Of a DNA stretch of 64,000 nucleotides, positions 1 through 64,000 are shown one piece after another. Each line of letters opens with the position of its first letter. Position 1 is the first letter of the stretch. This DNA is from Dehalococcoidia bacterium (lineage in GTDB: Bacteria; Chloroflexota; Dehalococcoidia; Lucifugimonadales; UBA3495): NCBI GenBank assembly GCA_965262595.1, contig OZ253548.1:1371740-1435739 (forward strand), read 5' to 3'. The notes beneath the pieces are model-generated. The model was not told the origin of the DNA, ran no database searches, and saw nothing but the letters and a program-made list of their open reading frames with translations. Both the position numbers and the translations under genes were made by a program.

Positions 1-1
1 A

Positions 2-559
2 GGGTTGCGGATACTGCGCCAGGAACCCTGGGAGTGCCTGGTGGCCTACATCTGTTCCGCCAACTCCAACATCAAGCGCATTCATCAGGTCCTGGAAAAT
101 ATAGCCGTCAGTTTCGGCGAACCAATTGAATTGGACGGCGACGTACGCCACTCTTTCCCTACCCCGGCCCAGTTGGTGGAGGCGGGAGATGCCGGACTGC
201 GGAGCCTGGGGCTGGGCTTTCGCGCGCCCTATGTTGACCAAGCCACCCGGGAAGTCTTGGAGGGTTCACTGAACCTGGAGGCCCTGGAGCGGCTGCCCTA
301 CGCCGCAGCAAAAGAGCGGCTGATGGAATGCACCGGCATCGGCCCGAAGATTGCCGACTGCATCGCCGTCTTCTCCCTGGACAAGCTAGAAGCCTTCCCC
401 ATTGACGTGTGGGTGCGCCGTGCCTTGGGAGAGTGGTATTTCCCCGGGGAAAAGACGCCCCCGGACCGGGAGCTGCTGGCCTGGGCGCAGGCTTATTTTG
501 GCCGATATGCCGGCTACGCCCAACAGTACCTGTTCCACGGGCGCCGGCTGGAAAAGTGA
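2..559 (+). CDS. ogg: 8-oxoguanine DNA glycosylase/lyase, HhH-GPD family (5' end outside window)
   Basis: The frame is open to the window edge. The helix-hairpin-helix GPD motif GIGPKIADCIAVF...PIDVWV has the catalytic Lys and Asp in the expected places. Confidence 0.75.
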   Translation, partial: GLRILRQEPWECLVAYICSANSNIKRIHQVLENIAVSFGEPIELDGDVRHSFPTPAQLVEAGDAGLRSLGLGFRAPYVDQATREVLEGSLNLEALERLPYAAAKERLMECTGIGPKIADCIAVFSLDKLEAFPIDVWVRRALGEWYFPGEKTPPDRELLAWAQAYFGRYAGYAQQYLFHGRRLEK

Positions 560-686
560 ATCGCTCCCGCCTAAAAACTTGGTACACCCGGAATCGTCCC
601 CAATTAAACGGCGAAACGGCCCCCCCTTGCCGCCCCCGGAACAAATGCATTTGATACTGTCTGCCACGGCGCGGCAACCCGAAATA

Positions 687-1724
687 TTACGGCCTTAACA
701 GCAGTTTGCCGAAGAAATTGGCGTCCTCCATGACTTGATGGGCGGTGGCTGCTTCGGACAGTGGGAATATCTGGTGGATCGCCGGGTGAATAACTCCCCG
801 GTTCAGCATCTCCACAATCTGCCGCATATCCTCCTTGCTCCCCATAAAGGTCCCGTAAATCTCTATCTGACGGGTGAACAGCAGCCCCAGGTGCAACTCC
901 GCCCGCAGCCCGGTAGTGGCTCCGCAAATAGTATATCGGCCGCCGGGCCGCAGCGAATTGAAGGCTCCGGTGAAGAAGTCGGCGCCTACGTGGTCCACCA
1001 CCACATCCGCTCCGACGCCGCCGGTCAGCGCTTTCACCCGTTCGGTTACGTCCTCTTCCTTGTAGTTGATTACCTCGTCGGCGCCAAGTTCCCGGGCCTT
1101 GGCCGCCTTTTCCTCGGTGCTGGTGGTGGCGATAACGCGAGCCCCCACCACGTTCTTCGCTACCTGGATGGCGGCGGTGCCCACACCGGCGGAAGCCGAC
1201 AGCACCAGCACCGTCTCCCAGGGCTGCAACTGGGCGCGGCGCACCATCATATTCCACACCGGCAGGAAAGTGGTGGGGATGGCTGCGGCATCCTCATAAG
1301 AAACGGGACCAGCGATAATGTGGGCGTTTACCGCCGGGACGACTACAAACTCGGCATAGCTGCCATCGGTGGCGCTGCCCATAAACCGGGAATTGGGGCA
1401 AAGATCGTCCCGTCCCGACATACAAACCGGGCATTGGTTGCAACTAATGCGAGGGTTGACTACCACCCGGTCGCCGGTCTTGAGCCCGCTCACCGCATCA
1501 CCCACCTGCACCACGTCACCGGCGCAGTCGCCGCCCAAAATCAGCGGCGGCGGAAACTCGCGGCGCAGACCCCGGCCTCCGGCCCGGGTGTAGAGGTCAA
1601 GACGGTTCAGGGCCGTGGCCCGTACCCGCACCTTGACCTGTTCGGGCTGGATTTCCGGTTCGGGCAACTCCCCAAAGTGAAGAACCTCCGGCCCGCCGTG
1701 GGCCTCAATATAAACTGCCTGCAT
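687..1724 (-). CDS. Zn-dependent alcohol dehydrogenase / quinone oxidoreductase (MDR superfamily)
   Basis: 345 aa with a GroES-like N-terminus and a Rossmann motif (SASAGVGTAAIQ) typical of the MDR family. Confidence 0.8.
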   Translation of the reverse strand: MQAVYIEAHGGPEVLHFGELPEPEIQPEQVKVRVRATALNRLDLYTRAGGRGLRREFPPPLILGGDCAGDVVQVGDAVSGLKTGDRVVVNPRISCNQCPVCMSGRDDLCPNSRFMGSATDGSYAEFVVVPAVNAHIIAGPVSYEDAAAIPTTFLPVWNMMVRRAQLQPWETVLVLSASAGVGTAAIQVAKNVVGARVIATTSTEEKAAKARELGADEVINYKEEDVTERVKALTGGVGADVVVDHVGADFFTGAFNSLRPGGRYTICGATTGLRAELHLGLLFTRQIEIYGTFMGSKEDMRQIVEMLNRGVIHPAIHQIFPLSEAATAHQVMEDANFFGKLLLRP

Positions 1725-1815
1725 AAATCGTCGTCTCCTTAACTATCCGACGCCAACAATCCGGTTGAAATCCAAGTGGATGATCAGATGATCAAATGGT
1801 CCTTATTCTCGGAAA

Positions 1816-2031
1816 CTAATCAGGGCGCCGGCCCTCGTAGCAATCATTACAGAGAAACACGATGGCCAATGCTTCCTCGTGGCTGGAAATCCGGCCGCAA
1901 TGGGGAATATCGCCGTCCTGGCTCCAGGGCTGGTGAAACTTGCCGCCGCACATCTGGCAGGAGGTCTGGTGAATGCCGTCCAGGGCGTCGCTACAGATAA
2001 TGCACGATTCCTGGTCCAAATCTTCAACCAT
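1816..2031 (-). CDS. small Cys-rich hypothetical protein (possible Zn-binding)
   Basis: 71 aa with CxxC-type pairs (CIIC, CQMC, CNDC). AGGTGA lies upstream of the ATG. Confidence 0.4.
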   Translation of the reverse strand: MVEDLDQESCIICSDALDGIHQTSCQMCGGKFHQPWSQDGDIPHCGRISSHEEALAIVFLCNDCYEGRRPD

Positions 2032-2148
2032 TACGTCACCTAACTCGTTTGATATGAAACCGCCGGAATGTGATCAGCTTGGGAGGCCACCCTTTTGGGC
2101 GCTCACCCTTCCCAGAACCGGCACGGACGAAGCGCAGAAAACTCCCGG

Positions 2149-3543
2149 CTACCCGATATCAGCATTCAATTGCTTTTGAACCCACCGCCGTTCCTCAGCT
2201 TCAGTAGTTGCCATTCCGTCCAACCGGGCAGTACGCAGTTCAGCCAGCAAATTACCCACCGCCGGGCCGGCAGACACACCCATTGCCAACAAGTCACGGC
2301 CCCTCAGCGCCGGTGTGATTTGCCTATATTCAACCCAGTACCGGCGCAGACTTCGACTTACCGTCGGTAATTCGGTCAGCCCGGCAACCACGGATGTAGC
2401 CTCCGGAGCCATCCCATCCAGAATATGGCAAAGCCGGGACGGGGCCGGCTTGTCGAATGCTATTTCCGTCTCCAAATCCCGCAATTTGATAGTGTCTCGA
2501 ACCACCTGCGCCCAGGGTCTGGGCATATTGAGCCGTCGAATCAGCCCTTCACCATCCCCCGCAGACCGGGGATAAGCCAGGGCGGCCAGCCAGGTCAACG
2601 GTTCAATGGGCAGCAGTTCAATGAGCAGCAGTTCTATAGGCAGCGGTTCCCTTTCAAGTTCGGTTTCCGGACCAATTCCTGTGGCGTTTTCGACGCTGCC
2701 TTCAGCCTGCCACTCCCCGACTCCCGCAACTAAAGCCGACCAGCGGCTCAAGTATTCGGCGCCTCCTAGAGCGGGATGGATGGCGGTCAGGATACCCAAA
2801 TCCGACGCCCGCCTCAGAATATCTCCCGGCCGCTCCTCTTCCAGGATTCGCGCCAACTCGTGGCGCAGCCGGTCGCCGCTAACCGTATCGGTAGCTGCCT
2901 GGGCCACGGCGGTCTGCACCTGGGCCGCCGTGTCCTCTTCCAGTTGAAAAGCCAACCGCTGCTCATACCTAACCGCCCGCAGCAGCCGGGTGGGGTCATC
3001 AGTAAAACTTTTGGAGTGCAGGGTGCGGATAACGCCGCGTCTCAGGTCCTCCAGCCCGCAATGACGGTCCAGAATGACCGAACTATCCTCCGTCAATTGC
3101 CAGGCCAGCGCGTTGACCGAAAAATCCCGGCGGGCCAAGTCTTCATCAATGGAGCCGGGAAAAACCTGGGGCAGGCTTCCCGGCCGGGGATATACTTCCC
3201 GGCGGGCGGTGACCAGGTCAACCCGCGCCTCGTCCAGAATGACCGTAGCGGTGCCAAACCTGGGATGGGTAACGACCCGGCCACCCGATTGCTCGGCCAG
3301 CCAACCGGCCACTTCCGGGGCTTTTCCCACAACTACAAAATCCAGGTCTTTTAGCGGGGAGTTCAAGAGAAGGTCGCGGACCGGCCCCCCAACCAAATAG
3401 ACCCGGATGGATTGGGAAGAGACGAGGCGGCGCAGGGCGTTAAACAAGAAGCGGTTACTGCCATCGAGGCGATTTTCGATAGCTTCCGGGGAGAATTGGC
3501 TCAGTTGGAAATTATCCGTGGGTAGCCTCATTCTGCTAAACAT
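2149..3543 (-). CDS. cca: CCA-adding tRNA nucleotidyltransferase / poly(A) polymerase family
   Basis: The N-terminal motif is LVGGPVRDLLL...DLDFVV. It carries an internal 15-nt tandem-repeat insertion (see findings). Confidence 0.75.
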   Translation of the reverse strand: MFSRMRLPTDNFQLSQFSPEAIENRLDGSNRFLFNALRRLVSSQSIRVYLVGGPVRDLLLNSPLKDLDFVVVGKAPEVAGWLAEQSGGRVVTHPRFGTATVILDEARVDLVTARREVYPRPGSLPQVFPGSIDEDLARRDFSVNALAWQLTEDSSVILDRHCGLEDLRRGVIRTLHSKSFTDDPTRLLRAVRYEQRLAFQLEEDTAAQVQTAVAQAATDTVSGDRLRHELARILEEERPGDILRRASDLGILTAIHPALGGAEYLSRWSALVAGVGEWQAEGSVENATGIGPETELEREPLPIELLLIELLPIEPLTWLAALAYPRSAGDGEGLIRRLNMPRPWAQVVRDTIKLRDLETEIAFDKPAPSRLCHILDGMAPEATSVVAGLTELPTVSRSLRRYWVEYRQITPALRGRDLLAMGVSAGPAVGNLLAELRTARLDGMATTEAEERRWVQKQLNADIG

Positions 3544-3675
3544 TATAGCATACGGCTACGTGATTAACGGGGTGAGTCATGCCGGCGGAACGGGCAACGA
3601 TTACCGGGGGTAAGGCAATAATTCGGTTGCGTTGGGCTGCTTTGCGATTGTCCCGGGCCGATTGGGCAGGTAGTC

Positions 3676-3716
3676 TTGGAGAATAGGCGCAGATATGCTA
3701 ATATTTGAGTACTCAA
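3676..3716 (+). promoter_or_regulatory. sigma70-like promoter (TTGGAG-17 nt-TAATAT) followed by the perfect 12-bp palindrome TTGAGTACTCAA
   Basis: -35 at 3676-3681 and -10 at 3699-3704 with an exact 17-nt spacer. The palindrome is at 3705-3716, then AGGAGG at 3719-3724 and ATG at 3732. Confidence 0.45.
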
Positions 3717-3731
3717 GCAGGAGGTGCCGCT

Positions 3732-4364
3732 ATGGCCGAATCTGATTTCAGAACCTATTACGACTTCCGTTGACCCTTCGTATATAACGCTGCCATGTGG
3801 CTGGCGAAGGTACGAGCAACCACCGGACAGGAAATTGACGTTGACTGGCAGCCTTTCTCCCTGGAGCAGGTGAACAGCGACAAGGGCGAGGACTTCAAGT
3901 ATTGGGAACAGCCGGGCGCCCTCGACGGCTCCGACAATACCCTCCTGGCTCACCGGGCGGGACTAGCCGCGAAGCGTCAGGGCAAAGAGTCCTTCGAGGC
4001 ATTTTTCATTGCCCTGTTGAAGCTGCGCCACGAAGACCGAAAGAGCCTGACCGAACCGGCAGTCATCGACGAAGCGGTCAACAACTCCGGTATTGATATG
4101 GCTCGCTTCCGGGAAGACCTGGCTGATCCCGACCTGCTGCGGGAGATTGGGGAAAGCCACACCATCGCGGTGGAGGAGCACGGCGCATTCGGCGTACCTA
4201 CTTATGTGTTCCCCAACGGCGCAACTGCCTTTGTTAAGATGCACATTCCTCCCGATGAAGCGGCCGGCGAGATTTACGAGTCGCTGACCCGGGTAATTAC
4301 CGGCGCACAGCACGTAGGCGAGCTCAAGCGCCCGTCGCCCCCGTGGCCCCACGGCATCATCTAG
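3732..4364 (+). CDS. DsbA-like thioredoxin-fold protein with in-frame TGA (candidate Sec) at codon 14
   Basis: The track ORF 3795..4364 extends in frame to ATG 3732, which has AGGAGG 7 nt upstream. The N-terminus reads MAESDFRTYYDFR-[TGA 3771-3773]-PFVYNAAMW, so the TGA falls at the DsbA-family active-site Cys position. Confidence 0.6.
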
Positions 4365-4385
4365 GGGAGCGGGCCAGGATTTGCT

Positions 4386-5273
4386 TTGGCAATCTCAGAT
4401 CTGGAATCCACCCTCGGACTGCGTTTCAAGAACCAGGGCCTGTTGCAACAGGCCCTGGTTCACCGTTCGTATCTCAACGAACAAGGCGGCTCTACTGTAG
4501 ATTCCTACGAGCGTATGGAGTTTCTGGGTGACGCCGTCCTGGAATTAGTCATTTCCACCGAACTCTATCGGTGCTTGCCCCAAGTTGCCGAAGGGGAGTT
4601 GACCAAAGGCCGGTCTGCCCTGGTTTGCCGCCCCAGCCTGGCAAAAGTGGCGCGGAGGCTGTATCTGGGAGACTACCTGTCCCTGGGCAAAGGCGAGAAA
4701 AGCGCCGGAGGCCAGCAGCGGGAGTCTATCCTGGAAGAGGCTTTTGAGGCTGTGGTGGCGGCGGTGTACCTGGACCAGGGATTCGAGGCGGCCCGCCAGT
4801 TCATCTTGCGAGCGTTAGAGCCGGAACTGGCCGAGTATTGCCGATTGGGAATACCGCCGGAAAATCCCAAGTCGCAGCTTCAGGAAACGATCCAGGGCCA
4901 GGGACGTTCCACTCCCCACTATCGGGTAATTTCCATGGAGGGGCCCGCCCACCAGCCGGTATTCACCGTGGATGTTTTGGTGGATGACGAATTTCTGGGA
5001 CGGGGCTCCGGAACCAAGAAGACGGATGCCGAGCGCGCCGCCGCCCAGGAAGCTCTGGCCCGGTATGAAACCGACTCGGAAGTGACTCCGGAGTCTGCCG
5101 GGGTTGTCTCCCCAGTAACTCCGGCCAAAGTTAAGCCGACCGGCCCAAGCGCTTCCCAAAACGATTCGGCCCTTCCGCCCGCCCCGGAAATTGTTTTGGA
5201 CACTATAGCCCCAGGGGCCACAGAACCGGCTTCCGATTCCCAAGAACTTAAGGACAGTGTCAGCGCCGAATAA
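4386..5273 (+). CDS. rnc: ribonuclease III
   Basis: It has the signature ERMEFLGDAVLELV and a dsRBD, plus a Pro/Ser-rich C-terminal tail. Confidence 0.9.
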   Translation: MAISDLESTLGLRFKNQGLLQQALVHRSYLNEQGGSTVDSYERMEFLGDAVLELVISTELYRCLPQVAEGELTKGRSALVCRPSLAKVARRLYLGDYLSLGKGEKSAGGQQRESILEEAFEAVVAAVYLDQGFEAARQFILRALEPELAEYCRLGIPPENPKSQLQETIQGQGRSTPHYRVISMEGPAHQPVFTVDVLVDDEFLGRGSGTKKTDAERAAAQEALARYETDSEVTPESAGVVSPVTPAKVKPTGPSASQNDSALPPAPEIVLDTIAPGATEPASDSQELKDSVSAE

Positions 5274-6229
5274 TGCTCTCATTCTTCCAACGCAACCGCG
5301 AGGCCAACCAACAGCGCACTACCGAAGGAGTTAAACGCAGCCGCGAACGCTGGTTCGGGCGCATCCTCGGCATCCTCCGCTCCTCAAACCTGAATGACGA
5401 CGTTTGGGAGGAATTGGAGGAAATCCTGATTTCCGCCGACGTGGGCGTGGAAACATCGCTGCGCATCATCAAAGAGATGAAAGCCCAGGTGCTGGCGGAG
5501 CGCATTGATGACGCGGAACAGGCCTTTGCCCGGCTGAAACAGACGTTGACCCGAGACCTGGAGGCCGGAGATTCCCCGGAAACCTGGCTCGATTCGGCGG
5601 CTGAATCAACTCCCTACGTCATTCTGATGGTGGGAGTCAACGGCGTCGGCAAGACTACCAGCATCGCCAAGCTGGCCCACCACTTCACCAAGGAAGGCAA
5701 GCGGGTAATCCTGGGAGCGGCGGATACTTTTCGCGCCGCCGCCGAAGAACAGTTGGAAATCCTCGGCAATCGGGCGGGCGTAGAAGTGATTAGCCACCAA
5801 CCCGGCTCCGACCCCGGGGCGGTAGCCTACGACGCCTATCAGGCCAGTAAGGCGCGGGGCGCCGACGTATTGATTGTGGACACTGCGGGGCGTCTGCATA
5901 CCCGGTCCAACTTGATGGAAGAGCTGAAGAAGGTGCACCGGGTCATCAGCCGGCTGGATTCGGCGGCGCCCCACCAGGTTATCCTGACTCTGGACGCCAC
6001 CACCGGCCACAACGGTCTGGCCCAGGCCCAGGCCTTTAAGGAAGCGGTGGGCTGCACCGGCATATTTTTGGCTAAACTGGATGGCACGGCAAGAGGCGGC
6101 ATTGTTCTGGCCATCAAACAGGAACTGCAAGTCCCCATCCTCTTTATCGGAACCGGGGAATCCCTGGACGACATGGCGCCCTTTGACGCCGGGCAGTTTG
6201 TTGATTCCCTGCTTGCCCCCACAGCCTGA
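5273..6229 (+). CDS. ftsY: signal recognition particle receptor FtsY
   Basis: SRP-GTPase motifs [20 protein letters not shown] and KLDG are present. The start overlaps the rnc stop (TAATG). Confidence 0.9.
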
Positions 6230-6354
6230 GCGGTTCAAGCCGGCCTTTCGACTCCCCGCTAGTGCAACCCATGCCGCCAATTTCTCTTTTCTCTTCTTTC
6301 TGCTTCTTGCCTGGTTCTTGTCCCGCGCCTGCGGGCCGCTCCCCGAGATAGGTC

Positions 6355-8802
6355 GTGGTTGACCTGGTTGGCTGGCTGCTGGTTATAGAACTGATGGGCC
6401 TGGTGGCCTTCCCCTTAACCTTCGTCCTGTTTCGACGGCTGCCCGACCGGGGCTACACGGTGGCCAAGCCGTTGGCCTTGTTGCTGGCCGCCTACCTGCT
6501 CTGGCTGCTCGGTCTGACCCACCTGATTCCCAACGCTCCGGCGACCATCGTCGGCATCCTGATATTGGGCGCCGCGGTATCCGGCTGGCTATTCTATCGG
6601 AGCCGAAGGGAAATAGCGCAATTTGTAACCTCCCAATGGCGCATCCTGCTAACCGCCGAAGCAGTGTTCCTGGCCTTGTTCCTGGCCTGGGCTGGGCTGC
6701 TGTCCGAGTTTCCGGGTATCAACCACACCGAGCAGCCAATGGACTTTGCCTTTCTGAACGGCATCCTGCAGAGCCAATTCTTTCCTCCGGAAGACCCCTG
6801 GCTGGCCGGCCACCCCATCAGTTATTACTACTTCGGCCACTTTATGATGGCCCTGCCAATGCAGTTAGCCGGCATACCTTCCAATCTGGGCTACAATCTG
6901 GCCCTCTCGCTGGTCCCCGCCCTGGTTGGAATAGCGTCTTTTGGCCTGGCCTACAACCTGATACGCTTATCCGGGGGCAGCGGCAAGGCAGCAATTGGCT
7001 TTGGGTTGACCGCTCCGCTTTTGATAATGCTGATCGGCAATCTGGAAGGAGCAATGGAGTTCGTCCATTTGCGGGGTTGGGGCGGCGACGGCTTCTGGCA
7101 ATGGGTGGGCATCAAGGGACTGGAAGGCGGAGCAACCGGGGGTTCCGGCGTCTTCCCCGACGGCGGTTGGTGGTGGTGGCGGGCGACCCGGGTTATTGAC
7201 ACCCTGTCCGGCGGCCAAAGCCTGGACTACACCATTACCGAATTTCCATTTTTCAGCTTTATCCTGGGCGATTTGCACCCTCACATGATGAGCCTGCCCT
7301 TCCTGCTGCTGACTCTGTCGCTGGGACTGAACCTGTTTGTTTCGCCGGAACGGCCCGGGCTTGGTTGGCTGGTCCGGAATCCCTGGGCGGCAGGGGCCAT
7401 TGCCCTGTCCCTGGGAGCGCTGGCCTTTATCAACGCTTGGGACTTTCCGGTGTACGCCGCCCTATTCGGGGTGATGCTGCTGGTGAAATGGTACGGCTGC
7501 GAGTTGACCGGACCGGATAAATCCTTGACCTTGACCTCCAATTCCACCTTACTCCTAAACCGGGGAAAGGCCGCCCTGGGCAAAGCATTCCTCAATGTCG
7601 GACTGATGTTTACACCAATTCTGGCGGCGGCAATCTTATTATTTTTGCCCTTTTACCTGAGCCTGAGCAGCCAGGCAGCCGGTATTTTACCGACGCTGGC
7701 ATACCCAACCCGACCTTTTCTATTCTTTCTGGTAATGGGGCTGCCCTTCCTGCTGGGGCTGTCCTTCCTGCTTCGCCAACTGCCGGGACTGAAAAGGCCC
7801 GGCCCGGTGGACGGCGCAGCGATTCTGCTGGTCGGGATCGTTGTCCTGACTCCCCTGTTGCTGTGGGTGGCGCTGGCTCTTGCCTGGGGCAGCCTGACCA
7901 ACGGAATCGCTTCGACCTGGGGGCCGGTGGGCTGGCGAATTCTATTGACTCTGCCGGGATTGACCGTCACCGGCTTGGCCGGGTTCAGCGCGCTACAGCG
8001 AGCCGGAAGGGGCAATGACCCGGTCTTGGCTTTTCCCTTGCTGTTGCTGGCCACTGCCGCTTATCTGCTGGTGGGAGCGGAGCTGTTTTATCTGGCGGAC
8101 TTTTTTGGCAACCGGATGAATACCGTCTTCAAGGTCTATTACCAGGCTTGGTTGCTGCTGGGAATTGTGGGGAGTTTCGGGCTTTATTACTGGCATTCCC
8201 GCCGCCGCCATCCTGATTCCGGTCCCACTCGTACGTCGCGGTGGTCCTGGGGTCGGGTCGGCCACTGCGCCTGGGTAGGTGGCGCGGCCTTGCTGATCGC
8301 TGTGTCACTCTATTACCCGGTGGGGGCAGTCCTGGAACGTACCGGCTACTTCCAGCCGCGCCACACCCTGCGGGATAACACTCTGGACGGTCTGGCCTAC
8401 GTCCGGGAAAATGACCCGGCGGAGTACGCCGCTATCCTGTGGCTTCGGGACCGGGCGGCGCCCGCAAGGATAGTTGAGGCGGTGGGCGATGATTATTCAG
8501 ACTACAGCCGGGTATCCGCCGCTACCGGACGCCCCACGATACTGGGCTGGAAGGGGCACGAGCATCAATGGCGGGGAACCACCGCTCCCTTTGATGGACG
8601 CGAAGAGGACGTGGCCCGAATCTACGAAAGTGGTGACCCGGCAATGGTGCGGCAGTTACTGGAAAAGTATAATATCCGGTACGTGTACCTGGGTAGCCGC
8701 GAACGCGCCAAATACAATATAAACCGTTTGCCCGCATTGGACGGTTTACTGGAAATCGCTTTCGAGCAAGACGGCGTAATTATCTACGAGCTAGCCCACT
8801 AG
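6355..8802 (+). CDS. large polytopic membrane protein, Chlor_Arch_YYY (TIGR03662/DUF2298-like) family
   Basis: 815 aa and highly hydrophobic, with the diagnostic ISYYYFGH (YYYxG) motif. Confidence 0.8.
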   Translation: MVDLVGWLLVIELMGLVAFPLTFVLFRRLPDRGYTVAKPLALLLAAYLLWLLGLTHLIPNAPATIVGILILGAAVSGWLFYRSRREIAQFVTSQWRILLTAEAVFLALFLAWAGLLSEFPGINHTEQPMDFAFLNGILQSQFFPPEDPWLAGHPISYYYFGHFMMALPMQLAGIPSNLGYNLALSLVPALVGIASFGLAYNLIRLSGGSGKAAIGFGLTAPLLIMLIGNLEGAMEFVHLRGWGGDGFWQWVGIKGLEGGATGGSGVFPDGGWWWWRATRVIDTLSGGQSLDYTITEFPFFSFILGDLHPHMMSLPFLLLTLSLGLNLFVSPERPGLGWLVRNPWAAGAIALSLGALAFINAWDFPVYAALFGVMLLVKWYGCELTGPDKSLTLTSNSTLLLNRGKAALGKAFLNVGLMFTPILAAAILLFLPFYLSLSSQAAGILPTLAYPTRPFLFFLVMGLPFLLGLSFLLRQLPGLKRPGPVDGAAILLVGIVVLTPLLLWVALALAWGSLTNGIASTWGPVGWRILLTLPGLTVTGLAGFSALQRAGRGNDPVLAFPLLLLATAAYLLVGAELFYLADFFGNRMNTVFKVYYQAWLLLGIVGSFGLYYWHSRRRHPDSGPTRTSRWSWGRVGHCAWVGGAALLIAVSLYYPVGAVLERTGYFQPRHTLRDNTLDGLAYVRENDPAEYAAILWLRDRAAPARIVEAVGDDYSDYSRVSAATGRPTILGWKGHEHQWRGTTAPFDGREEDVARIYESGDPAMVRQLLEKYNIRYVYLGSRERAKYNINRLPALDGLLEIAFEQDGVIIYELAH

Positions 8803-8815
8803 AGAGCAACTGGAT

Positions 8816-11581
8816 TTGAGCCAAATTAACGACTCGACATTAGAAGGTAACCCAACCGAAAGCCACTTTCCCGGCCCGGCTTCCGGCCATTTGGATGGTC
8901 CGCCGCCTGGTTCATCTTCCGGCCTGTTGAATCGGTTGAAGGGAAGAGCGCTATTGGCTTTGCCGAGGCGGTCGTCCTGTGTGCGCTTCCTGACCTTTAG
9001 ATGGCGGCCCGGCTGGTACGAAGCCGGGTTCCTGGCCCTAATATTAGCCGCCCTGGGGCTGCGTCTGTGGGACCTGGAAAGTCGTACAATGCACTACGAC
9101 GAGGCAATCCACCTTTACTACTCCTGGCAGCTAGTCAACTTCGGGGAATACATCCATTCTCCCTGGATGCACGGGCCGTTCCAGATTGAGTTAGTCGCCC
9201 TGTTCCTGAAACTGCTGGGCGATACGGATTTCATTGCCCGGCTGGCCTATGTCCTGTTCGGGACGGCGCTGGTCGGGTTGCCTTACCTCCTGCGGAATGA
9301 CCTGGGCCGGGCCGGCGCCCTGCTAACCGGTGTTTTGCTCACCGTATCCCCGGCGCTGCTGTATTTCAGCCGGTTTGGCCGTAACGACATTATTATGGCC
9401 TTTCTGGCCGCGACCTTGTTCATCTTGATGTGGCGGTACTTTCGCGGCAGCAAGGACCGCTATCTCTACTTGGCCTCGGCGGTGTTGGCCCTTATCTTCG
9501 CCACCAAGGAAACCTCTTATATCATCACCGTGATATTTGGGTCGTTGGCCTTTTTACTAGCCCTGACCCAGCTTGCTCCCTGCCTGTTCAGGCACGCCCG
9601 CTTCGCCGACCTGACCGGGCCAGCCGGGTTCCTGGTCTTGCTGTTTACCCTGACATTGCCCCAATGGTCGGCGGCAATATCTCTGTCTCAAGACTGGCTG
9701 GGGCTGACGCTGGTGAACCTGGACGGGGTAACCAACGGCATTGTAGGCGCCCCCCATTGGGAAGCTCCCTTTGTGCAATTGCCGCTACTTAACGCTCCGA
9801 TGTGGCTTCACGGGTTGGCCTTGCTCCTGTTCGTCGGCGTCTTCTTCGTGTTTGCCCGGAGACACTCCGGGGCCTGGCAGCGCCGGTTGGTCCTGTTTTT
9901 AATTCCGGTGGCGATGGTGAACGCCACTGTCCTGCTGCTGACCCGTCCTTCCGGAGGAAACCTGGACCTGTATGTTGCCGGAGCCATCATCTTAATTTGC
10001 GTTGCCGCGTTCAGCTGCTTTCGCTTTTCCTGGAACCGGAGCTTCACGCTGCTGCTGGCCCCCTGCCTGCTGACCGCCCTCTATGCCGTCCTTTTCTTGC
10101 AGGTACTTAATGTTGATGCGCTGCTGTTGCGAGTACTGCCCGACGGGGTTGAAGTAGTCAGCAGCGGCAACGGCATTCCGTTGAACTTTATTGCGGCCGG
10201 AGGGACGCTGGCGATTACCGCCCTGGCCTCGGTATGGTTGGGCCTGAGCTGGAAAGGAGGGGTTTGGCTGGTCTGCGCCGGCATCTTTTATCTCATCTGG
10301 GTAACCCTTTACACCACCTTTTTTACCAACTTCGCCGGTTTATTCAGCGGCGTCTGGCAGGGTATGGGGTACTGGATCGCCCAACAGGAAGTGGCCCGAG
10401 GCAACCAACCCTGGTACTACTACTTTGTGGGGCTGTCGGTGTACGAGTCTCTGCCGTTTATATTCGGGATTGTCGGAGGGTATATTTCCCTGAAACGAGG
10501 CGACCTGATCGGCCTGGCCCTGGCCTTTTGGACCGGAATTAATCTCCTGGCCTACACCCTGGCCAGCGAAAAGATGCCCTGGCTGCTGGTAAATATCACC
10601 CTGCCTTTTATATTCCTGGCAGGCAAATTGCTCGGAGAATTGGTGGAGCAGGTTCCCTGGCGAAGCATCAGAGCGTGGAAACCGTTGCCGTTGCCGTTAT
10701 TACTGCTGGCGCTGCCTCCCCTGGCAGTTGTTGGCTGGGTTTGGCTGGTAATTTCCTACGTAAACCTGGAAACGGCAAGCTGGGAAGCGGCCTTCAACTC
10801 TCCCCAAGTCACTATTCAGATTGGAGTAGCCCTTCTTGCCGCGCTTCTGGCAGTGGCGTCGGCCTGGCTGGTACGGAGGAGCGGGTCCGGCGCCGGTATC
10901 GCGCTGACCGTTTTGGGGGGCGCCGCCCTGCTGCTGGGATTCACCTCGTTTACCGCCTATCGCGCGGTTTACACCTACGACGATTCCCATCCGGAAATCC
11001 TGATTTACGCGCAGGGCAGCGCCGACCTGCAAGAGACCTACCGGGAGCTGGATGCTCAGATATTAACCAGGGCCAAGTCGGACGGCCTGTCTGCTCCGGT
11101 GCAGGTGGACTACGACCTCTGGTATCCCTTTCAATGGTACGTGCGTCACTCGGAGCGGGACGGCCTGCTCCGTTTCGCCAACTTCAAGGACGCGCCGGAG
11201 CCAAGGCATTCCGGTTCCAATCCGGCGGAAGATGGAGCCGGAGATGGAGCCGGAGATGGAGCCGGAGATGGACCGGAGGCCGCCGCCTTGCTCTTGACCA
11301 ATGTTCACGGGGACCGGGATACGGGCCGATTGACCAACTACCGGCGGGACGGGCCAAAAAGCAACCTGCTGTGGTTTCCGGAGAGCTACCGGCGGCCAGG
11401 AGAGAACCGGCAATCGGAACCCTGGCGGGAAGAGTTGGCTAAAGACCTGGCCTTTTTCAGGGAGGCCGCCACCCAGCGGAAATACTGGCGCGGCGCCCTG
11501 AATTATCTGATTTACCGCCAACTGGATGCCGACTGGTTCAAATCGGAATACTACAGCTACTTGCCCCGGGAAACCAGGTGA
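8816..11581 (+). CDS. TIGR03663-type membrane protein with PMT/GT39-like N-terminus (putative glycosyltransferase)
   Basis: 921 aa and polytopic. The invariant DE and HGP motifs are present (MHYDEAIHL..., PWMHGPFQ). It lies directly after the YYY protein. The start codon is uncertain (TTG). Confidence 0.7.
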   Translation: MSQINDSTLEGNPTESHFPGPASGHLDGPPPGSSSGLLNRLKGRALLALPRRSSCVRFLTFRWRPGWYEAGFLALILAALGLRLWDLESRTMHYDEAIHLYYSWQLVNFGEYIHSPWMHGPFQIELVALFLKLLGDTDFIARLAYVLFGTALVGLPYLLRNDLGRAGALLTGVLLTVSPALLYFSRFGRNDIIMAFLAATLFILMWRYFRGSKDRYLYLASAVLALIFATKETSYIITVIFGSLAFLLALTQLAPCLFRHARFADLTGPAGFLVLLFTLTLPQWSAAISLSQDWLGLTLVNLDGVTNGIVGAPHWEAPFVQLPLLNAPMWLHGLALLLFVGVFFVFARRHSGAWQRRLVLFLIPVAMVNATVLLLTRPSGGNLDLYVAGAIILICVAAFSCFRFSWNRSFTLLLAPCLLTALYAVLFLQVLNVDALLLRVLPDGVEVVSSGNGIPLNFIAAGGTLAITALASVWLGLSWKGGVWLVCAGIFYLIWVTLYTTFFTNFAGLFSGVWQGMGYWIAQQEVARGNQPWYYYFVGLSVYESLPFIFGIVGGYISLKRGDLIGLALAFWTGINLLAYTLASEKMPWLLVNITLPFIFLAGKLLGELVEQVPWRSIRAWKPLPLPLLLLALPPLAVVGWVWLVISYVNLETASWEAAFNSPQVTIQIGVALLAALLAVASAWLVRRSGSGAGIALTVLGGAALLLGFTSFTAYRAVYTYDDSHPEILIYAQGSADLQETYRELDAQILTRAKSDGLSAPVQVDYDLWYPFQWYVRHSERDGLLRFANFKDAPEPRHSGSNPAEDGAGDGAGDGAGDGPEAAALLLTNVHGDRDTGRLTNYRRDGPKSNLLWFPESYRRPGENRQSEPWREELAKDLAFFREAATQRKYWRGALNYLIYRQLDADWFKSEYYSYLPRETR

Positions 11582-11763
11582 CCGGTAATCGCAACCCTCG
11601 TCCGGCTCCATACCGGCGCTGCTGCCATCGAGGGTGAGCACTTCAACCCGTTTGGACTTTACCGGAAGCGGCTCGGGCCGGGGCCATACAGTAGTGGTAT
11701 TATGGTAACGGTGAATGGCGACCGGGCCGGGGCAGCAGACCGACCGGACTAAAGGCTGATATC

Positions 11764-12891
11764 TTGACCATCAACAACTGGCAACTCTGGTTAAGCCTGG
11801 CAGTAAGCGCGCTGCTCCTGGTTCTCCTGGTTTTTAGCATTGACGCAAGAGAGCTGGTCAACGTCCTGAGGGAAGCCAACTATCTATATGTAATACCGGC
11901 CATCGGACTCTATTTCGTGGCGGTCTATTTCCGGGCGGCCCGTTGGCGCTACCTGTTGTCGCCCCTGGGCGCCATCCCGGTGGGACGGCTCTACCCGGTG
12001 GTGATAATTGGCTATGCCGCCAACAACCTGCTGCCGGCCCGGTTGGGCGAACTGGTACGTGCCTACTATCTGGCCCAACGGGAATCGGTCAGCGGCAGCG
12101 CCGCCCTGGCCACCATCGGAGTGGAGCGCATCTATGATGGGCTGACTCTTTTGGCCTTTGGCGCGGCGACCGCGCCGCTGCTGTTACTGTTGGGGGAGTT
12201 CGACGAGGCCGGAAGCGCTTACCGGACTACGGCCCTGCTGATTTCCGCAGCAATCGGGGTGGTTTTCCTGGCGGCGTTGGCCTCGGTCACCCTGTTGGCG
12301 ACCAGACCGGGACTGGTCCGGGGGATCGACCGGCTACTGAACTTGCTGCCGGCCCGGGTTAGCCCCAAACTCATCGAACTGGCCCACGGGTTCATCCTGG
12401 GATTAAGTATCCTGAATTCCCCCGGACAGCATGCCCAATTATTCCTGCGCTCCCTGCCGGTGTGGTTGATTGAAGGTGCGGTGTACCTGGTCCTGGCCTA
12501 TTCTTTCAACCTTCAGCAGTACCTTGGAGCCTTATGGATCTTGCTGCCGGTAGCACTGTTGGTTACCGCTACTTCCAATCTGGCTACGGCCATCCCCGCT
12601 TCTATTGGAGGGATCGGGCTTTTTGAGGTAGCGACGCAGCAGACTCTGATCGGCGCGGGCGTGGCCGCCGAGACCGCCACCGGCTATGCTTTGGCGCTGC
12701 ACCTGGTAGCCCTCTGGCTGCCGGTAAGCCTGGCCGGCTTGGCATTGCTATGGAAAGAGAACCTGTCCCTTGGAAAGCTTGCTACCGCTCCGAAGCCCAC
12801 CGCCGCAGCTTCGAATTCGGGACAATCCGATGCGGAAAACAGCGAACCTATCCGGCTGGACCGGCCCAAACCCAAGGAAGATACACCATGA
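11764..12891 (+). CDS. UPF0104 / lysylphosphatidylglycerol-synthase-TM-region-like (flippase-like) membrane protein
   Basis: 375 aa and polytopic with a RWRYLL-type motif. The stop overlaps the next start (ATGA). Confidence 0.65.
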   Translation: MTINNWQLWLSLAVSALLLVLLVFSIDARELVNVLREANYLYVIPAIGLYFVAVYFRAARWRYLLSPLGAIPVGRLYPVVIIGYAANNLLPARLGELVRAYYLAQRESVSGSAALATIGVERIYDGLTLLAFGAATAPLLLLLGEFDEAGSAYRTTALLISAAIGVVFLAALASVTLLATRPGLVRGIDRLLNLLPARVSPKLIELAHGFILGLSILNSPGQHAQLFLRSLPVWLIEGAVYLVLAYSFNLQQYLGALWILLPVALLVTATSNLATAIPASIGGIGLFEVATQQTLIGAGVAAETATGYALALHLVALWLPVSLAGLALLWKENLSLGKLATAPKPTAAASNSGQSDAENSEPIRLDRPKPKEDTP

Positions 12892-14213
12892 GAGTGGGAA
12901 TTATTGGCGGCGGCGCAGCGGGGCTGGCGGCCGCCTACGAACTAACCAGCCAAGGTCATTACGCGGAAGTGTTCGAAGTCGCCCCCTTTCTTGGCGGTCA
13001 AGCTTCCACCTTTGACGTTGGCGGCGGGCAATTGGAACGGGGCTACCACCACCTGTTCGTCAGCGACACCGCAATCACCGAACTGATTCATGAGCTGGGA
13101 CTGGGCCACAAACTTGCCTGGCTGGAATCCAAGGTCGGCCTTTACCATAGCGGACGCATCTGGGACTTTGCCACTCCCCTGGACTTGCTGCGGTTCAAAC
13201 CCCTGTCCCTGGGGCAGCGTATCCGCCTGGGGTTGTGGACTTTTGCGCTGCAGAAAACGCGTAACTGGCAGAAATTCGAAGGCGTCACCGCCCAGGACTG
13301 GCTTACCCGCCATCTGGGTCAGGAGATTTATCAGACCATCTGGGAGCCAATGCTGCGAGGCAAGTTCGGCGAGTTTTACAGTCAGGTAAGCATGGCTTGG
13401 CTTTGGGGCAAGATATACCTGCGGGTGGCTTCCCGGCGTAATGCGCTGCAAAAGGAGCGCCTGGGCTATCCAATGGGGAGTTTCGGAGAGGTTTTTGACC
13501 GGCTGGAGGAGCGCATAATCCAGCAGGGCGGAGCGGTCCATCTGTCGTCCCGAGTCAGCCGGGTAGTGATGGACGACGGGGTGGCCGTCGGCCTGGAAGT
13601 GCAGCTATCGGGAAAGGAACCGGAGGTCAAGAGCTACGACGCGGTCATCGCCACCACACCCTCCTATGTTTTCACTCGCCTGGTTCCCCAAATGCCCCAG
13701 GACTACCTGGACAAGCTGGTCAACGTTCGCTATTTGTCGGCGGTGCTGATGATTCTGACCCTGGACCGGCCCTTGTCCGGCAAGTATTGGCTGAACGTAG
13801 CCGACCGCACCCTGCCCTTCGTCGGAGTCATCGAACATACCAATATGATTGACCCGGCCCTCTATGGTGGACGGCACATCGTTTACTTGACCAACTACAC
13901 TCCCCGAGAGAGCGACCTTTACCAAAAGAGCGGCTCGGAACTGCTGGAGGATTTTATCCCCCACTTGCAGAAAATCAACCCTGATTTTGACCGCTCCTGG
14001 ATTCAGGAGTACTACCATCATAAGGTTGACGGAGCACAGCCGATAATTGGAGTGAATTACAGCCGGGAGATACCGGACCACCGGACGCCCTTCAAGCATC
14101 TGTACCTGGCAAATACCACCCAAATATATCCGGAGGACCGGGGCACCAATTATTCCGTGCGGATGGGCCGACAAGTGGCCCAACTGTTGTTGGGGGATTT
14201 GACCGCCGGGTAA
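12888..14213 (+). CDS. NAD(P)/FAD-dependent oxidoreductase (amine oxidase / phytoene desaturase-like)
   Basis: The dinucleotide-binding start MRVGIIGGGAAGLAAAYEL is at the internal ATG 12888. The longer track ORF (from 12750) overlaps the previous gene. Confidence 0.75.
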   Translation: MRVGIIGGGAAGLAAAYELTSQGHYAEVFEVAPFLGGQASTFDVGGGQLERGYHHLFVSDTAITELIHELGLGHKLAWLESKVGLYHSGRIWDFATPLDLLRFKPLSLGQRIRLGLWTFALQKTRNWQKFEGVTAQDWLTRHLGQEIYQTIWEPMLRGKFGEFYSQVSMAWLWGKIYLRVASRRNALQKERLGYPMGSFGEVFDRLEERIIQQGGAVHLSSRVSRVVMDDGVAVGLEVQLSGKEPEVKSYDAVIATTPSYVFTRLVPQMPQDYLDKLVNVRYLSAVLMILTLDRPLSGKYWLNVADRTLPFVGVIEHTNMIDPALYGGRHIVYLTNYTPRESDLYQKSGSELLEDFIPHLQKINPDFDRSWIQEYYHHKVDGAQPIIGVNYSREIPDHRTPFKHLYLANTTQIYPEDRGTNYSVRMGRQVAQLLLGDLTAG

Positions 14214-14319
14214 CCCGTCCGGAAGCTACCCCCACCGCCAATTTCAGGTTGCGATTAAAGGGCCGGTTCAACGTCGGAAAGGCTTTGAGTCTTTCAAAAG
14301 TCACAGCTTGGGAATATTT

Positions 14320-14340
14320 CCGCTCACCCTGAGCGGTTTT
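14320..14340 (+). terminator. intrinsic terminator
   Basis: The hairpin is CCGCTCA-ccc-TGAGCGG followed by TTTT, about 100 nt after the oxidoreductase stop. Confidence 0.6.
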
Positions 14341-14520
14341 CTAAATACAATTTAAAGACTCTGATCGAAAGACTTTGGGTAGATGCATTGTCCTTTTGAG
14401 ACTGATATAATGCTAGAGCTGACATCGATTTAACCCGGGCAATTGCACGGCAGGCCGGACCCAACGCCACCGGACCGACACCCGGAAAAGCCGGTTGCCG
14501 TATGAAACCAAGCTAATTAG

Positions 14521-14772
14521 TTGAACTGGAGCGCATCAGTGCTGAAGAAGACGAGCGAAACCACTCCCGCCAATACCAATAATAGCGGACAGAGCCGCCG
14601 CAGTTTCCTTGCCAAGCTGGGAATCGGGGCCGCCGCATTAACCGCCGTTTCGGTCGGGTTAGTACGCTTTGGCCGGAAACCTACTTCGAACTTGGCCCAG
14701 GAGCTTCCCGGCCCCACATCCATCTTCCATCCGGCTCAAGACCCGAGGCTGGATCCCCGGCGGAACGGCTAA
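14521..14772 (+). CDS. small hypothetical protein with twin-arginine (Tat) signal
   Basis: It has SRRSFLAKLGIGAAALTA. The likely true start is GTG 14539, after GGAG. Confidence 0.35.
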   Translation: MNWSASVLKKTSETTPANTNNSGQSRRSFLAKLGIGAAALTAVSVGLVRFGRKPTSNLAQELPGPTSIFHPAQDPRLDPRRNG

Positions 14773-14963
14773 AGCCACCTTCCACCTTTCCCGCGCGCAA
14801 GTTTTCCGGTCTTCCCCGGTTATATCGGGTTGCATTGTGCTGCGCCTTGTCCAAACCCGGGTTTGGGCAGTGAAGGGAAATCGGGCGGCGTATCGAACCT
14901 GGAGAGACCTCACTCCCCAAATGCGTGCAACTGTGGGCCGCCGGGGCTATCCGACAACCGGAG

Positions 14964-16811
14964 TTAGCTGCGTCCGAACTCGCGCTCCATGTGGTAGGAA
15001 CTGAAGTGTATCACCGTGGGGCGGCCGTGAGGACAAGTGTGGGGGCTATCCGTCACTTCCAACTGCTCCAGCAAGGAGCGCATCTCGGCATCGGTCATAG
15101 ATTGGCCGGCGCGTATGGCGCTGTGGCAGGCAACCGAGGCGGCCAGTACGTCATCCCGCTCCCGCAACAAACCCTCGAAGGCCACCAGGTCCAGCACGTC
15201 CAAAAGCGACTTGCCCGGATCTCGGGTGGTCAATATGGACGGCACCGCGCGTACCAGATAGCTGCTATCCCCGAAGTGCTCCAGTTCAAAGCCGTAAGCC
15301 CCCAGAAACTCCCGATTTCCGTCCAGAGTCTCGATCTGCCCCGGCGTTAAGTCCACCGGGGCCGGAGCCAGCAGCGGTTGCGATTGGGCTTCCCGTTGGG
15401 CGGCGCGCCGGATTATGCGGTCAAACAACACCCGCTCATGGGCGGCGTGCTGGTCCACCAAATACATTCCGTCGGGGCTTTCCGCCACGATGTAAGTGAG
15501 CCTGACCTGGCCCACCACCCTTAGAGCCGGTAAAGCTTGCTGCGGCGTAAGGGCCGCATCCGGTGGCCCGACCCCATCCAGGCTGTTGCCGCCGCTATAA
15601 CTGCTCCTGCCGTAGTTGCCAGCGTTTCGGACATCGTTGCCGCTGCCGCCGCTCGCTGACTGGGATATGTCAGAACCGTCAGGGCCAAGGGAGCCGGTAC
15701 TCCCGGTATCAAATGGGCTACGGAAGAAACCGGGTCCCACTGACGCGGAAAGCCCAGAACCCGGCGACGGCGTCCCCCGGCCCGGCCCGCGCATATCCCG
15801 CACTGGCGCAGTGGCAACCAGAGCCGACCGCACGGCCCGCTGCAACGACGAATAAACCTTACCTTCCTGGTGGAATCGAACCTCTCGTTTGGCCGGATGG
15901 GAGTTAACGTCCACTTCGCCAAAGGGTAGGGTCAAGTTCAGCGCTGCCAGGGGGTATCGCTTTTCGGGCAGCAACCCGCGGTAAGCGTCCTCCAGGGCAA
16001 AGGAAAGGGTTCTACTCTGAATCCAGCGGCGGTTGACGAAAAAGGTCATATAAGTCCGGTTGGCCCGGTGAAGACTGGGGGCGCTGACCAATCCCTCAAT
16101 CCGGTAGCCGACTGACGGCTCTTCACTGTCAACTTCCAGCATACCGGCGGCCACCTCCGCGCCGTACACCGCCAACAGCGCCTCGGTCAATTTGCCGTTG
16201 CCTGAGGTAGAAAGCGCCTGCCGGTCGCCCACGGTTAGCCGGAAGCTAATTTCGGGGTAGGCGAGAGCATAACGGGAAATCAGGTTGTGGACTCGTGCAG
16301 CCTCCGCAGCCGGAGACTTGAGAAACTTGCGGCGGGCGGGCAAGTTGCCGAAGAGGTCGGCAACAACAACCGAGGTTCCCGGAGGGCAACCCTGAATACC
16401 GTCCCGAATCGGATTGCCCCAGGCAAATTCAATAGAATGCCCCAGGTCGGCGCCTGCCGGGCGGGTGGTCATGGTTATCCGGGACACGGCGGCCATACTG
16501 GGAATGGCTTCCCCGCGAAAGCCCAGGGTAGCGATGGCGTCCAGGTCTTCCGGGGAGATTAGTTTACTGGTGGCGTGATGCTGAAAGGCTAAAGATACGT
16601 CGGTGGCGGCGATGCCGGAACCGTCATCGGTAACCCTTATCTGCTCGATGCCGCCGCCCTTTATTTCGACGGTGATCCGGGTGGAGCCGGCGTCAATGGA
16701 GTTTTCCAGCAACTCCTTGACCACCGACACCGGACGTTCCACGACCTCGCCGGCGGCAATCTGGGCGGCCAACTCCGGAGGTAACACTTTAATGGCCGGC
16801 GGGATGGTCAT
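14964..16811 (-). CDS. mutL: DNA mismatch repair protein MutL
   Basis: The GHKL ATPase N-terminus reads AAGEVVERPVSVVKELLENSIDAG. The first ATG is at 16811; the track start at 16835 is TTG. Confidence 0.9.
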   Translation of the reverse strand: MTIPPAIKVLPPELAAQIAAGEVVERPVSVVKELLENSIDAGSTRITVEIKGGGIEQIRVTDDGSGIAATDVSLAFQHHATSKLISPEDLDAIATLGFRGEAIPSMAAVSRITMTTRPAGADLGHSIEFAWGNPIRDGIQGCPPGTSVVVADLFGNLPARRKFLKSPAAEAARVHNLISRYALAYPEISFRLTVGDRQALSTSGNGKLTEALLAVYGAEVAAGMLEVDSEEPSVGYRIEGLVSAPSLHRANRTYMTFFVNRRWIQSRTLSFALEDAYRGLLPEKRYPLAALNLTLPFGEVDVNSHPAKREVRFHQEGKVYSSLQRAVRSALVATAPVRDMRGPGRGTPSPGSGLSASVGPGFFRSPFDTGSTGSLGPDGSDISQSASGGSGNDVRNAGNYGRSSYSGGNSLDGVGPPDAALTPQQALPALRVVGQVRLTYIVAESPDGMYLVDQHAAHERVLFDRIIRRAAQREAQSQPLLAPAPVDLTPGQIETLDGNREFLGAYGFELEHFGDSSYLVRAVPSILTTRDPGKSLLDVLDLVAFEGLLRERDDVLAASVACHSAIRAGQSMTDAEMRSLLEQLEVTDSPHTCPHGRPTVIHFSSYHMEREFGRS

Positions 16812-16897
16812 AGAATTGTCCCTGCCGTCGGGCAAAACTAGCGGGCTGACTGATTCGCTACAACTAATACGCCTGAAAAGTAACCGCGGCCGTCAGG

Positions 16898-17335
16898 TTA
16901 AAATAGGGGCAGGACGGTGCCTTTGGCGCGATACTGCTTATCTTCCGAGGTGCCTTCCTTGGCAAAATCGCACACCATTTGATAAACGCGGTCCATCTGT
17001 TGGTCCACGTTACGGGCAAAGAAGTACGGAGGAACCCAGGCGCCGCCAAAAGCGGCCACCACTTCCGGGTAGTCGTCAATTACAAAATCCGGTTCACAGG
17101 GAATCTTCAATTCCTCCAGCCGCTCAAGAAAGTGGTGGGTCGGTTTCTCATAGACGCCGCTGATGAAGGGATTAAGATCGTGCTTTTCGATCACTTCCCA
17201 GCGTTCTCCCATACCGGACCAAATGTAGATTTCATGGTTGTCGTCCAAGAGTTTTTGAAAGGTTTCCTTGGTACCCGGTCGCAAAGTGTCGTCCAGCCCG
17301 AGGATGGTGTAATCCACATCAAAAAATATCTTCAT
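16898..17335 (-). CDS. HAD-superfamily hydrolase-like protein
   Basis: The DxDxT motif sits at the N-terminus (MKIFFDVDYT). Confidence 0.55.
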   Translation of the reverse strand: MKIFFDVDYTILGLDDTLRPGTKETFQKLLDDNHEIYIWSGMGERWEVIEKHDLNPFISGVYEKPTHHFLERLEELKIPCEPDFVIDDYPEVVAAFGGAWVPPYFFARNVDQQMDRVYQMVCDFAKEGTSEDKQYRAKGTVLPLF

Positions 17336-17488
17336 CTGCCGACGCCAATCTCCCCACAAAAATGCCCTATGAGATTATCACAAAAACTAATATATAAGCA
17401 AGGGCAACATTGAAACGTAACGGTAGTGTCACCCCGCGACTCGTTGCGAACCCGGCCCAACCTAAACCCCCGCGACCAACTCCCGGCG

Positions 17489-17860
17489 TCAGCCGGCGTC
17501 AATTCCCGCATCGGTCAAGGCTTGACCGATGACGTTCAAGTTAGCGCCGATAAGCAATTTGCCGCCCAACCGGGTCACCGGACGCCGGATTAAGCGCGGT
17601 TCCTGAAGCATCAGTCTCAACAATTCGGCGTCGGGTAGTTCCTGCCCGGCCAAGCCCAACTTCTTCAGGCTGGGACTACGCCAGGCAAACAGCTCAGACA
17701 GCGGCGCCAGCGTGGCAAGGTGGTTAATTTCCGTCTCGCTGAAGGGTTCCTTAAAGAAATCCCGTTCCTCCAATTCCAGTCCCTTTTGTAAGAGCAACTC
17801 CCTTACCTTGCGGCAGGAAGATCAACGGGGCCACCAGAAAAACTCTGCCTTTTCGCTCAT
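17489..17860 (-). CDS. ArsC/Spx-family thioredoxin-fold protein with in-frame TGA (candidate Sec) at codon 13
   Basis: The track ORF 17489..17797 starts at an internal TTG. The same frame continues to ATG 17860, which follows GAGGTG. The N-terminus reads MSEKAEFFWWPR-[TGA 17824..17822]-SSCRKVRELLLQKG, which matches the family CxxC(R/K)KA motif. Confidence 0.65.
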
Positions 17861-18031
17861 ACACACCTCGGGCGAGCCTGCTTTCTTTACCTGTATTTGA
17901 CTAGCTCTCCAGGCTCCGGCTCACCGCCACCGATATTTTAGCCATTGTGGTCAAGAAACTGAAAGCGTTGAGCGGGCCATTGTTGGAGCAATTGCAAAGC
18001 GGTTGAGCCGCTGGTTATCCGGGCCGGGGAT

Positions 18032-20830
18032 TCAGGAGAGCCGATCCTCCGGGTTGCGGGCCTTTTCCTGCAATTCATAGAGCTTGTTGATTGCTTCCAG
18101 CGGGGTCAAGTTGGGAATGTCCAAGTTCATTACCGCATCGGTTAGAGGCTGGTCCGGCTGGAACAGGGGCATTTGCCGCGCCGCCGACTCGGATTTGCTA
18201 CTACGTTTAGCCGGGCTTTTGCGGTTAGAACCGGGCTTTTCCAGCTCCTCCAGGACTTCCCAGGCCCGATTGACCACCGCCCGGGGCAACCCGGCCAGTT
18301 GCGCCACGTGGACGCCATAGCTGCGGTCGGCGCCGCCGGCTACAATGCGGTGCAGGAATACTACCCGTCCCTCCTCCTCAACCACCGCGACGCTGAAGTT
18401 GCGCACGCCGGGCAGGGTGTGGGCCAGTTCGGTCAGTTCATGGTAGTGAGTAGCGAACAGGGTCTTGCAGCCGAGGCGAGGGTCGTTGTGCAGATGTTCA
18501 ATGACCGATCGGGCGATGGAAAGACCGTCGTAGGTACTGGTGCCCCGTCCGATCTCATCCAGAATTACCAGGGACCGGGGCGTGGCCTGATTCAGGATGG
18601 CGGCGGTTTCCACCATCTCCACCATAAAGGTGGACTGACCGGTGGTCAAATCGTCCTGCAAGCCCACCCGGGTAAATATCCGGTCAACCAGGCCAATCGT
18701 GGCTTCAGCCGCCGGAACAAAGCTGCCGATTTGGGCCATCAGGACGATTATGGCCGCCTGGCGGATATAGGTGGACTTGCCCGCCATGTTGGGGCCGGTA
18801 AGGACAACGATACGAGCGTCTTCATTGGAAAGCTGCACATCGTTGGGAACATAAGCCCCTGACCCCAGGGTCTGCTCCACCACTGGGTGACGACCGTCCT
18901 TGATACTGACGGCATTGTCCAGATTCAGCCGGGGGCGGACGTATCCATGAACCGCTGCCACCTCGGCCAGGGCGGAAAACACGTCCAGCGCGGCGATGCC
19001 GGCGGCCAGGCGGCCAATGGACTCGGCATAGTTTCCAATCTGGCTGCACACTTGCCGGAACAACGACCGTTCCATTTCCTGAATTCGTTCCCGGGCATTT
19101 AGTACCAGGGATTCATACTCTTTGAGTTCGGGCACGATATAGCGCTCGCCGTTAGCCAGGGTCTGGCGGCGGGTGTAATCATCGGGCACCTGGCCCAGGT
19201 TGGCCTTGCTGATTTCAATATAGTAACCAAATACCTGGTTGTACCCCACTCGCAGGTTGCGGATGCCGGTGCGTTCCCGCTCCCGCGCCTCCAGACCGGC
19301 GATGAAACCCCGGGCGTCGCGGGAGGCGATTTTCAGTTCGTCCAGTTCCGGGGAGAAGCCTTCCCGGATGATGTTGCCCTCGCCGAGGCTGCCCGCCGGG
19401 TCCGGGGCGATAGACTCTTCAATAAGGGCTGCCGCCTCCGGCACCGGGGATAACTGCCGGAATAGCCAGGCCAACTGGTCAGCGCCTTCTCCTTCCAGGG
19501 TAGCGGCGAGGCGGCCAGAGGCGGTTATACCGGTCTTGAGCGCGATTAACTCCCGGGGAGCCACCGTCCCGGATTGCACCCGGCTCAGGACTCGCTCCAG
19601 GTCGGCGACATTGGTCAGAGCGGTACGAGCATCGCCGCGCCGAAAGGCGTCCTTAAAGAAATGCTCCACCGCGTCCAGGCGGCGTTCCAGCTCCTCCAAT
19701 TGCAATAACGGCTGTCCCATCCAACGGCGCAGGAGCCGACCGCCCATCGGGGTGCGGGTTAAATCCAGGGCAGACAGCAGGGACAATTTCCGGTTTTCCC
19801 AACGCCCGGCCTGGAACAACTCCAGGTTACGTCGGGTCTGGGGGTCCAGAACCATATAATCGCCGCTGGAATAGACACTGAGGGCCGCCAGGCGTGGTTT
19901 GACCGTCTTGTAAGTCTGGCCCAGATAGTCCACGACAGCGCCGGCAGCCCGCACCGCCAGGGGCAGGTTTTCACAGCCAAAGGATTCCAGAGAGCGTATC
20001 TCGTACTGAGCCAGCAGGACGGCCCGGGCCAAGTCCAGGTCAAAGGTTGCCGGGTTCAATTGTGTCAGAGGATAGGGAGTAAAAGAAAAGTCGTTGGAGC
20101 CTGGTCCACGCTGGTCCCCACCCGTTTTTGACTCGACCGAAGCGGCCCCCATCACGGCGGCTCCCTTCACGCTGGCTCCCATAGCAGCGGCTCCCATCAC
20201 GGCGGCTCCCATCGTAGCGGCCCCCATCGTAGCGGCCCGGTTCTCCTCGCCGACCCAGCTTGGCAGGGAATCGGCGGCGGGAACCAGGATTTCCGCCGGG
20301 GCGATGCGTTCCAGTTCCGGCAGCAGGCGTTCGGAAGGAAGTTGGGTGGCGGCAAACTCGCCGGTTGAGATGTCCACGTAGGCCAGCCCCACCGCCGGAC
20401 CGTCTTCAACCACCGCGGCCAGATAGTTGTTGGAGTTCTGATCCAGCAGAGCGGATTCCAGAACCGTGCCGGGGGTAACCACCCGAACGACGTCGCGCTC
20501 CACCAGGCCGCGGGACGTCGCCGGGTCGGTGAGCTGTTCGCAGATTGCCACCTTGTGGCCCTTCTTGATAAGGCGGGCCAGGTAGGGTTCCAGAGAGTGG
20601 GCCGGGACGCCGGCCATCGGGATTTTCAGCCCCTTGCCCATGTTTCGGGACGTCAGGGTTATCTCCAGTTCCCGGGCCGCCAGGCGCGCATCATCGTCGA
20701 AGGTTTCGTAAAAGTCGCCCAGCCGGAACAGCACCAGGGCGTCCGGGTAGGCGTGTTTTATTTTAAGGTATTGGCGGCGTACCGGCGTCAATGTTACCCC
20801 GCTGGCCGGGTCAGAAAGACTCAAACTCAT
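18032..20830 (-). CDS. mutS: DNA mismatch repair protein MutS
   Basis: 932 aa with Walker A GPNMAGKSTYIRQ and the N-terminal mismatch-binding motif GDFYETF. Confidence 0.95.
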   Translation of the reverse strand: MSLSLSDPASGVTLTPVRRQYLKIKHAYPDALVLFRLGDFYETFDDDARLAARELEITLTSRNMGKGLKIPMAGVPAHSLEPYLARLIKKGHKVAICEQLTDPATSRGLVERDVVRVVTPGTVLESALLDQNSNNYLAAVVEDGPAVGLAYVDISTGEFAATQLPSERLLPELERIAPAEILVPAADSLPSWVGEENRAATMGAATMGAAVMGAAAMGASVKGAAVMGAASVESKTGGDQRGPGSNDFSFTPYPLTQLNPATFDLDLARAVLLAQYEIRSLESFGCENLPLAVRAAGAVVDYLGQTYKTVKPRLAALSVYSSGDYMVLDPQTRRNLELFQAGRWENRKLSLLSALDLTRTPMGGRLLRRWMGQPLLQLEELERRLDAVEHFFKDAFRRGDARTALTNVADLERVLSRVQSGTVAPRELIALKTGITASGRLAATLEGEGADQLAWLFRQLSPVPEAAALIEESIAPDPAGSLGEGNIIREGFSPELDELKIASRDARGFIAGLEARERERTGIRNLRVGYNQVFGYYIEISKANLGQVPDDYTRRQTLANGERYIVPELKEYESLVLNARERIQEMERSLFRQVCSQIGNYAESIGRLAAGIAALDVFSALAEVAAVHGYVRPRLNLDNAVSIKDGRHPVVEQTLGSGAYVPNDVQLSNEDARIVVLTGPNMAGKSTYIRQAAIIVLMAQIGSFVPAAEATIGLVDRIFTRVGLQDDLTTGQSTFMVEMVETAAILNQATPRSLVILDEIGRGTSTYDGLSIARSVIEHLHNDPRLGCKTLFATHYHELTELAHTLPGVRNFSVAVVEEEGRVVFLHRIVAGGADRSYGVHVAQLAGLPRAVVNRAWEVLEELEKPGSNRKSPAKRSSKSESAARQMPLFQPDQPLTDAVMNLDIPNLTPLEAINKLYELQEKARNPEDRLS
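20142..20237. repeat. 15-nt tandem repeat, about 6.4 copies, in frame inside mutS
   Basis: The units are GCGGC(C/T)CCCAT(C/A)(A/G)(C/T)(G/A). They encode ATMGA-ATMGA-AVMGA-AAMGA-SVKGA-AVMGA. Confidence 0.9.
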
Positions 20831-20956
20831 CCATCCGGGTTTAGCGCCATTTTATCCTATGCAAGAAGAGATAACCAAGGGCTGCTGAAACCGGGTCACG
20901 ACCTTTGGAATCGTGACCCGGTCAATCAGGTCAGCCGGCAATAGAGGGAGCTGGCG

Positions 20957-21742
20957 CTATTCTTTCCAAAAACGCTCTTCCTTGAACTGCCAGCCCTGCG
21001 GGGTAACCTGTTCCCTTACGTCGGCAATCATCCCCGGGTGTCCACAGGTATAGACCATTGTGTCGTCTTTAGGCAGCTTGAACTCCGTAAGGAACCGCTC
21101 GACATGGTTATTCACCCGGCCTGTTTCGCCCGTCCAACCGGCGTTACGCTTATCTTCAGGACGACTTACGGTAGCGACGAACTTCACGCATTCGGGATGG
21201 CTGGCCGCCAATTCCACCAACTCACCATCGAAGGCAAGTTCGTACCAGTAGCTGGCGCCAAGGAGAACATAGAAATGGTGGCCTTCGCCACCCCGGTACA
21301 GGTAATCCCGAATCATACTCAGGTAGGGGCTGATTCCGGTTACGGTGGCTACCATGAGATGATGGTGCACCTCGTTGTTCAAGGTAAAAAGCCCCTTGGG
21401 AAGCGGCCGGACCGACATGGTCTCGCCAAGCTCCAATCGCCACATTTTGGGAGTTAATTCACCTTCATGGACCAGTTCTACAAAAATTTCCAGAAAAGGC
21501 TCGTGGGGAGCGGACACAATGGAATATGCCCGTTCAACGCCCTCTTTACCCAGGGTGCAATACTGACCTGGCTTGAAACCAATCCGGCCGTCCACCGGCT
21601 CCAGTTGGATTATCATCAAATCTTCGGTAATGTCCTTTCGGGACACCAACCTGGCCTGGGGCAAGTTGTCAGTACGGTAGCTGGGGCGGGATTCCACAGC
21701 TTCACCGACTGCTGCTGAATTATTATTGGTCAAAATCTTCAC
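20957..21742 (-). CDS. ferredoxin-NADP reductase-type oxidoreductase (FAD_binding_6 / NAD_binding_1)
   Basis: It has the RAYSIVS (RxYS) FAD motif and a VTGISPY NAD(P) motif. Confidence 0.8.
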   Translation of the reverse strand: MKILTNNNSAAVGEAVESRPSYRTDNLPQARLVSRKDITEDLMIIQLEPVDGRIGFKPGQYCTLGKEGVERAYSIVSAPHEPFLEIFVELVHEGELTPKMWRLELGETMSVRPLPKGLFTLNNEVHHHLMVATVTGISPYLSMIRDYLYRGGEGHHFYVLLGASYWYELAFDGELVELAASHPECVKFVATVSRPEDKRNAGWTGETGRVNNHVERFLTEFKLPKDDTMVYTCGHPGMIADVREQVTPQGWQFKEERFWKE

Positions 21743-21923
21743 ACCTCATTCGATTTGGAGCGGGCGCCCGGCCGTCGGGCGTAAGGGTTTCAATTATTAT
21801 TGACAATCCATAAATATTGCCAGCCGCCGATAAATGGCGCGGGTCCGGAGTTTAACGATATCCATTATAAGCTGCGAGCGATCAATTCCGCAGCGCAGCA
21901 CGTCGCCAATTCCAATAATGATT

Positions 21924-24824
21924 TCAGCCCGCGGCCGCCCTGGCCGCTTCATCGGACTTAACTACCCGGGCCGCAAGGATATCCAGCCCAGGCACTTTGG
22001 ACATAGGATCCGGGTCCTCCGATGCTTGAAGGTCAACCGCTAGTTGGCCGAAAAGAGTCACCACCGAAACCACGCCGGCGGGTATTTCGGAGTCCACCCT
22101 GGCCAGACCGGCCAAACGGCCTCGTCGGGTCTGCACTTCCACCATATCACCTTCGGAGATAGACCAGGAGTCGGCGTCCGACGGGTTCAGCTCTACCAGT
22201 TCATCACGGACGATCCGGTTGCGGCTAACGTTGCCGCTGCTGCTGCCGCTAGTCTCGGTTACCACGTTGATTTCCCGGTCTTCCTGGAACAGCACCCGAC
22301 CCGGAACAAACCAGGCCGGATATTCTTCATCCGGCGGCGCCTGGGAAGAGCGGAACCGGGGAACGATTAGTTCGGCCCGGCCCGACGGGAAACCGTCAAG
22401 ATATAAGACCGCGGTACCGACCCTGGACGTTGTCGAGCCGGGCCACTGAATGCCCCGGTACTCTTTACTGGCATAGAGGAGCTGGGTGGGCTTGGGACTT
22501 TCCAGACCGCTGCGCAGTACCAAAGCGGATTCCGACTCCAGCCTCCCGTAGGATAGGCCGGCGTAGTTGGGCACAACCTGGACAATTTCGTCCATCACCG
22601 CTTCGGCGGACGGGTAATCAAAACCCGGGGCGCCAAGCCTTTTGGCCAATTCGATAAGGAACCACTGTTCGGACTTGGCCTCACCTTTTCCAGGGGCTAA
22701 AACGGGCCGGATTCTCTGGATGCGCCGCTCCAAATTGGTATAAGTGCCATCCTTTTCGGCAAAGGTCGAACGGGGCAGCACCACGTCGGCCAATTGGGCC
22801 GGAGCGCTGAGAAAAGAATCCATCACCACCAGGAAATCTAGGTTTCGGAGGGCGTCCAAGCCCTCTCCCAACCGGCGGTTAGCGAGATTGGAACTGTCGC
22901 CAATTACCATCATCGCCTTGACCGATCCATCCCGGGCGGCGGCTAGTGTTTCAGCGATGCCTCGACCCGGCGCGGTGGGCAGCGAGCATTCCCAACGCTC
23001 CTCCAGTTCGCGGCAGGTCTGGCTGTTCCGTCGGGCGTCGGCTTCGGAGAGGAAGCCCGGTCCAACTCCGGGCAGGCGGTTGGGGATACAAGCCATGTCC
23101 CAGGAACCCTGTTCGTTGGCGCCCTGACGCATCGGGTAGATACCGGCGCCGGGTTTGCCCACGTTTCCGGTCAGCAAAACCAGGTTAACCAGGGCATTGA
23201 CACAGTCCCGTTGCAAATCTTCAGGGACGTTATCCAGAGCGTAGCATAGAGCAGCGCAATCCGCCTCTCCGAACAGTCGAGCGGCTTCGGCAATCCGTTC
23301 CTGAGAGACCTGGGTAATTGCCGCAACTTCACCCAGGTCCAGGTTGTTCAAATAATAGTAGAGTGTAGTGGGGGACTCACAATTGCGCTCAATCCACTCC
23401 GTATCTACCAGGCCTTGGTCTAGCAGCTCCCGCAGGATGCCACCCAGAACCAATAGCTCGGTGCCGGGGGCGGGCCGGAGCCAGCAGCGGGTATAACGGG
23501 TCAGTTCTACTTCCCGGGGGTCGATAACAACCAGATTTGCGCCGTTCTGCACTGCCCGCTTAATCGGCACGCCCACCACGTTGTTGGCCTCGGTGAGGTT
23601 GGAATTAAAAACCAGGATGCAACCGGCTTGCTCCAAGTCCCAGATAGGATTGGTCGCCGCCCCGTAACCCAGGGCTTGCTCCAGGGCAATGGTTAGTTCC
23701 GGCTGAACGTTAGAGGTGAGGTCCACGTTATTGGAGTTCATCACTGCCCGGGCAAATTTCTGCGCCAGGTAGAGTTCTTCGTTGGTGCCGTCGGGCGAGG
23801 CCAGCAAGGCGAAGGAATCGCCTTTATACCGGGAAAGCTGCCCGGCAACAAAGTCCAGCGCTTCCCCCCACGTAGCCTCGACCAGGTTTCCATTGCGGCG
23901 AATCATCGGTTGCCGCAACCGGCTCCGGCTGTTGATGAACTCCAGGCCAAACTTACCCTTAAAGCAAGCCTGCCCCCGATTGGCCGGAGAATTATGCTCC
24001 GGTACGACCCGGATAAGCTCGCCGCGGCCGTTTAGTTCCAGATTTAGCTGGCAGCCGACCGGGCAGTGGGGACAGACGGTACGTTCTACCGTCCGCGCCT
24101 TTTCCCACTTATGTTCCCGTTCCACCAGCGCGCCCACCGGACAAACATCGATGCAGGAGCCGCAAAACTCGCAGCCCGATTCCAGCAGAGAGGAGCCAAA
24201 AGAGGTGCCGACCAAGGCTTTACCGGACCGCTCGGTGAAGGTAATTGCGTTATCGCCGCGAATTTCCTCGCAGGCCCGTACACAGCGTCCACAGGTGATG
24301 CACAAGTTATAGTCCCGGTCATAGAAAGGGTCGCTGACTTCCAGGGGAATCTGCTTGTAGTTGTAATTGAGGGCCGATTCCAGCTCCATCCCCAGGTAGC
24401 GCACCGTGTCCTTGAATTCGCAGCGTTCGTTCTTGGGGCAGGTGACGCAGCGGTCATTAACCGACACATGGCGGAGACAAATATCGTTGGGGCCGCAAAT
24501 ATCAACGCGGTGGCAGGTGAGACAGCCGCTGGGATGCTCGGCGATGAGCATTTCCATTACTGAGCGACGCAGTTCATTTACTTCATGAGTCTCGCTGCGG
24601 ATGCTCATACCGTCCTGAACCGGCAGGGTGCAGGCGGCGGGATAGCCCCGGCCGCCTTCCACCGAAACAACGCACATTCGGCAGGCGGCAAAGGGTTTCA
24701 TGCCGGGGTGATAGCACAAGTAGGGGATATATATGCCGGCGTCAACCGCCGCTTCCAGGACCATTTTTCCGGGCTGAGTTTTTATCTCGATTCCGTCAAT
24801 GGCGATGGTGATATCGTCGGGCAT
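21924..24824 (-). CDS. NuoG / formate-dehydrogenase-alpha-like Fe-S molybdopterin-fold subunit
   Basis: The N-terminus has a 2Fe-2S domain, several 4Fe-4S Cys clusters and the CPHCPVGC motif, followed by a molybdopterin oxidoreductase fold. No Cys or Sec was seen at the FdhF ligand position. Confidence 0.8.
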   Translation of the reverse strand: MPDDITIAIDGIEIKTQPGKMVLEAAVDAGIYIPYLCYHPGMKPFAACRMCVVSVEGGRGYPAACTLPVQDGMSIRSETHEVNELRRSVMEMLIAEHPSGCLTCHRVDICGPNDICLRHVSVNDRCVTCPKNERCEFKDTVRYLGMELESALNYNYKQIPLEVSDPFYDRDYNLCITCGRCVRACEEIRGDNAITFTERSGKALVGTSFGSSLLESGCEFCGSCIDVCPVGALVEREHKWEKARTVERTVCPHCPVGCQLNLELNGRGELIRVVPEHNSPANRGQACFKGKFGLEFINSRSRLRQPMIRRNGNLVEATWGEALDFVAGQLSRYKGDSFALLASPDGTNEELYLAQKFARAVMNSNNVDLTSNVQPELTIALEQALGYGAATNPIWDLEQAGCILVFNSNLTEANNVVGVPIKRAVQNGANLVVIDPREVELTRYTRCWLRPAPGTELLVLGGILRELLDQGLVDTEWIERNCESPTTLYYYLNNLDLGEVAAITQVSQERIAEAARLFGEADCAALCYALDNVPEDLQRDCVNALVNLVLLTGNVGKPGAGIYPMRQGANEQGSWDMACIPNRLPGVGPGFLSEADARRNSQTCRELEERWECSLPTAPGRGIAETLAAARDGSVKAMMVIGDSSNLANRRLGEGLDALRNLDFLVVMDSFLSAPAQLADVVLPRSTFAEKDGTYTNLERRIQRIRPVLAPGKGEAKSEQWFLIELAKRLGAPGFDYPSAEAVMDEIVQVVPNYAGLSYGRLESESALVLRSGLESPKPTQLLYASKEYRGIQWPGSTTSRVGTAVLYLDGFPSGRAELIVPRFRSSQAPPDEEYPAWFVPGRVLFQEDREINVVTETSGSSSGNVSRNRIVRDELVELNPSDADSWSISEGDMVEVQTRRGRLAGLARVDSEIPAGVVSVVTLFGQLAVDLQASEDPDPMSKVPGLDILAARVVKSDEAARAAAG

Positions 24825-24878
24825 TCCATCCTCTCCGGCCCGGCCTTGAAACCGGGCTAGGTAACGGGCGTTGTTAGT

Positions 24879-26642
24879 TTATCTCCGGCTGAGTTGGGGC
24901 GAAAAATAAGGCGCACAGCAGCGTCCGGTAGGGCAAAGTCGCTCGTTAATGTGAGTATCGAACTCGTCGGCAAAATAACGCAAGGCCGAGGCTACCGGAT
25001 TAAAACCCAACTGCCCGTGACCGCACAGCGAACCGGCCTGCATATTTTCGCCAATGGTCCGCATCAAAGCCAGGTCTTCCGAGTTCCCCTCCAGACGGGT
25101 AATACGTTCCAGCACTTCCAGCAGATGGCTCATACCCATTCGGCAGGGGAAACACTTGCCGCAGGACTCATACTGGCAAAAGGCGATGAGTACCCGGGTC
25201 AAGTCCACCACGCAGGTGTCCTCGTCGGCGGCAATGATTCCACCGGAACCAAGGATGGCTCCGGCGTTGCGAAACACTTCAAAATCCAGGGCCAAATCGG
25301 TGGCTTCGGCGCTAAGGACGCCGCCCAGCGGCCCGCCGGTTTGGATAAACTTGAGCTTCCGCCCATTGGGAATGCCCCCGGCAATTTCGTAAAGCACATC
25401 CTGCAGATTGATGCCCATCGGCAGTTCCACCATGCCGGTATAGTTCAAAGCGCCGGTGAGACAGAGAATCACCGTGCCGGTACTGCGTTCGTGGCCGATG
25501 CCGGCGAACCATTCGCCGCCGCGAGCGATAATCTCCGGAACGTAGGCCAGGGTCTTGACGTTATTTACGTTGGTTGGCTTGCCGAACACCCCGACCTGAG
25601 CCGGAAAGGGCGGACGGTACCGGGGCATGGCGCGGCTACCCTCGATGGCCTCCATGAGGGCGGTTTCCTCGCCGGAAACGTAAGAATCCCCGGTCAATGC
25701 AATTTCCAGGTCGAAGCTGAACCCGGAACCGAGGATATTTTCGCCCAGCAAGCCCAACTCGTAAGCCTGGGCGATGGCGGCGCGGGTCCGCTCGATGGGG
25801 CCGTCGTGCCCGTGGCGAATAAATATATACCCGTAATGAGCGCCGGTGGCGTAGCCGGCCAGAATGATGCCCTCCACCACCGTATGCGGATCGCTTTCCA
25901 GGATACCTTTATCGTTAAACGCGCCCGGGTCGCCTTCCTCGCAATTGCACAGGACATACTTGACCGGAGCATTTGACCCGGCCAGGAACCGCCACTTGGT
26001 CCCAGTGGCAAAGGCGGCGCCGCCCCGGCCCCGCAGACCGGAAACGTTGACTTGCTCCAGGACGTCGGCGGCGGTCATTTCGGTCAGGGCTTGATTCAGG
26101 GCATGATAGCCGCCGTTAGCCACATACTGGAACAGGTCCAGCGGGTCAATATGTCCGGCATTGCGCAGGGCGATACGCTGTTCCCTGGCCCGCATGGGGT
26201 GACGGTTCAAGTCAGGTAAGCCTGCGGCATGGGACGGGGCGACATTCGGGGAACCACTCTCCGGGTCGCCGTCTTTTTCGTCGTCACAACCCAGGTAACC
26301 CAGGGCCAGGTCTTCCAGCGGTATTCCATGTAATACGTGGCGAACGACAATCTCCTCGGCTCTCTCCGGGGTAACATTGCCATAGAAGACGCGAGACTGG
26401 CCGGGCACCAGCACATCCACCAGGGGTTCGGCAAAACAGAGGCCCAGGCACCCAACCCGGCTTACCGCAGCGGTCGCGCCGTGCCGCTTCAGGGACTCTT
26501 CGATGGCCCTAACTACTTCATCGGCCCCGGCGGCTTGGCCGCACAAAGCTGTGCCCACCCGAATCCAGGTATGGCTGCCTTTAGTCAACGACTGCCAGCG
26601 TTGCCGGGCCTGAGCCTGAATGTCCTCAAAGGTTGGGGCCAT
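24879..26642 (-). CDS. NuoF-like NADH-binding FMN/4Fe-4S subunit with N-terminal thioredoxin-like 2Fe-2S domain
   Basis: The motifs GGAAFATGTKW, CNCEEGDPGAF and ESCGKCFPCRMG are present. Confidence 0.85.
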   Translation of the reverse strand: MAPTFEDIQAQARQRWQSLTKGSHTWIRVGTALCGQAAGADEVVRAIEESLKRHGATAAVSRVGCLGLCFAEPLVDVLVPGQSRVFYGNVTPERAEEIVVRHVLHGIPLEDLALGYLGCDDEKDGDPESGSPNVAPSHAAGLPDLNRHPMRAREQRIALRNAGHIDPLDLFQYVANGGYHALNQALTEMTAADVLEQVNVSGLRGRGGAAFATGTKWRFLAGSNAPVKYVLCNCEEGDPGAFNDKGILESDPHTVVEGIILAGYATGAHYGYIFIRHGHDGPIERTRAAIAQAYELGLLGENILGSGFSFDLEIALTGDSYVSGEETALMEAIEGSRAMPRYRPPFPAQVGVFGKPTNVNNVKTLAYVPEIIARGGEWFAGIGHERSTGTVILCLTGALNYTGMVELPMGINLQDVLYEIAGGIPNGRKLKFIQTGGPLGGVLSAEATDLALDFEVFRNAGAILGSGGIIAADEDTCVVDLTRVLIAFCQYESCGKCFPCRMGMSHLLEVLERITRLEGNSEDLALMRTIGENMQAGSLCGHGQLGFNPVASALRYFADEFDTHINERLCPTGRCCAPYFSPQLSRR

Positions 26643-26760
26643 ACTAATTTTTACTCAAGGGATTCGCCGGATAGCGGCAACTTCCGGGGAGCGCCCGGCC
26701 TACGGCCTTCGGAACGAAGATTTTCTCAAAACGAGGCATTGCCCCCATTCCTGCTCCACC

Positions 26761-27249
26761 CTATCCTTGCCAGGCGTCGGCCAGGGACTTGCTCAAAGTC
26801 TTTATTAGATTGTCCCGAGCCCGCTCCGGAGACAGGCGGCCCATTAGTCGATGGTCAACGGACATTACCGGCGCTTGGGCGCAAGCCCCCAGGCAGGTGT
26901 TGTAGCGCACCGATAGCTTGCCGTCCGGCGTGTCTCCCTCCGCCGCCAGTCCGGCAGCCTCCAGAACGGCGGCAATAACCGGCATCGCCCCGACCAAGTG
27001 GCAAGACGGGCCCCAACAAACCTCGACATGATGCTCGCAGGGTGGCACAGTACGAAAGTTGGGGTAAAAAGAAACCACCGCCCAAACATCGTTAACGGTG
27101 GCCCGGTTAAACCCGGCTACCGCTTGCACGGCTTCTTTGGGGATATAGCCCAACTCGTCTTCAACGGCGAGCAAGGAGGAGAGGATAGTAACGGTAGGTT
27201 GAGGTTGATTGTGGACGGCCTTCCTGATTCGTTGCTTCAACCCATCCAT
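26761..27249 (-). CDS. NuoE-like 2Fe-2S ferredoxin subunit
   Basis: The Cys pattern is VCWGPSCHL...CLGACAQAP. Confidence 0.85.
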   Translation of the reverse strand: MDGLKQRIRKAVHNQPQPTVTILSSLLAVEDELGYIPKEAVQAVAGFNRATVNDVWAVVSFYPNFRTVPPCEHHVEVCWGPSCHLVGAMPVIAAVLEAAGLAAEGDTPDGKLSVRYNTCLGACAQAPVMSVDHRLMGRLSPERARDNLIKTLSKSLADAWQG

Positions 27250-27401
27250 CGTTTGGGCTCCTTGGCCCCATCTACCTCGGGAGCGAGATTCGCCCAGCGC
27301 CCTTAAAGTAAAGTTCGTGAATAAGGGTAGTTAGTGATTTTTGTAACAATCTCTTCTGTAAATGTTACCACAGGGAAGCGAGCAGGTTCAACCTAAAACG
27401 A

Positions 27402-27420
27402 ACCCGGAACCGGGTCTTTT
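27402..27420 (-). terminator. possible short intrinsic terminator after the dsbA-like gene
   Basis: The minus strand reads ACCCGG-uu-CCGGGU followed by UCGUUUU. The stem is short. Confidence 0.35.
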
Positions 27421-27509
27421 GACGCGACGGTTCCGGGCCAGGCTCCGGTTCAGCGATATAACGGACAGGTATCGGCTTGAGAAATTCCGGGATGACCGCG
27501 TCTCGCCGA

Positions 27510-28160
27510 CTACTCGCCCTTCAAATACTGATTCATCGCCGACTTGAAAATATCGTAGGGTTGGGCGCCGGTGAAGAGCAGGTTGCCTACCACAAAAGTT
27601 GGTATTCCCCGGATGCCGTACTGCAGCGCCTCCTGGTATTGCTCCATCACCTTGGAGGAATAATGACGGCTTTGCAGCCGGTCCATCAGCTCGTCAGTGT
27701 CCAGGCCCACCGACCCGGCCACCTCTTCAATCGCCGCTAGTTGCCCCAAGTCCTTCCCGTCCTCCCAATAGGCCTTATAGGCGGCGTGGTGAAACTCCAT
27801 AAACTTGCCCTGCTGCTGGGCATACTCGGTGGCTTCCAGGGCATAGCCGGTATTGGGAGTAACCCGGGGCGGACGCATAATCAGGTTAGCATCGCGCACC
27901 TGAGAGCGAATTGGCTCGCTCAACTCGTCCTCGGTTTCTCCGGAACGGGCTTGACGCTGCAAGCCCTCTTTGGGGGTATCCGGACGGAGCAAGTAAGCCC
28001 GCCCCTCCACGGCAATGTTATAGTCCTGGCCCAACTTGTCGACCCGCTCCAGGCCGACGTAGCACCAGGGTCAAATATAATCGTACCAAACGATAACCCT
28101 TACCGGATCTGAGCCGTTCAGGTCGGAGCTGTTATTTGGTTGCGATACCGATTCAGTCAT
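27510..28160 (-). CDS. FrnE/DsbA-like dithiol oxidoreductase with in-frame TGA (candidate Sec) at codon 30: U-P-W-C motif
   Basis: The track ORF 27510..28034 starts at an internal TTG. The frame continues to ATG 28160, with AGGAGG 6 nt upstream. The sequence reads ...VRVIVWYDYI-[TGA 28073..28071]-PWCYVGLERV, against the family consensus CPWCY. Confidence 0.75.
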
Positions 28161-28244
28161 GGTCTGCCTCCTGGCTTAGCTTGAGCATTGAGATAGCCGG
28201 GGGATAACCGGGGATTAGGCGGTGAGAGAATGGCCGCCCCGGGG

Positions 28245-29021
28245 TTATTCGGCGGCCTGCTCCCCGGGATAGAATGGCGCAGTCTCGAGTTTGGAGGGTT
28301 TCACTATGAGGGAATCAGGTGCGTTGACCAGAAGAGCGCCCAGCTCCGAAAGGCCGGCGATTCGAACACAATCGGTTTCGTCGGACTGCCAGCCGCCCCG
28401 GTCCAATAAAACCGGATGTATCCCTACCGCCCGGGCGCCTACCGCGTCGGAACGGGGTTGATCCCCGACGTGTATCGCCTCCGCGGGGTTTACGCCTATC
28501 CGCTCTAAAGCGGCGGTGAAAATTGCCGGGTCCGGTTTTTCGACGCCGACATCGGCGGAAGTCAGGCAGAACTCCAGGTAGGGAGCCAAGCCCAGGTTTT
28601 GACAAAGCTGGTCCATATCCCGCCGCAGGTTGGAAATCACGCCCAGACGATAGCCCTGGCTGCTTAACCCCTTTAGGGTCGGCAGGGTATCGGGAAAGAG
28701 GATAAAGTCCTTGGGGACGCTGATGGCGATCTGCCATATTTGCCGGGCCAAATCCAGCGAGACGGACAATCCGGCATTTTCCAACAGAACCTGTTCGTAG
28801 CGGGAAAAGAAGTCCAGGCGTTCTACCTCGGTGCGACCGGCCAGGGGTTTATTTTCGTTTTCACTGTTGAAGTAAACGTCGGCCACCGAGTATCCATAGT
28901 TGATGCCTTCCTCAGATACGACAAATCCCAACTCTCGGCAAGAGGCTTGCTGAATCTGGTCCAGGGGCGGCCAGAACCGCACCAGGGTATTATAGAAGTC
29001 AAAAAATATGGCTTTGATCAA
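28245..29021 (-). CDS. HAD-superfamily hydrolase (phosphatase-like)
   Basis: The DxYNT-type motif I is (L/M)IKAIFFDFYNTL. The start is probably TTG 29021; the upstream part of the track ORF looks non-coding. Confidence 0.7.
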   Translation of the reverse strand: MIKAIFFDFYNTLVRFWPPLDQIQQASCRELGFVVSEEGINYGYSVADVYFNSENENKPLAGRTEVERLDFFSRYEQVLLENAGLSVSLDLARQIWQIAISVPKDFILFPDTLPTLKGLSSQGYRLGVISNLRRDMDQLCQNLGLAPYLEFCLTSADVGVEKPDPAIFTAALERIGVNPAEAIHVGDQPRSDAVGARAVGIHPVLLDRGGWQSDETDCVRIAGLSELGALLVNAPDSLIVKPSKLETAPFYPGEQAAE

Positions 29022-29460
29022 ACTGCCACCTACTCTACCACTTGCTCCCCACCGCCCCGCTACCTTAATCCTATGCCGGCCAACGCCTGCCACCCAACAA
29101 CACCAACCCTTAAGGGGCGCCAGCAAAATGGCATTCTAGCATATCCGAAAGCGATTGTGAATCCGGTAACAATTATGCGCCGGGGCTAAAGCAAAGCAAC
29201 TCAAACCGACCCCGCCAGTACCTAAATAGGCCAATTATCAATATGGGAAGCTACGCCCGACGGGGCGCTGCACGGTCGGGGCAGCCCTGGTTTTGCGCAG
29301 GCCGGTCGGGATTACCTGGTCGAGATTTGATTGAGCTATTGCCTACCCCGCCGGTTGAAAGTATGCTGAAGATGTATGCTTGAGTTAAGTTGGCGGCGAA
29401 GTCAACCCAACGCCAGTCAATTGTGCAACCAAACATCATCCAACAGCGGAGTCTAGTGAT

Positions 29461-29910
29461 ATGCGAATCTCGGTCGGCGCCGACCATGCCGGGTTTACCC
29501 TGAAGGAACTGCTGAAACCGTGGCTGGAATCCTGCGGTCATCAGGTCGTTGATTTGGGAGCCCATGCCCTGGACCCGGAGGACGATTATCCGGATTTTGC
29601 GGCCGCAGTAGCCAGGTCGGTGCAGGCCGGAGAGTCGGAAAGGGGAATAATTGTCTGCGGCAGCGGCGTAGGGGCCAGTATCACTGCCAACAAAGTAACC
29701 GGCGTACGGGCCGGACTCTGCCACGACACCTACAGCGGGCGGCAGGGCGTGGAACACGACGATATGAACGTGATTTGCCTGGGCGCCCGTATCATCGGCC
29801 AGGACTTGTCCAAAGAGATTCTGGGAGCCTTCTTGTCCGCCGGTTTCCTCCCTGAACCCCGGTTCCAACGCCGGTTGGAAAAACTGATAAAAATAGAGCA
29901 GGAAGGGTAG
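29461..29910 (+). CDS. rpiB: ribose-5-phosphate isomerase B
   Basis: The RpiB/LacAB family signature MRISVGADHAGFTLKE...CGSGVG is present. Confidence 0.9.
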   Translation: MRISVGADHAGFTLKELLKPWLESCGHQVVDLGAHALDPEDDYPDFAAAVARSVQAGESERGIIVCGSGVGASITANKVTGVRAGLCHDTYSGRQGVEHDDMNVICLGARIIGQDLSKEILGAFLSAGFLPEPRFQRRLEKLIKIEQEG

Positions 29911-29958
29911 GCGGTCAAGGAATCGGGGAAGTCGCCGGATTGACCGGCCAAGGAACCA

Positions 29959-30795
29959 CTACAACCCAGCCATTAGTTCCAGCGCTTGCGCCACCTCTTT
30001 GGGAGAATCCAGCCGGTAATGGGCGCAAGTAGGTTGGCGGGCTGCTCCCACGAAAACGGAAATGCCGTTGAGCTCGTGCACCGCTGCAAAACCGTCCTCA
30101 TCGGTAACGTCATCCCCGAAAAAAATCGCCAGGGTTCCCGGAGGGAAGGCTGACGCAATTCGGGCGATGGCCCGGCCCTTGTCCCAGGCCACGTTGGGCC
30201 GCACCTCCAGAACCTCCTTGCCACGGGTTATCCTGACTCTTCCGGCATTTTTGACCTCGGCCACCACCGCTTCAAACCCGGCGTTAACCTGTGGCCGCAA
30301 CTCTTCAGGGGTGAGACGGTAGTGGACGCTCAGGCTCAGCCCCTTGCCTTCTACTAAAACGCCGGTATAGTCCGACAACCGCTCTTGCAGCATCGCAAGG
30401 ATTGTATCCAGTTCGGGCTTCAGACCTTCCGCCTCCGGGTGAACAAAGTCCAGGTGCGGCCCCTGGATTTCCAGCCCGTGGTTGCCGGCGTAAATCAGAC
30501 CTGAAATGTCCACCATCGCCGTAACGTCGTCCAGCCCCCGGCCGCTGACGATGCCCAGGGTGAATGACTCCTTGCCATGAATTCGGCGCAAGGAGTGTCG
30601 GGTATCGGGGGGCAGCACGGCCAAGTCGGGGCGTGATTTGATTGGGGAAAGAGTGCCGTCATAGTCGAGCAGCAGCAGCACGTGGTGGGCAACGGAGATT
30701 TGGCGGCTAACCTGGGGCCAAACATTCAGGAGCTGTGGCATTGGCTGGTGTTCGCTCCCTTCGCTAGTGTAGCTTGGGCTGAAGGGTCCCGTCAT
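29959..30795 (-). CDS. otsB: trehalose-6-phosphate phosphatase
   Basis: It has the HAD motif LLLLDYDGTLSPI. ATG 30795 overlaps the otsA stop (ATGA). Confidence 0.85.
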   Translation of the reverse strand: MTGPFSPSYTSEGSEHQPMPQLLNVWPQVSRQISVAHHVLLLLDYDGTLSPIKSRPDLAVLPPDTRHSLRRIHGKESFTLGIVSGRGLDDVTAMVDISGLIYAGNHGLEIQGPHLDFVHPEAEGLKPELDTILAMLQERLSDYTGVLVEGKGLSLSVHYRLTPEELRPQVNAGFEAVVAEVKNAGRVRITRGKEVLEVRPNVAWDKGRAIARIASAFPPGTLAIFFGDDVTDEDGFAAVHELNGISVFVGAARQPTCAHYRLDSPKEVAQALELMAGL

Positions 30796-32312
30796 CCGGC
30801 CGGGGTGACTGCAAACTGGGAACGTCCGGAGGCGGAACTGCGGGCGCACTGCATCAGCTCCACCAGCAGCCGCGCCGCCCATTTATAGATGTTATTTTCC
30901 CGCACGATGGCCCGCATTTGCAACATACGAACGATGCGTTCCTGTTCCGGCATGGTCACTGCCTCCCAGATTGCATCGGCCAATTCCTCGGTGGCATAGG
31001 GGTTCACAATGAGGGATTGGGTTAGCTCCAACGCCGCGCCGGCGAAGGGACTTAAAATCAGGACCCCGTCATGGTCGAAACGGCTGGCAACGAACTCCTT
31101 GGCCACCAGATTCATCCCATCGTGAAGGGAACTGACCAGACAGAAACGGGCCAGCCGGCGCAAGGCCATCAAAGTAACGGCGGGCAAATCGTCAGGCATA
31201 TAAATAATCGGCTGCCAACCGTCCCGGGAAAACCGCCCATTAATATCCTCCAGCAGCCCCTCAATCTGCTCCGAAAGCTGTTGATAAGCATCAATGTCGC
31301 TACGGCTCAATACCCCGGCCTGAACAAAAGTCACCTTACCCAGGTACTCCGGATGTTTTTCCAGGAAACGGCCAATGGCCCGGAAACGGTGGGGTATTCC
31401 CTTGGTATAATCAACCCGGTCAATCCCCAGTCCGACCAGCTTGCCGCCCAGGCCCAATTCATCCTTCAGCCTTTCCATTTCCTCGGTTACCGCGTCACTT
31501 TCGGAGAAGCTGCAGATTTCGTCAAAATCAACACTAATCGGGAAAGGACGCACCAGGGTAGTCTCGCCCCGATAGTCAATCCGATTATATTCGGCGTTTA
31601 CCTCGACATTAAGGGTACGAGCGGCGGTATCCATAAAACTGTTGCAGTGGTCGCCGATGTGGAAGCCCAGCAAATTGTTGCCGAGCAGTCCTTCCACCAG
31701 CTCTTCCTGCCAGGGACAAATGCGGAAAATCTCCGGAAGGGGCCAGGGGATGTGCCAGAATTGGCCGGTGATTATTCCCGGGGAAGCGCGGCGGAGATAT
31801 TGGGGCAGCAGGGCCAGATGATAGTCCTGAATCAGCACTACCGCGGGTTTACCGTCAATCTCGTCCAACACCATGTCGGCAAATTTTTGATTGACCGCCT
31901 GGTAAGTTTCCCAATCCCGCAGGTCAAAGATCGGCTCGGTAAAAGCATTGTGGCACAGGGGCCACAGGGCCTCATTGGAAAACCCGTAATAGTAGCCTTG
32001 TTCTTCCTGCTCGGTCAGCCAGACCAGGCGCAGGGAATAAGAAGGGTTGTCCGGGGGAACCATGACCCGGTCGTTCCGGTCCACAATGTAGGGGTCGCCC
32101 TGACCGCCGCCGTAGGCAATCCAGGTGCCGCCGCAAGCCTGCATCAAGGGATCCAGGGCGGCGGTGAGTCCGCCGGAAGGTACAACATACCGGGGTTCGC
32201 CATCGACCAGATTATGGATATAGGGTTGGCGGTTGGAAACAATGATCAGCCGATAATCGCCTATCTGCCGTTGCACCAACCGCTGCAAATCTTGCTTAGT
32301 CCACATGGGCAC
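30792..32312 (-). CDS. otsA: trehalose-6-phosphate synthase (GT20)
   Basis: 506 aa with GT20 hallmarks (IVSNRQP..., FWHIPWP, LVSSLHDGMNLVAKEF). Confidence 0.9.
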   Translation of the reverse strand: MPMWTKQDLQRLVQRQIGDYRLIIVSNRQPYIHNLVDGEPRYVVPSGGLTAALDPLMQACGGTWIAYGGGQGDPYIVDRNDRVMVPPDNPSYSLRLVWLTEQEEQGYYYGFSNEALWPLCHNAFTEPIFDLRDWETYQAVNQKFADMVLDEIDGKPAVVLIQDYHLALLPQYLRRASPGIITGQFWHIPWPLPEIFRICPWQEELVEGLLGNNLLGFHIGDHCNSFMDTAARTLNVEVNAEYNRIDYRGETTLVRPFPISVDFDEICSFSESDAVTEEMERLKDELGLGGKLVGLGIDRVDYTKGIPHRFRAIGRFLEKHPEYLGKVTFVQAGVLSRSDIDAYQQLSEQIEGLLEDINGRFSRDGWQPIIYMPDDLPAVTLMALRRLARFCLVSSLHDGMNLVAKEFVASRFDHDGVLILSPFAGAALELTQSLIVNPYATEELADAIWEAVTMPEQERIVRMLQMRAIVRENNIYKWAARLLVELMQCARSSASGRSQFAVTPAG

Positions 32313-32508
32313 CGTCCTTAACCTTGGGCCGACGTATAAGCGACATTTTCGTCCGCAGGGAAATCCCCGGCACCCGTGAGAAACTGCCGCGCGTTCAGGG
32401 ATGCCCTACCCGAGAAGCAGTGCGTAGAAAGTACATAGTAGGCATTTGCTATAATATATATTGTATAATGCCGTATAACTCCGGGGAAATCAACGTCCCA
32501 ATGTTGGC

Positions 32509-32532
32509 GGTTCCGTTTGATTTTAGGGTTTG
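32509..32532. repeat. left terminal inverted repeat GGTTCCGTTTGATTTTAGGGTTTG
   Basis: Its reverse complement is found at 35700-35723, differing only at the outermost base. Confidence 0.9.
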
Positions 32533-32576
32533 GCCTATAGTACCATACGGGCGCACACGCACGTAGGGGGGTGTCT

Positions 32577-33944
32577 ATGGCCGACCGCAACTTTGCCAAC
32601 CGGACGCTGTACCACGGCGACAACATGGACTTCCTGCGAGGAATGAACTCCGGTACAGTCAATCTTATCGCTACCGACCCGCCCTTCAACAAGTCCCGTG
32701 ATTTTCACGCTACCCCCGACAGCCTGGCTAAAGGGGCCAGATTTGTTGACCGCTGGAGTTGGGATAGAGATGTTCACGAAGAATGGGTGGACGCTATCAA
32801 GGATGATTGGCCCGGTGTCTGGCAGGCCATAGAGAATGGCCGGGTTAATCATAGTCCAGGCATGGCTGCTTTTCTCTGTTGGTTAGGGATTCGTTTAATC
32901 GAAATGCGTCGTGTTTTGGCCGATGATGGGAGTATCTATCTGCATATCGACCATACTGCCCACGCCTACGCCAAAGCCTTGATGGACGCTATCTTTGGGC
33001 AACGCAACTTTAGAAATGAGCTTGTTTGGTGCTATAAATCAGGGGGTGCGAGTCCTTCACGATACTTTAGTCGGAAGCACGACACAATTTTGTGGTACAC
33101 CATAGGAAGGCAGTATTGTTTTAATCCCCAGCAAGAAAAGTCCTATAATCGAGATTTCAAGCCTTACCATTTTGCTGGTGTCAAGGAATATAAAGACAAT
33201 AAAGGCTGGTACACACTCGTTGGGATGAAGGACTATTGGGAAATTGACATGGTTGGGCGGACGAGTGGAGAACGTACCGGCTTCCCTACGCAAAAACCAT
33301 TGGCCCTCTATGAGCGCATCATCCACGCCAGTAGCAACCCCGGCGATGTAGTCCTTGACCCATTCTGCGGGTGTGCCACCACGCCCATTGCGGCTGAACG
33401 CTTGGGCCGTCAATGGGTAGGTATGGATATTTGGGACGGGGCGGTTGACGCTGTGCGAGCAAGAATAGCCGACAACCGCCAGCTATTGACCGAATCCAAT
33501 CCAACGATTACCTACGCCACCACCCCGCTGGAGCGCACCGATAATCCCGACCCCCACACTCCAACCGTACCTGATTTACAGTTGCGGATACGTCGGATAA
33601 AGGAACGCTGGGAGAGGCTTTCCCACGCCGAGATGCGGGATATACTCGCCACCGCTCAAGCAAGCGGGGATAGCGTAGTTTGCGCCGGTTGCGGTATCGC
33701 CCTTCCCGTCCGTTATATGCAACTAGACCACCGGGACCCACGAAAGGACGGCGGGGAGAACCTAATCACCAACCGGATTCTGCTGTGCGCTCCCTGCAAC
33801 AACTTAAAGCGGGCTGAACTGACACTTTCTGGATTAGTACGGGATAACAAGCGGGCCGGGTATATGGACAATGAGGCTATGGCAGACCTGGCCCAGACCA
33901 AAGCGAGGGACGCCGCCAACCGATGTAGGGCTGAAATGAGATAA
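32577..33944 (+). CDS. N4/N6 DNA methyltransferase (beta-class, DPPF) fused to a C-terminal HNH nuclease domain
   Basis: Motif IV is LIATDPPFNKSRDF and motif I is VLDPFCGCATTPIAAERLG. The C-terminus reads CAGCG...LDHRDPRKDGGENLITNRILLCAPCNNLKRAE. The start is ATG 32577 or GTG 32571. Confidence 0.8.
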   Translation: MADRNFANRTLYHGDNMDFLRGMNSGTVNLIATDPPFNKSRDFHATPDSLAKGARFVDRWSWDRDVHEEWVDAIKDDWPGVWQAIENGRVNHSPGMAAFLCWLGIRLIEMRRVLADDGSIYLHIDHTAHAYAKALMDAIFGQRNFRNELVWCYKSGGASPSRYFSRKHDTILWYTIGRQYCFNPQQEKSYNRDFKPYHFAGVKEYKDNKGWYTLVGMKDYWEIDMVGRTSGERTGFPTQKPLALYERIIHASSNPGDVVLDPFCGCATTPIAAERLGRQWVGMDIWDGAVDAVRARIADNRQLLTESNPTITYATTPLERTDNPDPHTPTVPDLQLRIRRIKERWERLSHAEMRDILATAQASGDSVVCAGCGIALPVRYMQLDHRDPRKDGGENLITNRILLCAPCNNLKRAELTLSGLVRDNKRAGYMDNEAMADLAQTKARDAANRCRAEMR

Positions 33945-33956
33945 GGAGAGTCAAGT

Positions 33957-34091
33957 ATGGCAACGAACCGGAACAAAAGGGAACCGGAAAAGCCGGTGGA
34001 GACACCAAAGCCGCCACGTACCTGCACCTGCGGCATTGAAATTGAGAAAGCTAAAAGGTTGTGTGCCGAGGCCGACTGCCCCTATCGGTAG
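33957..34091 (+). CDS. 44-aa Cys-containing small ORF (below the ORF-track cutoff)
   Basis: AAGGAGAG lies 6 nt before the ATG. The product is MATNRNKREPEKPVETPKPPRTCTCGIEIEKAKRLCAEADCPYR, with four Cys. Confidence 0.3.
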   Translation: MATNRNKREPEKPVETPKPPRTCTCGIEIEKAKRLCAEADCPYR

Positions 34092-34117
34092 TCTGCCCCT
34101 GCAATGGGAGGAAGATT

Positions 34118-35164
34118 ATGGCCGAATACACCGATACCATTACCACCAAGATACTCTGCCCCGATTGCGACTCCCCCGACGTGGTGAAGCACGGCTTCCA
34201 GAACGGCCAGCAACGCTATCGCTGTAAGCCCTGTGGCAACCGCTTTCGTTACAACGGCAAACCACAGGGCCGGCAACTCCAAAGCGAACATACCGGGGCG
34301 GCGGTCAGAATGTTCTACATGGGTATGTCCTATAAGCAGATTGCCGAAACTATGGAGAAACAGCACGACATCCCCGAACCTTCCAAGCACACCGTCTATG
34401 CCTGGGTCAAGCGATACACCGATGAGGCCGTTACCGAAAGCCGCAATCCCCAATACCGGGCGCATACCGGCGATGTTTGGGTTGCTGACGAAATGCAGGT
34501 CGTGGTCGGCGGCGAGAAGTATTGGCATTGGAACGTGATGGATGAGGATACCCGCTACGTCCTCGCCTCTTATCTGACCAAAGAACGGACTACCAGGGCG
34601 GGTACGGAGGTAATGCGCCGGGCCAAGTTAGCCGCCGCCAATGAACCGAAGGAAATCAAGACGGATAGGCTGAGTTCCTATGACGGGGCCATAGACCGCG
34701 TATTCCCCCTGGCCAAGCACGTCAAAGCGGACGGGATACAGGCGGAAGTCAACAACAATATGTCGAAACGGCTACAGGGTAGCTACCGCTCCCGTACCAA
34801 GACCCTGCGGGGATTGGACAGCCGGGAGACGGGGCAAAGGTATCTGGACGGCTGGACGCTGACCTACAACAATTTCCGAGACCACGAGGGCGCGGACGGG
34901 GAACCGCCGGCGGTCAAGGCCGGAGTGAAACTGCCCTATGACGAATGGGCGGACGTGGTACGGGGCAATGACGGCTCGCCGGACCAAATGCACGAATACC
35001 GGAAGGTTGCCGCTCTGGAACGGCCCACCTACCGGATTGTGCCGCCGTCAGGAATGGGGGAACCGGCTTTCCGGCGGCGGGCTACACCGAGAAAGCCGAG
35101 GGGGATGGGCGGGTCTAGCGGCACTCGCAAAATCGTGGTGACGGGCAAGGCAAGTGTCGGCTGA
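34118..35164 (+). CDS. DDE transposase, IS6-like, with N-terminal Zn-finger
   Basis: GGGAGGAAG precedes ATG 34118. The Zn finger is CPDCDSPDVVKHG...YRCKPCGNRF. The DDE-type core reads WVADEMQVVVGGEKYWHWNVMDEDTRYVL...IKTDRLSSYDGAI. Confidence 0.8.
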   Translation: MAEYTDTITTKILCPDCDSPDVVKHGFQNGQQRYRCKPCGNRFRYNGKPQGRQLQSEHTGAAVRMFYMGMSYKQIAETMEKQHDIPEPSKHTVYAWVKRYTDEAVTESRNPQYRAHTGDVWVADEMQVVVGGEKYWHWNVMDEDTRYVLASYLTKERTTRAGTEVMRRAKLAAANEPKEIKTDRLSSYDGAIDRVFPLAKHVKADGIQAEVNNNMSKRLQGSYRSRTKTLRGLDSRETGQRYLDGWTLTYNNFRDHEGADGEPPAVKAGVKLPYDEWADVVRGNDGSPDQMHEYRKVAALERPTYRIVPPSGMGEPAFRRRATPRKPRGMGGSSGTRKIVVTGKASVG

Positions 35165-35181
35165 TAGCAAAGGGGTGATAA

Positions 35182-35553
35182 ATGCCTGGGATAGAAATGC
35201 CGGTCAGAATGACTACGGCGATGTTGTTCTTCTTTGCCGGAGGGGTAGCCGCCTATTTCTCATTGGAGAATCCTGCCCTGTGGTGGGTTGCTGAATGTAG
35301 CTTTGCCTTCTTTGTTGCATTGGGGCCTGTCCATTGGTTAATACAAGGACTTCTGTACATACCGTTGTCACGAGTAGAGGAACGCTGCATTGGGGACACG
35401 TTAGCCGGAGATTGCTTGCAGGGGTTAGCGTGGGGGCTTCAGGTTCTGTTGATGGGGTATGTGCTCTGTCGCAGGGGTATTCGCATCTGTCGAGGCTGGC
35501 TTCCGGCGATTCTCCTTTATGACATTGATTATAAATATGGAAAAGCCTATTAA
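35182..35553 (+). CDS. hypothetical membrane protein (transposon passenger)
   Basis: 123 aa with 3-4 hydrophobic spans. AAAGGGGTGA lies upstream of the ATG. Confidence 0.45.
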   Translation: MPGIEMPVRMTTAMLFFFAGGVAAYFSLENPALWWVAECSFAFFVALGPVHWLIQGLLYIPLSRVEERCIGDTLAGDCLQGLAWGLQVLLMGYVLCRRGIRICRGWLPAILLYDIDYKYGKAY

Positions 35554-35699
35554 CCCACTACCACCAATGACGGCGAACATACCGATTAGAAACCACTGCT
35601 GTAAAGTGTAGTCAAACAAAACAACTCTCCAAAAGCTCAATATATCTATGATGCCCCCAAATCCCTACCCGCGCGGGCGCACGTCAGCCCCGTAGGGGT

Positions 35700-35723
35700 C
35701 AAACCCTAAAATCAAACGGAACT
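35700..35723. repeat. right terminal inverted repeat (reverse complement AGTTCCGTTTGATTTTAGGGTTTG)
   Basis: It pairs with 32509-32532. ATGTTGGC follows directly at 35724-35731. Confidence 0.9.
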
Positions 35724-35881
35724 ATGTTGGCTATCCGCTATTCGCCATCATCTCGTCGCCGATCCAAATTGACAGAGGGCGGGCCGGTAGGTAGGATAAC
35801 GGAAAATGCTCTAAACCTTGTGGAGTTTTGATCCGGGTATCCTGTTTTCCCTACAGTTTCCGCATTGTATAAGGAGGATCT

Positions 35882-36682
35882 ATGTTTGTCCGCCGGGATT
35901 TGACCAACTCTGTGCCAACCCGCGAAGGGAATATGCACTTCGTAAAGCAAGGCAGCGGCTATCCTCTGGTGATGCTGCATCCTTTGGGCACCTCCGTTTG
36001 GGCCTGGCATACCGTCATTGACGCCTTGAGCCAACATTACACCTGTTACGCTTTTGATATGCTGGGCCACGGCGACTCGGATAAGCCGACCCGCCATTTC
36101 AACATCCCCGACTATGCCCGGGCCCTTGACGACGCTTGCCAACTGCTCAACATCCACCGGGGCCACTACGTGGGCAACTCGGTTGGCGCCTGTTTGGCAA
36201 CGGAAATGGCCGCCGGGTTTCCGGAGCGGGTGGACAAGCTGGCCCTGGTAGGCTGCCCCTTGTGGAACCCCTGGGGAGGCAGCCAACGGGTCGCGGATAC
36301 CGCCGCAGATTATAGCGAGAACGGAATGGCCCAAGAGCGAACATTGGAGCAGTTGAAGGAACGGGCCACCTTTGCCAATCCCCAGCAGGAATGGGTGGAT
36401 GCCACCAACCAGACCCGGGAACAGGCCGGAGAATGGGTCCGTAACCTGCATCAATCCCTGTCCTACTACGACATCATGTCCCGCCTGCCCCTGATTAAAG
36501 CATCGTCCACCCTGGTAATGTACGGGGAGAAGGATATGCTGCGGGACGGCGAGGAACTGCTGCATAACAACATCGTCAACGCCAGCAAGACCATCCTGCC
36601 CGGCTTGGGACACATCCCCCAGATAGAGGGTCCGGAGGAGTTTGTCGGCGCTTTGTTAGACTTCCTGCAACCGGCAGACTAG
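35882..36682 (+). CDS. alpha/beta-fold hydrolase
   Basis: It has HPLG...GHGDSDKP and the nucleophile elbow VGNSVGA. The true start may be the internal MHFVKQG. Confidence 0.8.
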   Translation: MFVRRDLTNSVPTREGNMHFVKQGSGYPLVMLHPLGTSVWAWHTVIDALSQHYTCYAFDMLGHGDSDKPTRHFNIPDYARALDDACQLLNIHRGHYVGNSVGACLATEMAAGFPERVDKLALVGCPLWNPWGGSQRVADTAADYSENGMAQERTLEQLKERATFANPQQEWVDATNQTREQAGEWVRNLHQSLSYYDIMSRLPLIKASSTLVMYGEKDMLRDGEELLHNNIVNASKTILPGLGHIPQIEGPEEFVGALLDFLQPAD

Positions 36683-36988
36683 AAGCTACCGGCAGGTAAC
36701 CGCTGACGGCAGGTAACGGCTACCGTGTTGGCCCATTGCGGACCGCCCGGTAGCCGGCAGAACTTAGCCTCACAAACCGGGCTGTGCGGTCGAAATCGGC
36801 AAACAACCGCTTCGGCCAGTAGTACGAGCTAGCCTCCTTCCATCGTTAAGTCCCTTTCAACGAAGTCCACCGGCCTGGTCAAGGGACGACCTTCCTATTG
36901 GCCTGGCCCCGCCGGACGGTCGGGCAAATCCGGCGCCGATCTTTCGCCGATCTTTCATTGATCAAACCCCACCTTTCGGAGACGATAT

Positions 36989-37903
36989 ATGGCTCAAGGA
37001 CGCTACGCTCTAAGGTTGATGGAAACCTTCCGCACCGTTTTCTATACGCCGATCTACGTGACCGTGGCCGGTGGTTTCCTGGAGACCGAGGGTTTGGACG
37101 TGGAGTTTTCCACCTGCCCGGCCCAGTTTCCCCATCCGCTCAGCGCCCTGAACCATCAGGCGGCGGACATTGTGCAGAGCGGCATTATGCGCTCGATCAT
37201 CGCCGCCGACTGGGGCGGGGAGACCGTGCCGCGCCACTTTGCGGAGATAAACTCTCGGGACGGTTTCTTTGTCCTGGGGCGCCGACCGGCCGGGGACTTC
37301 CAATGGGCCGATTTTGCGGATTCCACGATTATTCCGGTGGGCTTTTCTCCCATGCCCTGGGCTTCCTTCCAGTATGCCCTGCGCAACCATGGAGTAGAGG
37401 TGGAGGGACTGACCCTGCTGTCCGGCCTGGGACTGGCCGAGGCAGTGGCGGCATTTCGCAGCGGCCAAGCCGACTTTATCCACCTTCCGGAACCGGCGGT
37501 GGAACAGCTTTTGGCCGAAGGCGTGGGCCATTTGTCGCTGGCCCTGGGACCGGTCAACGGACATATCGCCTACAGTTCCTTTGCCGCTACCAACCGGTTT
37601 CTGGAATCCCGGCATGACGTTGTCCAACGATTCGTGACCGGCTACGCCAGGGCCCTGCAATGGCTGGCCGCTTCCGACGCCACCCAAGTAGGGGAAGCCG
37701 TGGCGTCCTTCTTCCCGGACACCGACCCGGAGTTGATTACGCGGGCAGTAAGCCGCTACCAAAGCCAGCAAACCTGGCCCGCCAACCCCCACCTGGCCCG
37801 CCCGCAGTACGAGGGATTGCAGGACATTCTGGTGGCCGCGGGAATGGTCAAGGAACGGCAGGCGTATGAGAAGGTGGTGACGGAGGAGTTTGCTGGGGGG
37901 TGA
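36989..37903 (+). CDS. NMT1/THI5-like / SsuA-type periplasmic-binding-fold protein (no obvious signal peptide)
   Basis: 304 aa. The N-terminus FYTPIYVTVAGGFLETEGLDVEF is typical of the NMT1/THI5-like family. Confidence 0.6.
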   Translation: MAQGRYALRLMETFRTVFYTPIYVTVAGGFLETEGLDVEFSTCPAQFPHPLSALNHQAADIVQSGIMRSIIAADWGGETVPRHFAEINSRDGFFVLGRRPAGDFQWADFADSTIIPVGFSPMPWASFQYALRNHGVEVEGLTLLSGLGLAEAVAAFRSGQADFIHLPEPAVEQLLAEGVGHLSLALGPVNGHIAYSSFAATNRFLESRHDVVQRFVTGYARALQWLAASDATQVGEAVASFFPDTDPELITRAVSRYQSQQTWPANPHLARPQYEGLQDILVAAGMVKERQAYEKVVTEEFAGG

Positions 37904-37915
37904 GGGGATTAACCT

Positions 37916-37975
37916 GGATGGACAGGATATACAGAATACGTGATAAAAAGCTTATCCTGTATATCCTGTCCATCC
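37916..37975. terminator. long perfect hairpin between convergent genes (bidirectional terminator candidate)
   Basis: The 19-bp arms GGATGGACAGGATATACAG (37916-37934) and CTGTATATCCTGTCCATCC (37957-37975) pair perfectly, with an inner GATAA/TTATC pairing. Confidence 0.55.
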
Positions 37976-37992
37976 GTGTTTGAAACCCGCAC

Positions 37993-38661
37993 CTAAATCG
38001 CCGCCCTTATTTCCTCAACCAAGGAATTGATGCGGTTGGCTTGAGCTATATTGAATATGCCGGTAATCTCATCGCTCCGATAGCCCACCAAGTCGGTAGG
38101 CACCGCGTTGGATACGATGTAAAAGGGAGATGTCTTGTTTTGGCGTCGGAACTTTAGGGCGTTGGCTTGGGCTTTCTTCCAGGTGTCCGAGCGTTCCAGC
38201 CCGGGCCTATAAATGGTGGTCACTGTATCGTCCGGGTTCTGCACGTAACGGGGCGACCCTTTGGTTTCAATGGCAACTCGGGGCGTAACCTCCAGATCAT
38301 GAGTGTTGGTATTGCCCGGGGTGGCTACAGCCGGCAGTTCAAACCTGGTGGACAAGAGATACCGCACTGCGCTTTCAAAGACCTTTCCAACTATTGACGA
38401 CCGGGCTTGAAAAGTAGCTACCTCAAACACCCTGCCGGAATCGCATAAAGGGCATTTCAAAGGCATATTGCCAAATGCCGCGGTAGTAGTTCCACCACCA
38501 ATACAAGCCACGCAGGCCCAAGCCGGATAGCAGGCAACTGCGTCAATAGCCTGTTGAAAGCAGCCATTGAAGTAATTTTGCAGCCGCCCGTTGGTTAATT
38601 GCCGGTTACTGATAGGCGGATAATTAGCCCGGACGATTTCATCATACGGAATAGCCGGCAC
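37993..38661 (-). CDS. type II restriction endonuclease candidate (Cys-cluster N-terminus + PD-(D/E)xK core)
   Basis: The core reads HDLEV...VAIETKG (D...ExK). Cys clusters are CYPAWACVAC...CPLC. It overlaps the 3' end of the adjacent methylase by 20 nt. Confidence 0.55.
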   Translation of the reverse strand: MPAIPYDEIVRANYPPISNRQLTNGRLQNYFNGCFQQAIDAVACYPAWACVACIGGGTTTAAFGNMPLKCPLCDSGRVFEVATFQARSSIVGKVFESAVRYLLSTRFELPAVATPGNTNTHDLEVTPRVAIETKGSPRYVQNPDDTVTTIYRPGLERSDTWKKAQANALKFRRQNKTSPFYIVSNAVPTDLVGYRSDEITGIFNIAQANRINSLVEEIRAAI

Positions 38662-39628
38662 TGCTCACCTCCGCGATAATCCGACCATCGGGATTGACCT
38701 GGACAAAGAGTTGGGGCGATGCCGCCAAACGGCGGTAGGCCAGGGCCTGGTATTCCGGGGAAATCTCATAGCCCACAAACCGGCGGCCGGTGTTCAGCGC
38801 GGCCAGAGCCGTGGTGCCGCTGCCCATAAAGGGGTCCAGCACCACCTCGTCCGAGTAGGTGTAAAGCTCGATGCAGCGGCGGGGGAGCTCCTCGGGAAAG
38901 GGGGCGGGATGCCCGATGCGCCGGGCCGATGTTGCGGGGAATTGCCAGATGCTACGGGTACACGCCAGGAAATCGTCCCGGCTGATGGTGGCTTGGCGGT
39001 TGGGGAGTTTGGGCCGCCGCCAGGTGTCCTTGCAGAGAACGAGGATGTATTCGTGGACATCCCGCAGCGTGGGGTTGGTGGGGGACTTCCAACTGCCCCA
39101 GGCGGTGGAGGATGCGGCGCTGGCCGCCTTGTCCCAGATGATTTCCCCCCGCATCAAGAAGCCCAGTTCTTGCAAGTCCTCAATGATGTAGCGGTGCAGG
39201 GGCAGGTAGGGACGGCGGCCCAGGTTAGCGATGTTGAAGCAGATCCGACCGCCCGGCACCAAGACCCGGTGGACCTCCCCCATCACGGTGCGGAGGAAGT
39301 CCCGGTACTCGGCCAGGGTCAGGTCTTCGTCGTATTCCTTCCCCACGTTATAGGGCGGAGAGGTCACCATCAGGTGGACGCTGCAATCGGGCAGGGCGTC
39401 CATCTTCTCTGCCGAAACGGGCAGGATGGTATTGGCGACACCGTAGGGTAGGGGATTTTCTACATACGCAACCCGGCGTTCCGCCGGCTGGTCAGCGTAA
39501 AGCCGGCCGGCGTAGAAGCGCGAGGAGTCATGCCCATGCCGCCCCGCCGCCCCAAAGGCGGAAGTTTGGGTTTTCCACCCCAAATTGTCGGGGGGGGGGG
39601 GGGGTAGATTGTTATTATCGGAATTCAA
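38642..39628 (-). CDS. N4-cytosine/N6-adenine DNA methyltransferase (beta-class, SPPY)
   Basis: Motif IV is LMVTSPPYNVGKEY and motif I is VLDPFMGSGTTALAA. It has a TTG start, and the N-terminus contains PPPPP encoded by the G15/C15 tract. Confidence 0.85.
   Translation of the reverse strand: MNSDNNNLPPPPPDNLGWKTQTSAFGAAGRHGHDSSRFYAGRLYADQPAERRVAYVENPLPYGVANTILPVSAEKMDALPDCSVHLMVTSPPYNVGKEYDEDLTLAEYRDFLRTVMGEVHRVLVPGGRICFNIANLGRRPYLPLHRYIIEDLQELGFLMRGEIIWDKAASAASSTAWGSWKSPTNPTLRDVHEYILVLCKDTWRRPKLPNRQATISRDDFLACTRSIWQFPATSARRIGHPAPFPEELPRRCIELYTYSDEVVLDPFMGSGTTALAALNTGRRFVGYEISPEYQALAYRRLAASPQLFVQVNPDGRIIAEVSSAGYSV
39590..39604. repeat. homopolymer G15 (C15 on the coding strand) inside the methylase 5' end
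   Basis: Counted directly in the sequence. It encodes Pro x5 at codons 9-13. Confidence 0.9.
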
Positions 39629-39694
39629 AACGCGCGCGATTATCGCGCCGGTATGTGGTTAGCGCAAGGGGACTTTGGCTATTAATTGCAGGCG

Positions 39695-40018
39695 CTATAC
39701 CCCGCCTCTTCCGCCACGGCCACCGCCGCCACGGTGCTTATGGCTATCGGACCAGTAAAAGTCTTTGGACTCCATATATCGCTCGGTCAACATTTCGGAA
39801 GGGGTTTTGCCGGACTCGGCAGGAGATGGTTTGTAGCTACTTTCCAGCACAATCTGACGGAAAACCGTTTGGGCTTGTTTCAAAGTGCGATAAGACCCCA
39901 AAATCTCACCGCTGCGTATAACGTAAAACTTGCCGTCATCAGGGACCACTTCCGTAAGCCGTTCAATGGAGAGGTCAAGGTCGGGGATGGATTGACGATA
40001 AAAATCTCCGTTAGACAT
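39695..40018 (-). CDS. hypothetical small protein with C-terminal RGG-rich tail
   Basis: GGGAGG precedes ATG 40018. The longer track ORF would run through the pdhB terminator hairpin. Confidence 0.45.
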   Translation of the reverse strand: MSNGDFYRQSIPDLDLSIERLTEVVPDDGKFYVIRSGEILGSYRTLKQAQTVFRQIVLESSYKPSPAESGKTPSEMLTERYMESKDFYWSDSHKHRGGGGRGGRGGV

Positions 40019-40085
40019 ACAACCTCCCGCGCCATTATACCGCGAAATCCGGGTGGCGGAGAGTCCGTATCGCTGACACAAAACT

Positions 40086-40110
40086 AAGGGTGGGTTTCAA
40101 ACCCACCCTT
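40086..40110 (-). terminator. intrinsic terminator after the E1 beta gene
   Basis: The hairpin is AAGGGTGGGTTT-c-AAACCCACCCTT, followed on the minus strand by AGUUUUGUGU. Confidence 0.65.
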
Positions 40111-40142
40111 GTAAATCAAACAAAAGTACCCCGCTTGACCGT

Positions 40143-41186
40143 TTAGACTCGCGCCAACAAACCCTGAACCGTTTTGATTACGCGGGCGGAGTTGGGCAGG
40201 TAGGCGTCCTCCAGGGGGCGGCTGTAGGGAACCGGCGTGTGGGGCGCCGTAACCCGGGAAGGGGGAGCGTCCAGATAGTCAAAGGCCTCCTCGGCCACCC
40301 GGGCGCAAATGTCCGACGCCAAGCTGCATACCGGCGTATCCTCGTCCACCACCACCAGCCGGTGCGTGCGCCGTACCGAGTCTATAATCAGGTCGTAGTC
40401 AATGGGCGAAACGCTGAGCAAGTCCACCACCTCGGCGTTTACACCCTCCTTCGCCAGCTCCGTCGCCGCTTCGGTGCAGACCCAGGTCATACGGGAAATT
40501 CCCACCAGGGTAATATCCGTTCCCTGGCGAACGATGCGCGCCTTGCCCAAGGGAATCACGTAGGAATCCTCGGGCACCGGGCCAATATCACCGTACAGCC
40601 CCTTGTGTTCAAAGTAAACCACCGGGTCATCGTCGCGGATGGCGGCGGTGAGCAGGCCCTTGGCGGTATAGGGGTCGGAAGGAACCACGCCTTTCAGGCC
40701 CGGAATATGGCTGAAAATGGAATAAAAGGACTCGGAATGCTGGGCGGCGCTGCCAAAACCGGCGCCGATGCGCGTGAGCATGGTGAAAGGCACCTTGACC
40801 TGACCACCGAACATATAGCGCATCTTGGCGGCGTTGTTCAGCAGTTGGTCCATACAGACGCCGATAAAGTCAACGAACATCAACTCGGCGACGGCCCGCA
40901 TCCCGGTGGATGAGGCTCCGATGGCAGTGCCGATGAAGGCGGCTTCGGATAGGGGGGTGTCCAACACGCGCTGATTGCCGAACTGCTGGATCAGGCCCAC
41001 CGTGGTACGGAAGGGGCCGCCCCAGGCATCGACGATGCCCAGGTGTTCCCGGCCGGCGCCTCCGGCGATTTCCTCGCCCATAATGATGACCGTCTCGTCC
41101 CGCTCCATCTCCTGGCGCAGGGCCTCGTTAATGGCTTCACGGTATCGCAGCTCCCGGGTAGTGTTGGGAGTCATGGCGGTGGTCAT
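40143..41186 (-). CDS. 2-oxoacid (pyruvate/acetoin) dehydrogenase E1 component beta subunit
   Basis: 347 aa. The N-terminus has transketolase-like pyrimidine-binding motifs (EEIAGGAG..., RVLDTPLSEAAF). GAGAGGAG is the RBS. Confidence 0.9.
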   Translation of the reverse strand: MTTAMTPNTTRELRYREAINEALRQEMERDETVIIMGEEIAGGAGREHLGIVDAWGGPFRTTVGLIQQFGNQRVLDTPLSEAAFIGTAIGASSTGMRAVAELMFVDFIGVCMDQLLNNAAKMRYMFGGQVKVPFTMLTRIGAGFGSAAQHSESFYSIFSHIPGLKGVVPSDPYTAKGLLTAAIRDDDPVVYFEHKGLYGDIGPVPEDSYVIPLGKARIVRQGTDITLVGISRMTWVCTEAATELAKEGVNAEVVDLLSVSPIDYDLIIDSVRRTHRLVVVDEDTPVCSLASDICARVAEEAFDYLDAPPSRVTAPHTPVPYSRPLEDAYLPNSARVIKTVQGLLARV

Positions 41187-41271
41187 GGTCTCACTCCTCT
41201 CTTTCGCATTGACGCCAATCTCTGGATCGGGGGTATTAGTACGAAACCCTTGTAATGCTGAGTAATCGAAA

Positions 41272-41295
41272 TGCGATATTCTACCATTTAAGGTC
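41272..41295. repeat. direct repeat copy 1 flanking the R-M cassette (TGCGATATTCTACCATTTAAGGTC)
   Basis: It is 21/24 identical to 43245-43268 in the same orientation. Confidence 0.85.
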
Positions 41296-41321
41296 TTTTT
41301 GGATTGAGTCGTTGTAGCAAT

Positions 41322-42275
41322 TTATCGGTTGACTTGACTGACATGAGGGCTGTCCACTGCCGTGACATAACGGGCTTCATCTTCCAAGAGCATCAATTGT
41401 TCCATTTCCCCAGTCGGTTCTTTGGCAAAGTTGCCGGGTTTGTAATTAGTAACGATTGCTTCCAGCATGGCTTTTCTGTTTCTCTCGTAGGCGCCAACGT
41501 GATAAAAGTGCTCTTGGGTCAAAATAGAAAATTCGCTCCAAAGCTCCTGGATGAACCGGTTCTCCCGGTGCTGGTTACTATGCCATGTGGACAACATGAA
41601 CCTTGCACGGGTGTTCTTCAAGCTAGTATGCAGCAGATTTTCCTTGTGCGCATCCCAAGTTTGATAATAGTCAACATGTCGGTCAACGTAGGGTGGGTCG
41701 CAATACACGAAGTCGCGGTCTGTAGCGTCCTGAATTGTTTTCTGGAAGTCCTGGCAGACAAAGCTCCAGTCGAGCACCTGTGTGGCTGCTCTAAAGCGCT
41801 CCACCTGATTGACTATTTTCGTAATGTAAGCCGGTGCGAATCGCTTCGGTTTGTGCCCATACGGAACATTGAAGTGTCCTTTACTGTTGAACCGGACGAG
41901 TCCGTTAAAGCAAGATCGGTTAAGGAAGAGGAAATCCAGTGGGTAGCCAAATGAATTGAAACGGTCCCTGACACGGTAGTAGTGGGCCTTTCCTTCATTT
42001 GCAAGCAAGACCCCTTCACGTTCGAGAAAAATCCTTGTTTTCTTCCCGTCTATTTCCCCGTCCTTGATGGCCTGATAAAACCGAATCATGTGGGGGTTGG
42101 TATCTGCCAGTATGGCGTTTTGGGGTAGAACATTTAGAACAACTACCCCGGAACCCAGGAACGGTTCGATCCATGTTCCTTCAGTATCCCGGTCGAGGCA
42201 CCGCAATATAGTCGGGACCAGCTTGGTCTTGATGCCCTGGCACTTTAGCGGAGGTACTAGTATTCGCAAATTCAT
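41322..42275 (-). CDS. Dam-family (D12 class, alpha) N6-adenine DNA methyltransferase, M.EcoRV-like
   Basis: Motif I is EPFLGSGVVVLN and motif IV is VYCDPPYVDRHVDY. It overlaps the upstream nuclease gene by 4 nt. Confidence 0.85.
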   Translation of the reverse strand: MNLRILVPPLKCQGIKTKLVPTILRCLDRDTEGTWIEPFLGSGVVVLNVLPQNAILADTNPHMIRFYQAIKDGEIDGKKTRIFLEREGVLLANEGKAHYYRVRDRFNSFGYPLDFLFLNRSCFNGLVRFNSKGHFNVPYGHKPKRFAPAYITKIVNQVERFRAATQVLDWSFVCQDFQKTIQDATDRDFVYCDPPYVDRHVDYYQTWDAHKENLLHTSLKNTRARFMLSTWHSNQHRENRFIQELWSEFSILTQEHFYHVGAYERNRKAMLEAIVTNYKPGNFAKEPTGEMEQLMLLEDEARYVTAVDSPHVSQVNR

Positions 42276-43201
42276 CCCCCGCCACGACGTCGCCGGGACT
42301 TGGGGACAACTTTCGTCTCGTCCCCGCCACGGTATTTAACGAAATCAATCATATTACGGATTGTACGTGTCTCACCCGAATTTTCTCTTATAGTAATGCT
42401 ATCATAATTCATCCAATAGTCATCAAACCAATTTTCTCCGAGTAGAGAGAACATACCCTTTCCCAAAACTATGTCATCAATCTTGGTGACGCTACCAATA
42501 TTTGCTGTGTTGCCACTGCCTCTCCTGTCACTGGCGATTTTCCATTTTTCCTGTACAAAGAACTGAAAATTCCGAATTACTGAAACAATGGACTTAAGGT
42601 CATCCAATTGATTTGTCGTCGCTTCGTTTACCGACTCGTCAACGCTACGTGAATATATTATTCCTAAACAAAAGTGACTCAAATAGTCTTTATAAGGGAA
42701 CTGAATATTCTTGGTACTGTTGCGATTCTTGAAGTACTCGCCGTGTGACCCGAGGGTAAAGCCATTGCAAAAGTCCGGAGTGCCTTCGACTCGATAGGTC
42801 GTCTTGAAGTCAACGGCAAACTTTACCTCTGGATTTGTCATCTTTACAAAAGAGAGGTCCGGGTAATAGTTTTGGTGTTCAGGGAGAACCAATCCAAAGC
42901 CTGTCTGCTCGGCAAATAGCATGAGCTTCGGGAAAAGGTGTATTTCAAGTATCTTGGACACGACTTTAGTGTCGGATGAGATAGCATATATGTTGCGATA
43001 AATGTCTATAAAACCCTTGATCGCCCACTGTCCGTCTTCTGTCTGTACCACGTCACCAAGGTCAGCGACGAAGCTTGTCAGAGCATCTTGGAATGACCTT
43101 TTCTCTTCTTCCTTATCCAATCTAATCTCCAGTTCGTAGCAAGTAGTCGCGAAAACACCCCAAAGATCAATTGCACTCGCACGAACGGACCAGAAAACCA
43201 C
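42272..43201 (-). CDS. type II restriction endonuclease, EcoRV-like
   Basis: Blocks match EcoRV as I remember it: SSDTKVVSKILE, HQNYYPDLSF...KFAVDFKTTY (the PD...D-x-K core), FTLGSHGEYF, QEKWKIASDRRGSGNTANIGS and FDDYWMNY. Confidence 0.75.
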   Translation of the reverse strand: MVFWSVRASAIDLWGVFATTCYELEIRLDKEEEKRSFQDALTSFVADLGDVVQTEDGQWAIKGFIDIYRNIYAISSDTKVVSKILEIHLFPKLMLFAEQTGFGLVLPEHQNYYPDLSFVKMTNPEVKFAVDFKTTYRVEGTPDFCNGFTLGSHGEYFKNRNSTKNIQFPYKDYLSHFCLGIIYSRSVDESVNEATTNQLDDLKSIVSVIRNFQFFVQEKWKIASDRRGSGNTANIGSVTKIDDIVLGKGMFSLLGENWFDDYWMNYDSITIRENSGETRTIRNMIDFVKYRGGDETKVVPKSRRRRGGG

Positions 43202-43244
43202 AGATTAACCGGTGGTCCAAAACCTCAGTATGGGTGATTGACAC

Positions 43245-43268
43245 TGCGGAATTCCACCATTTAAGGTC
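43245..43268. repeat. direct repeat copy 2 flanking the R-M cassette (TGCGGAATTCCACCATTTAAGGTC)
   Basis: It is 21/24 identical to 41272-41295; the last 13 nt are identical. Confidence 0.85.
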
Positions 43269-43322
43269 GGTTTACATTAAATCGCTGCTCAAATCCCCAA
43301 TTTTTTCAACGGTTTTGGACTA

Positions 43323-44330
43323 TTAAACTTCCAAGTTTATACCCCGGTGCATCATATCTATCGGATAATCAACGTAAACATCTTCGTATATTTCCCCCGG
43401 CAGGGGCAAGGGGCTTTCGTCGGCGAAGCGAATAGCTTCCTCCATCAATTCCTCGGCTTCCAGGTCGAGATAGTCAAGCTCTTCGGTAGATATCAGGCCG
43501 CCCGGCACCACCTTTTCCCGGAACAATTTCAGCGGGTCGCGGCCCCGCCAATAATCCTGCTCCTCCTGAGTGCGATAGCTCAGGGGGTTGTCAAAGACGG
43601 TGTGCCCGTAGTAACGATAAGTACGGCACTCCAAAAGGGAGGGACCTTCCCCACTTCTGGCCCGGAGCACCGCTTGCTCGGCAGCCTCCAGAACGTCGAA
43701 AACATCCATTCCGTCCACGTGGATGCCCGGCATATCGTAGCCGGGGGCTCGGTCAACCACTCGGGCGGTAGAGAGGGCATATTCCACCGGAGTAGATTCG
43801 GCATAGCCATTATTTTCGCAGCAGAAAATAACCGGCAGCTTCCAGACCGAGGCCAGATTCATACACTCATGGAGGACGCCCTGGTTGGCCGCGCCGTCGC
43901 CAAAGAAAGCCACCGCTACCCGGCCCAGGTTGCGCAGCTTGGAAGTAAGGGCGGCGCCGACGGCCAGAGGCACACTGGCGGCTACCACACCATTGGTTCC
44001 AAGCATTCCCTTGCTCATGTCTGCGATGTGCATCGAGCCGCCTTTACCCTTGTTGGGGCCGGTGGTTCGACCGAAAAGCTCGGCCATCATCAGCTTGGGA
44101 TCAACGCCCTTGGCGATGCAGTGGCCGTGGCCGCGGTGGGTGCTGCCAATGTAGTCGTCCACGGTGAGGTTGGCGCAGACACCGGTGGGCACCGCTTCCT
44201 GCCCGGCGGAGGAGTGCACCGACCCGGACATCCCCCGCTGCCCGGTTTCGGGAATGCCTCGTTCCTCGAAGTGTCGAATGGTCGTCATCGTCTGGTACAA
44301 GCGAAGCAACATATCTCGGTCAAGTTCCAT
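43323..44330 (-). CDS. 2-oxoacid dehydrogenase E1 component alpha subunit (TPP-dependent)
   Basis: The TPP motif is GDGAANQG...NN. The likely start is ATG 44330 after GGGGGAAGAG. Confidence 0.85.
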   Translation of the reverse strand: MELDRDMLLRLYQTMTTIRHFEERGIPETGQRGMSGSVHSSAGQEAVPTGVCANLTVDDYIGSTHRGHGHCIAKGVDPKLMMAELFGRTTGPNKGKGGSMHIADMSKGMLGTNGVVAASVPLAVGAALTSKLRNLGRVAVAFFGDGAANQGVLHECMNLASVWKLPVIFCCENNGYAESTPVEYALSTARVVDRAPGYDMPGIHVDGMDVFDVLEAAEQAVLRARSGEGPSLLECRTYRYYGHTVFDNPLSYRTQEEQDYWRGRDPLKLFREKVVPGGLISTEELDYLDLEAEELMEEAIRFADESPLPLPGEIYEDVYVDYPIDMMHRGINLEV

Positions 44331-44504
44331 CTCTTCCCCCAGCGGCGCTTGGCTGCACGGATAGCGCAATTTTTCCAATGGTAGCACGAGGGTAAGGGAT
44401 GTCAATAGCCGTAGGAATGAAGCGATAACGGTGGATGGAACCTGCGGTGCACCCTGGGTCAGCGATTCAGGCCGGCTCAGTTCGCCGGGTGTGAGCGTCT
44501 CGGC

Positions 44505-45407
44505 TTAAGCCGGTTCATCCCCAAAGACTACCCGCACCGGCTCGCCTAGGCCCAATTCCAGGACTCGGCCGGCGTCATCGTCGCGGACGGCAATTTCCAG
44601 GTAACCGTTGCTGCCGATTAACGCTACCGGGGCTGGGCCGAGTCCGGCCTCGGAGCCATGAAAAGTACGGCTCAACCCGGAGATTCGGTGACGGCCAATT
44701 TCAACGGCAACCGGCTTGTCGGGCAGCGAGTCAGTCGGGATGTTAGTGATCAAGTTTCCGAACCGGTCGGTATAGATAACTTCTCCCCGGACGGTTCCCT
44801 TGACGGCGTTGCCCTGGAAGAATGGCTCCGGCGCAGGCTGATAGACCAGGTCGGCTACCGGCGTACCCAAAGTTTGCGCCGGAACACCCAGGGCCAGGTA
44901 GGCTGCGGACGGCGCAAACACGTCCCGGCCATGAAAGGTATTGCTTACCGGATGCAACCAGTAGCGGGGATTGGTCAACTCATAAGCTGCCAGTCCCGGC
45001 GGCACGGGAATACGGACCGGCTGCCCCGGCGCTGCGGGTTTTTCCGGCGCAAAAGCAGCCGCGGGCGGTACCGCAGGCGCAGCCAGGTATCCCTTAATTA
45101 CGTGGCTGAGCAGGCCGTTATCCGGCGCCAGGAAACGGACGGTCGGGGTCACCAATAACAAGGCGCGACGCTCCGTACCCACTCCGGGATCGATTACCGC
45201 GACATGAATGGTGTTCGAAGGGAAGTAGGAGTAGTTGGTTCCCAGGACAAAAGAGGCTTGACGCAGGTTCTGCGGTTGAATCTCGTGGGTTAGGTCAATG
45301 ATGACGGCTTGGGGGTTGATGTTAAGGATAACTCCCTTCATTACCCCCACAAAAGCGTCGGCCAGCCCGAAATCGGTAGTCAGGACAATGGGCGGAGTAG
45401 CGGTCAT
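44505..45407 (-). CDS. SAM hydroxide adenosyltransferase / chlorinase-fluorinase family (DUF62)
   Basis: The N-terminus IVLTTDFGLADAFVGVMKGVI is typical of the family. Confidence 0.75.
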   Translation of the reverse strand: MTATPPIVLTTDFGLADAFVGVMKGVILNINPQAVIIDLTHEIQPQNLRQASFVLGTNYSYFPSNTIHVAVIDPGVGTERRALLLVTPTVRFLAPDNGLLSHVIKGYLAAPAVPPAAAFAPEKPAAPGQPVRIPVPPGLAAYELTNPRYWLHPVSNTFHGRDVFAPSAAYLALGVPAQTLGTPVADLVYQPAPEPFFQGNAVKGTVRGEVIYTDRFGNLITNIPTDSLPDKPVAVEIGRHRISGLSRTFHGSEAGLGPAPVALIGSNGYLEIAVRDDDAGRVLELGLGEPVRVVFGDEPA

Positions 45408-45453
45408 AAAGACAATTCAGTCACTACCGGGTAAAGCGGGTCGCGTCGGCGGC

Positions 45454-45672
45454 CTAGCCGGAAAATAGCTGTACGCTGACGATGGATACCAGGATGAACA
45501 CCGCCGACAGGACTATAGTGAGCTGGAACAGGGTCTTTTCCAGCCCGCGGCGAGTGCGGACGGTGGACTGGGCGCTGCCGAAAAGTCCGCTGCCTCCTTC
45601 CTTGACTTGGGACAGGATGATTAGCACCAGCACCACGGACACCAGAATCTGGGCGATATTAAGGTAGATCAC
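45454..45672 (-). CDS. secG: preprotein translocase subunit SecG
   Basis: 72 aa with two TM segments and a Gly-rich loop (KEGGSGLFGSAQS). Confidence 0.75.
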   Translation of the reverse strand: MIYLNIAQILVSVVLVLIILSQVKEGGSGLFGSAQSTVRTRRGLEKTLFQLTIVLSAVFILVSIVSVQLFSG

Positions 45673-45713
45673 AAAGTACCTCAGTTAATTTCGGCGGCTC
45701 TATTTCTATTGGT

Positions 45714-47213
45714 CTATTTCGCTGCTGTTTCAGCATTTTTGAGTGCTTCCAGTCCGACCTGCACCAACTCCAGGGCCAGCTCCGGTTTGGCCTGACCGCG
45801 GGTCAGCTTCATCACCTGACCAATCAAAAATCGGGCCGCCGTTTCTTTGCCATTCACGTAGTCGGCCACCGCTTTAGGGTTGTCGGCCAGGGCCTGAGTT
45901 ACCGCCGATTCCACAACCGAAGAGTCATTTATCTGGCTGTAACCCTTTTCCTTCACGATTTCAGCCGGATCATCGCCGCTGGCAAAAGCCTCTTCCAGCA
46001 CCGTTTTGGCGAGAGCGCCGCTGAGAGCGCCGGAGTCAATCAGGCCAAGCAGTTCCACCAGTTGGAATGGCGTCACCTTGACCTCTAAAATGTTCCGGTT
46101 CTCCAGGTTCATCAACCGGAGCAATTCCCCCCGCATCCAGTTGCTAACATTCCTGGAGAAAGTTTTGACCTCGGCGCCCAAACCTGATTCTGAACCGAGG
46201 GCCACTACTTTTTCGAAGTAATCGGCCAAGGGGCGGGAGCCGGTAAGCAAGTCGGCATCATCTTGAGGAAGTCCATACTGCTCGACAAAGCGGGATTTGC
46301 GCTGGGTCGCCAGCTCCGGCAAACCCTGGCGTATCGTTTCAACCCAGGTCGAATTGACCAGCAACGGCGGCAGGTCCGGCTCCGGGAAGTAACGGTAGTC
46401 GTGGGCTTCCTCTTTGCTGCGTTGGGAAACGGTGACGCCCCGCTCTTCGATCCAGCCGCGGGTTTCCTGGACAATACGTCCGCCGTCTTCCAGTATTTTC
46501 CGCTGCCGTTCAACTTCGTAGTTCAGGGCCAGAAACACCGACCGGAAGCTGTTCATGTTTTTGACTTCGGCGCGGGTGCCAAATTGGTCGCTGCCTTGGG
46601 GACGGATGCTGACGTTGGCGTCGCAGCGGAAGTTGCCGTCCTGCATATTTGCCGAGGAAACGCCCAGGTACTGCAAAATGGAATGCAGGGTCACCAGATA
46701 GGCGCGCGCTTCCTCGGGAGAACGCATATCCGGCTCGCTGACCACTTCCATTAAAGGCACGCCGGCCCGGTTCACGTCCACTAGGCTGTACGGTTCTCCG
46801 GGGGCGTCGGGGAAATGCAGGAGTTTGGCGGCGTCCTCTTCCAGATGCACCCGCATCACTCGGACCGACTTGGCGATACCTTCTACCGCTATTTCCAGGG
46901 CGCCGTCCTCGGCCAGGGGCAGGTCGAACTGGGACACCTGGTAGCCCTTCATCAAGTCCGGGTAGGGGTAATTCTTGCGGTCGAACTTGGAGTAGTCCGG
47001 AATACGGCAACCCAGGGCCAGACCGGTCATTATGGTATATTCCACTGCCTTGCGATTGATGACCGGGAGGGCGCCGGGCAGCCCCAGGCAGACCGGGCAG
47101 ACTCGACTGTTGGGCGGAGCGTACTGGTAGTCCGCCGGACAGGCGCAAAACATCTTGCTCCGGGTCTGCAACTGAACGTGAACTTCCAGGCCAATAACAG
47201 TTTCGTATTGCAT
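45714..47213 (-). CDS. gatB: Asp/Glu-tRNA amidotransferase subunit B
   Basis: The sequence [15 protein letters not shown]...KMFC is the canonical GatB N-terminus. Confidence 0.95.
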
Positions 47214-47331
47214 CTTGTTTTCGGGAGGCCGATTCTAAGGAAATATAAACTGAGGGCTAGTATATCAGTGCTAACGGAGCTACTCAAGAAAGATGGCGTA
47301 CTTGATTAAAGGCGATTTCTCCGTATAGATA

Positions 47332-48747
47332 TCAGCAGAAGTTTTGCGTGAAATAAACTCTCTCATCGGAGGAGACAGCCACACCAATACCTTCCTTGTC
47401 GTAACTGCTATCCAAGATGTTAGCCCGATGGCCCGGGCTATTCATCCAACCATTTACTGTAATTTCGGCGATTTCCTCCAAAGTGTACCAGTCTTTGCTA
47501 ACCAACACTCCGTTAAGGTTAGTAGTGGAGCCGTAAAGCCCACCCTGAAAAATGTTCTCAGCCAAGCCAAAAGTGAAATAACTGCCATAGTCCTTCCGGC
47601 AGTCATAGCCCTGTCGGGTGCCCCGGTCAGTAGGACTTTCCCCGGCAAGATTAGTATGCGAAAAGTAACCAAAATCCGCCATATCTTCACTGTGGAATTT
47701 AGCAATACTGGCTAGTTTTGCGTCATACTCCAAAGCGCCCAGCCCGTGTTCCCGCCTTTCTTCATTTGTCAACTGATGAACCAGACGAGCCATTTCTTCG
47801 ACTTGGTGGGTCTGAGTGACGGGACCAAGAGTAGGCCGAGGAGTCGGGGCAGGGATAAGCGTTGAGGTGAGGGTTGGCTCAGGGCGCGACGCCGTCGAGT
47901 GAGGCGTTGCATCAAATCCGATCGTTACGGGCATCTTCCCCGTGGCGAGGAATTCGTCAAATTGTTCCCTGGTCAAAGCAACTTCAACGCCGGTTTCCGG
48001 GTGGTTGACCAAGAAAGCAAACGAACTGGGCGGGATTGGCGTTACCGTCGGTGGTACATTAGCCGCAGTTGGCTCCGGAACGACCGTAACCGCGACCGCT
48101 GGCTCCAAAGCTGGCTCCAAAGCTGGCTCCAAAGCTGGCTCCAAAGTTCGTTCCGAAGTTGGCTCAACCAATACCGCAGGTAGGAGAGCTTCGGTGGGCG
48201 CCACCAAGAGTTCCCTGGCCGGTTCACTCATCGAATTGGCCGGCGACGTTTCGGGGCGATTCCTCTCACGAACACCTTGAGACCGCTCCTCACCCGGCAG
48301 GGATGACCTACCATTAGATGCGTTGACCATCTCCGCAATTAGCCCGACAACTGAGCTGGGAATGGTAATAACGCGATTTAGGGCAACTGCAACAGCGCGC
48401 TCCGGCCCCAAATTACCCTGTTCCTGGAAATCTTGCCATACACCCAGTCCAGCCCAAAGCAGGATGGCGACGACAATTACGGCTACCAGTTTCATGAGCT
48501 TTCCACCGGACTTGCGGCGTCCAGGTCCGGGGACTACTACCCGGTTTGGCCGAGCTCGACCCTGAGGCCGAACTGTATTGGCTGGTTCAGGCCGAGTCCG
48601 ACCGGACGGCCTTGAGGTGATGTCCCGGCCCCGCCAGACTTGCCGCCCTGGCTGGTAACCCCCTCTTCTTGCCACGCAGGAAACACAGGTGCAGGCCGGC
48701 GGATGACTACCTCGCATATAGTTTCGGTCATCAAGAGGCATAGACAA
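47332..48747 (-). CDS. membrane-anchored CAP/SCP (YkwD-like) domain protein
   Basis: The C-terminus has NSPGHRANIL and FSHTN motifs. It has an N-terminal TM segment and a (LEPA)n repeat linker. Confidence 0.7.
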   Translation of the reverse strand: MSMPLDDRNYMRGSHPPACTCVSCVARRGGYQPGRQVWRGRDITSRPSGRTRPEPANTVRPQGRARPNRVVVPGPGRRKSGGKLMKLVAVIVVAILLWAGLGVWQDFQEQGNLGPERAVAVALNRVITIPSSVVGLIAEMVNASNGRSSLPGEERSQGVRERNRPETSPANSMSEPARELLVAPTEALLPAVLVEPTSERTLEPALEPALEPALEPAVAVTVVPEPTAANVPPTVTPIPPSSFAFLVNHPETGVEVALTREQFDEFLATGKMPVTIGFDATPHSTASRPEPTLTSTLIPAPTPRPTLGPVTQTHQVEEMARLVHQLTNEERREHGLGALEYDAKLASIAKFHSEDMADFGYFSHTNLAGESPTDRGTRQGYDCRKDYGSYFTFGLAENIFQGGLYGSTTNLNGVLVSKDWYTLEEIAEITVNGWMNSPGHRANILDSSYDKEGIGVAVSSDERVYFTQNFC

Positions 48748-48814
48748 CCTCCTTTTCCTCTTGCCCTCTTGTCTCCGGCGAAAAACCGCCCGCCTCTACA
48801 TTACAAACCCGCCT

Positions 48815-50050
48815 TTACTCTACAAAGATGGAGTAGTTGGTTAGAACCACCGGCGCCCCTTCAGCCCTGGCCCAAATGTGTACCGTATAGACGCCGGGAC
48901 CGGAAGCTTCCAGGATGGGGGCCAGGTCGGCAGCTACCCGAAAGTCGGAACCGGAAATATCCCAAACGGCTGCGGTAGTCCAGGGAACGGCCCAGGTATG
49001 GGTAACATCCACCCGCAAGGGCGGCGCGGTGATCCGGGCCAACCCGTCGTCCAGAGTGTAAGGGTCGATACCCGATTTCCAGCCATAGTTGAACACCGAA
49101 TCCGGATAATAATGGCCTTCCGCCAGGGGCCGGCGCAGGAATGTGGCCGGGTATTGGCCGTTGCCATAGGAATAGGTGGCGTCAAGGCGGCCCGGCGTTA
49201 AAGGCTGTAGCGGCTGGTGAAACCAAAGGGCAACGCTGTCAAACTCCAGCCCGTCCCGTAAGGTACCGGCAAAGCTGAGGACGCTCCCCGATATTTGGGG
49301 CCGATCATTGAACTCCAGGTGTCCTCCCTCAAATTGCTGCACCACCCAGCAGTTGAAATAGTTACAGGCAATCCCCAGGTTAACCGACCGGTGCCACTCA
49401 TCGAGAATATTGGCCCGATGCTCCGGACTGGTCATGAACCGCTCCTGGACCGCGATCAATAATTGGTCGGGCGACAACCCGGATAGCTCCGGTTCAGAAG
49501 TTTCATCGGTTTCATCAGTTTCATCGGTCAAGAGTTCCGGGCCGGAAATGTTCTCCAGCTCCCGATTGAACCCGCCGCCCCGGGTGTAACGCATATATGG
49601 AGTCAGCCCGTCCATTCCCCAGTGGGATCGGTAATTGCGCCGCATCATATCTTCCGCATGCTGTTGAGCGGCGGCATTGGCGCCAATAGCCAGAGCGGCC
49701 AAATTGTTCGCAGCGCGATCGGTGTTGATCAAGCCGAGCATGAACTGTTGACGCCGCAGGAGTTCTACCGATTCGGCCGGTGAAGAAACTGACGGACCTG
49801 TGGCAATGCCAGGAGAAGACCCGGAGGTGTAGGCGGCGGCAGTTGGTTCGCCCGCTGGCAAGCCGTCTGACGGTTGGGGTTGTGCGGCCAATTCCGGTGT
49901 TGAGCGCAACCGGTTTAGAGCAGAGCCAATAGACCGGCCGACCGCAAAATCACCGTGCCGCTGATAGTCTTGCCAGGCGACAATCCCGACTATGCCCAAC
50001 AGGGCCAGGGCAAACAGGCCGCTCAGGCCAAAAACTAGCTTGCGATACAT
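48815..50050 (-). CDS. membrane-anchored CAP/SCP domain protein (paralogue)
   Basis: It has TSPEHRANIL, an N-terminal TM segment and a (TDE)n repeat. Confidence 0.7.
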   Translation of the reverse strand: MYRKLVFGLSGLFALALLGIVGIVAWQDYQRHGDFAVGRSIGSALNRLRSTPELAAQPQPSDGLPAGEPTAAAYTSGSSPGIATGPSVSSPAESVELLRRQQFMLGLINTDRAANNLAALAIGANAAAQQHAEDMMRRNYRSHWGMDGLTPYMRYTRGGGFNRELENISGPELLTDETDETDETSEPELSGLSPDQLLIAVQERFMTSPEHRANILDEWHRSVNLGIACNYFNCWVVQQFEGGHLEFNDRPQISGSVLSFAGTLRDGLEFDSVALWFHQPLQPLTPGRLDATYSYGNGQYPATFLRRPLAEGHYYPDSVFNYGWKSGIDPYTLDDGLARITAPPLRVDVTHTWAVPWTTAAVWDISGSDFRVAADLAPILEASGPGVYTVHIWARAEGAPVVLTNYSIFVE

Positions 50051-50185
50051 CTACAGTTCATCGGGATTCCTCCATTAGCATCAGGGAGCCGGTATCCGGC
50101 CCCCTGACGAATGGCCTGGTTTTGGCGGAAGTTCCGACTTCCCCGGCATCCGGGGCCGGGTATTCGGCCCGGGTTAGGGAACTCC

Positions 50186-52138
50186 CTATTCCTCGTCTCC
50201 GTATTGCGACTTCAGAGACTCCACCACTGCCGGGTCGGCCAACGTGGTGGTGTCGCCCAGGGCGCGGCCCTCGGCCACGTCCCGAAGCAGCCGGCGCATA
50301 ATTTTGCCGCTGCGAGTTTTGGGCAGTTCGGCGGCAAAGTAGATGTCATCGGGGCGGGCCATGGGGCCGATTTTGGTAGTTACGTGGGCTTTAAGCTCAG
50401 CTATAAGCTCGTCGGAGGCCACAACCTGGTCCTTGATGGTGACAAATGCCACGATTGCCTGCCCCTTGATTTCGTGGGATTTGCCAATGCAGGCCGCCTC
50501 CGCAACCTTGGAATTGTCCACCAGGGCGCTTTCCACTTCCATGGTGCTGATGCGGTGGGCGGAAACGTTAATCACATCGTCCACCCGGCCCAGCAGCCAG
50601 AAGTAGCCGTCCTCATCCAGCTTGGCCCCGTCGGCAGTAAAGTAAACCTCCGGGTAGCGAGACCAGTACTGTTCAACGAACCGCTCCGGGTCGCCGTAGA
50701 TGCCCCGCAGCATGGAAGGCCAGGGGCGTTTAATCGTCAGATAGCCGCCGCCACCGGGGCCAACCGGATTGCCGGCTTCGTCAAGAATCTCGGCGTCGAT
50801 GCCGGGGAACGGTTGGGTAGCCGAGCCGGGCTTAAGGGTGGTTATGCCCGGCAGCGGGCTGATTAGTATCGAGCCGGTCTCGGTTTGCCACCAGGTATCC
50901 ACCACCGGACAGCGGCCACCGCCAATGTTCTGCCAGTACCACACCCAGGCCTCCGGATTAATCGGTTCGCCCACCGACCCCAGCAGGCGCAACGTGGACA
51001 TATTGTGACGATCGGGATACTCCTCACCCCAGCGCATAAAGGTTCGAATCGCGGTGGGAGCAGTATAGAGAATGGTGCAGCCATACTTTTCCACAATGGC
51101 CCAGAAGCGGTCCCGGTCCGGATAATCCGGCGAACCCTCATACATAACCGAGGTGGCGCCGTTAGCCAGGGGGCCATAGACAATGTAACTGTGTCCGGTT
51201 ACCCAACCAATGTCGGCGGTACACCAGTAAACGTCATCCTCTTTGAGGTCAAAAATCCACTTCGTGGTGGCGTAAGTGCCGGTCAGATAGCCGCCGGTGG
51301 AGTGGACAATGCCTTTGGGTTTGCCGGTAGTGCCGCTGGTATAGAGCATATAAAGCATATCCTCGCTATCCATCGGCTCCGGTTCGCAAGTCATTGGTTG
51401 GTCGGCCACCAGCTCGTGCCACCAAACATCCCGCCCATCCACCATCCGGTCGTCGGCGTGGCCGGTCCGTCGGACCACTACCATCTTTTCCACCGGAGTG
51501 TCGCCCTGCAGAGACTCGTCGGCGTTCTGTTTGAGCTGCACAATGGCGCCGCGCCGGTAACCGCCATCGGCGGTAATCATCACTTTGGATTGGGAGTCGT
51601 TCAGGCGGTCCCGGATCGACTCGGCGCTGAAGCCGCCAAAAATGACGCTGTGGGCGGCGCCAATGCGGGCGCAGGCCAGCATGGCAATGGGCAGTTCGGG
51701 CACCATCGGCAGGTAGATGGTCACCCGGTCGCCCTTGTTGACACCCAGGCTCTTGAGGCCGTTGGCAAAGCGGCAAACTTCCCGGTACAAGTCCCAGTAG
51801 GTATAAACCTGCCAGTCTCCCGGCTCGCCCTCCCAAATAATGGCGGCCTTGTTGCGGCGCGCCGAGGTCAAGTGACGGTCGATGCAGTTGTAGGAAGCAT
51901 TCAGCTTCCCGCCCACGAACCATTGAGCGTAGGGAGGATTCCATTCCAGCACCTTGTCCCAGGGCTGGAACCAATCGAGTTCGCCGGCGAACCGGGCCCA
52001 AAAGGCCTCCGGGTCTTTGCGGGCCTCATCATAAACGTTGGGGTCGCTAATGTTGGCTTGCCGACGAAACTCGTCCGACGGCGGGAAGGTGCGGTCTTCC
52101 TGAAGTAATGCTTCAATATTTCCGGTGCTTTCAACCAT
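50186..52138 (-). CDS. acs: acetyl-CoA synthetase
   Basis: 650 aa with the AMP-binding motif [11 protein letters not shown] and the canonical Acs N- and C-termini. Confidence 0.95.
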
Positions 52139-52310
52139 GTCATTACCCCTTCAGTATATAACGAATAGAAAGCGTCAGGCTAATAGTATGCCGCTTACGT
52201 GCCATTTTAAGCACAAGGTAAAGGGGTTTGCAAATTGGTGAATACAGTGTCAACAATTGTCATTCCGAGTAGTAGCAGGACCAGCAGGTAAAAGGGGCAA
52301 AGTACCGCGC

Positions 52311-52937
52311 CTAACCTCTTTGACTCGTTTCTTCAATGTAGGCCAGAGGATTGTGCAAGAGGCTTTCGCCATTCATGAATCTCCCGAGTCCTGTATTGCA
52401 ACTGTCGCAGAGATACCCACGTGCGCGGCCTCCGTGGTGGTCGTGGTCAATGACCACCCAGACATTCACCCCGACAATACCCATTTTCCTGCAAATCGGG
52501 CATTGCCATAGCGTACCTTCGGCAGGCTTCAACCGCTGGGCTTCAGCCCGGGCTTCCTTGGTGAGACTACGTCGGTCGATGTCAACCCTACAACTTTGAC
52601 AGCTCGGGCGGCGAGTCTTTTGCCCTTTGGCGTCCGTCTGATTAACGTCAAAACTATCTTTGGGCTTTACCACAAAGCACCGATTACAAATGATGTTCGG
52701 AAAACCTTTGCCTGTCTTGGAAACATCAAACGACCTTGTATCTTTCTTGGCGACAATGAATGATGTACGTTGTCCGGGCAAAAAGACTTGTACTTCTTCA
52801 CCTTTTTCATCCTCCACTACACCTATTGAGTTTAGCGGAAAATGCGTACGGGTCGGTTCTCGAACATCATCCTGAACAACAAACCCCAATGACCCGGAAC
52901 AACGTACCCAATAATCGTTGCCTATTCTTCCGGGCAT
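52311..52937 (-). CDS. HNH / endonuclease-VII-like nuclease (restriction endonuclease candidate)
   Basis: The C-terminus reads DHDHHGGRARGYLCDSCNTGLGRF, with several CxxC pairs. It overlaps the 3' end of the adjacent methylase by 16 nt. Confidence 0.6.
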   Translation of the reverse strand: MPGRIGNDYWVRCSGSLGFVVQDDVREPTRTHFPLNSIGVVEDEKGEEVQVFLPGQRTSFIVAKKDTRSFDVSKTGKGFPNIICNRCFVVKPKDSFDVNQTDAKGQKTRRPSCQSCRVDIDRRSLTKEARAEAQRLKPAEGTLWQCPICRKMGIVGVNVWVVIDHDHHGGRARGYLCDSCNTGLGRFMNGESLLHNPLAYIEETSQRG

Positions 52938-53812
52938 TCTTCCTCCCCCAGTCCTTCTACCTCCACTTCGAATCCGGAATCTTTCAACCTCTGTTCCGCT
53001 ATCTCGATATAGTCCTTGGAAATGTCAATACCGATGAAACGGCGACCATTTATTTGAGCCATCTTACCAGTCGTGGCAGAGCCACACATGGGATCCAGCA
53101 CTAAATCCCCGGGATTACTCCAAGACAGGATATGGTCATTTGCCAGACCCTCCGGGAAAACGGCCGGGTGCTTAAATGCTATCTTATCGCTTGTAGTGCC
53201 TCCCAACCCGACGGCATATTGCCAAATATTGGTACGCGTCTTCTCCTTTTTAAGGCGCCCCATCCTTTTCTTGTTGATGCCGTCCGACAGCTTATTGTGA
53301 GTCAACAATTCATAACCGTTTCGCTTCGTTTGTTCCTTCAGGGCATTAAAAGTCGACGGCTTCCCTTTTACCAAGACAAACATCATTTCATAGGCATTTG
53401 TGTATGCGTTACTGCGCATGAAGGGAGTATTTTTCTTCTGGTATATCATTACGTCATGAACATTAAATCCAATTTCCTGAAATCGGATGCCCTGACGGAA
53501 ACTTGTCAAACTTCGCCCTCCGTTTATCTTGTCACCTACCACCCAAACCACAACCCCCCCCTCCTTCGTGACGCGGAAAAGTTGTTGGGCTATTTCGTCA
53601 AAGTTAAACCTGTACCCATTGTAGTCACGTATTTCGTCGTAAGGAGGAGATGTAACAGTGAGATCAATGCAGTTGCTATCCCATTTCTCCATTATTTTCG
53701 CGCAGTCGCCTTCTATGAGACGCGCTGGAGCCAAGAACAATTGGCTGCTCAAAACATTGTCAGAATAACTCATTTTTTGATCCGAGATGCTGTGTCCAGT
53801 CATCGATCGCAT
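52922..53812 (-). CDS. N4/N6 DNA methyltransferase (beta-class, SPPY)
   Basis: Motif IV is LTVTSPPYDEIRDY and motif I is VLDPMCGSATTGKMA. AAGGAG is the RBS. Confidence 0.85.
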   Translation of the reverse strand: MRSMTGHSISDQKMSYSDNVLSSQLFLAPARLIEGDCAKIMEKWDSNCIDLTVTSPPYDEIRDYNGYRFNFDEIAQQLFRVTKEGGVVVWVVGDKINGGRSLTSFRQGIRFQEIGFNVHDVMIYQKKNTPFMRSNAYTNAYEMMFVLVKGKPSTFNALKEQTKRNGYELLTHNKLSDGINKKRMGRLKKEKTRTNIWQYAVGLGGTTSDKIAFKHPAVFPEGLANDHILSWSNPGDLVLDPMCGSATTGKMAQINGRRFIGIDISKDYIEIAEQRLKDSGFEVEVEGLGEEECPEE

Positions 53813-53938
53813 CTCCTTACTATGGAACTAGCGATTCAATATTGTATTAACCTAAACAAGGCAGCAAAAAGATAGCACAACTGTCCGGCCTTCACAATCC
53901 ACTTGCTGAAAGTAAAGCCGTAAGTAGATGTCGTCCGA

Positions 53939-54601
53939 CTATTCCGGCGGGTTCAACTCCAACAGTTTCTCAAAAAGTTTCTGCGTCTGAACCACATCGC
54001 CGGCGGCCCGGTGAGCGCGGACCCGGCCGGTGGAAATGCCCAGGTCGGCGCAGGCGGCGGCCAGGCTATAGCGCAGGTGCGGCGACCGGACGGCCACCAC
54101 CCGTTGCACGTAGTCGCGATGCGATTCCCCGGGGGCGCGGTAACTGCCCAACTTATAGCCTTTGTATAGTCCCATCGTATCTATGAACCGCCAAACCGGC
54201 AGATCATCCACCTCATCAATCAACCGCGCCGGCGTTTGACCCTCCTCCGCAGCGCGGCGGTGAACCCGGGCCGCCTCGAGCAGGAAAGCGCGGTCGAACC
54301 GAATAATATTGTGCCCCACCAGGGGCAGGTCGCCGATACGCTCTACGAACCAGCCCAGGGCCGCATCAATGGAGATACCCCGGTCGATCAGGTCGCGGTC
54401 TGTAATCCCGGTCAGGTTCGTTATCAATGGCGGCACCGGCCGGTCTATCTTGACCAGCGCCGAGTCGGTAACCGGCCTTTGGCCCGGCAGGATCACCGCA
54501 ACTCCTATCTCGATAATCAAGTCAGTCCAGCAATCCAGGCCGGTTGTCTCCAGATCAACCACCGCATAGCCTTTTTCCAAAGTCATTGCCGCTCCACTCA
54601 T
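53939..54601 (-). CDS. DEDDh 3'-5' exonuclease (DnaQ/epsilon-like)
   Basis: The Exo I motif is YAVVDLETTGLD, and HNIIRFD is also present. Confidence 0.8.
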   Translation of the reverse strand: MSGAAMTLEKGYAVVDLETTGLDCWTDLIIEIGVAVILPGQRPVTDSALVKIDRPVPPLITNLTGITDRDLIDRGISIDAALGWFVERIGDLPLVGHNIIRFDRAFLLEAARVHRRAAEEGQTPARLIDEVDDLPVWRFIDTMGLYKGYKLGSYRAPGESHRDYVQRVVAVRSPHLRYSLAAACADLGISTGRVRAHRAAGDVVQTQKLFEKLLELNPPE

Positions 54602-54789
54602 TGTGCCGCTCCGCTTAAATTTTCGACTGCCCGGCGCCCGCTTGATTATACCTGGGGCTTATTAAATCCCTTTTCTTATCGACTTCCTTTTATGGTACAA
54701 TAGGCCAATCCGGTGCCCCTGGCGGGTACGGAACCACATGAACCACACCAACGGCGATACCATCAACACCGCAATTGAGAGGGTTGGCT

Positions 54790-57072
54790 ATGTCCAATAT
54801 TGTACTGTCAAATACGGAATATAACGTGGTAGGCACCCGGCCGGTACGCCCCGACGGCACCGACAAGGTTACCGGTCGAGCCAAGTACGGCGGCGATTTT
54901 CAGATGGCGGGTTTGTTGCATGGGAAAGTCCTGCGCAGCCCCCACGCTCACGCCCGAATCAAGTCCATTGACACCAGCAAGGCCGAAGCCTACCCCGGGG
55001 TCAGGGCGGTGGTAACCGGCAAGGATTTGCCCGTTGCCGGCATGGAAAATCCCAGCCGTGGTATGCGCTTCTCCAGCGAGAACATTTTTGCCCAGGATAA
55101 GGTTTTGTACCGCGGGCATGCGGTGGCCGCCCTGGCCGCCGCTAATCCCCACATCGCCGAAATCGCGGTTTCCCTGATTGAAGTGGAGTACGAAGTCCTG
55201 AAGCCGGTAATCAATGTTTCCCAGGCAATGGAAAAAGACGCTCCCCTGGTCATCGAAGATATGACCACCACGGAACTGGGTGAGCGGACGGACAATCGCA
55301 GTAACATCGCCACCCATTTCAGGTATGAACTGGGGGACCTGGAGAAGGGTTTTGCCGAAGCCGACCTGGTGGTGGAACGGGAGTTCGACACCACGACGGT
55401 ACACCAGGGATACATTGAACCGCAGAATGCCGCAGCCCTGTGGAATGCCGACGGCAAGCTGACCGTCTGGACCAGCACTCAGGGGGCTTTTGCCGTTCGG
55501 GACTCTCTGGCTCAGATCTTGAACCTGCCCGTATCTCAGATAAAAGTTGTGCCGATGGAAATCGGCGGCGGGTTCGGCGGCAAGATTCCGGTCTATCTGG
55601 AGCCGATGGCCGCCCTGTTGTCCCGCAAGACCGGCCAGGCGGTTAAGCTGCTGATGTCCCGCACCGACGTGTTCGAGAGCACCGGCCCCACCTCCGGTTC
55701 CCATCTTTGGGTAAAGGTAGGGGCCACCAAGGACGGCAAAATTACCGCCGCCGACGCTACCCTGGCTCTGGAAGCCGGAGCCTTCCCCGGCTCGCCGGTG
55801 ACGATGGGCGCCCAATGTATGTTTGCCCCCTACAACATCGAGAACGTTCGTACCGAAGGCTATGACGTGCTGGTGAACAAACCCAAGGTCGCCCCCTACC
55901 GCGCCCCCGGCGCCCCCATCGCCGCTTTTGGCGGGGAACAGGTAATCGACGAAATCGCCGGAAAACTTGGGATCGACCCGGCCGAGTTCCGGCTGCGCAA
56001 CGCCTCAAAGGAAGGCACTCGCCGGGTAGACGGCCCGGTATTCCCGATAGTCGGCAACATTGAGTGTGTGGAAGCAGCCAAGGCCACCGAACATTACAAT
56101 ACCCCCTTGACCGGCCCCAACCAGGGCCGAGGCATCGCCTCCGGTTTCTGGTTCAACATCGGGATGCAGTCCAGTTGCAGCATCGGCGTCAGTTCCGACG
56201 GCACGATCAGCCTGGTTGAGGGTTCGACCGACATCGGCGGCACCAGGGCTTCAATCGGGATGCAGGCCGCCGAGGTGTTGGGAATCCCGGCCGAGGACGT
56301 GCGCCCCAGCGTGGCCGACACCGACTCTGTTGGCTTTACGTTCCTGACCGGCGGCAGCCGAACCACCTTCGCCAGCGGTTGGGCCGCTTATGAATGCGCC
56401 CAGGACATCAAGCGGCAAATGATTGAGCGCGCCGCCACCATTTGGGAAGTATCGGCGGAGGATGTGGAGCTGGTCGGCGGAACGTTCCAGCACAAGTCCG
56501 ACTCGGACTTGAAGATGACCTTCAAGGAGTTGGCGGCCCAACTGAACGGCAGCGGAGGCCCCATATCCAGCCAGGTCAGCGTTGACCCCCCCGGAGCCGG
56601 CGGAGCCTTTAGCACCCATATCGCGGACGTGGAAGTTGACCCGGAAACCGGCAAGGTGGACATTCTGCGTTACACCATCGTTCAGGACGCAGGCAAAGCC
56701 ATTCATCCCAGTTACGTCGAGGGCCAAATGCAAGGCGGCGTCGCTCAGGGCATCGGCTGGGCCTTGAACGAAGAGTATTTCTTCAGTCAGGACGGCCAGA
56801 TGGTCAATTCCAGCTTCCTGGACTACCGGATGCCGATCAGTCTGGACTTGCCGATGATTGACACGGTGATCGTGGAAGTAGCCAACCCGGGCCATCCCTA
56901 CGGAGTGCGGGGTGTGGGAGAAGTGCCGATTGTGCCTCCCATGGCCGCCGTCGCCAACGCGATTCACGACGCCATCGGGGTCCGGATGGAGCGGCTCCCC
57001 ATGTCTCCCGGCGCCATTTTGGAAGCGCTCTGGGAAAAGAACGGGCAGCCTCACTCTCAGGCAGCAGACTAG
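54790..57072 (+). CDS. xanthine dehydrogenase/aldehyde oxidase family molybdopterin-binding subunit
   Basis: About 760 aa. The N-terminus is typical (GRAKYGGDF...GKVLRSPHAHARI). No small or medium subunit genes are adjacent. Confidence 0.85.
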   Translation: MSNIVLSNTEYNVVGTRPVRPDGTDKVTGRAKYGGDFQMAGLLHGKVLRSPHAHARIKSIDTSKAEAYPGVRAVVTGKDLPVAGMENPSRGMRFSSENIFAQDKVLYRGHAVAALAAANPHIAEIAVSLIEVEYEVLKPVINVSQAMEKDAPLVIEDMTTTELGERTDNRSNIATHFRYELGDLEKGFAEADLVVEREFDTTTVHQGYIEPQNAAALWNADGKLTVWTSTQGAFAVRDSLAQILNLPVSQIKVVPMEIGGGFGGKIPVYLEPMAALLSRKTGQAVKLLMSRTDVFESTGPTSGSHLWVKVGATKDGKITAADATLALEAGAFPGSPVTMGAQCMFAPYNIENVRTEGYDVLVNKPKVAPYRAPGAPIAAFGGEQVIDEIAGKLGIDPAEFRLRNASKEGTRRVDGPVFPIVGNIECVEAAKATEHYNTPLTGPNQGRGIASGFWFNIGMQSSCSIGVSSDGTISLVEGSTDIGGTRASIGMQAAEVLGIPAEDVRPSVADTDSVGFTFLTGGSRTTFASGWAAYECAQDIKRQMIERAATIWEVSAEDVELVGGTFQHKSDSDLKMTFKELAAQLNGSGGPISSQVSVDPPGAGGAFSTHIADVEVDPETGKVDILRYTIVQDAGKAIHPSYVEGQMQGGVAQGIGWALNEEYFFSQDGQMVNSSFLDYRMPISLDLPMIDTVIVEVANPGHPYGVRGVGEVPIVPPMAAVANAIHDAIGVRMERLPMSPGAILEALWEKNGQPHSQAAD

Positions 57073-57202
57073 ACCGGTCGGGAAATCGGAAGTCAAAACC
57101 AGGCAGGTTTAAAAGTAGGGGCGGGTTGCTAACTCGCCCCTACGGCAATTAGAAACGTTACAAAATCAGCAGAAACCCGGCAAGGCCGGCAGGAGGAATG
57201 AT

Positions 57203-57751
57203 ATGGCAAGAGTGCCATTCGCCACTCGAGAATCGATGTCGCCGGAAGGGCAGGCGGTTTGGGATGACATCCAGAGCAGCCGGGGCGGTGTGCAGCGCAA
57301 CTACGCCGCATTGTTGAACAACCCCCAGGCCGCGGGAAGCTACGCCGGTCTGGGCGGGTACGTCCGCTTTGAGACGCCCCTGGACAAGCGAGTCAAGGCC
57401 CTGGCAATTCTTACCGCGGCGCGCGAGGCCGGCGGTCATTACGTCTGGACGGTTAACCAGCGGGGAGCCAAGGAAGCCGAACTGGGCGACGACATAATCG
57501 CCGCGATCCGTGAGTTTCGCGCGCCGGTGGGTCTGGAACCCCAGGATGCCGCCGTAGTGCAGTTTGTGTTGGAATTGCTGCGACATCATCGTATTTCCGA
57601 CAGCACCTTTGAGGGCTTGCGCTCCCTGGTGGGCGACGCCGGTATAGTGGACGTACTGGTGATAGTAGCCTATTACCACGGCCTGGCCCACAGCCTCCAA
57701 GCCCTGGCGGTAGAATTACCCGATGGAACCGAGTCGGATTTAACCTACTAG
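57203..57751 (+). CDS. carboxymuconolactone decarboxylase (AhpD-like) family protein
   Basis: 182 aa with family-like helices. There is no CxxC and no in-frame TGA. Confidence 0.65.
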   Translation: MARVPFATRESMSPEGQAVWDDIQSSRGGVQRNYAALLNNPQAAGSYAGLGGYVRFETPLDKRVKALAILTAAREAGGHYVWTVNQRGAKEAELGDDIIAAIREFRAPVGLEPQDAAVVQFVLELLRHHRISDSTFEGLRSLVGDAGIVDVLVIVAYYHGLAHSLQALAVELPDGTESDLTY

Positions 57752-57795
57752 TCCGGTTAACCCAGGCCTCAACCCAGGCCAAAAGGTTAAAAAGT

Positions 57796-57832
57796 AAAGG
57801 TCCGCTACCCGGAGTCGGGTGGCGGACCTTTT
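57796..57832. terminator. strong bidirectional intrinsic terminator
   Basis: A 16-bp stem pairs AAAGGTCCGCTACCCG with CGGGTGGCGGACCTTT across the loop gagt. T-runs lie on both sides. Confidence 0.7.
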
Positions 57833-58527
57833 CCTTACTCGTCAAGTTCGGCTGGCAGCCGATTAACCGGCGACAGTGGTTGTTATGCCTTTTTCGGCAT
57901 TCCCGAGCCGCTGCACCGGAGAAAATGGCAAAAAGGAGCGACCGACCTCCGAAGAGGGGAGTCGCTGAAGGAGCGGCTCACTGTCGGTCGCTGAGGTGCT
58001 TATTGTAACGCCGCCGCCCCGGTCGGTCAAGTTGGCAACTGTCCGCACCAGGCCCTTCCCAAGTCCTGGTCCAAGTGTTTCCCCGCTAAACCTTAGCTTG
58101 TCGAAGGCCAAGCTCAACACGAGCGGATTACCCTCTATAATTGAAAGTCCCGGCGCGCCCTCAGGACAACTGCATTGGGAACTTTTTGCCTCAGATTGGC
58201 GGCTTTGATTCCGGCTCGCTACCCTATAGTCATTCCGGTAGTCATTCCGGAGCAATCCGGAAGCAAGAGAACCCCCGGTAAAGGCCGATTCTCCTTTGGC
58301 CGGATTACCTGGGTTCCCGCTTGCAACGTAAGGACGCTTTCCGACAACGTTGATGTTCCAAAGGCGATTGACCCACTTGTAACGCTGCCGGAGGTAGCAT
58401 ATATCCAAGTCCAATGTTAGCCTTGCAGCAGGCTGCGGTCGAATAGGCCAATCTCCGGTGAGCAATTCGACCGCCAGAAAACGGGGAGCCTTTCGCGCCC
58501 CAGAGCAATGAGGAGGAGTTTAGCCTA
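57833..58527. other. about 0.7-kb stem-rich region with no credible CDS (candidate structured ncRNA, family unknown)
   Basis: Only low-complexity ORFs are present. It contains several exact helices, including GNRA- and UUCG-capped hairpins (see findings). Confidence 0.3.
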
Positions 58528-58839
58528 ATGGCCGACTATATTTACATGGTACAGATGGACATACCGGCGGAATTAGAGGCGGACTTCAACCGCATCTACG
58601 ATACCCAGCACGTACCCAACATTATCAATGCATCAGGCGTAGAAAGTTGTACCCGCTACCAACTGGAATCGTCGGACGTGGCAGGCGTGGCCCGCTTTGC
58701 TGCGATTTACGAGATAGACTCGCCGGAGGTGCCCACATCCCCGGCCTGGGTGGCTGCGTCGGACGCTGGAGATTGGGCGACGATGATTCGACCCTACGCA
58801 ACCAACCGCTCCCATATCATCTACCGTCGATTGAGTTAG
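58528..58839 (+). CDS. hypothetical small protein (EthD/DUF4286-like dimeric alpha-beta barrel?)
   Basis: 103 aa with GAGGAGG as the RBS. Confidence 0.45.
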   Translation: MADYIYMVQMDIPAELEADFNRIYDTQHVPNIINASGVESCTRYQLESSDVAGVARFAAIYEIDSPEVPTSPAWVAASDAGDWATMIRPYATNRSHIIYRRLS

Positions 58840-58901
58840 GCCCCGGCAATTTTTTCGCCAGGCATCCGGATTGGGAGCCTCACCACTCCTCAGCCGACAA
58901 T

Positions 58902-59288
58902 CTAACCGGAAATACCGGCGGTAGTAGTTACTTCAACCAGGTTATCCGCCGCTCCAAAATTGACGATTATCGCCGTGCGAGCCGGATAATTCCGGGGGAA
59001 GAACTCGGCGTAAACCTCGTTGAAACCCGCCAAATCCTCTGCCTTGGTAACATAGCAGGTATTGGTCAGGACGTTGTCCAGGGAAGATCCCGCCTCTTCC
59101 AGTATCATCCGTATCCGTTCCAGGGCATACCTGGTCTGCTCCCGTATATCAGTTCCGGTCTCTCCGGTAGTGGGATGGCGTCCGGTGCAGCCCTGGACAA
59201 ATACCAGGTCGCCGAACCGGGTAGCGTGGGACAGGGGATTGCGGCCCGGGGGAAGTTGATCGCAAGTTATAATTTCTTTGTCAGGCAT
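58902..59288 (-). CDS. ridA: RidA/YjgF family reactive-intermediate deaminase
   Basis: 128 aa with family-typical motifs (FVQGCTG...TGE, ARTAI...VEV). Confidence 0.8.
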   Translation of the reverse strand: MPDKEIITCDQLPPGRNPLSHATRFGDLVFVQGCTGRHPTTGETGTDIREQTRYALERIRMILEEAGSSLDNVLTNTCYVTKAEDLAGFNEVYAEFFPRNYPARTAIIVNFGAADNLVEVTTTAGISG

Positions 59289-59779
59289 ATCACTTATCCT
59301 ATTACCTTTTCCTGGATTGGCCGGCTGAACCGGCTGATTCTCACAGATTAAACCTATCGGGCTATGGCGATAAGTCTATGTTCGGCCCCAGCGGTGCCCG
59401 ATTGGCATACTATAGACTGCTCCGCCATTATGTCAACCTAAATGGTTCGACGACATTCGGCAGTTTGATTTATTAACCAGGAAGGAGCAGGTCGCGGCAG
59501 CGGAACCCGGTACCGGTTCGTTCCCACGCCTTTACGCCCAATTCCGCCTGTTCTCGCTCATTGCCAAGGGCTTCGGGGAAGCTAAAACAACAACTCCGGT
59601 AAAAGGTTGCGCAAAACGGTTAAAATTATATAGAATCATCCTAGCATCAGTGGTTCGACGCATCTGCCGCCGTTAGTTCCTCCGGCCATCCGGCCATCCG
59701 GTCAACCGGGAACCAATGGTATTGTTTTTAATCATTCACCGCGTCGTAGATTCCAAAGTGAAGGGGGAAAAATAAGTCT

Positions 59780-61828
59780 ATGCCTAAAATAAGTGCCGGC
59801 AATTTGAGGAACGTGGCGTTGCTATCCCACAGCGGCGCCGGCAAGACATCGCTGTGCGAAACCCTTCTGTTCAACACCAAGGCAATTAACCGCATCGGTC
59901 GAGTGGAGGACGGCAACACCGTATCCGACTACGAGCCGGAGGAAATAAAGCGGAGCGGCAGCGTCCAGACCACGCTTATTTCCTGCAGTTGGGACGATTA
60001 CAAGGCAAACTTTTTGGACACTCCGGGCTATGACGACTTTTTTGGTGAGGTGGTCAGCGCCTTGCGGGTCGTGGAAAGCGTGAGCATTCTGCTGCCTGCT
60101 CCCTCCGGAGTGGACGTGGGCACGGAACGCTCCTGGAATCTGTGTGAGGATTTGGGATTGCCCCGCCTGTTGTTGGTTAACAAGATGGACCGGGAAAACG
60201 CCAGTTTCTCCCGTACCGTGGCCGACATTCAAGGCACTTTCGGCAGCAAGTGCGTACCGTTCCAACTGCCCCTTGGCGATGCGCAAGACTTTAAGGGCGT
60301 GCTCAGTGTGGTCCATCCCCCGGCGGACATTCCGGCGGAGGTGGCGGACGAGTTTGCGGCAGCCCGTGAGCGGTTTGTTGAGGCGGTAGCCGAGGCTGAC
60401 GATGACCTGGCCGACAAATACCTGGAAGGGGAGGAGTTGACCGACGCTGAGATCGTCACCGGAGCGCGGGCAGCCATCCTCGCCGGGAACCTGGTGCCAA
60501 TCCTGGCAAGTTCTGCAACTCAAAACATCGGAGTGGACGAATACCTGGAGACCATCCGGGAGTTTTTCCCGTCTCCGGAGGACGGAAACCTCCCCACGAT
60601 GCTGGACAGCAGCAAGGAGGAAGTGTCATTTGACATCGACGCCGCCGGGCCGCTGGCTGCGTTCGTGTTCAAGACCACCGCCGACCCCTTTGTGGGCAAG
60701 CTTTCCCTGTTCCGGGTTTACCGAGGCACCATTTCCAGCAACTCTGAGGTATGGAACAGCGCCCGCAATCAGTCGGAGCGTATTGGCCAGCTTTACCTGC
60801 CGCGAGGCAAGTCCCAGGAGAACATCACCGAGGTAGTGGCCGGCGATGTTGGCGCCATTGGCAAGCTCGCCGCCACGGTCACCAGCGATACCCTGTGCGT
60901 CCGCGATCACCAGGTTTCTTTCCGTCCCATCGAGTTTCCCCGGGGTTACTACAGCGTGGCCATTGCTCCGGCGACCAAGGCGGACCTGGACAAGATGTCC
61001 ACCTCCCTGGCGCGCATCGTGGAAGAAGACCCCAGCCTGCGTTATTCCCGAGACGTTGATACCGGCGATAGCCTGTTGACCGGCTTGGGTGATGCCCAAA
61101 TAGAAGTGGCCATCGATCGGATTAAGCGCAAGTTCGGCGCCGAGCTGGTCATGCGGCTGCCCCGGGTGGCGTACAAGGAGACCATTACCCGAATCACTCA
61201 GACCGAGTATCGGCACAAGAAGCAGTCCGGCGGCCATGGCCAGTACGGTCATGTGCTGCTCCGGCTGGAACCGACGGAGCGGGACAATGGGTTCCAGTTC
61301 GGTTCGGAGATTGTCGGCGGCCGGGTGCCCAGGGAGTATATTCCCGCGGTGGAAAAGGGCGTGGTCAAGTCGATGGAAGAAGGCATCCTGGCCGGATTCC
61401 CGGTGGTGGACCTGAAGACGGTAATCTACGACGGCAGTTATCACGACGTGGACTCCTCGGGTATGTCCTTTGAGATTGCCAGTTCGCAGGCTTTCCGCAA
61501 GGGCATGGCCGAAGCCAATCCCATCCTGTTAGAGCCGATTGTAAGGCTGTTCGCCACCGTACCCGATGCCTATACCGGCGATATTATGAGCGACCTTAAT
61601 GTGAAGAGAGGACGTATATTAGGGATGACGCCGGGCGACAAATACACCGTGGTAGAGGCCGAGGTGCCTCTATCCGAAGTGCAACGTTATGCCCAGGATC
61701 TGCGCTCCCTGACCCAGGGCCGCGGCAGCTACCGGCTGGAGTTTGACCACTACGACCCGGTACCCGCCAACATTGAACAGAAAGTTATTCAAGAGACCAA
61801 GCGCGCCCGGGAAGAGGATCGGGTCTAA
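59780..61828 (+). CDS. elongation factor G family GTPase (EF-G paralogue)
   Basis: The G1 motif is SHSGAGKTSL. DTPGYDDF and NKMD are present, and domains III-V can be recognised. Confidence 0.9.
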   Translation: MPKISAGNLRNVALLSHSGAGKTSLCETLLFNTKAINRIGRVEDGNTVSDYEPEEIKRSGSVQTTLISCSWDDYKANFLDTPGYDDFFGEVVSALRVVESVSILLPAPSGVDVGTERSWNLCEDLGLPRLLLVNKMDRENASFSRTVADIQGTFGSKCVPFQLPLGDAQDFKGVLSVVHPPADIPAEVADEFAAARERFVEAVAEADDDLADKYLEGEELTDAEIVTGARAAILAGNLVPILASSATQNIGVDEYLETIREFFPSPEDGNLPTMLDSSKEEVSFDIDAAGPLAAFVFKTTADPFVGKLSLFRVYRGTISSNSEVWNSARNQSERIGQLYLPRGKSQENITEVVAGDVGAIGKLAATVTSDTLCVRDHQVSFRPIEFPRGYYSVAIAPATKADLDKMSTSLARIVEEDPSLRYSRDVDTGDSLLTGLGDAQIEVAIDRIKRKFGAELVMRLPRVAYKETITRITQTEYRHKKQSGGHGQYGHVLLRLEPTERDNGFQFGSEIVGGRVPREYIPAVEKGVVKSMEEGILAGFPVVDLKTVIYDGSYHDVDSSGMSFEIASSQAFRKGMAEANPILLEPIVRLFATVPDAYTGDIMSDLNVKRGRILGMTPGDKYTVVEAEVPLSEVQRYAQDLRSLTQGRGSYRLEFDHYDPVPANIEQKVIQETKRAREEDRV

Positions 61829-61894
61829 ATCGTCCCAGTCCTTCCCAATACAGGGTTAAGCTCCAGGCGCAACCAGGAACAATGTCAAAAAGAG

Positions 61895-61928
61895 AAAGGG
61901 CCCCGAATCTTCGAGGCCCTTTTCTATT
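61895..61928 (+). terminator. intrinsic terminator after the EF-G paralogue
   Basis: The hairpin is AAAGGGCC-12 nt-GGCCCTTT followed by TCTATT. Confidence 0.65.
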
Positions 61929-62119
61929 GCTTGGCTAAGGTGACAGTGCGGGCCGGCGGTGCGGGCAAGCCAAGCCCGCAGGAGAAAACACAACCATGGG
62001 GGCGACGGGTATTCAGTTCGCGTTGAACCGGACTTCAGCCCTACTTGTTGCCAAGTTTGCCTAACCTCTTTGGTGTTGCCTGGCTGCTTACGTCCCTTGG
62101 AACGGGAAATTACGCCCCG

Positions 62120-63790
62120 CTAGAATCCCCAAGTCGGCCGATACTCGCCAAAAGCCTCCCGGAGTACCCCCATCATCTCGCCCAGGGTGGCGTAGGCCTT
62201 GACCGCCTCCAGCAGGTACGGCATCAGGTTAGCCGAACCCAGGGCCGCCTGCTCCAGGTCTTGCAGCCTGGCGGCGACCTCCCGGTTATCCCTGGCGTTG
62301 CGAATCCGGTTAAGACGCTGAATCTGAAGTCGCTCTCCTTCCCGGTCCACCCGCAGCAGGGGGATGCTCAATTTTTCATCAGTGCAATATTCGTTGACGC
62401 CCACGGTAATGCGTTCTTTTCGGTCCTCCTCCCGCTGGTACACGTAGGCGGCGTCGGCAATCTCCCGCTGGAAAAAGCCGGATTCCAGGGCCGGTATTAC
62501 CCCGCCTATATCCTCAATCCGACGAAGGTAGTCGAGGGCCTCGGCTTCCACCCGGTTGGTCAGGGACTCCAGATAGTAGCTGCCCCCCAGGGGGTCAACG
62601 GTGTCGGTGACGCCGGTTTCGTGGGCAATAATTTGCTGGGTGCGCAGGGCCTGGAGCGCGGCTTGCTCCGAGGGCAAGGCCCAAGCTTCATCCTTGCCGT
62701 TGGTGTGCAAGGACTGACAGCCGCCCAGCACCGCCGCCATGGCCTGCAAGGAGACGCGGGCCACGTTGTTTTCCGGCTGCTGCGCGGTTAGGGTGGCGCC
62801 AGAGGTCTGGGCGTGAAAACGCAGCCAGGCGGAACGGGGATTTTTCGCCTTGAAAGTGTCTTGCATTTCCCGCGCCCATATGCGGCGGGCCGCCCGAAAC
62901 TTGGCTACCTCCTCAAAGAAATCGTTGTGGGCGTTAAAGAAGAAACTGAGCCGCGGCGCGAAATCATCCACCGCCATACCCCGGGCCAGGCAGTGCCGCA
63001 CATATTCAAACCCGTCGGCCAGGGTAAAAGCCAGCTCCTGTACCGCCGTGGAACCGGCCTCCCGAATATGGTACCCGCTGATACTTATGGGGTTCCAACT
63101 TGGCATATACTTGGCGGCAAACTCCACCGTGTCCACTACCAGACGCATGGACGGCGCCGGAGGGAAGATATACTCGTTCTGCGCCAAATACTCCTTGAGG
63201 ATATCGTTTTGCAGGGTGCCGCCGATCTGGTCCAGGGGAACGCCCTGCTTTTCGGCCACCGCAATATACATCGCCCAGATAATGGCAGCCGGACTGTTGA
63301 TGGTCATCGAAGTGGTGACTTGATCCAACGGGATGCCATCAAACAGGGCTTCCATGTCGGCCAGCGAAGATACCGCCACACCGCACTTGCCAAACTCACC
63401 GGCAGCCCGGGGATCGTCGGTGTCGTAGCCGTAAAGCGTGGGCATATCAAAGGCGACGCTCAGGCCGGTCTGACCATTGTCCAGGAGGAACCGAAACCGC
63501 TCATTGGTCTCCTGAGGCAGACCAAACCCGGCGAACATCCGCATCGTCCACAAACGGGCACGATAGCCGTCGGGATGCACCCCCCGCAGGTAGGGATACT
63601 CGCCGGGCAAGCCGCTGTCTCGCAAATAATCCGACTCGGCCAGATGTTCCGGGGTGTAAACCGACTCCACTGTTATTTGAGATGAGGTCTTGTAGGTCGG
63701 CTTTCGCTGGGGGACGGCGGCATTGGCATTTTTCGCCCGCCAACGCTCGCCCTCCTGCCGCAGTCGATTTAGTTCTTCGGTGGAAAACAA
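62120..63790 (-). CDS. methylmalonyl-CoA mutase family, large catalytic (N-terminal) subunit
   Basis: 556 aa with conserved blocks [15 protein letters not shown] and [12 protein letters not shown]. Confidence 0.9.
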
Positions 63791-64000
63791 CGGTCACCTC
63801 CGCCAAGCCCGGATTGCTGCGGGGGAAATCGGCCGCCAAACCTCTTCGCAGCTAGCACGGCAGCGCGACAAATCAATCCCCGGCCACTGACATTCAGTCT
63901 AACCAGCGCCCGCAATCGCGTCAACGCGCCGGCTAACCGGAACCGGGAAGGGTGGGCGGGCCGGAGAGTAACACGCTTTTCGACAGACCATTCCGGGCGG

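Follow-up and report, generated by a model that had tools for sequence, protein, structure and literature searches.

An insertion between otsA and the hydrolase gene

The window, a 64-kb stretch of DNA from a Dehalococcoidia bacterium, contains a 3,215-bp mobile element (32509-35723) of the IS6 family, zinc-finger-transposase subgroup, with methylase-HNH cargo. It lies in the spacer that separates two divergently oriented housekeeping genes, otsA and one for an alpha/beta-hydrolase. Four co-directional genes, each preceded by its own Shine-Dalgarno-like sequence, are found between its 24-bp ends. The features of the locus are:

32501-32508, no strand: left target-site duplication, 8 bp, ATGTTGGC; present once at the L099 empty site
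32509-32532, + strand: left inverted repeat (IRL), GGTTCCGTTTGATTTTAGGGTTTG; follows the G1/G2/G7 pattern of IS6/IS26 ends
32533-32576, + strand: leader from IRL to the first gene (haplotype comparison)
32577-33944, + strand: passenger 1, methyltransferase-HNH fusion, 455 aa (PF01555, PF01844, PADLOC, PDB profiles)
33957-34091, + strand: passenger 2, 44-aa ORF with four cysteines (CxC...C....C); AAGGAG ahead of the start
34118-35164, + strand: transposase, 348 aa (PF13610, PF03811, NCBIfam IS6, hhalign)
35182-35553, + strand: passenger 3, hydrophobic ORF, 123 aa, probably coding (protein-level conservation)
35700-35723, - strand: right inverted repeat (IRR); outermost base T on the + strand, so that the end reads AG... 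and not GG...
35724-35731, no strand: right target-site duplication, 8 bp, ATGTTGGC, flush with IRR
35769-35797, + strand: promoter-like TTGACA-N17-TAGGAT in the flank, outside the element, ahead of the hydrolase gene, which starts at 35882

The original prediction of 24-bp inverted repeats, an 8-bp target duplication, four + strand ORFs with a methylase-HNH passenger among them and a location in the otsA/hydrolase spacer was confirmed on all these points. Across all 64 kb, GTTCCGTTTGATTTTAGGGTTTG has just two occurrences, 32510-32532 (+) and 35700-35722 (-), where the chance expectation at up to three mismatches is 0 matches. A repeat-finder run lengthened the arms to 26 nt (96%); once the outermost base is counted (32509 G versus 35723 T, A in the inverted-repeat sense) the match is 23/24, that base being the only difference. 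The octamer ATGTTGGC is exact at both ends. Since it is found six times in the window, its flush placement at both ends is what counts.

Comparison with related genomes showed that the element was inserted once into this spacer, duplicating ATGTTGGC. In a strain with a 99% identical OtsA (L099), otsA and the hydrolase gene are adjacent, with the same intergenic sequence and a single ATGTTGGC, and the difference from the window is precisely the absence of the 3,215 bp of the element and of one octamer copy. An ancestral element with a deletion in L099 is very unlikely because exactly one octamer copy is lost. The element is also absent from the more distant orthologues L097 and L098.

We found no support for the proposal that the insertion had cut the hydrolase gene off from its promoter. 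The only sigma-70-like site detected near this gene, TTGACA-N17-TAGGAT, lies to the right of the insertion, between it and the gene, and was left intact. The orthologous empty sites of L097, L098 and L099 retain it within an otherwise diverged spacer; the TATAAT block is not present in L097 or L098.

Transposase and related insertion sequences

In the transposase, a Cys4 zinc ribbon occupies aa 11-44 near the N terminus; the protein further has an HTH region and a DDE domain whose triad positions are D124, D183 and 217. It matches PF13610 (DDE_Tnp_IS240) at 58 bits, as well as PF03811, and its top match is NCBIfam IS6 at 117.6 bits, just under the cut-off of 125. Using hhalign and the 234-aa sequence of the IS26 transposase Tnp26 (100% tblastn match to annotated IS26 transposases), we obtained 97.4%, with D124, D183 and K217 paired with three Tnp26 positions that we take to be its D, D and E. 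The catalytic residues of IS26 are given in papers as the spacing DD(34)E only, and the spacing from D183 to position 217 is likewise 34. These matches uphold the IS6 assignment. The earlier doubt about the motif NNNMSKR was also justified: position 217 is Lys in the window copy (codon AAA, 34766-34768), where the catalytic Glu is expected. E217K is seen only in this copy; all 21 relatives in the alignment and every sister copy have Glu here.

The element thus resembles IS26, IS257, IS6100 and IS240 in having a DDE transposase under PF13610 with three alignable catalytic positions and DD(34)E spacing. As in the IS26 group, its ends begin GG and have G at position 7 (the G1/G2/G7 rule for IS6/IS26 ends, PMC6807381), and its target duplication is 8 bp. 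Unlike Tnp26, to which it is ~25% identical, the window transposase bears a Cys4 zinc ribbon as an addition at its N terminus and ends in a long basic tail, and it reads E-RLQGxxR in place of the E-DH---K signature. Elements of the IS26 type are 0.8 kb long, and any cargo they carry is placed between two IS copies, whereas the window element is 3.2 kb long and holds three passengers within its ends.

The long zinc-finger IS6 elements listed in ISfinder correspond to clade h in Varani et al. (2021) and to clade VII in Harmer & Hall (2019), with ISCpe7, ISCbo1, ISTps1 and ISNth1 as examples; Harmer & Hall raise the question of whether the long transposases should be placed in the IS6 family at all. 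The window element shares with this clade a 340-350-aa transposase with an N-terminal zinc finger, 8-bp duplications and TIRs of ~20-30 bp. The clade is clostridial, 1.2-1.35 kb long and without passengers, and these descriptions set the window lineage apart, which in our searches was found only in Dehalococcoidia/Chloroflexota and usually with cargo. ISDsp3 from Dehalococcoides sp. BAV1, of the same class, is also an IS6-family element with an 8-bp duplication and long TIRs (28/36), and it is the only member of the curated IS6 set with a passenger (PMC7986276). It differs in its length of 1,456 bp, its 319-aa transposase, reported without an intact zinc finger, and its one hypothetical passenger. 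The two elements were compared by description only, and their relatedness is a lead.

Passenger genes and the cargo of related elements

The N-terminal part of passenger 1 (aa 28-292; motifs DPPF and DPFCGCATT) corresponds to a beta-class N6/N4 DNA methyltransferase (PF01555, 2.7e-44) and the C-terminal part (aa 369-412; CxxC...DH...N...CxxCN) to an HNH nuclease (PF01844, 5.7e-8). Among PDB profiles, aa 114-298 match M.MboIIA, M.RsrI and CcrM, and aa 342-447 match the HNH domains of Cas9, IscB and McrA. PADLOC matches its MTase_II model (1e-52); orphan-methylase models match too. Methylase and HNH motifs are invariant across 23 homologues, as is the AdoMet-loop motif, even though it reads GCA against the usual GxG. 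The PDB search returned no characterised enzyme of this architecture, and no biochemical characterisation was found in the literature.

The two small ORFs are conserved as well. Passenger 2 is a gene call in 9/9 sister contigs and has one variable site among the ten haplotypes, and tblastn recovers conserved counterparts of its C-terminal half in L039, L055 and L096 (1e-8 to 9e-6). Passenger 3 was not predicted by any gene caller in the sister contigs. Its N-terminal 65-106 aa are conserved 3' of the transposase gene in L096 (59%, 4e-32), L055 (57%) and L051; its nonsynonymous/synonymous ratio is not low.

All 78 genome loci with relatives belong to Dehalococcoidia/Chloroflexota. The search for other copies gave 34 with GGTTCCGTTTG-type ends and exact 8-bp duplications, 1.4-9.8 kb long; 31 of them are 2.2-9.8 kb and only 3/34 are of ~1.4 kb. 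Pfam matches in their cargo were HNH (13), N6_N4_Mtase (11), Endonuclease_7 (4), N6_Mtase/Eco57I (3), Mrr (2) and HSDR_N_2 (2), and there is one GIY-YIG nuclease. With DNA methylases and nucleases dominating the cargo and 31/34 copies large, passengers are the rule in the Dehalococcoidia clade. The view that three passengers are unusual therefore holds for the curated IS6 set but not for this clade, where 31/34 bounded copies carry cargo.

The same IS type with the same four-gene layout (transposase 93% aa) occurs in another sample with another left flank (L096), and L055 has this layout with a 65% identical transposase and its own 8-bp duplication. Copies of 3,364 bp that bear a methylase are 100% identical at three sites (L020, L021, L022). 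Other relatives have the same ends and different cargo (L002, transposase 83%, duplication GGCTAAAT), or are simple 1.4-kb elements without a nuclease, identical at two sites with clean 8-bp duplications (L011/L028). Nuclease-methylase fusions of Type IIG-like make-up (HSDR_N_2 + N6_Mtase/Eco57I) are carried by L030 and L050. In nine elements the methylase-HNH gene is directly upstream of and co-directional with the transposase gene, and a functional link is conceivable.

Pairwise identities of methylase and transposase show no correlation (Spearman 0.03), and methylase-bearing elements are dispersed over the transposase tree; in L096 the transposase is 93% identical versus only ~50% for the methylase. 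In JGI metagenomes and IMG/VR, 73 methylase-HNH loci have no IS6 transposase nearby. The fusion elsewhere adjoins IS1595 transposases, and it is also found as a solitary, single-copy gene between housekeeping genes in several complete genomes.

Decay of the element in the population

None of the recovered haplotypes lacks the insertion, and 9/9 contigs with identical OtsA share the arrangement. The haplotypes are metagenome assemblies, and stops and mosaics are known at the assembly level. Among the ten, the transposase gene is disrupted in most by stops (Q220*, W96*, K338*), frameshifts (one of +1, one of -1) or a 15-bp deletion. All three passenger genes, by contrast, are intact in 10/10 with no lesion. 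Changes in the methylase-HNH gene are more often synonymous than nonsynonymous in most haplotype comparisons. Diverged blocks of the transposase gene differ mostly synonymously and are nearer to L096 than to the allelic copy. Recombination with other IS copies is most likely overwriting the decaying transposase gene, whereas the cargo is kept. In the haplotype L001/L093 a 61-bp partial duplication is inserted in the leader.

The outermost base of IRR is polymorphic, T in 6/10 and C in 4/10 haplotypes; L001 has C and hence a perfect 24/24 repeat. In IS26, a change of GG to TT abolishes cointegrate formation (PMC6807381). With Lys in place of the catalytic Glu217 and A in place of the outermost G at the right end, the window copy is most likely immobile.

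Role of the methylase-HNH protein

We put the probability of the whole reading, an IS6-family transporter that inserted here with restriction-type cargo and is now immobile in this copy, at roughly 85%. That the repeats and octamer are coincidental or ancestral, with four resident chromosomal genes beside an old transposase, has next to no chance of being correct. The arrangement is apparently fixed among the contigs with identical OtsA, but the L099 empty site rules this reading out; distant orthologues also lack the element, the same ends and duplication length occur at 33 other loci in unrelated sites, and L096 has the same element type with a different flank.

The remaining alternatives concern passenger 1, and it is quite improbable that this protein belongs to the transposition machinery, its HNH domain making the second-strand cut (TnsA/Tn7-like, converting copy-in to cut-and-paste) or its methylation gating transposase binding (Dam/IS10-like). 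Its gene lies just upstream of the transposase gene in the window, L012, L013, L015, L017, L021, L026, L055 and L063, L096 has the same layout, the four-gene order is conserved down to 65% transposase identity, and small nucleases (HNH, Endonuclease VII, GIY-YIG) recur in the cargo. However, nuclease-free 1.4-kb relatives show clean 8-bp duplications and identical copies at two sites, 20/34 bounded elements lack a DNA methylase of either type and 23/34 lack the window's N6_N4 type, and methylase and transposase do not co-diverge. The same fusion is common without an IS6 transposase, and in the population it is conserved exactly where the transposase is dead. The methylase-HNH gene thus appears to be an exchangeable cargo module and not a transposition factor. 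A host orphan methylase acting in epigenetic regulation or repair, with the HNH domain binding or nicking and the insertion kept by host dependence, is an unlikely but more serious candidate. Solitary copies between housekeeping genes, the PADLOC orphan-methylase matches and an intact, mostly synonymously changing gene beside a decaying transposase would fit it. The HNH catalytic and zinc residues (CxxC, DH, N, CxxCN), on the other hand, do not vary among 23 homologues, the most distant at 58% identity, which argues for a putatively active nuclease. Between the methylase motifs lies a hypervariable central region, like that of restriction-modification enzymes that switch specificity, and sister elements carry true Type IIG-architecture fusions as well as Mrr- and Endonuclease VII-type nucleases. 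Most likely, the methylase-HNH protein is a single-chain enzyme of the restriction-modification type that is complete in itself. Like Type IIG/IIC enzymes (Eco57I, MmeI types), it has nuclease and methyltransferase in one polypeptide; it differs in its reversed domain order, a beta-class N6_N4 and not gamma-class methylase, and HNH in place of PD-(D/E)XK.

Transposon-like restriction-modification units have been described in Xanthomonas oryzae and Neisseria gonorrhoeae (Furuta, Abe & Kobayashi 2010, PMC2853133). They too have restriction-modification-type genes within imperfect inverted repeats, an 8-bp duplication and an empty site in a sister genome. Those units are single cases without an identifiable transposase, whereas the window unit is of an autonomous type with a recognisable IS6-type transposase, a large lineage and exchangeable cargo.

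By analogy with IS26, the transposase would bind the GG-ended inverted repeats, cut the 3' ends and join them to the target at positions staggered by 8 bp; replication would give a cointegrate to be resolved by host homologous recombination, and all DNA between the ends, cargo included, would be copied. Experimental work has yet to reach the long zinc-finger subgroup (PMC6807381), and cointegrate formation is therefore extrapolated from the ~25% identical IS26. The methylase-HNH protein would modify its recognition sites by methylation and cleave those left unmethylated. If it is of the restriction type, the cargo would offer the element defence and/or addiction value and not help in transposing.

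Structure of the insertion and its empty site

The element spans window 32509–35723 (3,215 bp) and lies between otsA on the left and a divergent alpha/beta-hydrolase gene on the right. The 64-kb window contains exactly two copies of the 23-mer GTTCCGTTTGATTTTAGGGTTTG, at 32510–32532 on the plus strand and at 35700–35722 on the minus strand, and shuffled versions of the window gave no match to it even with three mismatches allowed. When the outermost base is counted (G at 32509, T at 35723), the two arms of the terminal inverted repeat (TIR) are 23/24 identical, and a repeat finder extended them to 26 nt. The left repeat (IRL) begins with GGTTCCG. The right repeat (IRR) begins with AGTTCCG in the window and with GGTTCCG in relatives and in four of the ten haplotypes, the allelic strain versions of this insertion. 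The octamer ATGTTGGC is flush with both ends, at 32501–32508 and 35724–35731. Inverted repeats and octamer were therefore correctly described in the original prediction, as were four plus-strand ORFs between the ends:

32577–33944, plus strand: N6_N4_Mtase and HNH protein (methylase-HNH), 455 aa (Pfam)
33957–34091, plus strand: Cys-containing ORF (orf44), 44 aa
34118–35164, plus strand: transposase, InsA-type zinc ribbon and DDE_Tnp_IS240, 348 aa (Pfam)
35182–35553, plus strand: hydrophobic ORF (orf123), 123 aa

A 71-aa minus-strand ORF at 35425–35640, considered as an alternative to orf123, is not conserved. Scanning the left end and the leader for a sigma-70-like promoter gave none; a TATAGT at 32536–32541, with no suitably spaced −35 sequence, is kept in two related elements, L096 and L002. 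Haplotype L001 (identical to L093) carries 61 extra bp close to the inner side of the left end (window 32545; L001 2620–2680), in a partial repeat of the leader sequence GGGCGCACACGCACGTAGGGGGGTG. No further copies of the element ends were found within the window, and an Rfam search in and around the element at E ≤ 1 returned no structured RNA.

By exact look-up, the window OtsA is found on nine contigs, of which eight derive from a single metagenome sample. The insertion is present at this position in each of the nine, and no empty site was seen among them. The evidence for an empty site comes only from the representative of a 99%-identical OtsA cluster and from orthologues at 85–86%. In the former (L099, from a different sample) the hydrolase gene and otsA are adjacent, and alignment of the spacer with the window flanks showed a single ATGTTGGC and the absence of exactly the 3,215-bp element plus one octamer. 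The element is also absent from the orthologous loci L097 and L098 (OtsA 86% and 85%). The original prediction had named an ancestral gene arrangement without any insertion as the alternative, and the precise empty site in L099 rules it out.

Family assignment of the transposase

The transposase matched Pfam PF13610 (DDE_Tnp_IS240) with 58.3 bits against a cut-off of 27, and its best NCBIfam match was transpos_IS6, which at 117.6 fell just below the cut-off of 125. Using hhalign, a profile of 22 homologues aligned with Tnp26, the transposase of IS26, at 97.4% probability over 183 columns. By tblastn, the Tnp26 sequence used is 100% identical to annotated IS26 transposases on thousands of plasmids. 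In the alignment, WVADEM, IKTDRL and NNNxSE fall opposite WHMDET, INTDKA and NNVIE of IS26, which we take to hold the D, D and E of Tnp26. D124 and D183 are present, and position 217 lies 34 residues past D183; the spacing of the IS26 triad is DD(34)E. Position 217 of the window transposase is Lys (codon 34766–34768, AAA; GAA in L001). It is Glu in 21 of 21 aligned relatives, in L001 and every other sister copy, and in every other member of its 90% cluster. An intact DD(34)E triad is thus a feature of the lineage and not of the window copy, and the doubt first raised about the third catalytic residue proved well placed.

Other features agree with the IS6 family. The ends begin with GG and have G at position 7, as is conserved in IS6/IS26 ends (PMC6807381), and exact 8-bp target duplications were found in the window and at 33 related loci. 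The E-DH---K / E-SH--K signature of short bacterial members is absent; the lineage reads SERLQGxYRxR, without His, and the long clostridial IS6 members of Harmer & Hall likewise have no E-DH---K signature. The zinc-finger N-terminal extension of the long subgroup (about 90 aa with CxxC motifs, in a transposase of 340–350 aa) is present in the 348-aa protein, where C14-x2-C17...C36-x2-C39 is invariant in 22 sequences and the zinc-ribbon region matches PF03811 and the NCBIfam IS1/IS1595 zinc-binding domain models. Compared by description, the Cys4 zinc ribbon and the length resemble those of the long zinc-finger IS6 elements (clade h of Varani et al., clade VII of Harmer & Hall). That subgroup has so far been described from Clostridia, whereas all relatives found here are from Chloroflexota. 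Searching the PDB by sequence with the transposase yielded no meaningful match. The element departs from the small single-gene format of the family (0.7–0.9 kb, or 1.2–1.7 kb in the long subgroup, without passengers), being 3,215 bp long with three passenger ORFs. By these sequence features it is an IS6-family transporter IS, with passengers inside its own ends.

A lineage that carries genes inside its ends

Scanning one genome per species gave 78 related loci, all in metagenome-assembled genomes of Dehalococcoidia/Chloroflexota, including the SAR202 group. Copies were taken as bounded when GGTTCCGTTTG-type ends, at least 18/24 identical as inverted repeats, enclosed the transposase gene and were themselves flanked by an exact 8-bp direct repeat. 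The 34 bounded copies, counting the window and L002, are 1,366–9,841 bp long; 31 measure 2.2–9.8 kb, only three are simple elements of ~1.4 kb, and some of the longest hold nested transposases of other families (IS66, DDE_5). DNA modification and cleavage domains are the dominant Pfam hits among the 113 passenger ORFs (HNH, 13; N6_N4_Mtase, 11; Endonuclease VII, 4; N6_Mtase/Eco57I/MmeI, 3; HSDR_N_2, 2; Mrr, 2; GIY-YIG, 1), the remainder being DUF805 membrane proteins and many unknowns. Two bounded elements encode nuclease-methylase fusions of 819 and 828 aa with a Type IIG architecture. Homologues of the window methylase(-HNH) are present in ten other bounded elements, and in 8/10 the gene is directly upstream of and co-directional with that of the transposase. 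The original prediction had called passengers unusual for this family. This is right for the textbook family, because ISDsp3 of Dehalococcoides is the sole curated IS6 member with a passenger (PMC7986276), and wrong for the Dehalococcoidia clade, because cargo is common there (31/34 copies at 2.2–9.8 kb).

The passengers lie between the TIRs and move with the transposase, the empty site lacking the entire four-gene unit. Three methylase-bearing copies of 3,364 bp (L020, L021 and L022) are 100% identical at three sites, two of them in one genome. An element of the window's IS type (L096; transposase 93% identical in amino acids, 92% in nucleotides) has the same four-gene order and another left flank. 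A more distant one (L055; transposase 65%) encodes, in 3,300 bp flanked by GCCGGACT, methylase-HNH and the transposase, each followed by a small ORF (orf44-like and orf123-like, respectively). In L002 (transposase 83%) the ends are the same, the duplication is GGCTAAAT and the passengers differ widely. As judged from these comparisons, whole four-gene or methylase-bearing units are mobile.

The L020 copy (3645–7009) has unrelated flanking 8-mers, CTCTGACC and ATCGGAAG, as left by recombination between two copies or by an unresolved or inverted intramolecular event; this fits replicative behavior of the IS6 type. Locus L003 (100–7400), with an 82%-identical transposase (P0003), is densely filled with fragments of IS1595 transposases, one DUF4096 fragment and numerous short ORFs. 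The pair of GGTTCC-type ends there matches poorly (15/24) and has no duplication, and the locus is probably a scrambled IS graveyard.

The methylase-HNH protein

In a PDB profile search the methylase part of the fusion matched the beta-class adenine/N4-cytosine enzymes M.MboIIA, M.RsrI and CcrM, and the C-terminal part matched the HNH domains of Cas9, IscB and McrA; the search gave no full-length solved relative. Methylase and nuclease motifs are in one polypeptide, as in single-chain Type IIC/IIG-like enzymes. Across 23 homologues, which go down to 58% identity, no change is seen in DPPF, DPFCGCATT or the HNH residues (CxxC, DH, N, CxxCN), and a central stretch between the methylase motifs is hypervariable, as expected of a target-recognition region.

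The methylase-HNH family is large and is not restricted to IS6 elements. Of four genes looked up, three stand alone amid housekeeping genes, without IS6 ends, and the fourth abuts an IS1595 transposase. The solitary genes (L082–L085) were also considered as non-autonomous IS6 derivatives, and this was rejected since no GGTTCCGTTTG-type ends flank them. Among 92 loci from JGI metagenomes and IMG/VR the fusion is encoded in 73; no IS6 transposase lies within 4 kb of any of these 73, and in four the neighboring gene encodes an IS1595 transposase. Members of the family were seen directly beside IS1595-family transposases in five loci, L086 (4075–6296), L107, L109, L160 and L182, with a 4-nt overlap of the two genes in L086. 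These pairings suggest that the module is a recurrent cargo of a second IS family, IS1595.

The conserved place of the gene directly upstream of the transposase, together with the repeated presence of small nucleases (HNH, Endonuclease VII, GIY-YIG) among the passengers, could be taken to mean that methylase-HNH is a second transposition component rather than mere cargo, in a two-enzyme transposon class derived from IS6. The HNH domain would then cut the non-transferred strand or resolve a branched intermediate, methylation would mark ends or targets, and the outcome would be a simple insertion, unlike the obligate cointegrates of IS26. We consider this highly improbable. Pairwise methylase and transposase identities are uncorrelated (Spearman 0.03), and the two proteins do not co-diverge; L096 and the window share 93% of the transposase and only ~50% of the methylase. 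Methylase-bearing IS6 elements are scattered over the transposase tree, many elements are cargo-free and many methylase-HNH genes are IS-free. Because of its invariant motifs, its occurrence away from IS6 and this scattered, uncorrelated distribution, we read methylase-HNH as an exchangeable, self-contained module and not as a transposition factor. The protein is most likely a single-chain restriction-modification-type enzyme, with a predicted function parallel to that of the Type IIG fusions in sister elements.

Decay of the transposase among allelic copies

Ten allelic copies, from the window and the sister contigs L087–L095, were aligned. The methylase-HNH gene, orf44 and orf123 are open in all ten. 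In the transposase gene, four copies have Q220*, two W96* and one K338*; a +1 and a −1 frameshift occur once each, three copies lack 15 bp in frame, and the window has E217K. Only in L089 does the gene look wild-type. There are thus seven distinct lesions in the 1,047 bp of the transposase gene and none in 1,875 bp of cargo, a split whose chance by length alone is about 0.36^7 (~8e-4). Variable columns amount to 112 per kb in the transposase region and 14 per kb in the methylase gene. The transposase variation is blocky and mostly synonymous, and in the most diverged stretch several haplotypes are nearer to L096 (93%) than to the allelic L089 (86%); we read this blocky divergence as recombination with other IS copies. 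Assembly or polishing errors were considered as the source of the hypervariability. The variation is treated as real because most lesions are in-frame base substitutions, the diverged blocks, largely synonymous, correspond to another real element, and the methylase gene is free of lesions in the same assembled contigs.

The window copy, with Lys at the position of the catalytic Glu, also has a changed outermost base in IRR, so that this end reads AG and not GG. With IS26, cointegrates no longer form when the terminal GG is replaced (PMC6807381). The window copy is probably dead, that is, immobile. Over the ten haplotypes the right terminal base is T in six and C in four, and the left terminal G is changed to A in L091. 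Polymorphism within the 24-bp TIRs is found only at these outermost bases, window 32509 (left, 1/10) and 35723 (right, 6/10). This could reflect selection for immobility, error-prone repair following abortive nicking, or chance.

Flanking genes and nearby strain-variable loci

The insertion had been proposed to cut the hydrolase gene off from a promoter at a TATAAT block (32450–32469), and this was not borne out. The sole sigma-70-like match near the hydrolase gene, TTGACA-N17-TAGGAT at 35769–35797, lies to the right of the insertion point and ahead of the hydrolase start codon (35882). It is kept in all three empty-site orthologues (L097–L099), even where the remaining spacer has diverged, and the TATAAT block is absent from L097 and L098. 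Since the putative promoter is to the right of the insertion and conserved, and the TATAAT block is not conserved, the insertion seems to lie between two divergent promoter regions, with the likely hydrolase promoter still attached to its gene. The window copy is an ordinary, decayed insertion with no evident effect on its neighbors.

About 2 kb to the right of the element, on the minus strand (window 37993–39628), is a second, conventional Type II restriction-modification-like pair, consisting of an N6_N4 methylase of ~313 aa (PADLOC MTase_II, 1e-122) and a 222-aa ORF without a family match. Among sister strains and at orthologous loci (compare L088 1–307, L097 1424–2861 and L098 1074–2433), a ThaI-family restriction enzyme (PF15514) takes the place of this ORF and the methylase is of another length; the locus resembles a site at which restriction-modification systems are swapped. 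A 60-bp hairpin at 37916–37975, with 19-bp arms GGATGGACAGGATATACAG and CTGTATATCCTGTCCATCC, lies between the 222-aa ORF and a convergent NMT1-like gene. Since L001 matches the hairpin at 100% in reverse orientation only, its loop is flipped between the strains. Synteny of the window with L001 ends at window 41206 (L001 11328 onward). Past this point L001 has a Type IV restriction gene of the GmrSD type (PF03235/PF07510) and the window has two other minus-strand ORFs (41322–42275 and 42272–43201), and the region from 41206 onward is a second strain-variable, defence-type spot.

Relation to known elements and significance

Almost all that is known of the IS6 family comes from 0.8-kb elements such as IS26, in which gene movement takes place only through pseudo-compound transposons. 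Members of the family with zinc-finger transposases were already known (Varani et al.; Harmer & Hall), and restriction-modification genes have been reported in transposon-like units with inverted repeats and 8-bp duplications, as isolated cases without a transposase (PMC2853133). Our literature searches on Dehalococcoidia/Chloroflexi IS6 elements with passengers gave nothing beyond the ISDsp3 remark, and we found no description of an IS6-type lineage routinely carrying cargo inside its ends, or of this methylase-HNH fusion as IS cargo.

The value of these results lies mostly in the lineage and the population pattern and not in the window copy itself. Ten co-existing strain versions of one insertion are an unusually clean natural experiment, in which six or more different changes have knocked out the transposase and recombination with other copies has patched it, and the methylase-nuclease gene is intact. 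This is the pattern expected where the host, or the cargo itself, retains the gene after the death of its vehicle. The window element belongs to a large lineage, found only in Dehalococcoidia in these searches, whose zinc-finger IS6-type transposases routinely carry genes inside their own ends, mostly methylases fused or paired with nucleases. This cargo-carrying lineage extends the known range of the IS6 family, and it may be a route by which restriction-modification-type genes spread in abundant, largely uncultured environmental bacteria.

What the first reader, a model, noticed from the sequence alone, without database searches (positions are those of the whole stretch)
41272..43268. EcoRV-like R-M cassette inserted between the E1 alpha and E1 beta genes, bounded by 24-nt direct repeats
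E1 alpha (43323..44330) and E1 beta (40143..41186) of a 2-oxoacid dehydrogenase are normally adjacent. Here they are separated by about 2.1 kb that is visibly AT-richer than the flanks. This segment encodes, in the same orientation, a nuclease and a methylase. The nuclease has block-wise similarity to R.EcoRV, including the PD...D-x-K core YPDLSF...AVDFKTTY and the GSGNTxNIGS block. The methylase is Dam-family, with FLGSG then DPPY, as M.EcoRV is. The segment is bracketed by TGCGATATTCTACCATTTAAGGTC (41272-41295) and TGCGGAATTCCACCATTTAAGGTC (43245-43268). These are direct repeats, 21/24 identical, with the last 13 nt identical. That is the footprint expected if a mobile R-M unit inserted into the alpha-beta spacer with a long target duplication. 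Expression of the R-M, and of E1 beta, is now likely coupled to the operon promoter.
Basis: partly seen in the sequence, partly recalled or inferred. Interest (0 to 1): 0.65.

Follow-up and report, generated by a model that had tools for sequence, protein, structure and literature searches.

The report
Old EcoRV-type restriction cassette inside operon
An intact EcoRV-type restriction-modification gene pair sits between the two E1 dehydrogenase subunit genes of a sponge-associated SAR202 bacterium, but it is an old, vertically inherited resident of a gap where strains carry different restriction genes, and its 24-nt flanking repeats are not the footprint of its insertion.

Summary
The gene at 42272-43120(-) is an EcoRV-family nuclease and 41322-42275(-) is an M.EcoRV-like Dam-class methylase. 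Both lie between E1 alpha and E1 beta, at GC 0.44-0.49 against 0.59-0.62. They are bracketed by a real direct repeat (24-nt core, about 57 nt in all).

Four other SAR202 species carry the orthologous alpha-R-M-beta arrangement without the repeat. Silent-site divergence of R and M equals that of the flanking genes, and dN/dS is 0.06-0.16. The cassette is therefore ancient, vertically inherited and under purifying selection.

Empty-site relatives (46-50 nt spacers) hold no copy of the repeat. It is a lineage-specific secondary duplication, not dispersed, without a promoter or RNA-structure signal, and drifting independently in a 96%-identical strain.

The alpha-beta gap is a polymorphic restriction slot. 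Contigs of the same species (flanks 98-99% identical) carry instead a 1011-aa PglX-like methylase protein or a GmrSD type IV nuclease. The GmrSD allele does show a true long target duplication (96 nt of the alpha 3' end).

A promoter-like site, a terminator and metatranscriptome contigs fit co-transcription with the operon. This is a new member of known kinds.

The parts
44378..44405 (-). Sigma-70-like promoter candidate (TTGACA, 16 nt, TACCAT with a TG extension) 48 nt upstream of the E1 alpha ATG
   Evidence: Consensus scan, 10/12 matches, the best site in 39600-44700. Prediction only.
43323..44330 (-). E1 alpha subunit (335 aa) of a PDH-type 2-oxoacid dehydrogenase
   Evidence: PF00676 at E 7e-91. 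TIGR03182 at E 2.5e-105, below the equivalog cut-off. Same 335-aa gene call in L001 and L124.
43231..43287 (.). Direct repeat copy A (core 43245-43268), in the alpha-proximal half of the 202-nt spacer upstream of R
   Evidence: Absent from the orthologous spacers of L083-L087. Only the R-M unitig matches it at 80% or more in three metagenome contig sets.
43123..43226 (-). R-proximal part of the upstream spacer, conserved with the orthologous locus L083. Includes the RBS GGAG before the TTG start.
   Evidence: Local alignment of the WIN and L083 upstream spacers and the multiple alignment.
42272..43120 (-). EcoRV-family type IIP restriction endonuclease, 282 aa, TTG start
   Evidence: PF09233 at E 2e-113. 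PDB EcoRV at E 5e-41. PADLOC REase_II at E 5e-43. Residues equivalent to E45, D74, D90, K92, Q69 and N70 are conserved, and the R-loop reads GSGNT(A)N. dN/dS is 0.06-0.12.
41322..42275 (-). Dam/D12-class N6-adenine DNA methyltransferase, an M.EcoRV orthologue, 317 aa. Its ATG overlaps the R stop codon (ATGA).
   Evidence: PF02086 at E 3e-48. TIGR00571 dam subfamily, 200 bits against a cut-off of 115. 55% identity to M.EcoRV over 277 aa without gaps, E 6e-121. dN/dS is 0.12-0.16.
41259..41314 (.). Direct repeat copy B (core 41272-41295), starting 8 nt after the M stop codon
   Evidence: In the 96%-identical strain it carries its own changes (41287 T>C, 41300 T>G), while copy A has 43251 A>G.
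41194..41256 (-). Beta-proximal part of the downstream spacer, conserved with L083. Contains the beta RBS (GAGAGGAG).
   Evidence: Local alignment of the WIN and L083 downstream spacers, score 55.
40143..41186 (-). E1 beta subunit (347 aa)
   Evidence: PF02779 and PF02780. NF006667, 337 bits against a cut-off of 321.
40086..40110 (-). Intrinsic-terminator-like hairpin (11-bp stem followed by a T run), 33 nt after the beta stop codon
   Evidence: The only terminator-like site on the - strand between the alpha start and here is a weak 6-bp stem inside M.

Best explanation
The segment is an intact type IIP restriction-modification cassette of the EcoRV family. The nuclease is followed by a Dam-class methylase on the same strand. 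Their stop and start codons overlap (ATGA), there is no controller (C) gene, and the nuclease has a weak TTG start.

The cassette occupies the gap between the E1 alpha and E1 beta genes of a sponge-associated SAR202 (Dehalococcoidia) bacterium. It most likely methylates and cuts GATATC, and is transcribed as part of the alpha-R-M-beta unit (both inferred).

It is not a recent arrival. It entered this gap before the split of at least five species-level lineages. It has been inherited vertically under purifying selection and has kept its low GC content.

The alpha-beta gap is a restriction slot with turnover. One sister group has lost the cassette. Within the window's own species, alternative alleles carry a 1011-aa PglX-like methylase-domain protein or a GmrSD type IV nuclease. 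All alleles break at the alpha stop codon and 4-20 nt before the beta ATG. The likely exchange mechanism is homologous recombination through the conserved alpha and beta genes (inferred).

The 24-nt (about 57-nt) direct repeats are a secondary duplication of spacer sequence specific to the window's lineage. They have no detectable function and are not a target-site duplication.
For: Identity:
- establish the two families.
- The tandem R-to-M order is shared with 52%-identical plasmid homologues.

Organism:
- All close relatives are SAR202 / Dehalococcoidia MAGs.

Ancient residence:
- The closest R homologues (81-86% aa) all lie between alpha and beta in L083, L084/L085/L086 and L087-L089.
- Identity at 4-fold sites is the same for R and M as for gatB, alpha and beta in every pair. 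Example WIN-L083: 61/64/70/66/69%. Example L084-L085: 97/92/95/95/96%.
- dS of R and M is 0.6-1.8, at least that of alpha and beta. dN/dS is 0.06-0.16.
- In the NJ tree of gatB+alpha+beta, EcoRV carriers lie on both sides of the clade's basal split, and the empty L003/L004/L041 are sister to L087.

Polymorphic slot:
- L001 has flanks 98.8% identical and a 3064-nt replacement with a 1011-aa ORF.
- L124 has an alpha protein identical to the window's, flanks 98.2-98.6% identical, and a 560-aa GmrSD protein.
- L002 is a 12-mer mosaic of the EcoRV and GmrSD alleles, i.e. collapsed haplotypes.
- In runs X1 and X3 the R-M unitig (depth 35 and 82) plus an alternative unitig (19 and 66) add up to the flank depth (51-60 and 150-160). 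The alternative unitig has L124-type junctions.
- Other cargos occupy the same gap in other species.

Repeat not a target duplication:
-.

Expression:
- Promoter-like site upstream of alpha, terminator after beta, no convincing terminator between.
- Metatranscriptome contigs from a 96%-identical strain run from 92 nt inside beta to 300 nt inside alpha in 3 of 4 runs.
Against: - GATATC is not avoided in the window (8 observed against 9-14 expected), while most hexamer palindromes are strongly avoided. There is therefore no genomic signature of the predicted specificity, though 64 kb gives little power.
- Specificity, activity and methylation are untested.
- The RNA evidence consists of unstranded contigs from another strain, and DNA carry-over cannot be excluded.
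- The R tree is not perfectly congruent with the host tree. WIN is closer to L083 and to L084 than those two are to each other. R-M dS exceeds that of alpha/beta in L083-L084. Some allelic exchange among lineages is therefore possible.
- The origin of the 57-nt duplication is not explained mechanistically.
- That the 1011-aa protein belongs to a restriction system rests on weak matches only.
Confidence: 0.75

Rival explanations
1. One reading: a mobile R-M unit recently inserted into the alpha-beta spacer and duplicated about 24 nt of target, giving the two repeats.
For: The repeats are real and bracket the cassette. The cassette is AT-rich. Insertion with long target duplication is a documented route for R-M genes (PMC2853133), and it demonstrably occurred at this very gap for the GmrSD allele.
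Against: Empty sites in L003, L004 and L041 and in more distant relatives contain nothing like the repeat. Orthologous alpha-R-M-beta loci in four species lack it. The silent-site divergence of R and M equals that of the flanks. Under the criteria of Furuta et al., the repeat must align with the empty genome, and it does not.
Confidence: 0.04
2. The repeats are the surviving remnant of a duplication made at the ancient insertion, eroded in all other lineages and kept only here.
For: The downstream spacer of L083 shows weak similarity to the left part of the repeat unit (score 20, within the shuffle range). It also shows similarity to its own alpha 3' region (z 6.0). This hints that an old duplication may once have flanked the cassette.
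Against: A 77-88% identical repeat cannot have survived while silent sites elsewhere are near saturation (dS 0.6-1.4), unless it is conserved. Yet the two copies drift independently in the 96% strain. The repeat lies outside the spacer segments conserved with L083. The L083 similarity is not reproduced in WIN, L084, L085 or L087.
Confidence: 0.08
3. The repeat is a duplicated regulatory element, for example a promoter or operator placed before R-M and again before beta to restore beta expression.
For: In gene orientation, copy B reads TGGTAGAAT, which resembles an extended -10 element, 75 nt upstream of the beta ATG (my reading of the sequence).
Against: Copy A reads TGGTGGAAT, which lacks the conserved A at position 2. 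There is no acceptable -35 element, and the promoter scan reports neither site. There is no RNA structure (z -0.3 and +0.4). The copies diverge independently. Sister species express the same arrangement without the repeat.
Confidence: 0.1
4. The cassette spreads horizontally among SAR202 species by recombination through alpha and beta, rather than being inherited vertically.
For: The three alleles share the same breakpoints at the gene ends. SNP density rises towards the slot: 3.1% in alpha against about 0.9% upstream. The R tree is partly incongruent with the host tree.
Against: No pair of lineages has R-M markedly more similar than its flanking genes. This is what recent transfer would produce.
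Confidence: 0.12

Closest known systems
EcoRV R-M system of E. coli plasmid pLG13 (R.EcoRV, M.EcoRV, C.EcoRV)
   Same: Nuclease of the same Pfam family, with the catalytic E/D/D/K residues, the Q-loop QN and the R-loop GSGNTxN conserved. Methylase 55% identical along its whole length.
   Different: In pLG13 the methylase is divergently transcribed and an HTH controller gene precedes R. Here R and M are tandem with an ATGA overlap, there is no C gene, and R has a TTG start and is about 37 aa longer. The location is chromosomal, inside a metabolic operon. R identity is only 37%.
Tandem EcoRV-family / Dam-family pairs annotated on plasmids (Antarctobacter heliothermus pSMS3-1, Rhodothermus marinus)
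   Same: Same R-to-M order and about 282-aa nuclease. R is 52% and M 49% identical.
   Different: Those pairs are plasmid-borne. In pSMS3-1 the pair is flanked by IS6 copies. Here there are no IS or integrase genes next to the cassette.
Allelic substitution of R-M systems at a fixed locus (Furuta, Abe and Kobayashi 2010, PMC2853133; E. coli hsd locus cited there)
   Same: Same-species genomes with near-identical flanks and unrelated restriction genes between them.
   Different: The locus is the intercistronic gap of a two-subunit enzyme operon. The alleles are a type II R-M, a type IV GmrSD nuclease and a PglX-like methylase protein.
R-M insertion with long target duplication (same paper)
   Same: The GmrSD allele L124 has a 96-nt duplicate of the alpha 3' end on the far side of the insert.
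   Different: The window's EcoRV cassette fails the defining test, because its repeat is absent from empty genomes. In L124 the insert is a lone type IV nuclease, not an R plus M pair.

Membership tests
EcoRV-family type IIP restriction endonuclease (PF09233) | Full-length match to the family profile above the curated cut-off | tested here: met
   378 bits against a cut-off of 25, profile positions 2-244 of 244. PDB EcoRV chains at E 5e-41.
EcoRV-family type IIP restriction endonuclease (PF09233) | Catalytic PD...(D/E)XK residues (EcoRV E45, D74, D90, K92) and recognition R-loop GSGNTTN | tested here: met
   In the pairwise alignment, E59, D88, D104 and K106 align with them. The R-loop reads GSGNTAN, with only the T187 equivalent changed to A. 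Residue roles are from my knowledge of the EcoRV structures.
EcoRV-family type IIP restriction endonuclease (PF09233) | Cleaves GAT^ATC | not testable with these tools
   Inferred only. GATATC is not depleted in the window.
Dam/D12-class (alpha group) m6A DNA methyltransferase, M.EcoRV type | Profile match above the cut-off, with motif I (FxGxG) preceding motif IV (DPPY) | tested here: met
   PF02086 at 165 bits. TIGR00571 at 200 bits against a cut-off of 115. FLGSG at residues 39-43 and DPPY at residues 193-196. 55% identity to M.EcoRV.
C-protein-controlled EcoRV operon architecture | HTH controller gene upstream of R, with M divergent | tested here: not met
   pLG13 has it. The window has no ORF with an HTH hit in the 202-nt spacer, and R and M are tandem.
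R-M insertion with long target duplication (Furuta et al. 2010) | R and M both inside an insert shorter than 20 kb | tested here: met
   2136-nt insert holding R and M.
R-M insertion with long target duplication (Furuta et al. 2010) | Flanking direct repeat longer than 30 bp | tested here: inconclusive
   The core is 24 nt (21/24). It extends to 43 nt at 77% and about 57 nt with a gap.
R-M insertion with long target duplication (Furuta et al. 2010) | The repeated sequence aligns with a single copy in the genome that lacks the insert | tested here: not met
   There is no copy in the empty sites of L003, L004 and L041, nor in the same-species alleles L001 and L124.
Allelic substitution of restriction systems at one locus | Same-species genomes with aligned flanks, no homology in the R-M region, and a replacement longer than 1 kb | tested here: met
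   WIN against L001: flanks 98.8-98.9% identical, 3064-nt replacement. WIN against L124: flanks 98.2-98.6% identical, 1918-nt replacement.
Allelic substitution of restriction systems at one locus | The replacing genes are themselves restriction systems | tested here: inconclusive
   L124 matches GmrSD_N plus GmrSD_C in precomputed Pfam hits. The L001 1011-aa protein has only motif-level and weak matches to MTases: PADLOC mad2 at 7e-7 and PDB PglX at E 0.01.

The most novel reading that the evidence does not exclude
The E1 alpha-beta intercistronic gap of sponge-associated SAR202 is a long-lived defence slot embedded in an operon. Unrelated restriction cassettes (EcoRV-type R-M, GmrSD, a PglX-like enzyme, other methylases, a small Asp-protease-like gene pair) replace one another there by recombination through the conserved subunit genes. 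They borrow the housekeeping promoter in place of their own control gene. They persist as a balanced polymorphism within species under phage pressure.
Probability: 0.35. Interest if true: 0.55.

Novelty: new member of a known kind. Interest (0 to 1): 0.42.

Why it matters
The case is a useful caution. An AT-rich, repeat-flanked R-M cassette inside an operon looks like a fresh insertion, yet here it has co-diverged with its host through several speciation events without its GC content converging on the host's.

It also documents, in an uncultured sponge symbiont, three alternative restriction genes at one intra-operon position in a single species, co-existing in the same samples.

This gives a concrete prediction. 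Strains should differ in their methylome, with m6A at GATATC only in carriers of the EcoRV allele. That difference could be used for strain-resolved binning of long-read metagenomes.

It also explains a locally garbled public assembly (L002) as collapsed haplotypes.

Tried and rejected
- **Metagenome scan for the repeat core.** GACCTTAAATGGTRGAAT gave 29 hits, all with unrelated flanks, about the number expected by chance.
- **RNA folding.** Neither repeat copy nor either spacer folds better than shuffles.
- **Promoter scan.** No sigma-70-type site lies at the repeats.
- **GATATC avoidance.** None was found.
- **Flanking direct repeats at ten other occupied alpha-beta gaps.** None bracket the inserts. 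Only L124, found later, has one.
- **Alpha 3'-end haplotype travelling with the cargo.** WIN and L001 differ by 10 SNPs in the last 40 nt of alpha. The idea was rejected because the 96% strain combines the L001-type end with the EcoRV cassette.
- **Decayed alpha-3' duplicate downstream of the EcoRV cassette.** Significant only in L083 (z 6.0), not in WIN, L084, L085 or L087. Left as a weak lead.
- **L002 as an independent allele.** It is a mosaic consensus of two haplotypes.
- **Deletion between the repeats.** No joint skipping 1973 nt appears among those listed for the contig sets (one search left three joints unlisted). Contigs would also miss rare variants.
- **PDB and NCBIfam searches of the 222-aa ORF next to the second methylase.** No hits.
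Full report
**Observation**

On the - strand the window holds E1 alpha (43323-44330), a 2136-nt gap, and E1 beta (40143-41186). The gap contains two ORFs in the same orientation as the E1 genes.

- The first ORF matches Pfam Endonuc-EcoRV over the whole profile (E 2e-113). It matches EcoRV crystal-structure chains at E 5e-41.
- The second ORF is a D12/Dam-class methylase (E 3e-48; TIGR00571 above its cut-off).
- GC falls from about 0.60 to 0.41-0.50 across the gap. GC3 is 0.48 (R) and 0.57 (M), against 0.70 and 0.78 for alpha and beta.
They extend to 43 nt at 77% and to about 57 nt with one gap. The local alignment score is 37, against a shuffle mean of 15.7 and maximum of 30.
- There are only two copies in the 64 kb, and none are expected by chance.

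The only correction concerns the nuclease start. It is almost certainly TTG 43120, preceded by GGAG, giving 282 aa. This is the length of its homologues. In L087 the upstream frame is closed by a stop codon (my reading of the sequence).

**What the genes are**

- Against the prototype on E. coli plasmid pLG13, the methylase is 55% identical over 277 residues without a gap (E 6e-121).
- The nuclease is 37% identical to R.EcoRV (E 2e-46).
- In that alignment the EcoRV catalytic residues E45, D74, D90 and K92 are all conserved. So are the Q-loop Q69 and N70 and the recognition loop G182-N188, except that T187 is changed to A. The residue roles come from my knowledge of the EcoRV structures.
- GATATC specificity is therefore a reasonable inference, but it is untested.
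- The architecture differs from the prototype. pLG13 has a divergent methylase and a controller gene before R. Here R and M are tandem with an ATGA stop/start overlap and no controller gene.
- The R start codon is TTG in all five related lineages, whereas more distant homologues use GTG or ATG.
- The same tandem order occurs in 52%-identical plasmid homologues.

**Whose genome it is, and what relatives show**

A scan of species-representative genomes with E1 beta returned SAR202 / Dehalococcoidia MAGs. The gatB-secG-SAM_HAT-alpha-beta order is conserved among them. Many of the related assemblies are from sponge metagenomes.

Most relatives have alpha and beta adjacent. The nearest species with an empty site (L003, L004, L041; beta 93% identical) have 46-50 nt spacers with no trace of the repeat.

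The closest homologues of the nuclease (81-86% aa) all sit between alpha and beta in four further SAR202 species: L083, L084/L085/L086 and L087-L089. Their spacers lack the repeat.

More distant homologues (about 70%) sit after hisB, or between prpC and prpD, in other genomes. The R-to-M pair therefore behaves as a compact unit that can settle in or next to metabolic operons.

**Age of the insertion**

- Identity at four-fold degenerate sites is the same for R and M as for gatB, alpha and beta in every pair of lineages. For WIN-L083 the values are 61/64/70/66/69%. For the close pair L084-L085 they are 97/92/95/95/96%.
- Nei-Gojobori dS for R and M (0.6-1.8) is at least that of alpha and beta. 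dN/dS is 0.06-0.16.
- In a neighbour-joining tree of gatB+alpha+beta, EcoRV carriers lie on both sides of the basal split of a genus-level clade. The empty L003/L004/L041 group is sister to the carrier L087.
- The simplest history is one old insertion, vertical inheritance under purifying selection, one loss, and replacement in some strains.
- Low GC is kept in all lineages: R 0.44-0.52 against alpha/beta 0.59-0.67. The compositional contrast is therefore not evidence of recency.

**A polymorphic slot**

Contigs of the same species carry other genes in the same gap.

- **L001.** Flanks are 98.8-98.9% identical and beta is identical at the protein level. It has a 3064-nt replacement encoding a 1011-aa protein with DYACGSGG and NPPF motifs. 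It has weak matches to MmeI/type I/MADS methylases and to PglX/BrxX.
- **L124.** It comes from the same sample as L001. Its alpha protein is identical to the window's and its flanks are 98.2-98.6% identical. It has a 560-aa GmrSD type IV nuclease.
- **Breakpoints.** All three alleles diverge at the alpha stop codon and 4-20 nt before the beta ATG.
- **L002.** At first it looked like an error-ridden copy of the window allele. It is in fact a fine mosaic of 12-mers from the EcoRV and GmrSD alleles: 220 EcoRV-only and 359 GmrSD-only. It is a collapsed two-haplotype consensus, so both alleles co-occur in that sample.
- **Runs X1 and X3.** The R-M unitig (depth 35 and 82) plus an alternative unitig (19 and 66) add up to the flank depth of 51-60 and 150-160. 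The alternative branch has the L124-type SNPs in the alpha end and diverges at 41190 as L124 does. It is 42 nt shorter than L124 predicts, so its identity is probable rather than proven.

Other species carry other cargos in the same gap:

- homologues of the 1011-aa gene (L009, L011);
- a small two-gene pair with a weak retropepsin-like match (L015, L019, L021);
- in a more distant E1 operon group, a 413-aa methylase with or without a second methylase and a nuclease (L048, L055, L060);
- a DUF3800 protein (L053).

The neighbouring SAM_HAT|alpha junction and the region after beta are also variable. They carry methylases, a methylase-Mrr fusion, transposases and an AAA_15/AAA_21 ATPase gene.

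SNP density between WIN and L001 rises towards the slot: 3.1% in alpha against about 0.9% further upstream.

**The repeat**

- It lies just outside the spacer segments that are conserved with the orthologous locus L083.
- It is absent from all other alleles and from all relatives.
- It is not a dispersed element. Only the R-M unitig matches it at 80% or more in three metagenome contig sets. A metagenome scan gave only chance hits.
- It shows no RNA structure and no promoter call.
- In a 96%-identical strain both copies are present but have changed independently: 41287 T>C and 41300 T>G in copy B, and 43251 A>G in copy A.
- Under the criteria of Furuta et al. (PMC2853133), a long target duplication must align with the single copy in the empty genome. 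This repeat does not. The WIN/L001/L124 comparison falls in their 'substitution' class.
- I conclude that it is a lineage-specific secondary duplication of spacer sequence, probably neutral. How it arose (gene conversion between the two spacers, or collapse of a tandem duplication of the unit) is not resolved.
In L124 the last 96 nt of alpha are duplicated immediately after the GmrSD stop codon. The copy is 80% identical (blastn E 6e-18; local score 95 against a shuffle maximum of 24). It is followed by a 46-nt spacer like those of empty sites.

**Expression**

The best promoter-like site in 39600-44700 lies 48 nt upstream of the alpha ATG. A strong terminator hairpin follows beta. Between them the - strand shows only a weak terminator-like stem inside M.

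Metatranscriptome contigs from a 96%-identical strain cover 41094-43613/43626 in three runs, and 41094-43130 in a fourth. That span runs from inside beta through M, R and both spacers into alpha.

These contigs are unstranded, come from another strain, and could contain DNA. Co-transcription is therefore supported but not shown. The weak TTG start of R and its translational coupling to M would keep nuclease levels low relative to methylase in the absence of a controller protein (inference).

**Verdict**

The R-M identification and its position are correct. The 'mobile unit with a 24-nt target duplication' reading is not.

The feature is a new member of known kinds: an EcoRV-family R-M, and allelic substitution of restriction systems at a fixed locus. 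Two aspects are less usual. The locus is the intercistronic gap of a two-subunit enzyme operon, and the cassette has stayed there through several speciations.

Interest is moderate (0.42).

Noticed in passing
window 37993-40018 (-): A second variable slot lies directly after E1 beta. It holds a 107-aa ORF (39695-40018), an N4/N6 methylase (38642-39628; PF01555, PADLOC MTase_II at E 2e-122) and a 222-aa ORF that overlaps the methylase by 20 nt (37993-38661). The 222-aa ORF has no Pfam, NCBIfam, PADLOC or PDB match and is presumably the cognate nuclease. The slot is the same in L001, L124 and L083. It is absent in L084 and L085, where dprA follows beta, and is replaced by an AAA_15/AAA_21 gene in L087.
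   Followed up: partly
window 32577-35161 (+): A 455-aa methylase-HNH fusion (32577-33941) lies next to an IS240-type DDE transposase (34118-35161). This makes three DNA methylase genes within 11 kb.
   Followed up: partly
whole window: Most hexamer palindromes are strongly depleted. Examples: GTATAC 0 observed against 4-6 expected, CCTAGG 1 against 16 by a first-order model (0.5 by the higher-order model), CAGCTG 1 against 14-15, GGGCCC 6 against 32-63. GATATC is not depleted (8 against 9-14).
   Followed up: no
L124:5009-6926 (same species as the window): A GmrSD type IV nuclease allele occupies the alpha-beta gap. It is flanked by a 96-nt duplicate of the alpha 3' end, a clear case of insertion with long target duplication.
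   Followed up: yes
L002:7671-9400: This public assembly is locally garbled. The sequence is a 12-mer mosaic of the EcoRV and GmrSD alleles, and the alpha gene is frameshifted. This is a collapsed-haplotype consensus, not a real allele.
   Followed up: yes
L001:6945-9980; L009:2123-5158; L011:2508-5522: A 1011-aa (1004 aa in L011) protein fills the alpha-beta gap and starts 16-19 nt after the alpha stop codon. It has methylase motifs I and IV (DYACGSGG, NPPF), only weak family matches, and a distant hit to BREX PglX. It is 75-86% conserved across three lineages, with dN/dS 0.11-0.15.
   Followed up: partly
L015:5316-5959; L019:5322-5962; L021:5304-5986: A two-gene pair of about 90 aa and about 125 aa occupies the alpha-beta gap in three other species. 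The larger protein has a DTGF motif and a weak retropepsin-like match. It may be a toxin-antitoxin-like module.
   Followed up: no
window 43215-43224 and 43311-43320: A perfect 10-bp inverted repeat (GTCCAAAACC / GGTTTTGGAC) brackets repeat copy A in the upstream spacer. Folding of the spacer is not better than shuffles (z -0.9).
   Followed up: partly
window 43323-43365: The last 40 nt of alpha differ at 10 positions between the window and L001, including His to Ser. The 96% strain with the EcoRV cassette has the L001-type end, so this haplotype is not linked to the cargo.
   Followed up: yes
L083:6877-6972: The downstream spacer of the orthologous EcoRV locus in L083 resembles its own alpha 3' region (z 6.0 against shuffles). 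It may be an eroded target duplication from the ancient insertion. This is not reproduced in the other four lineages.
   Followed up: partly
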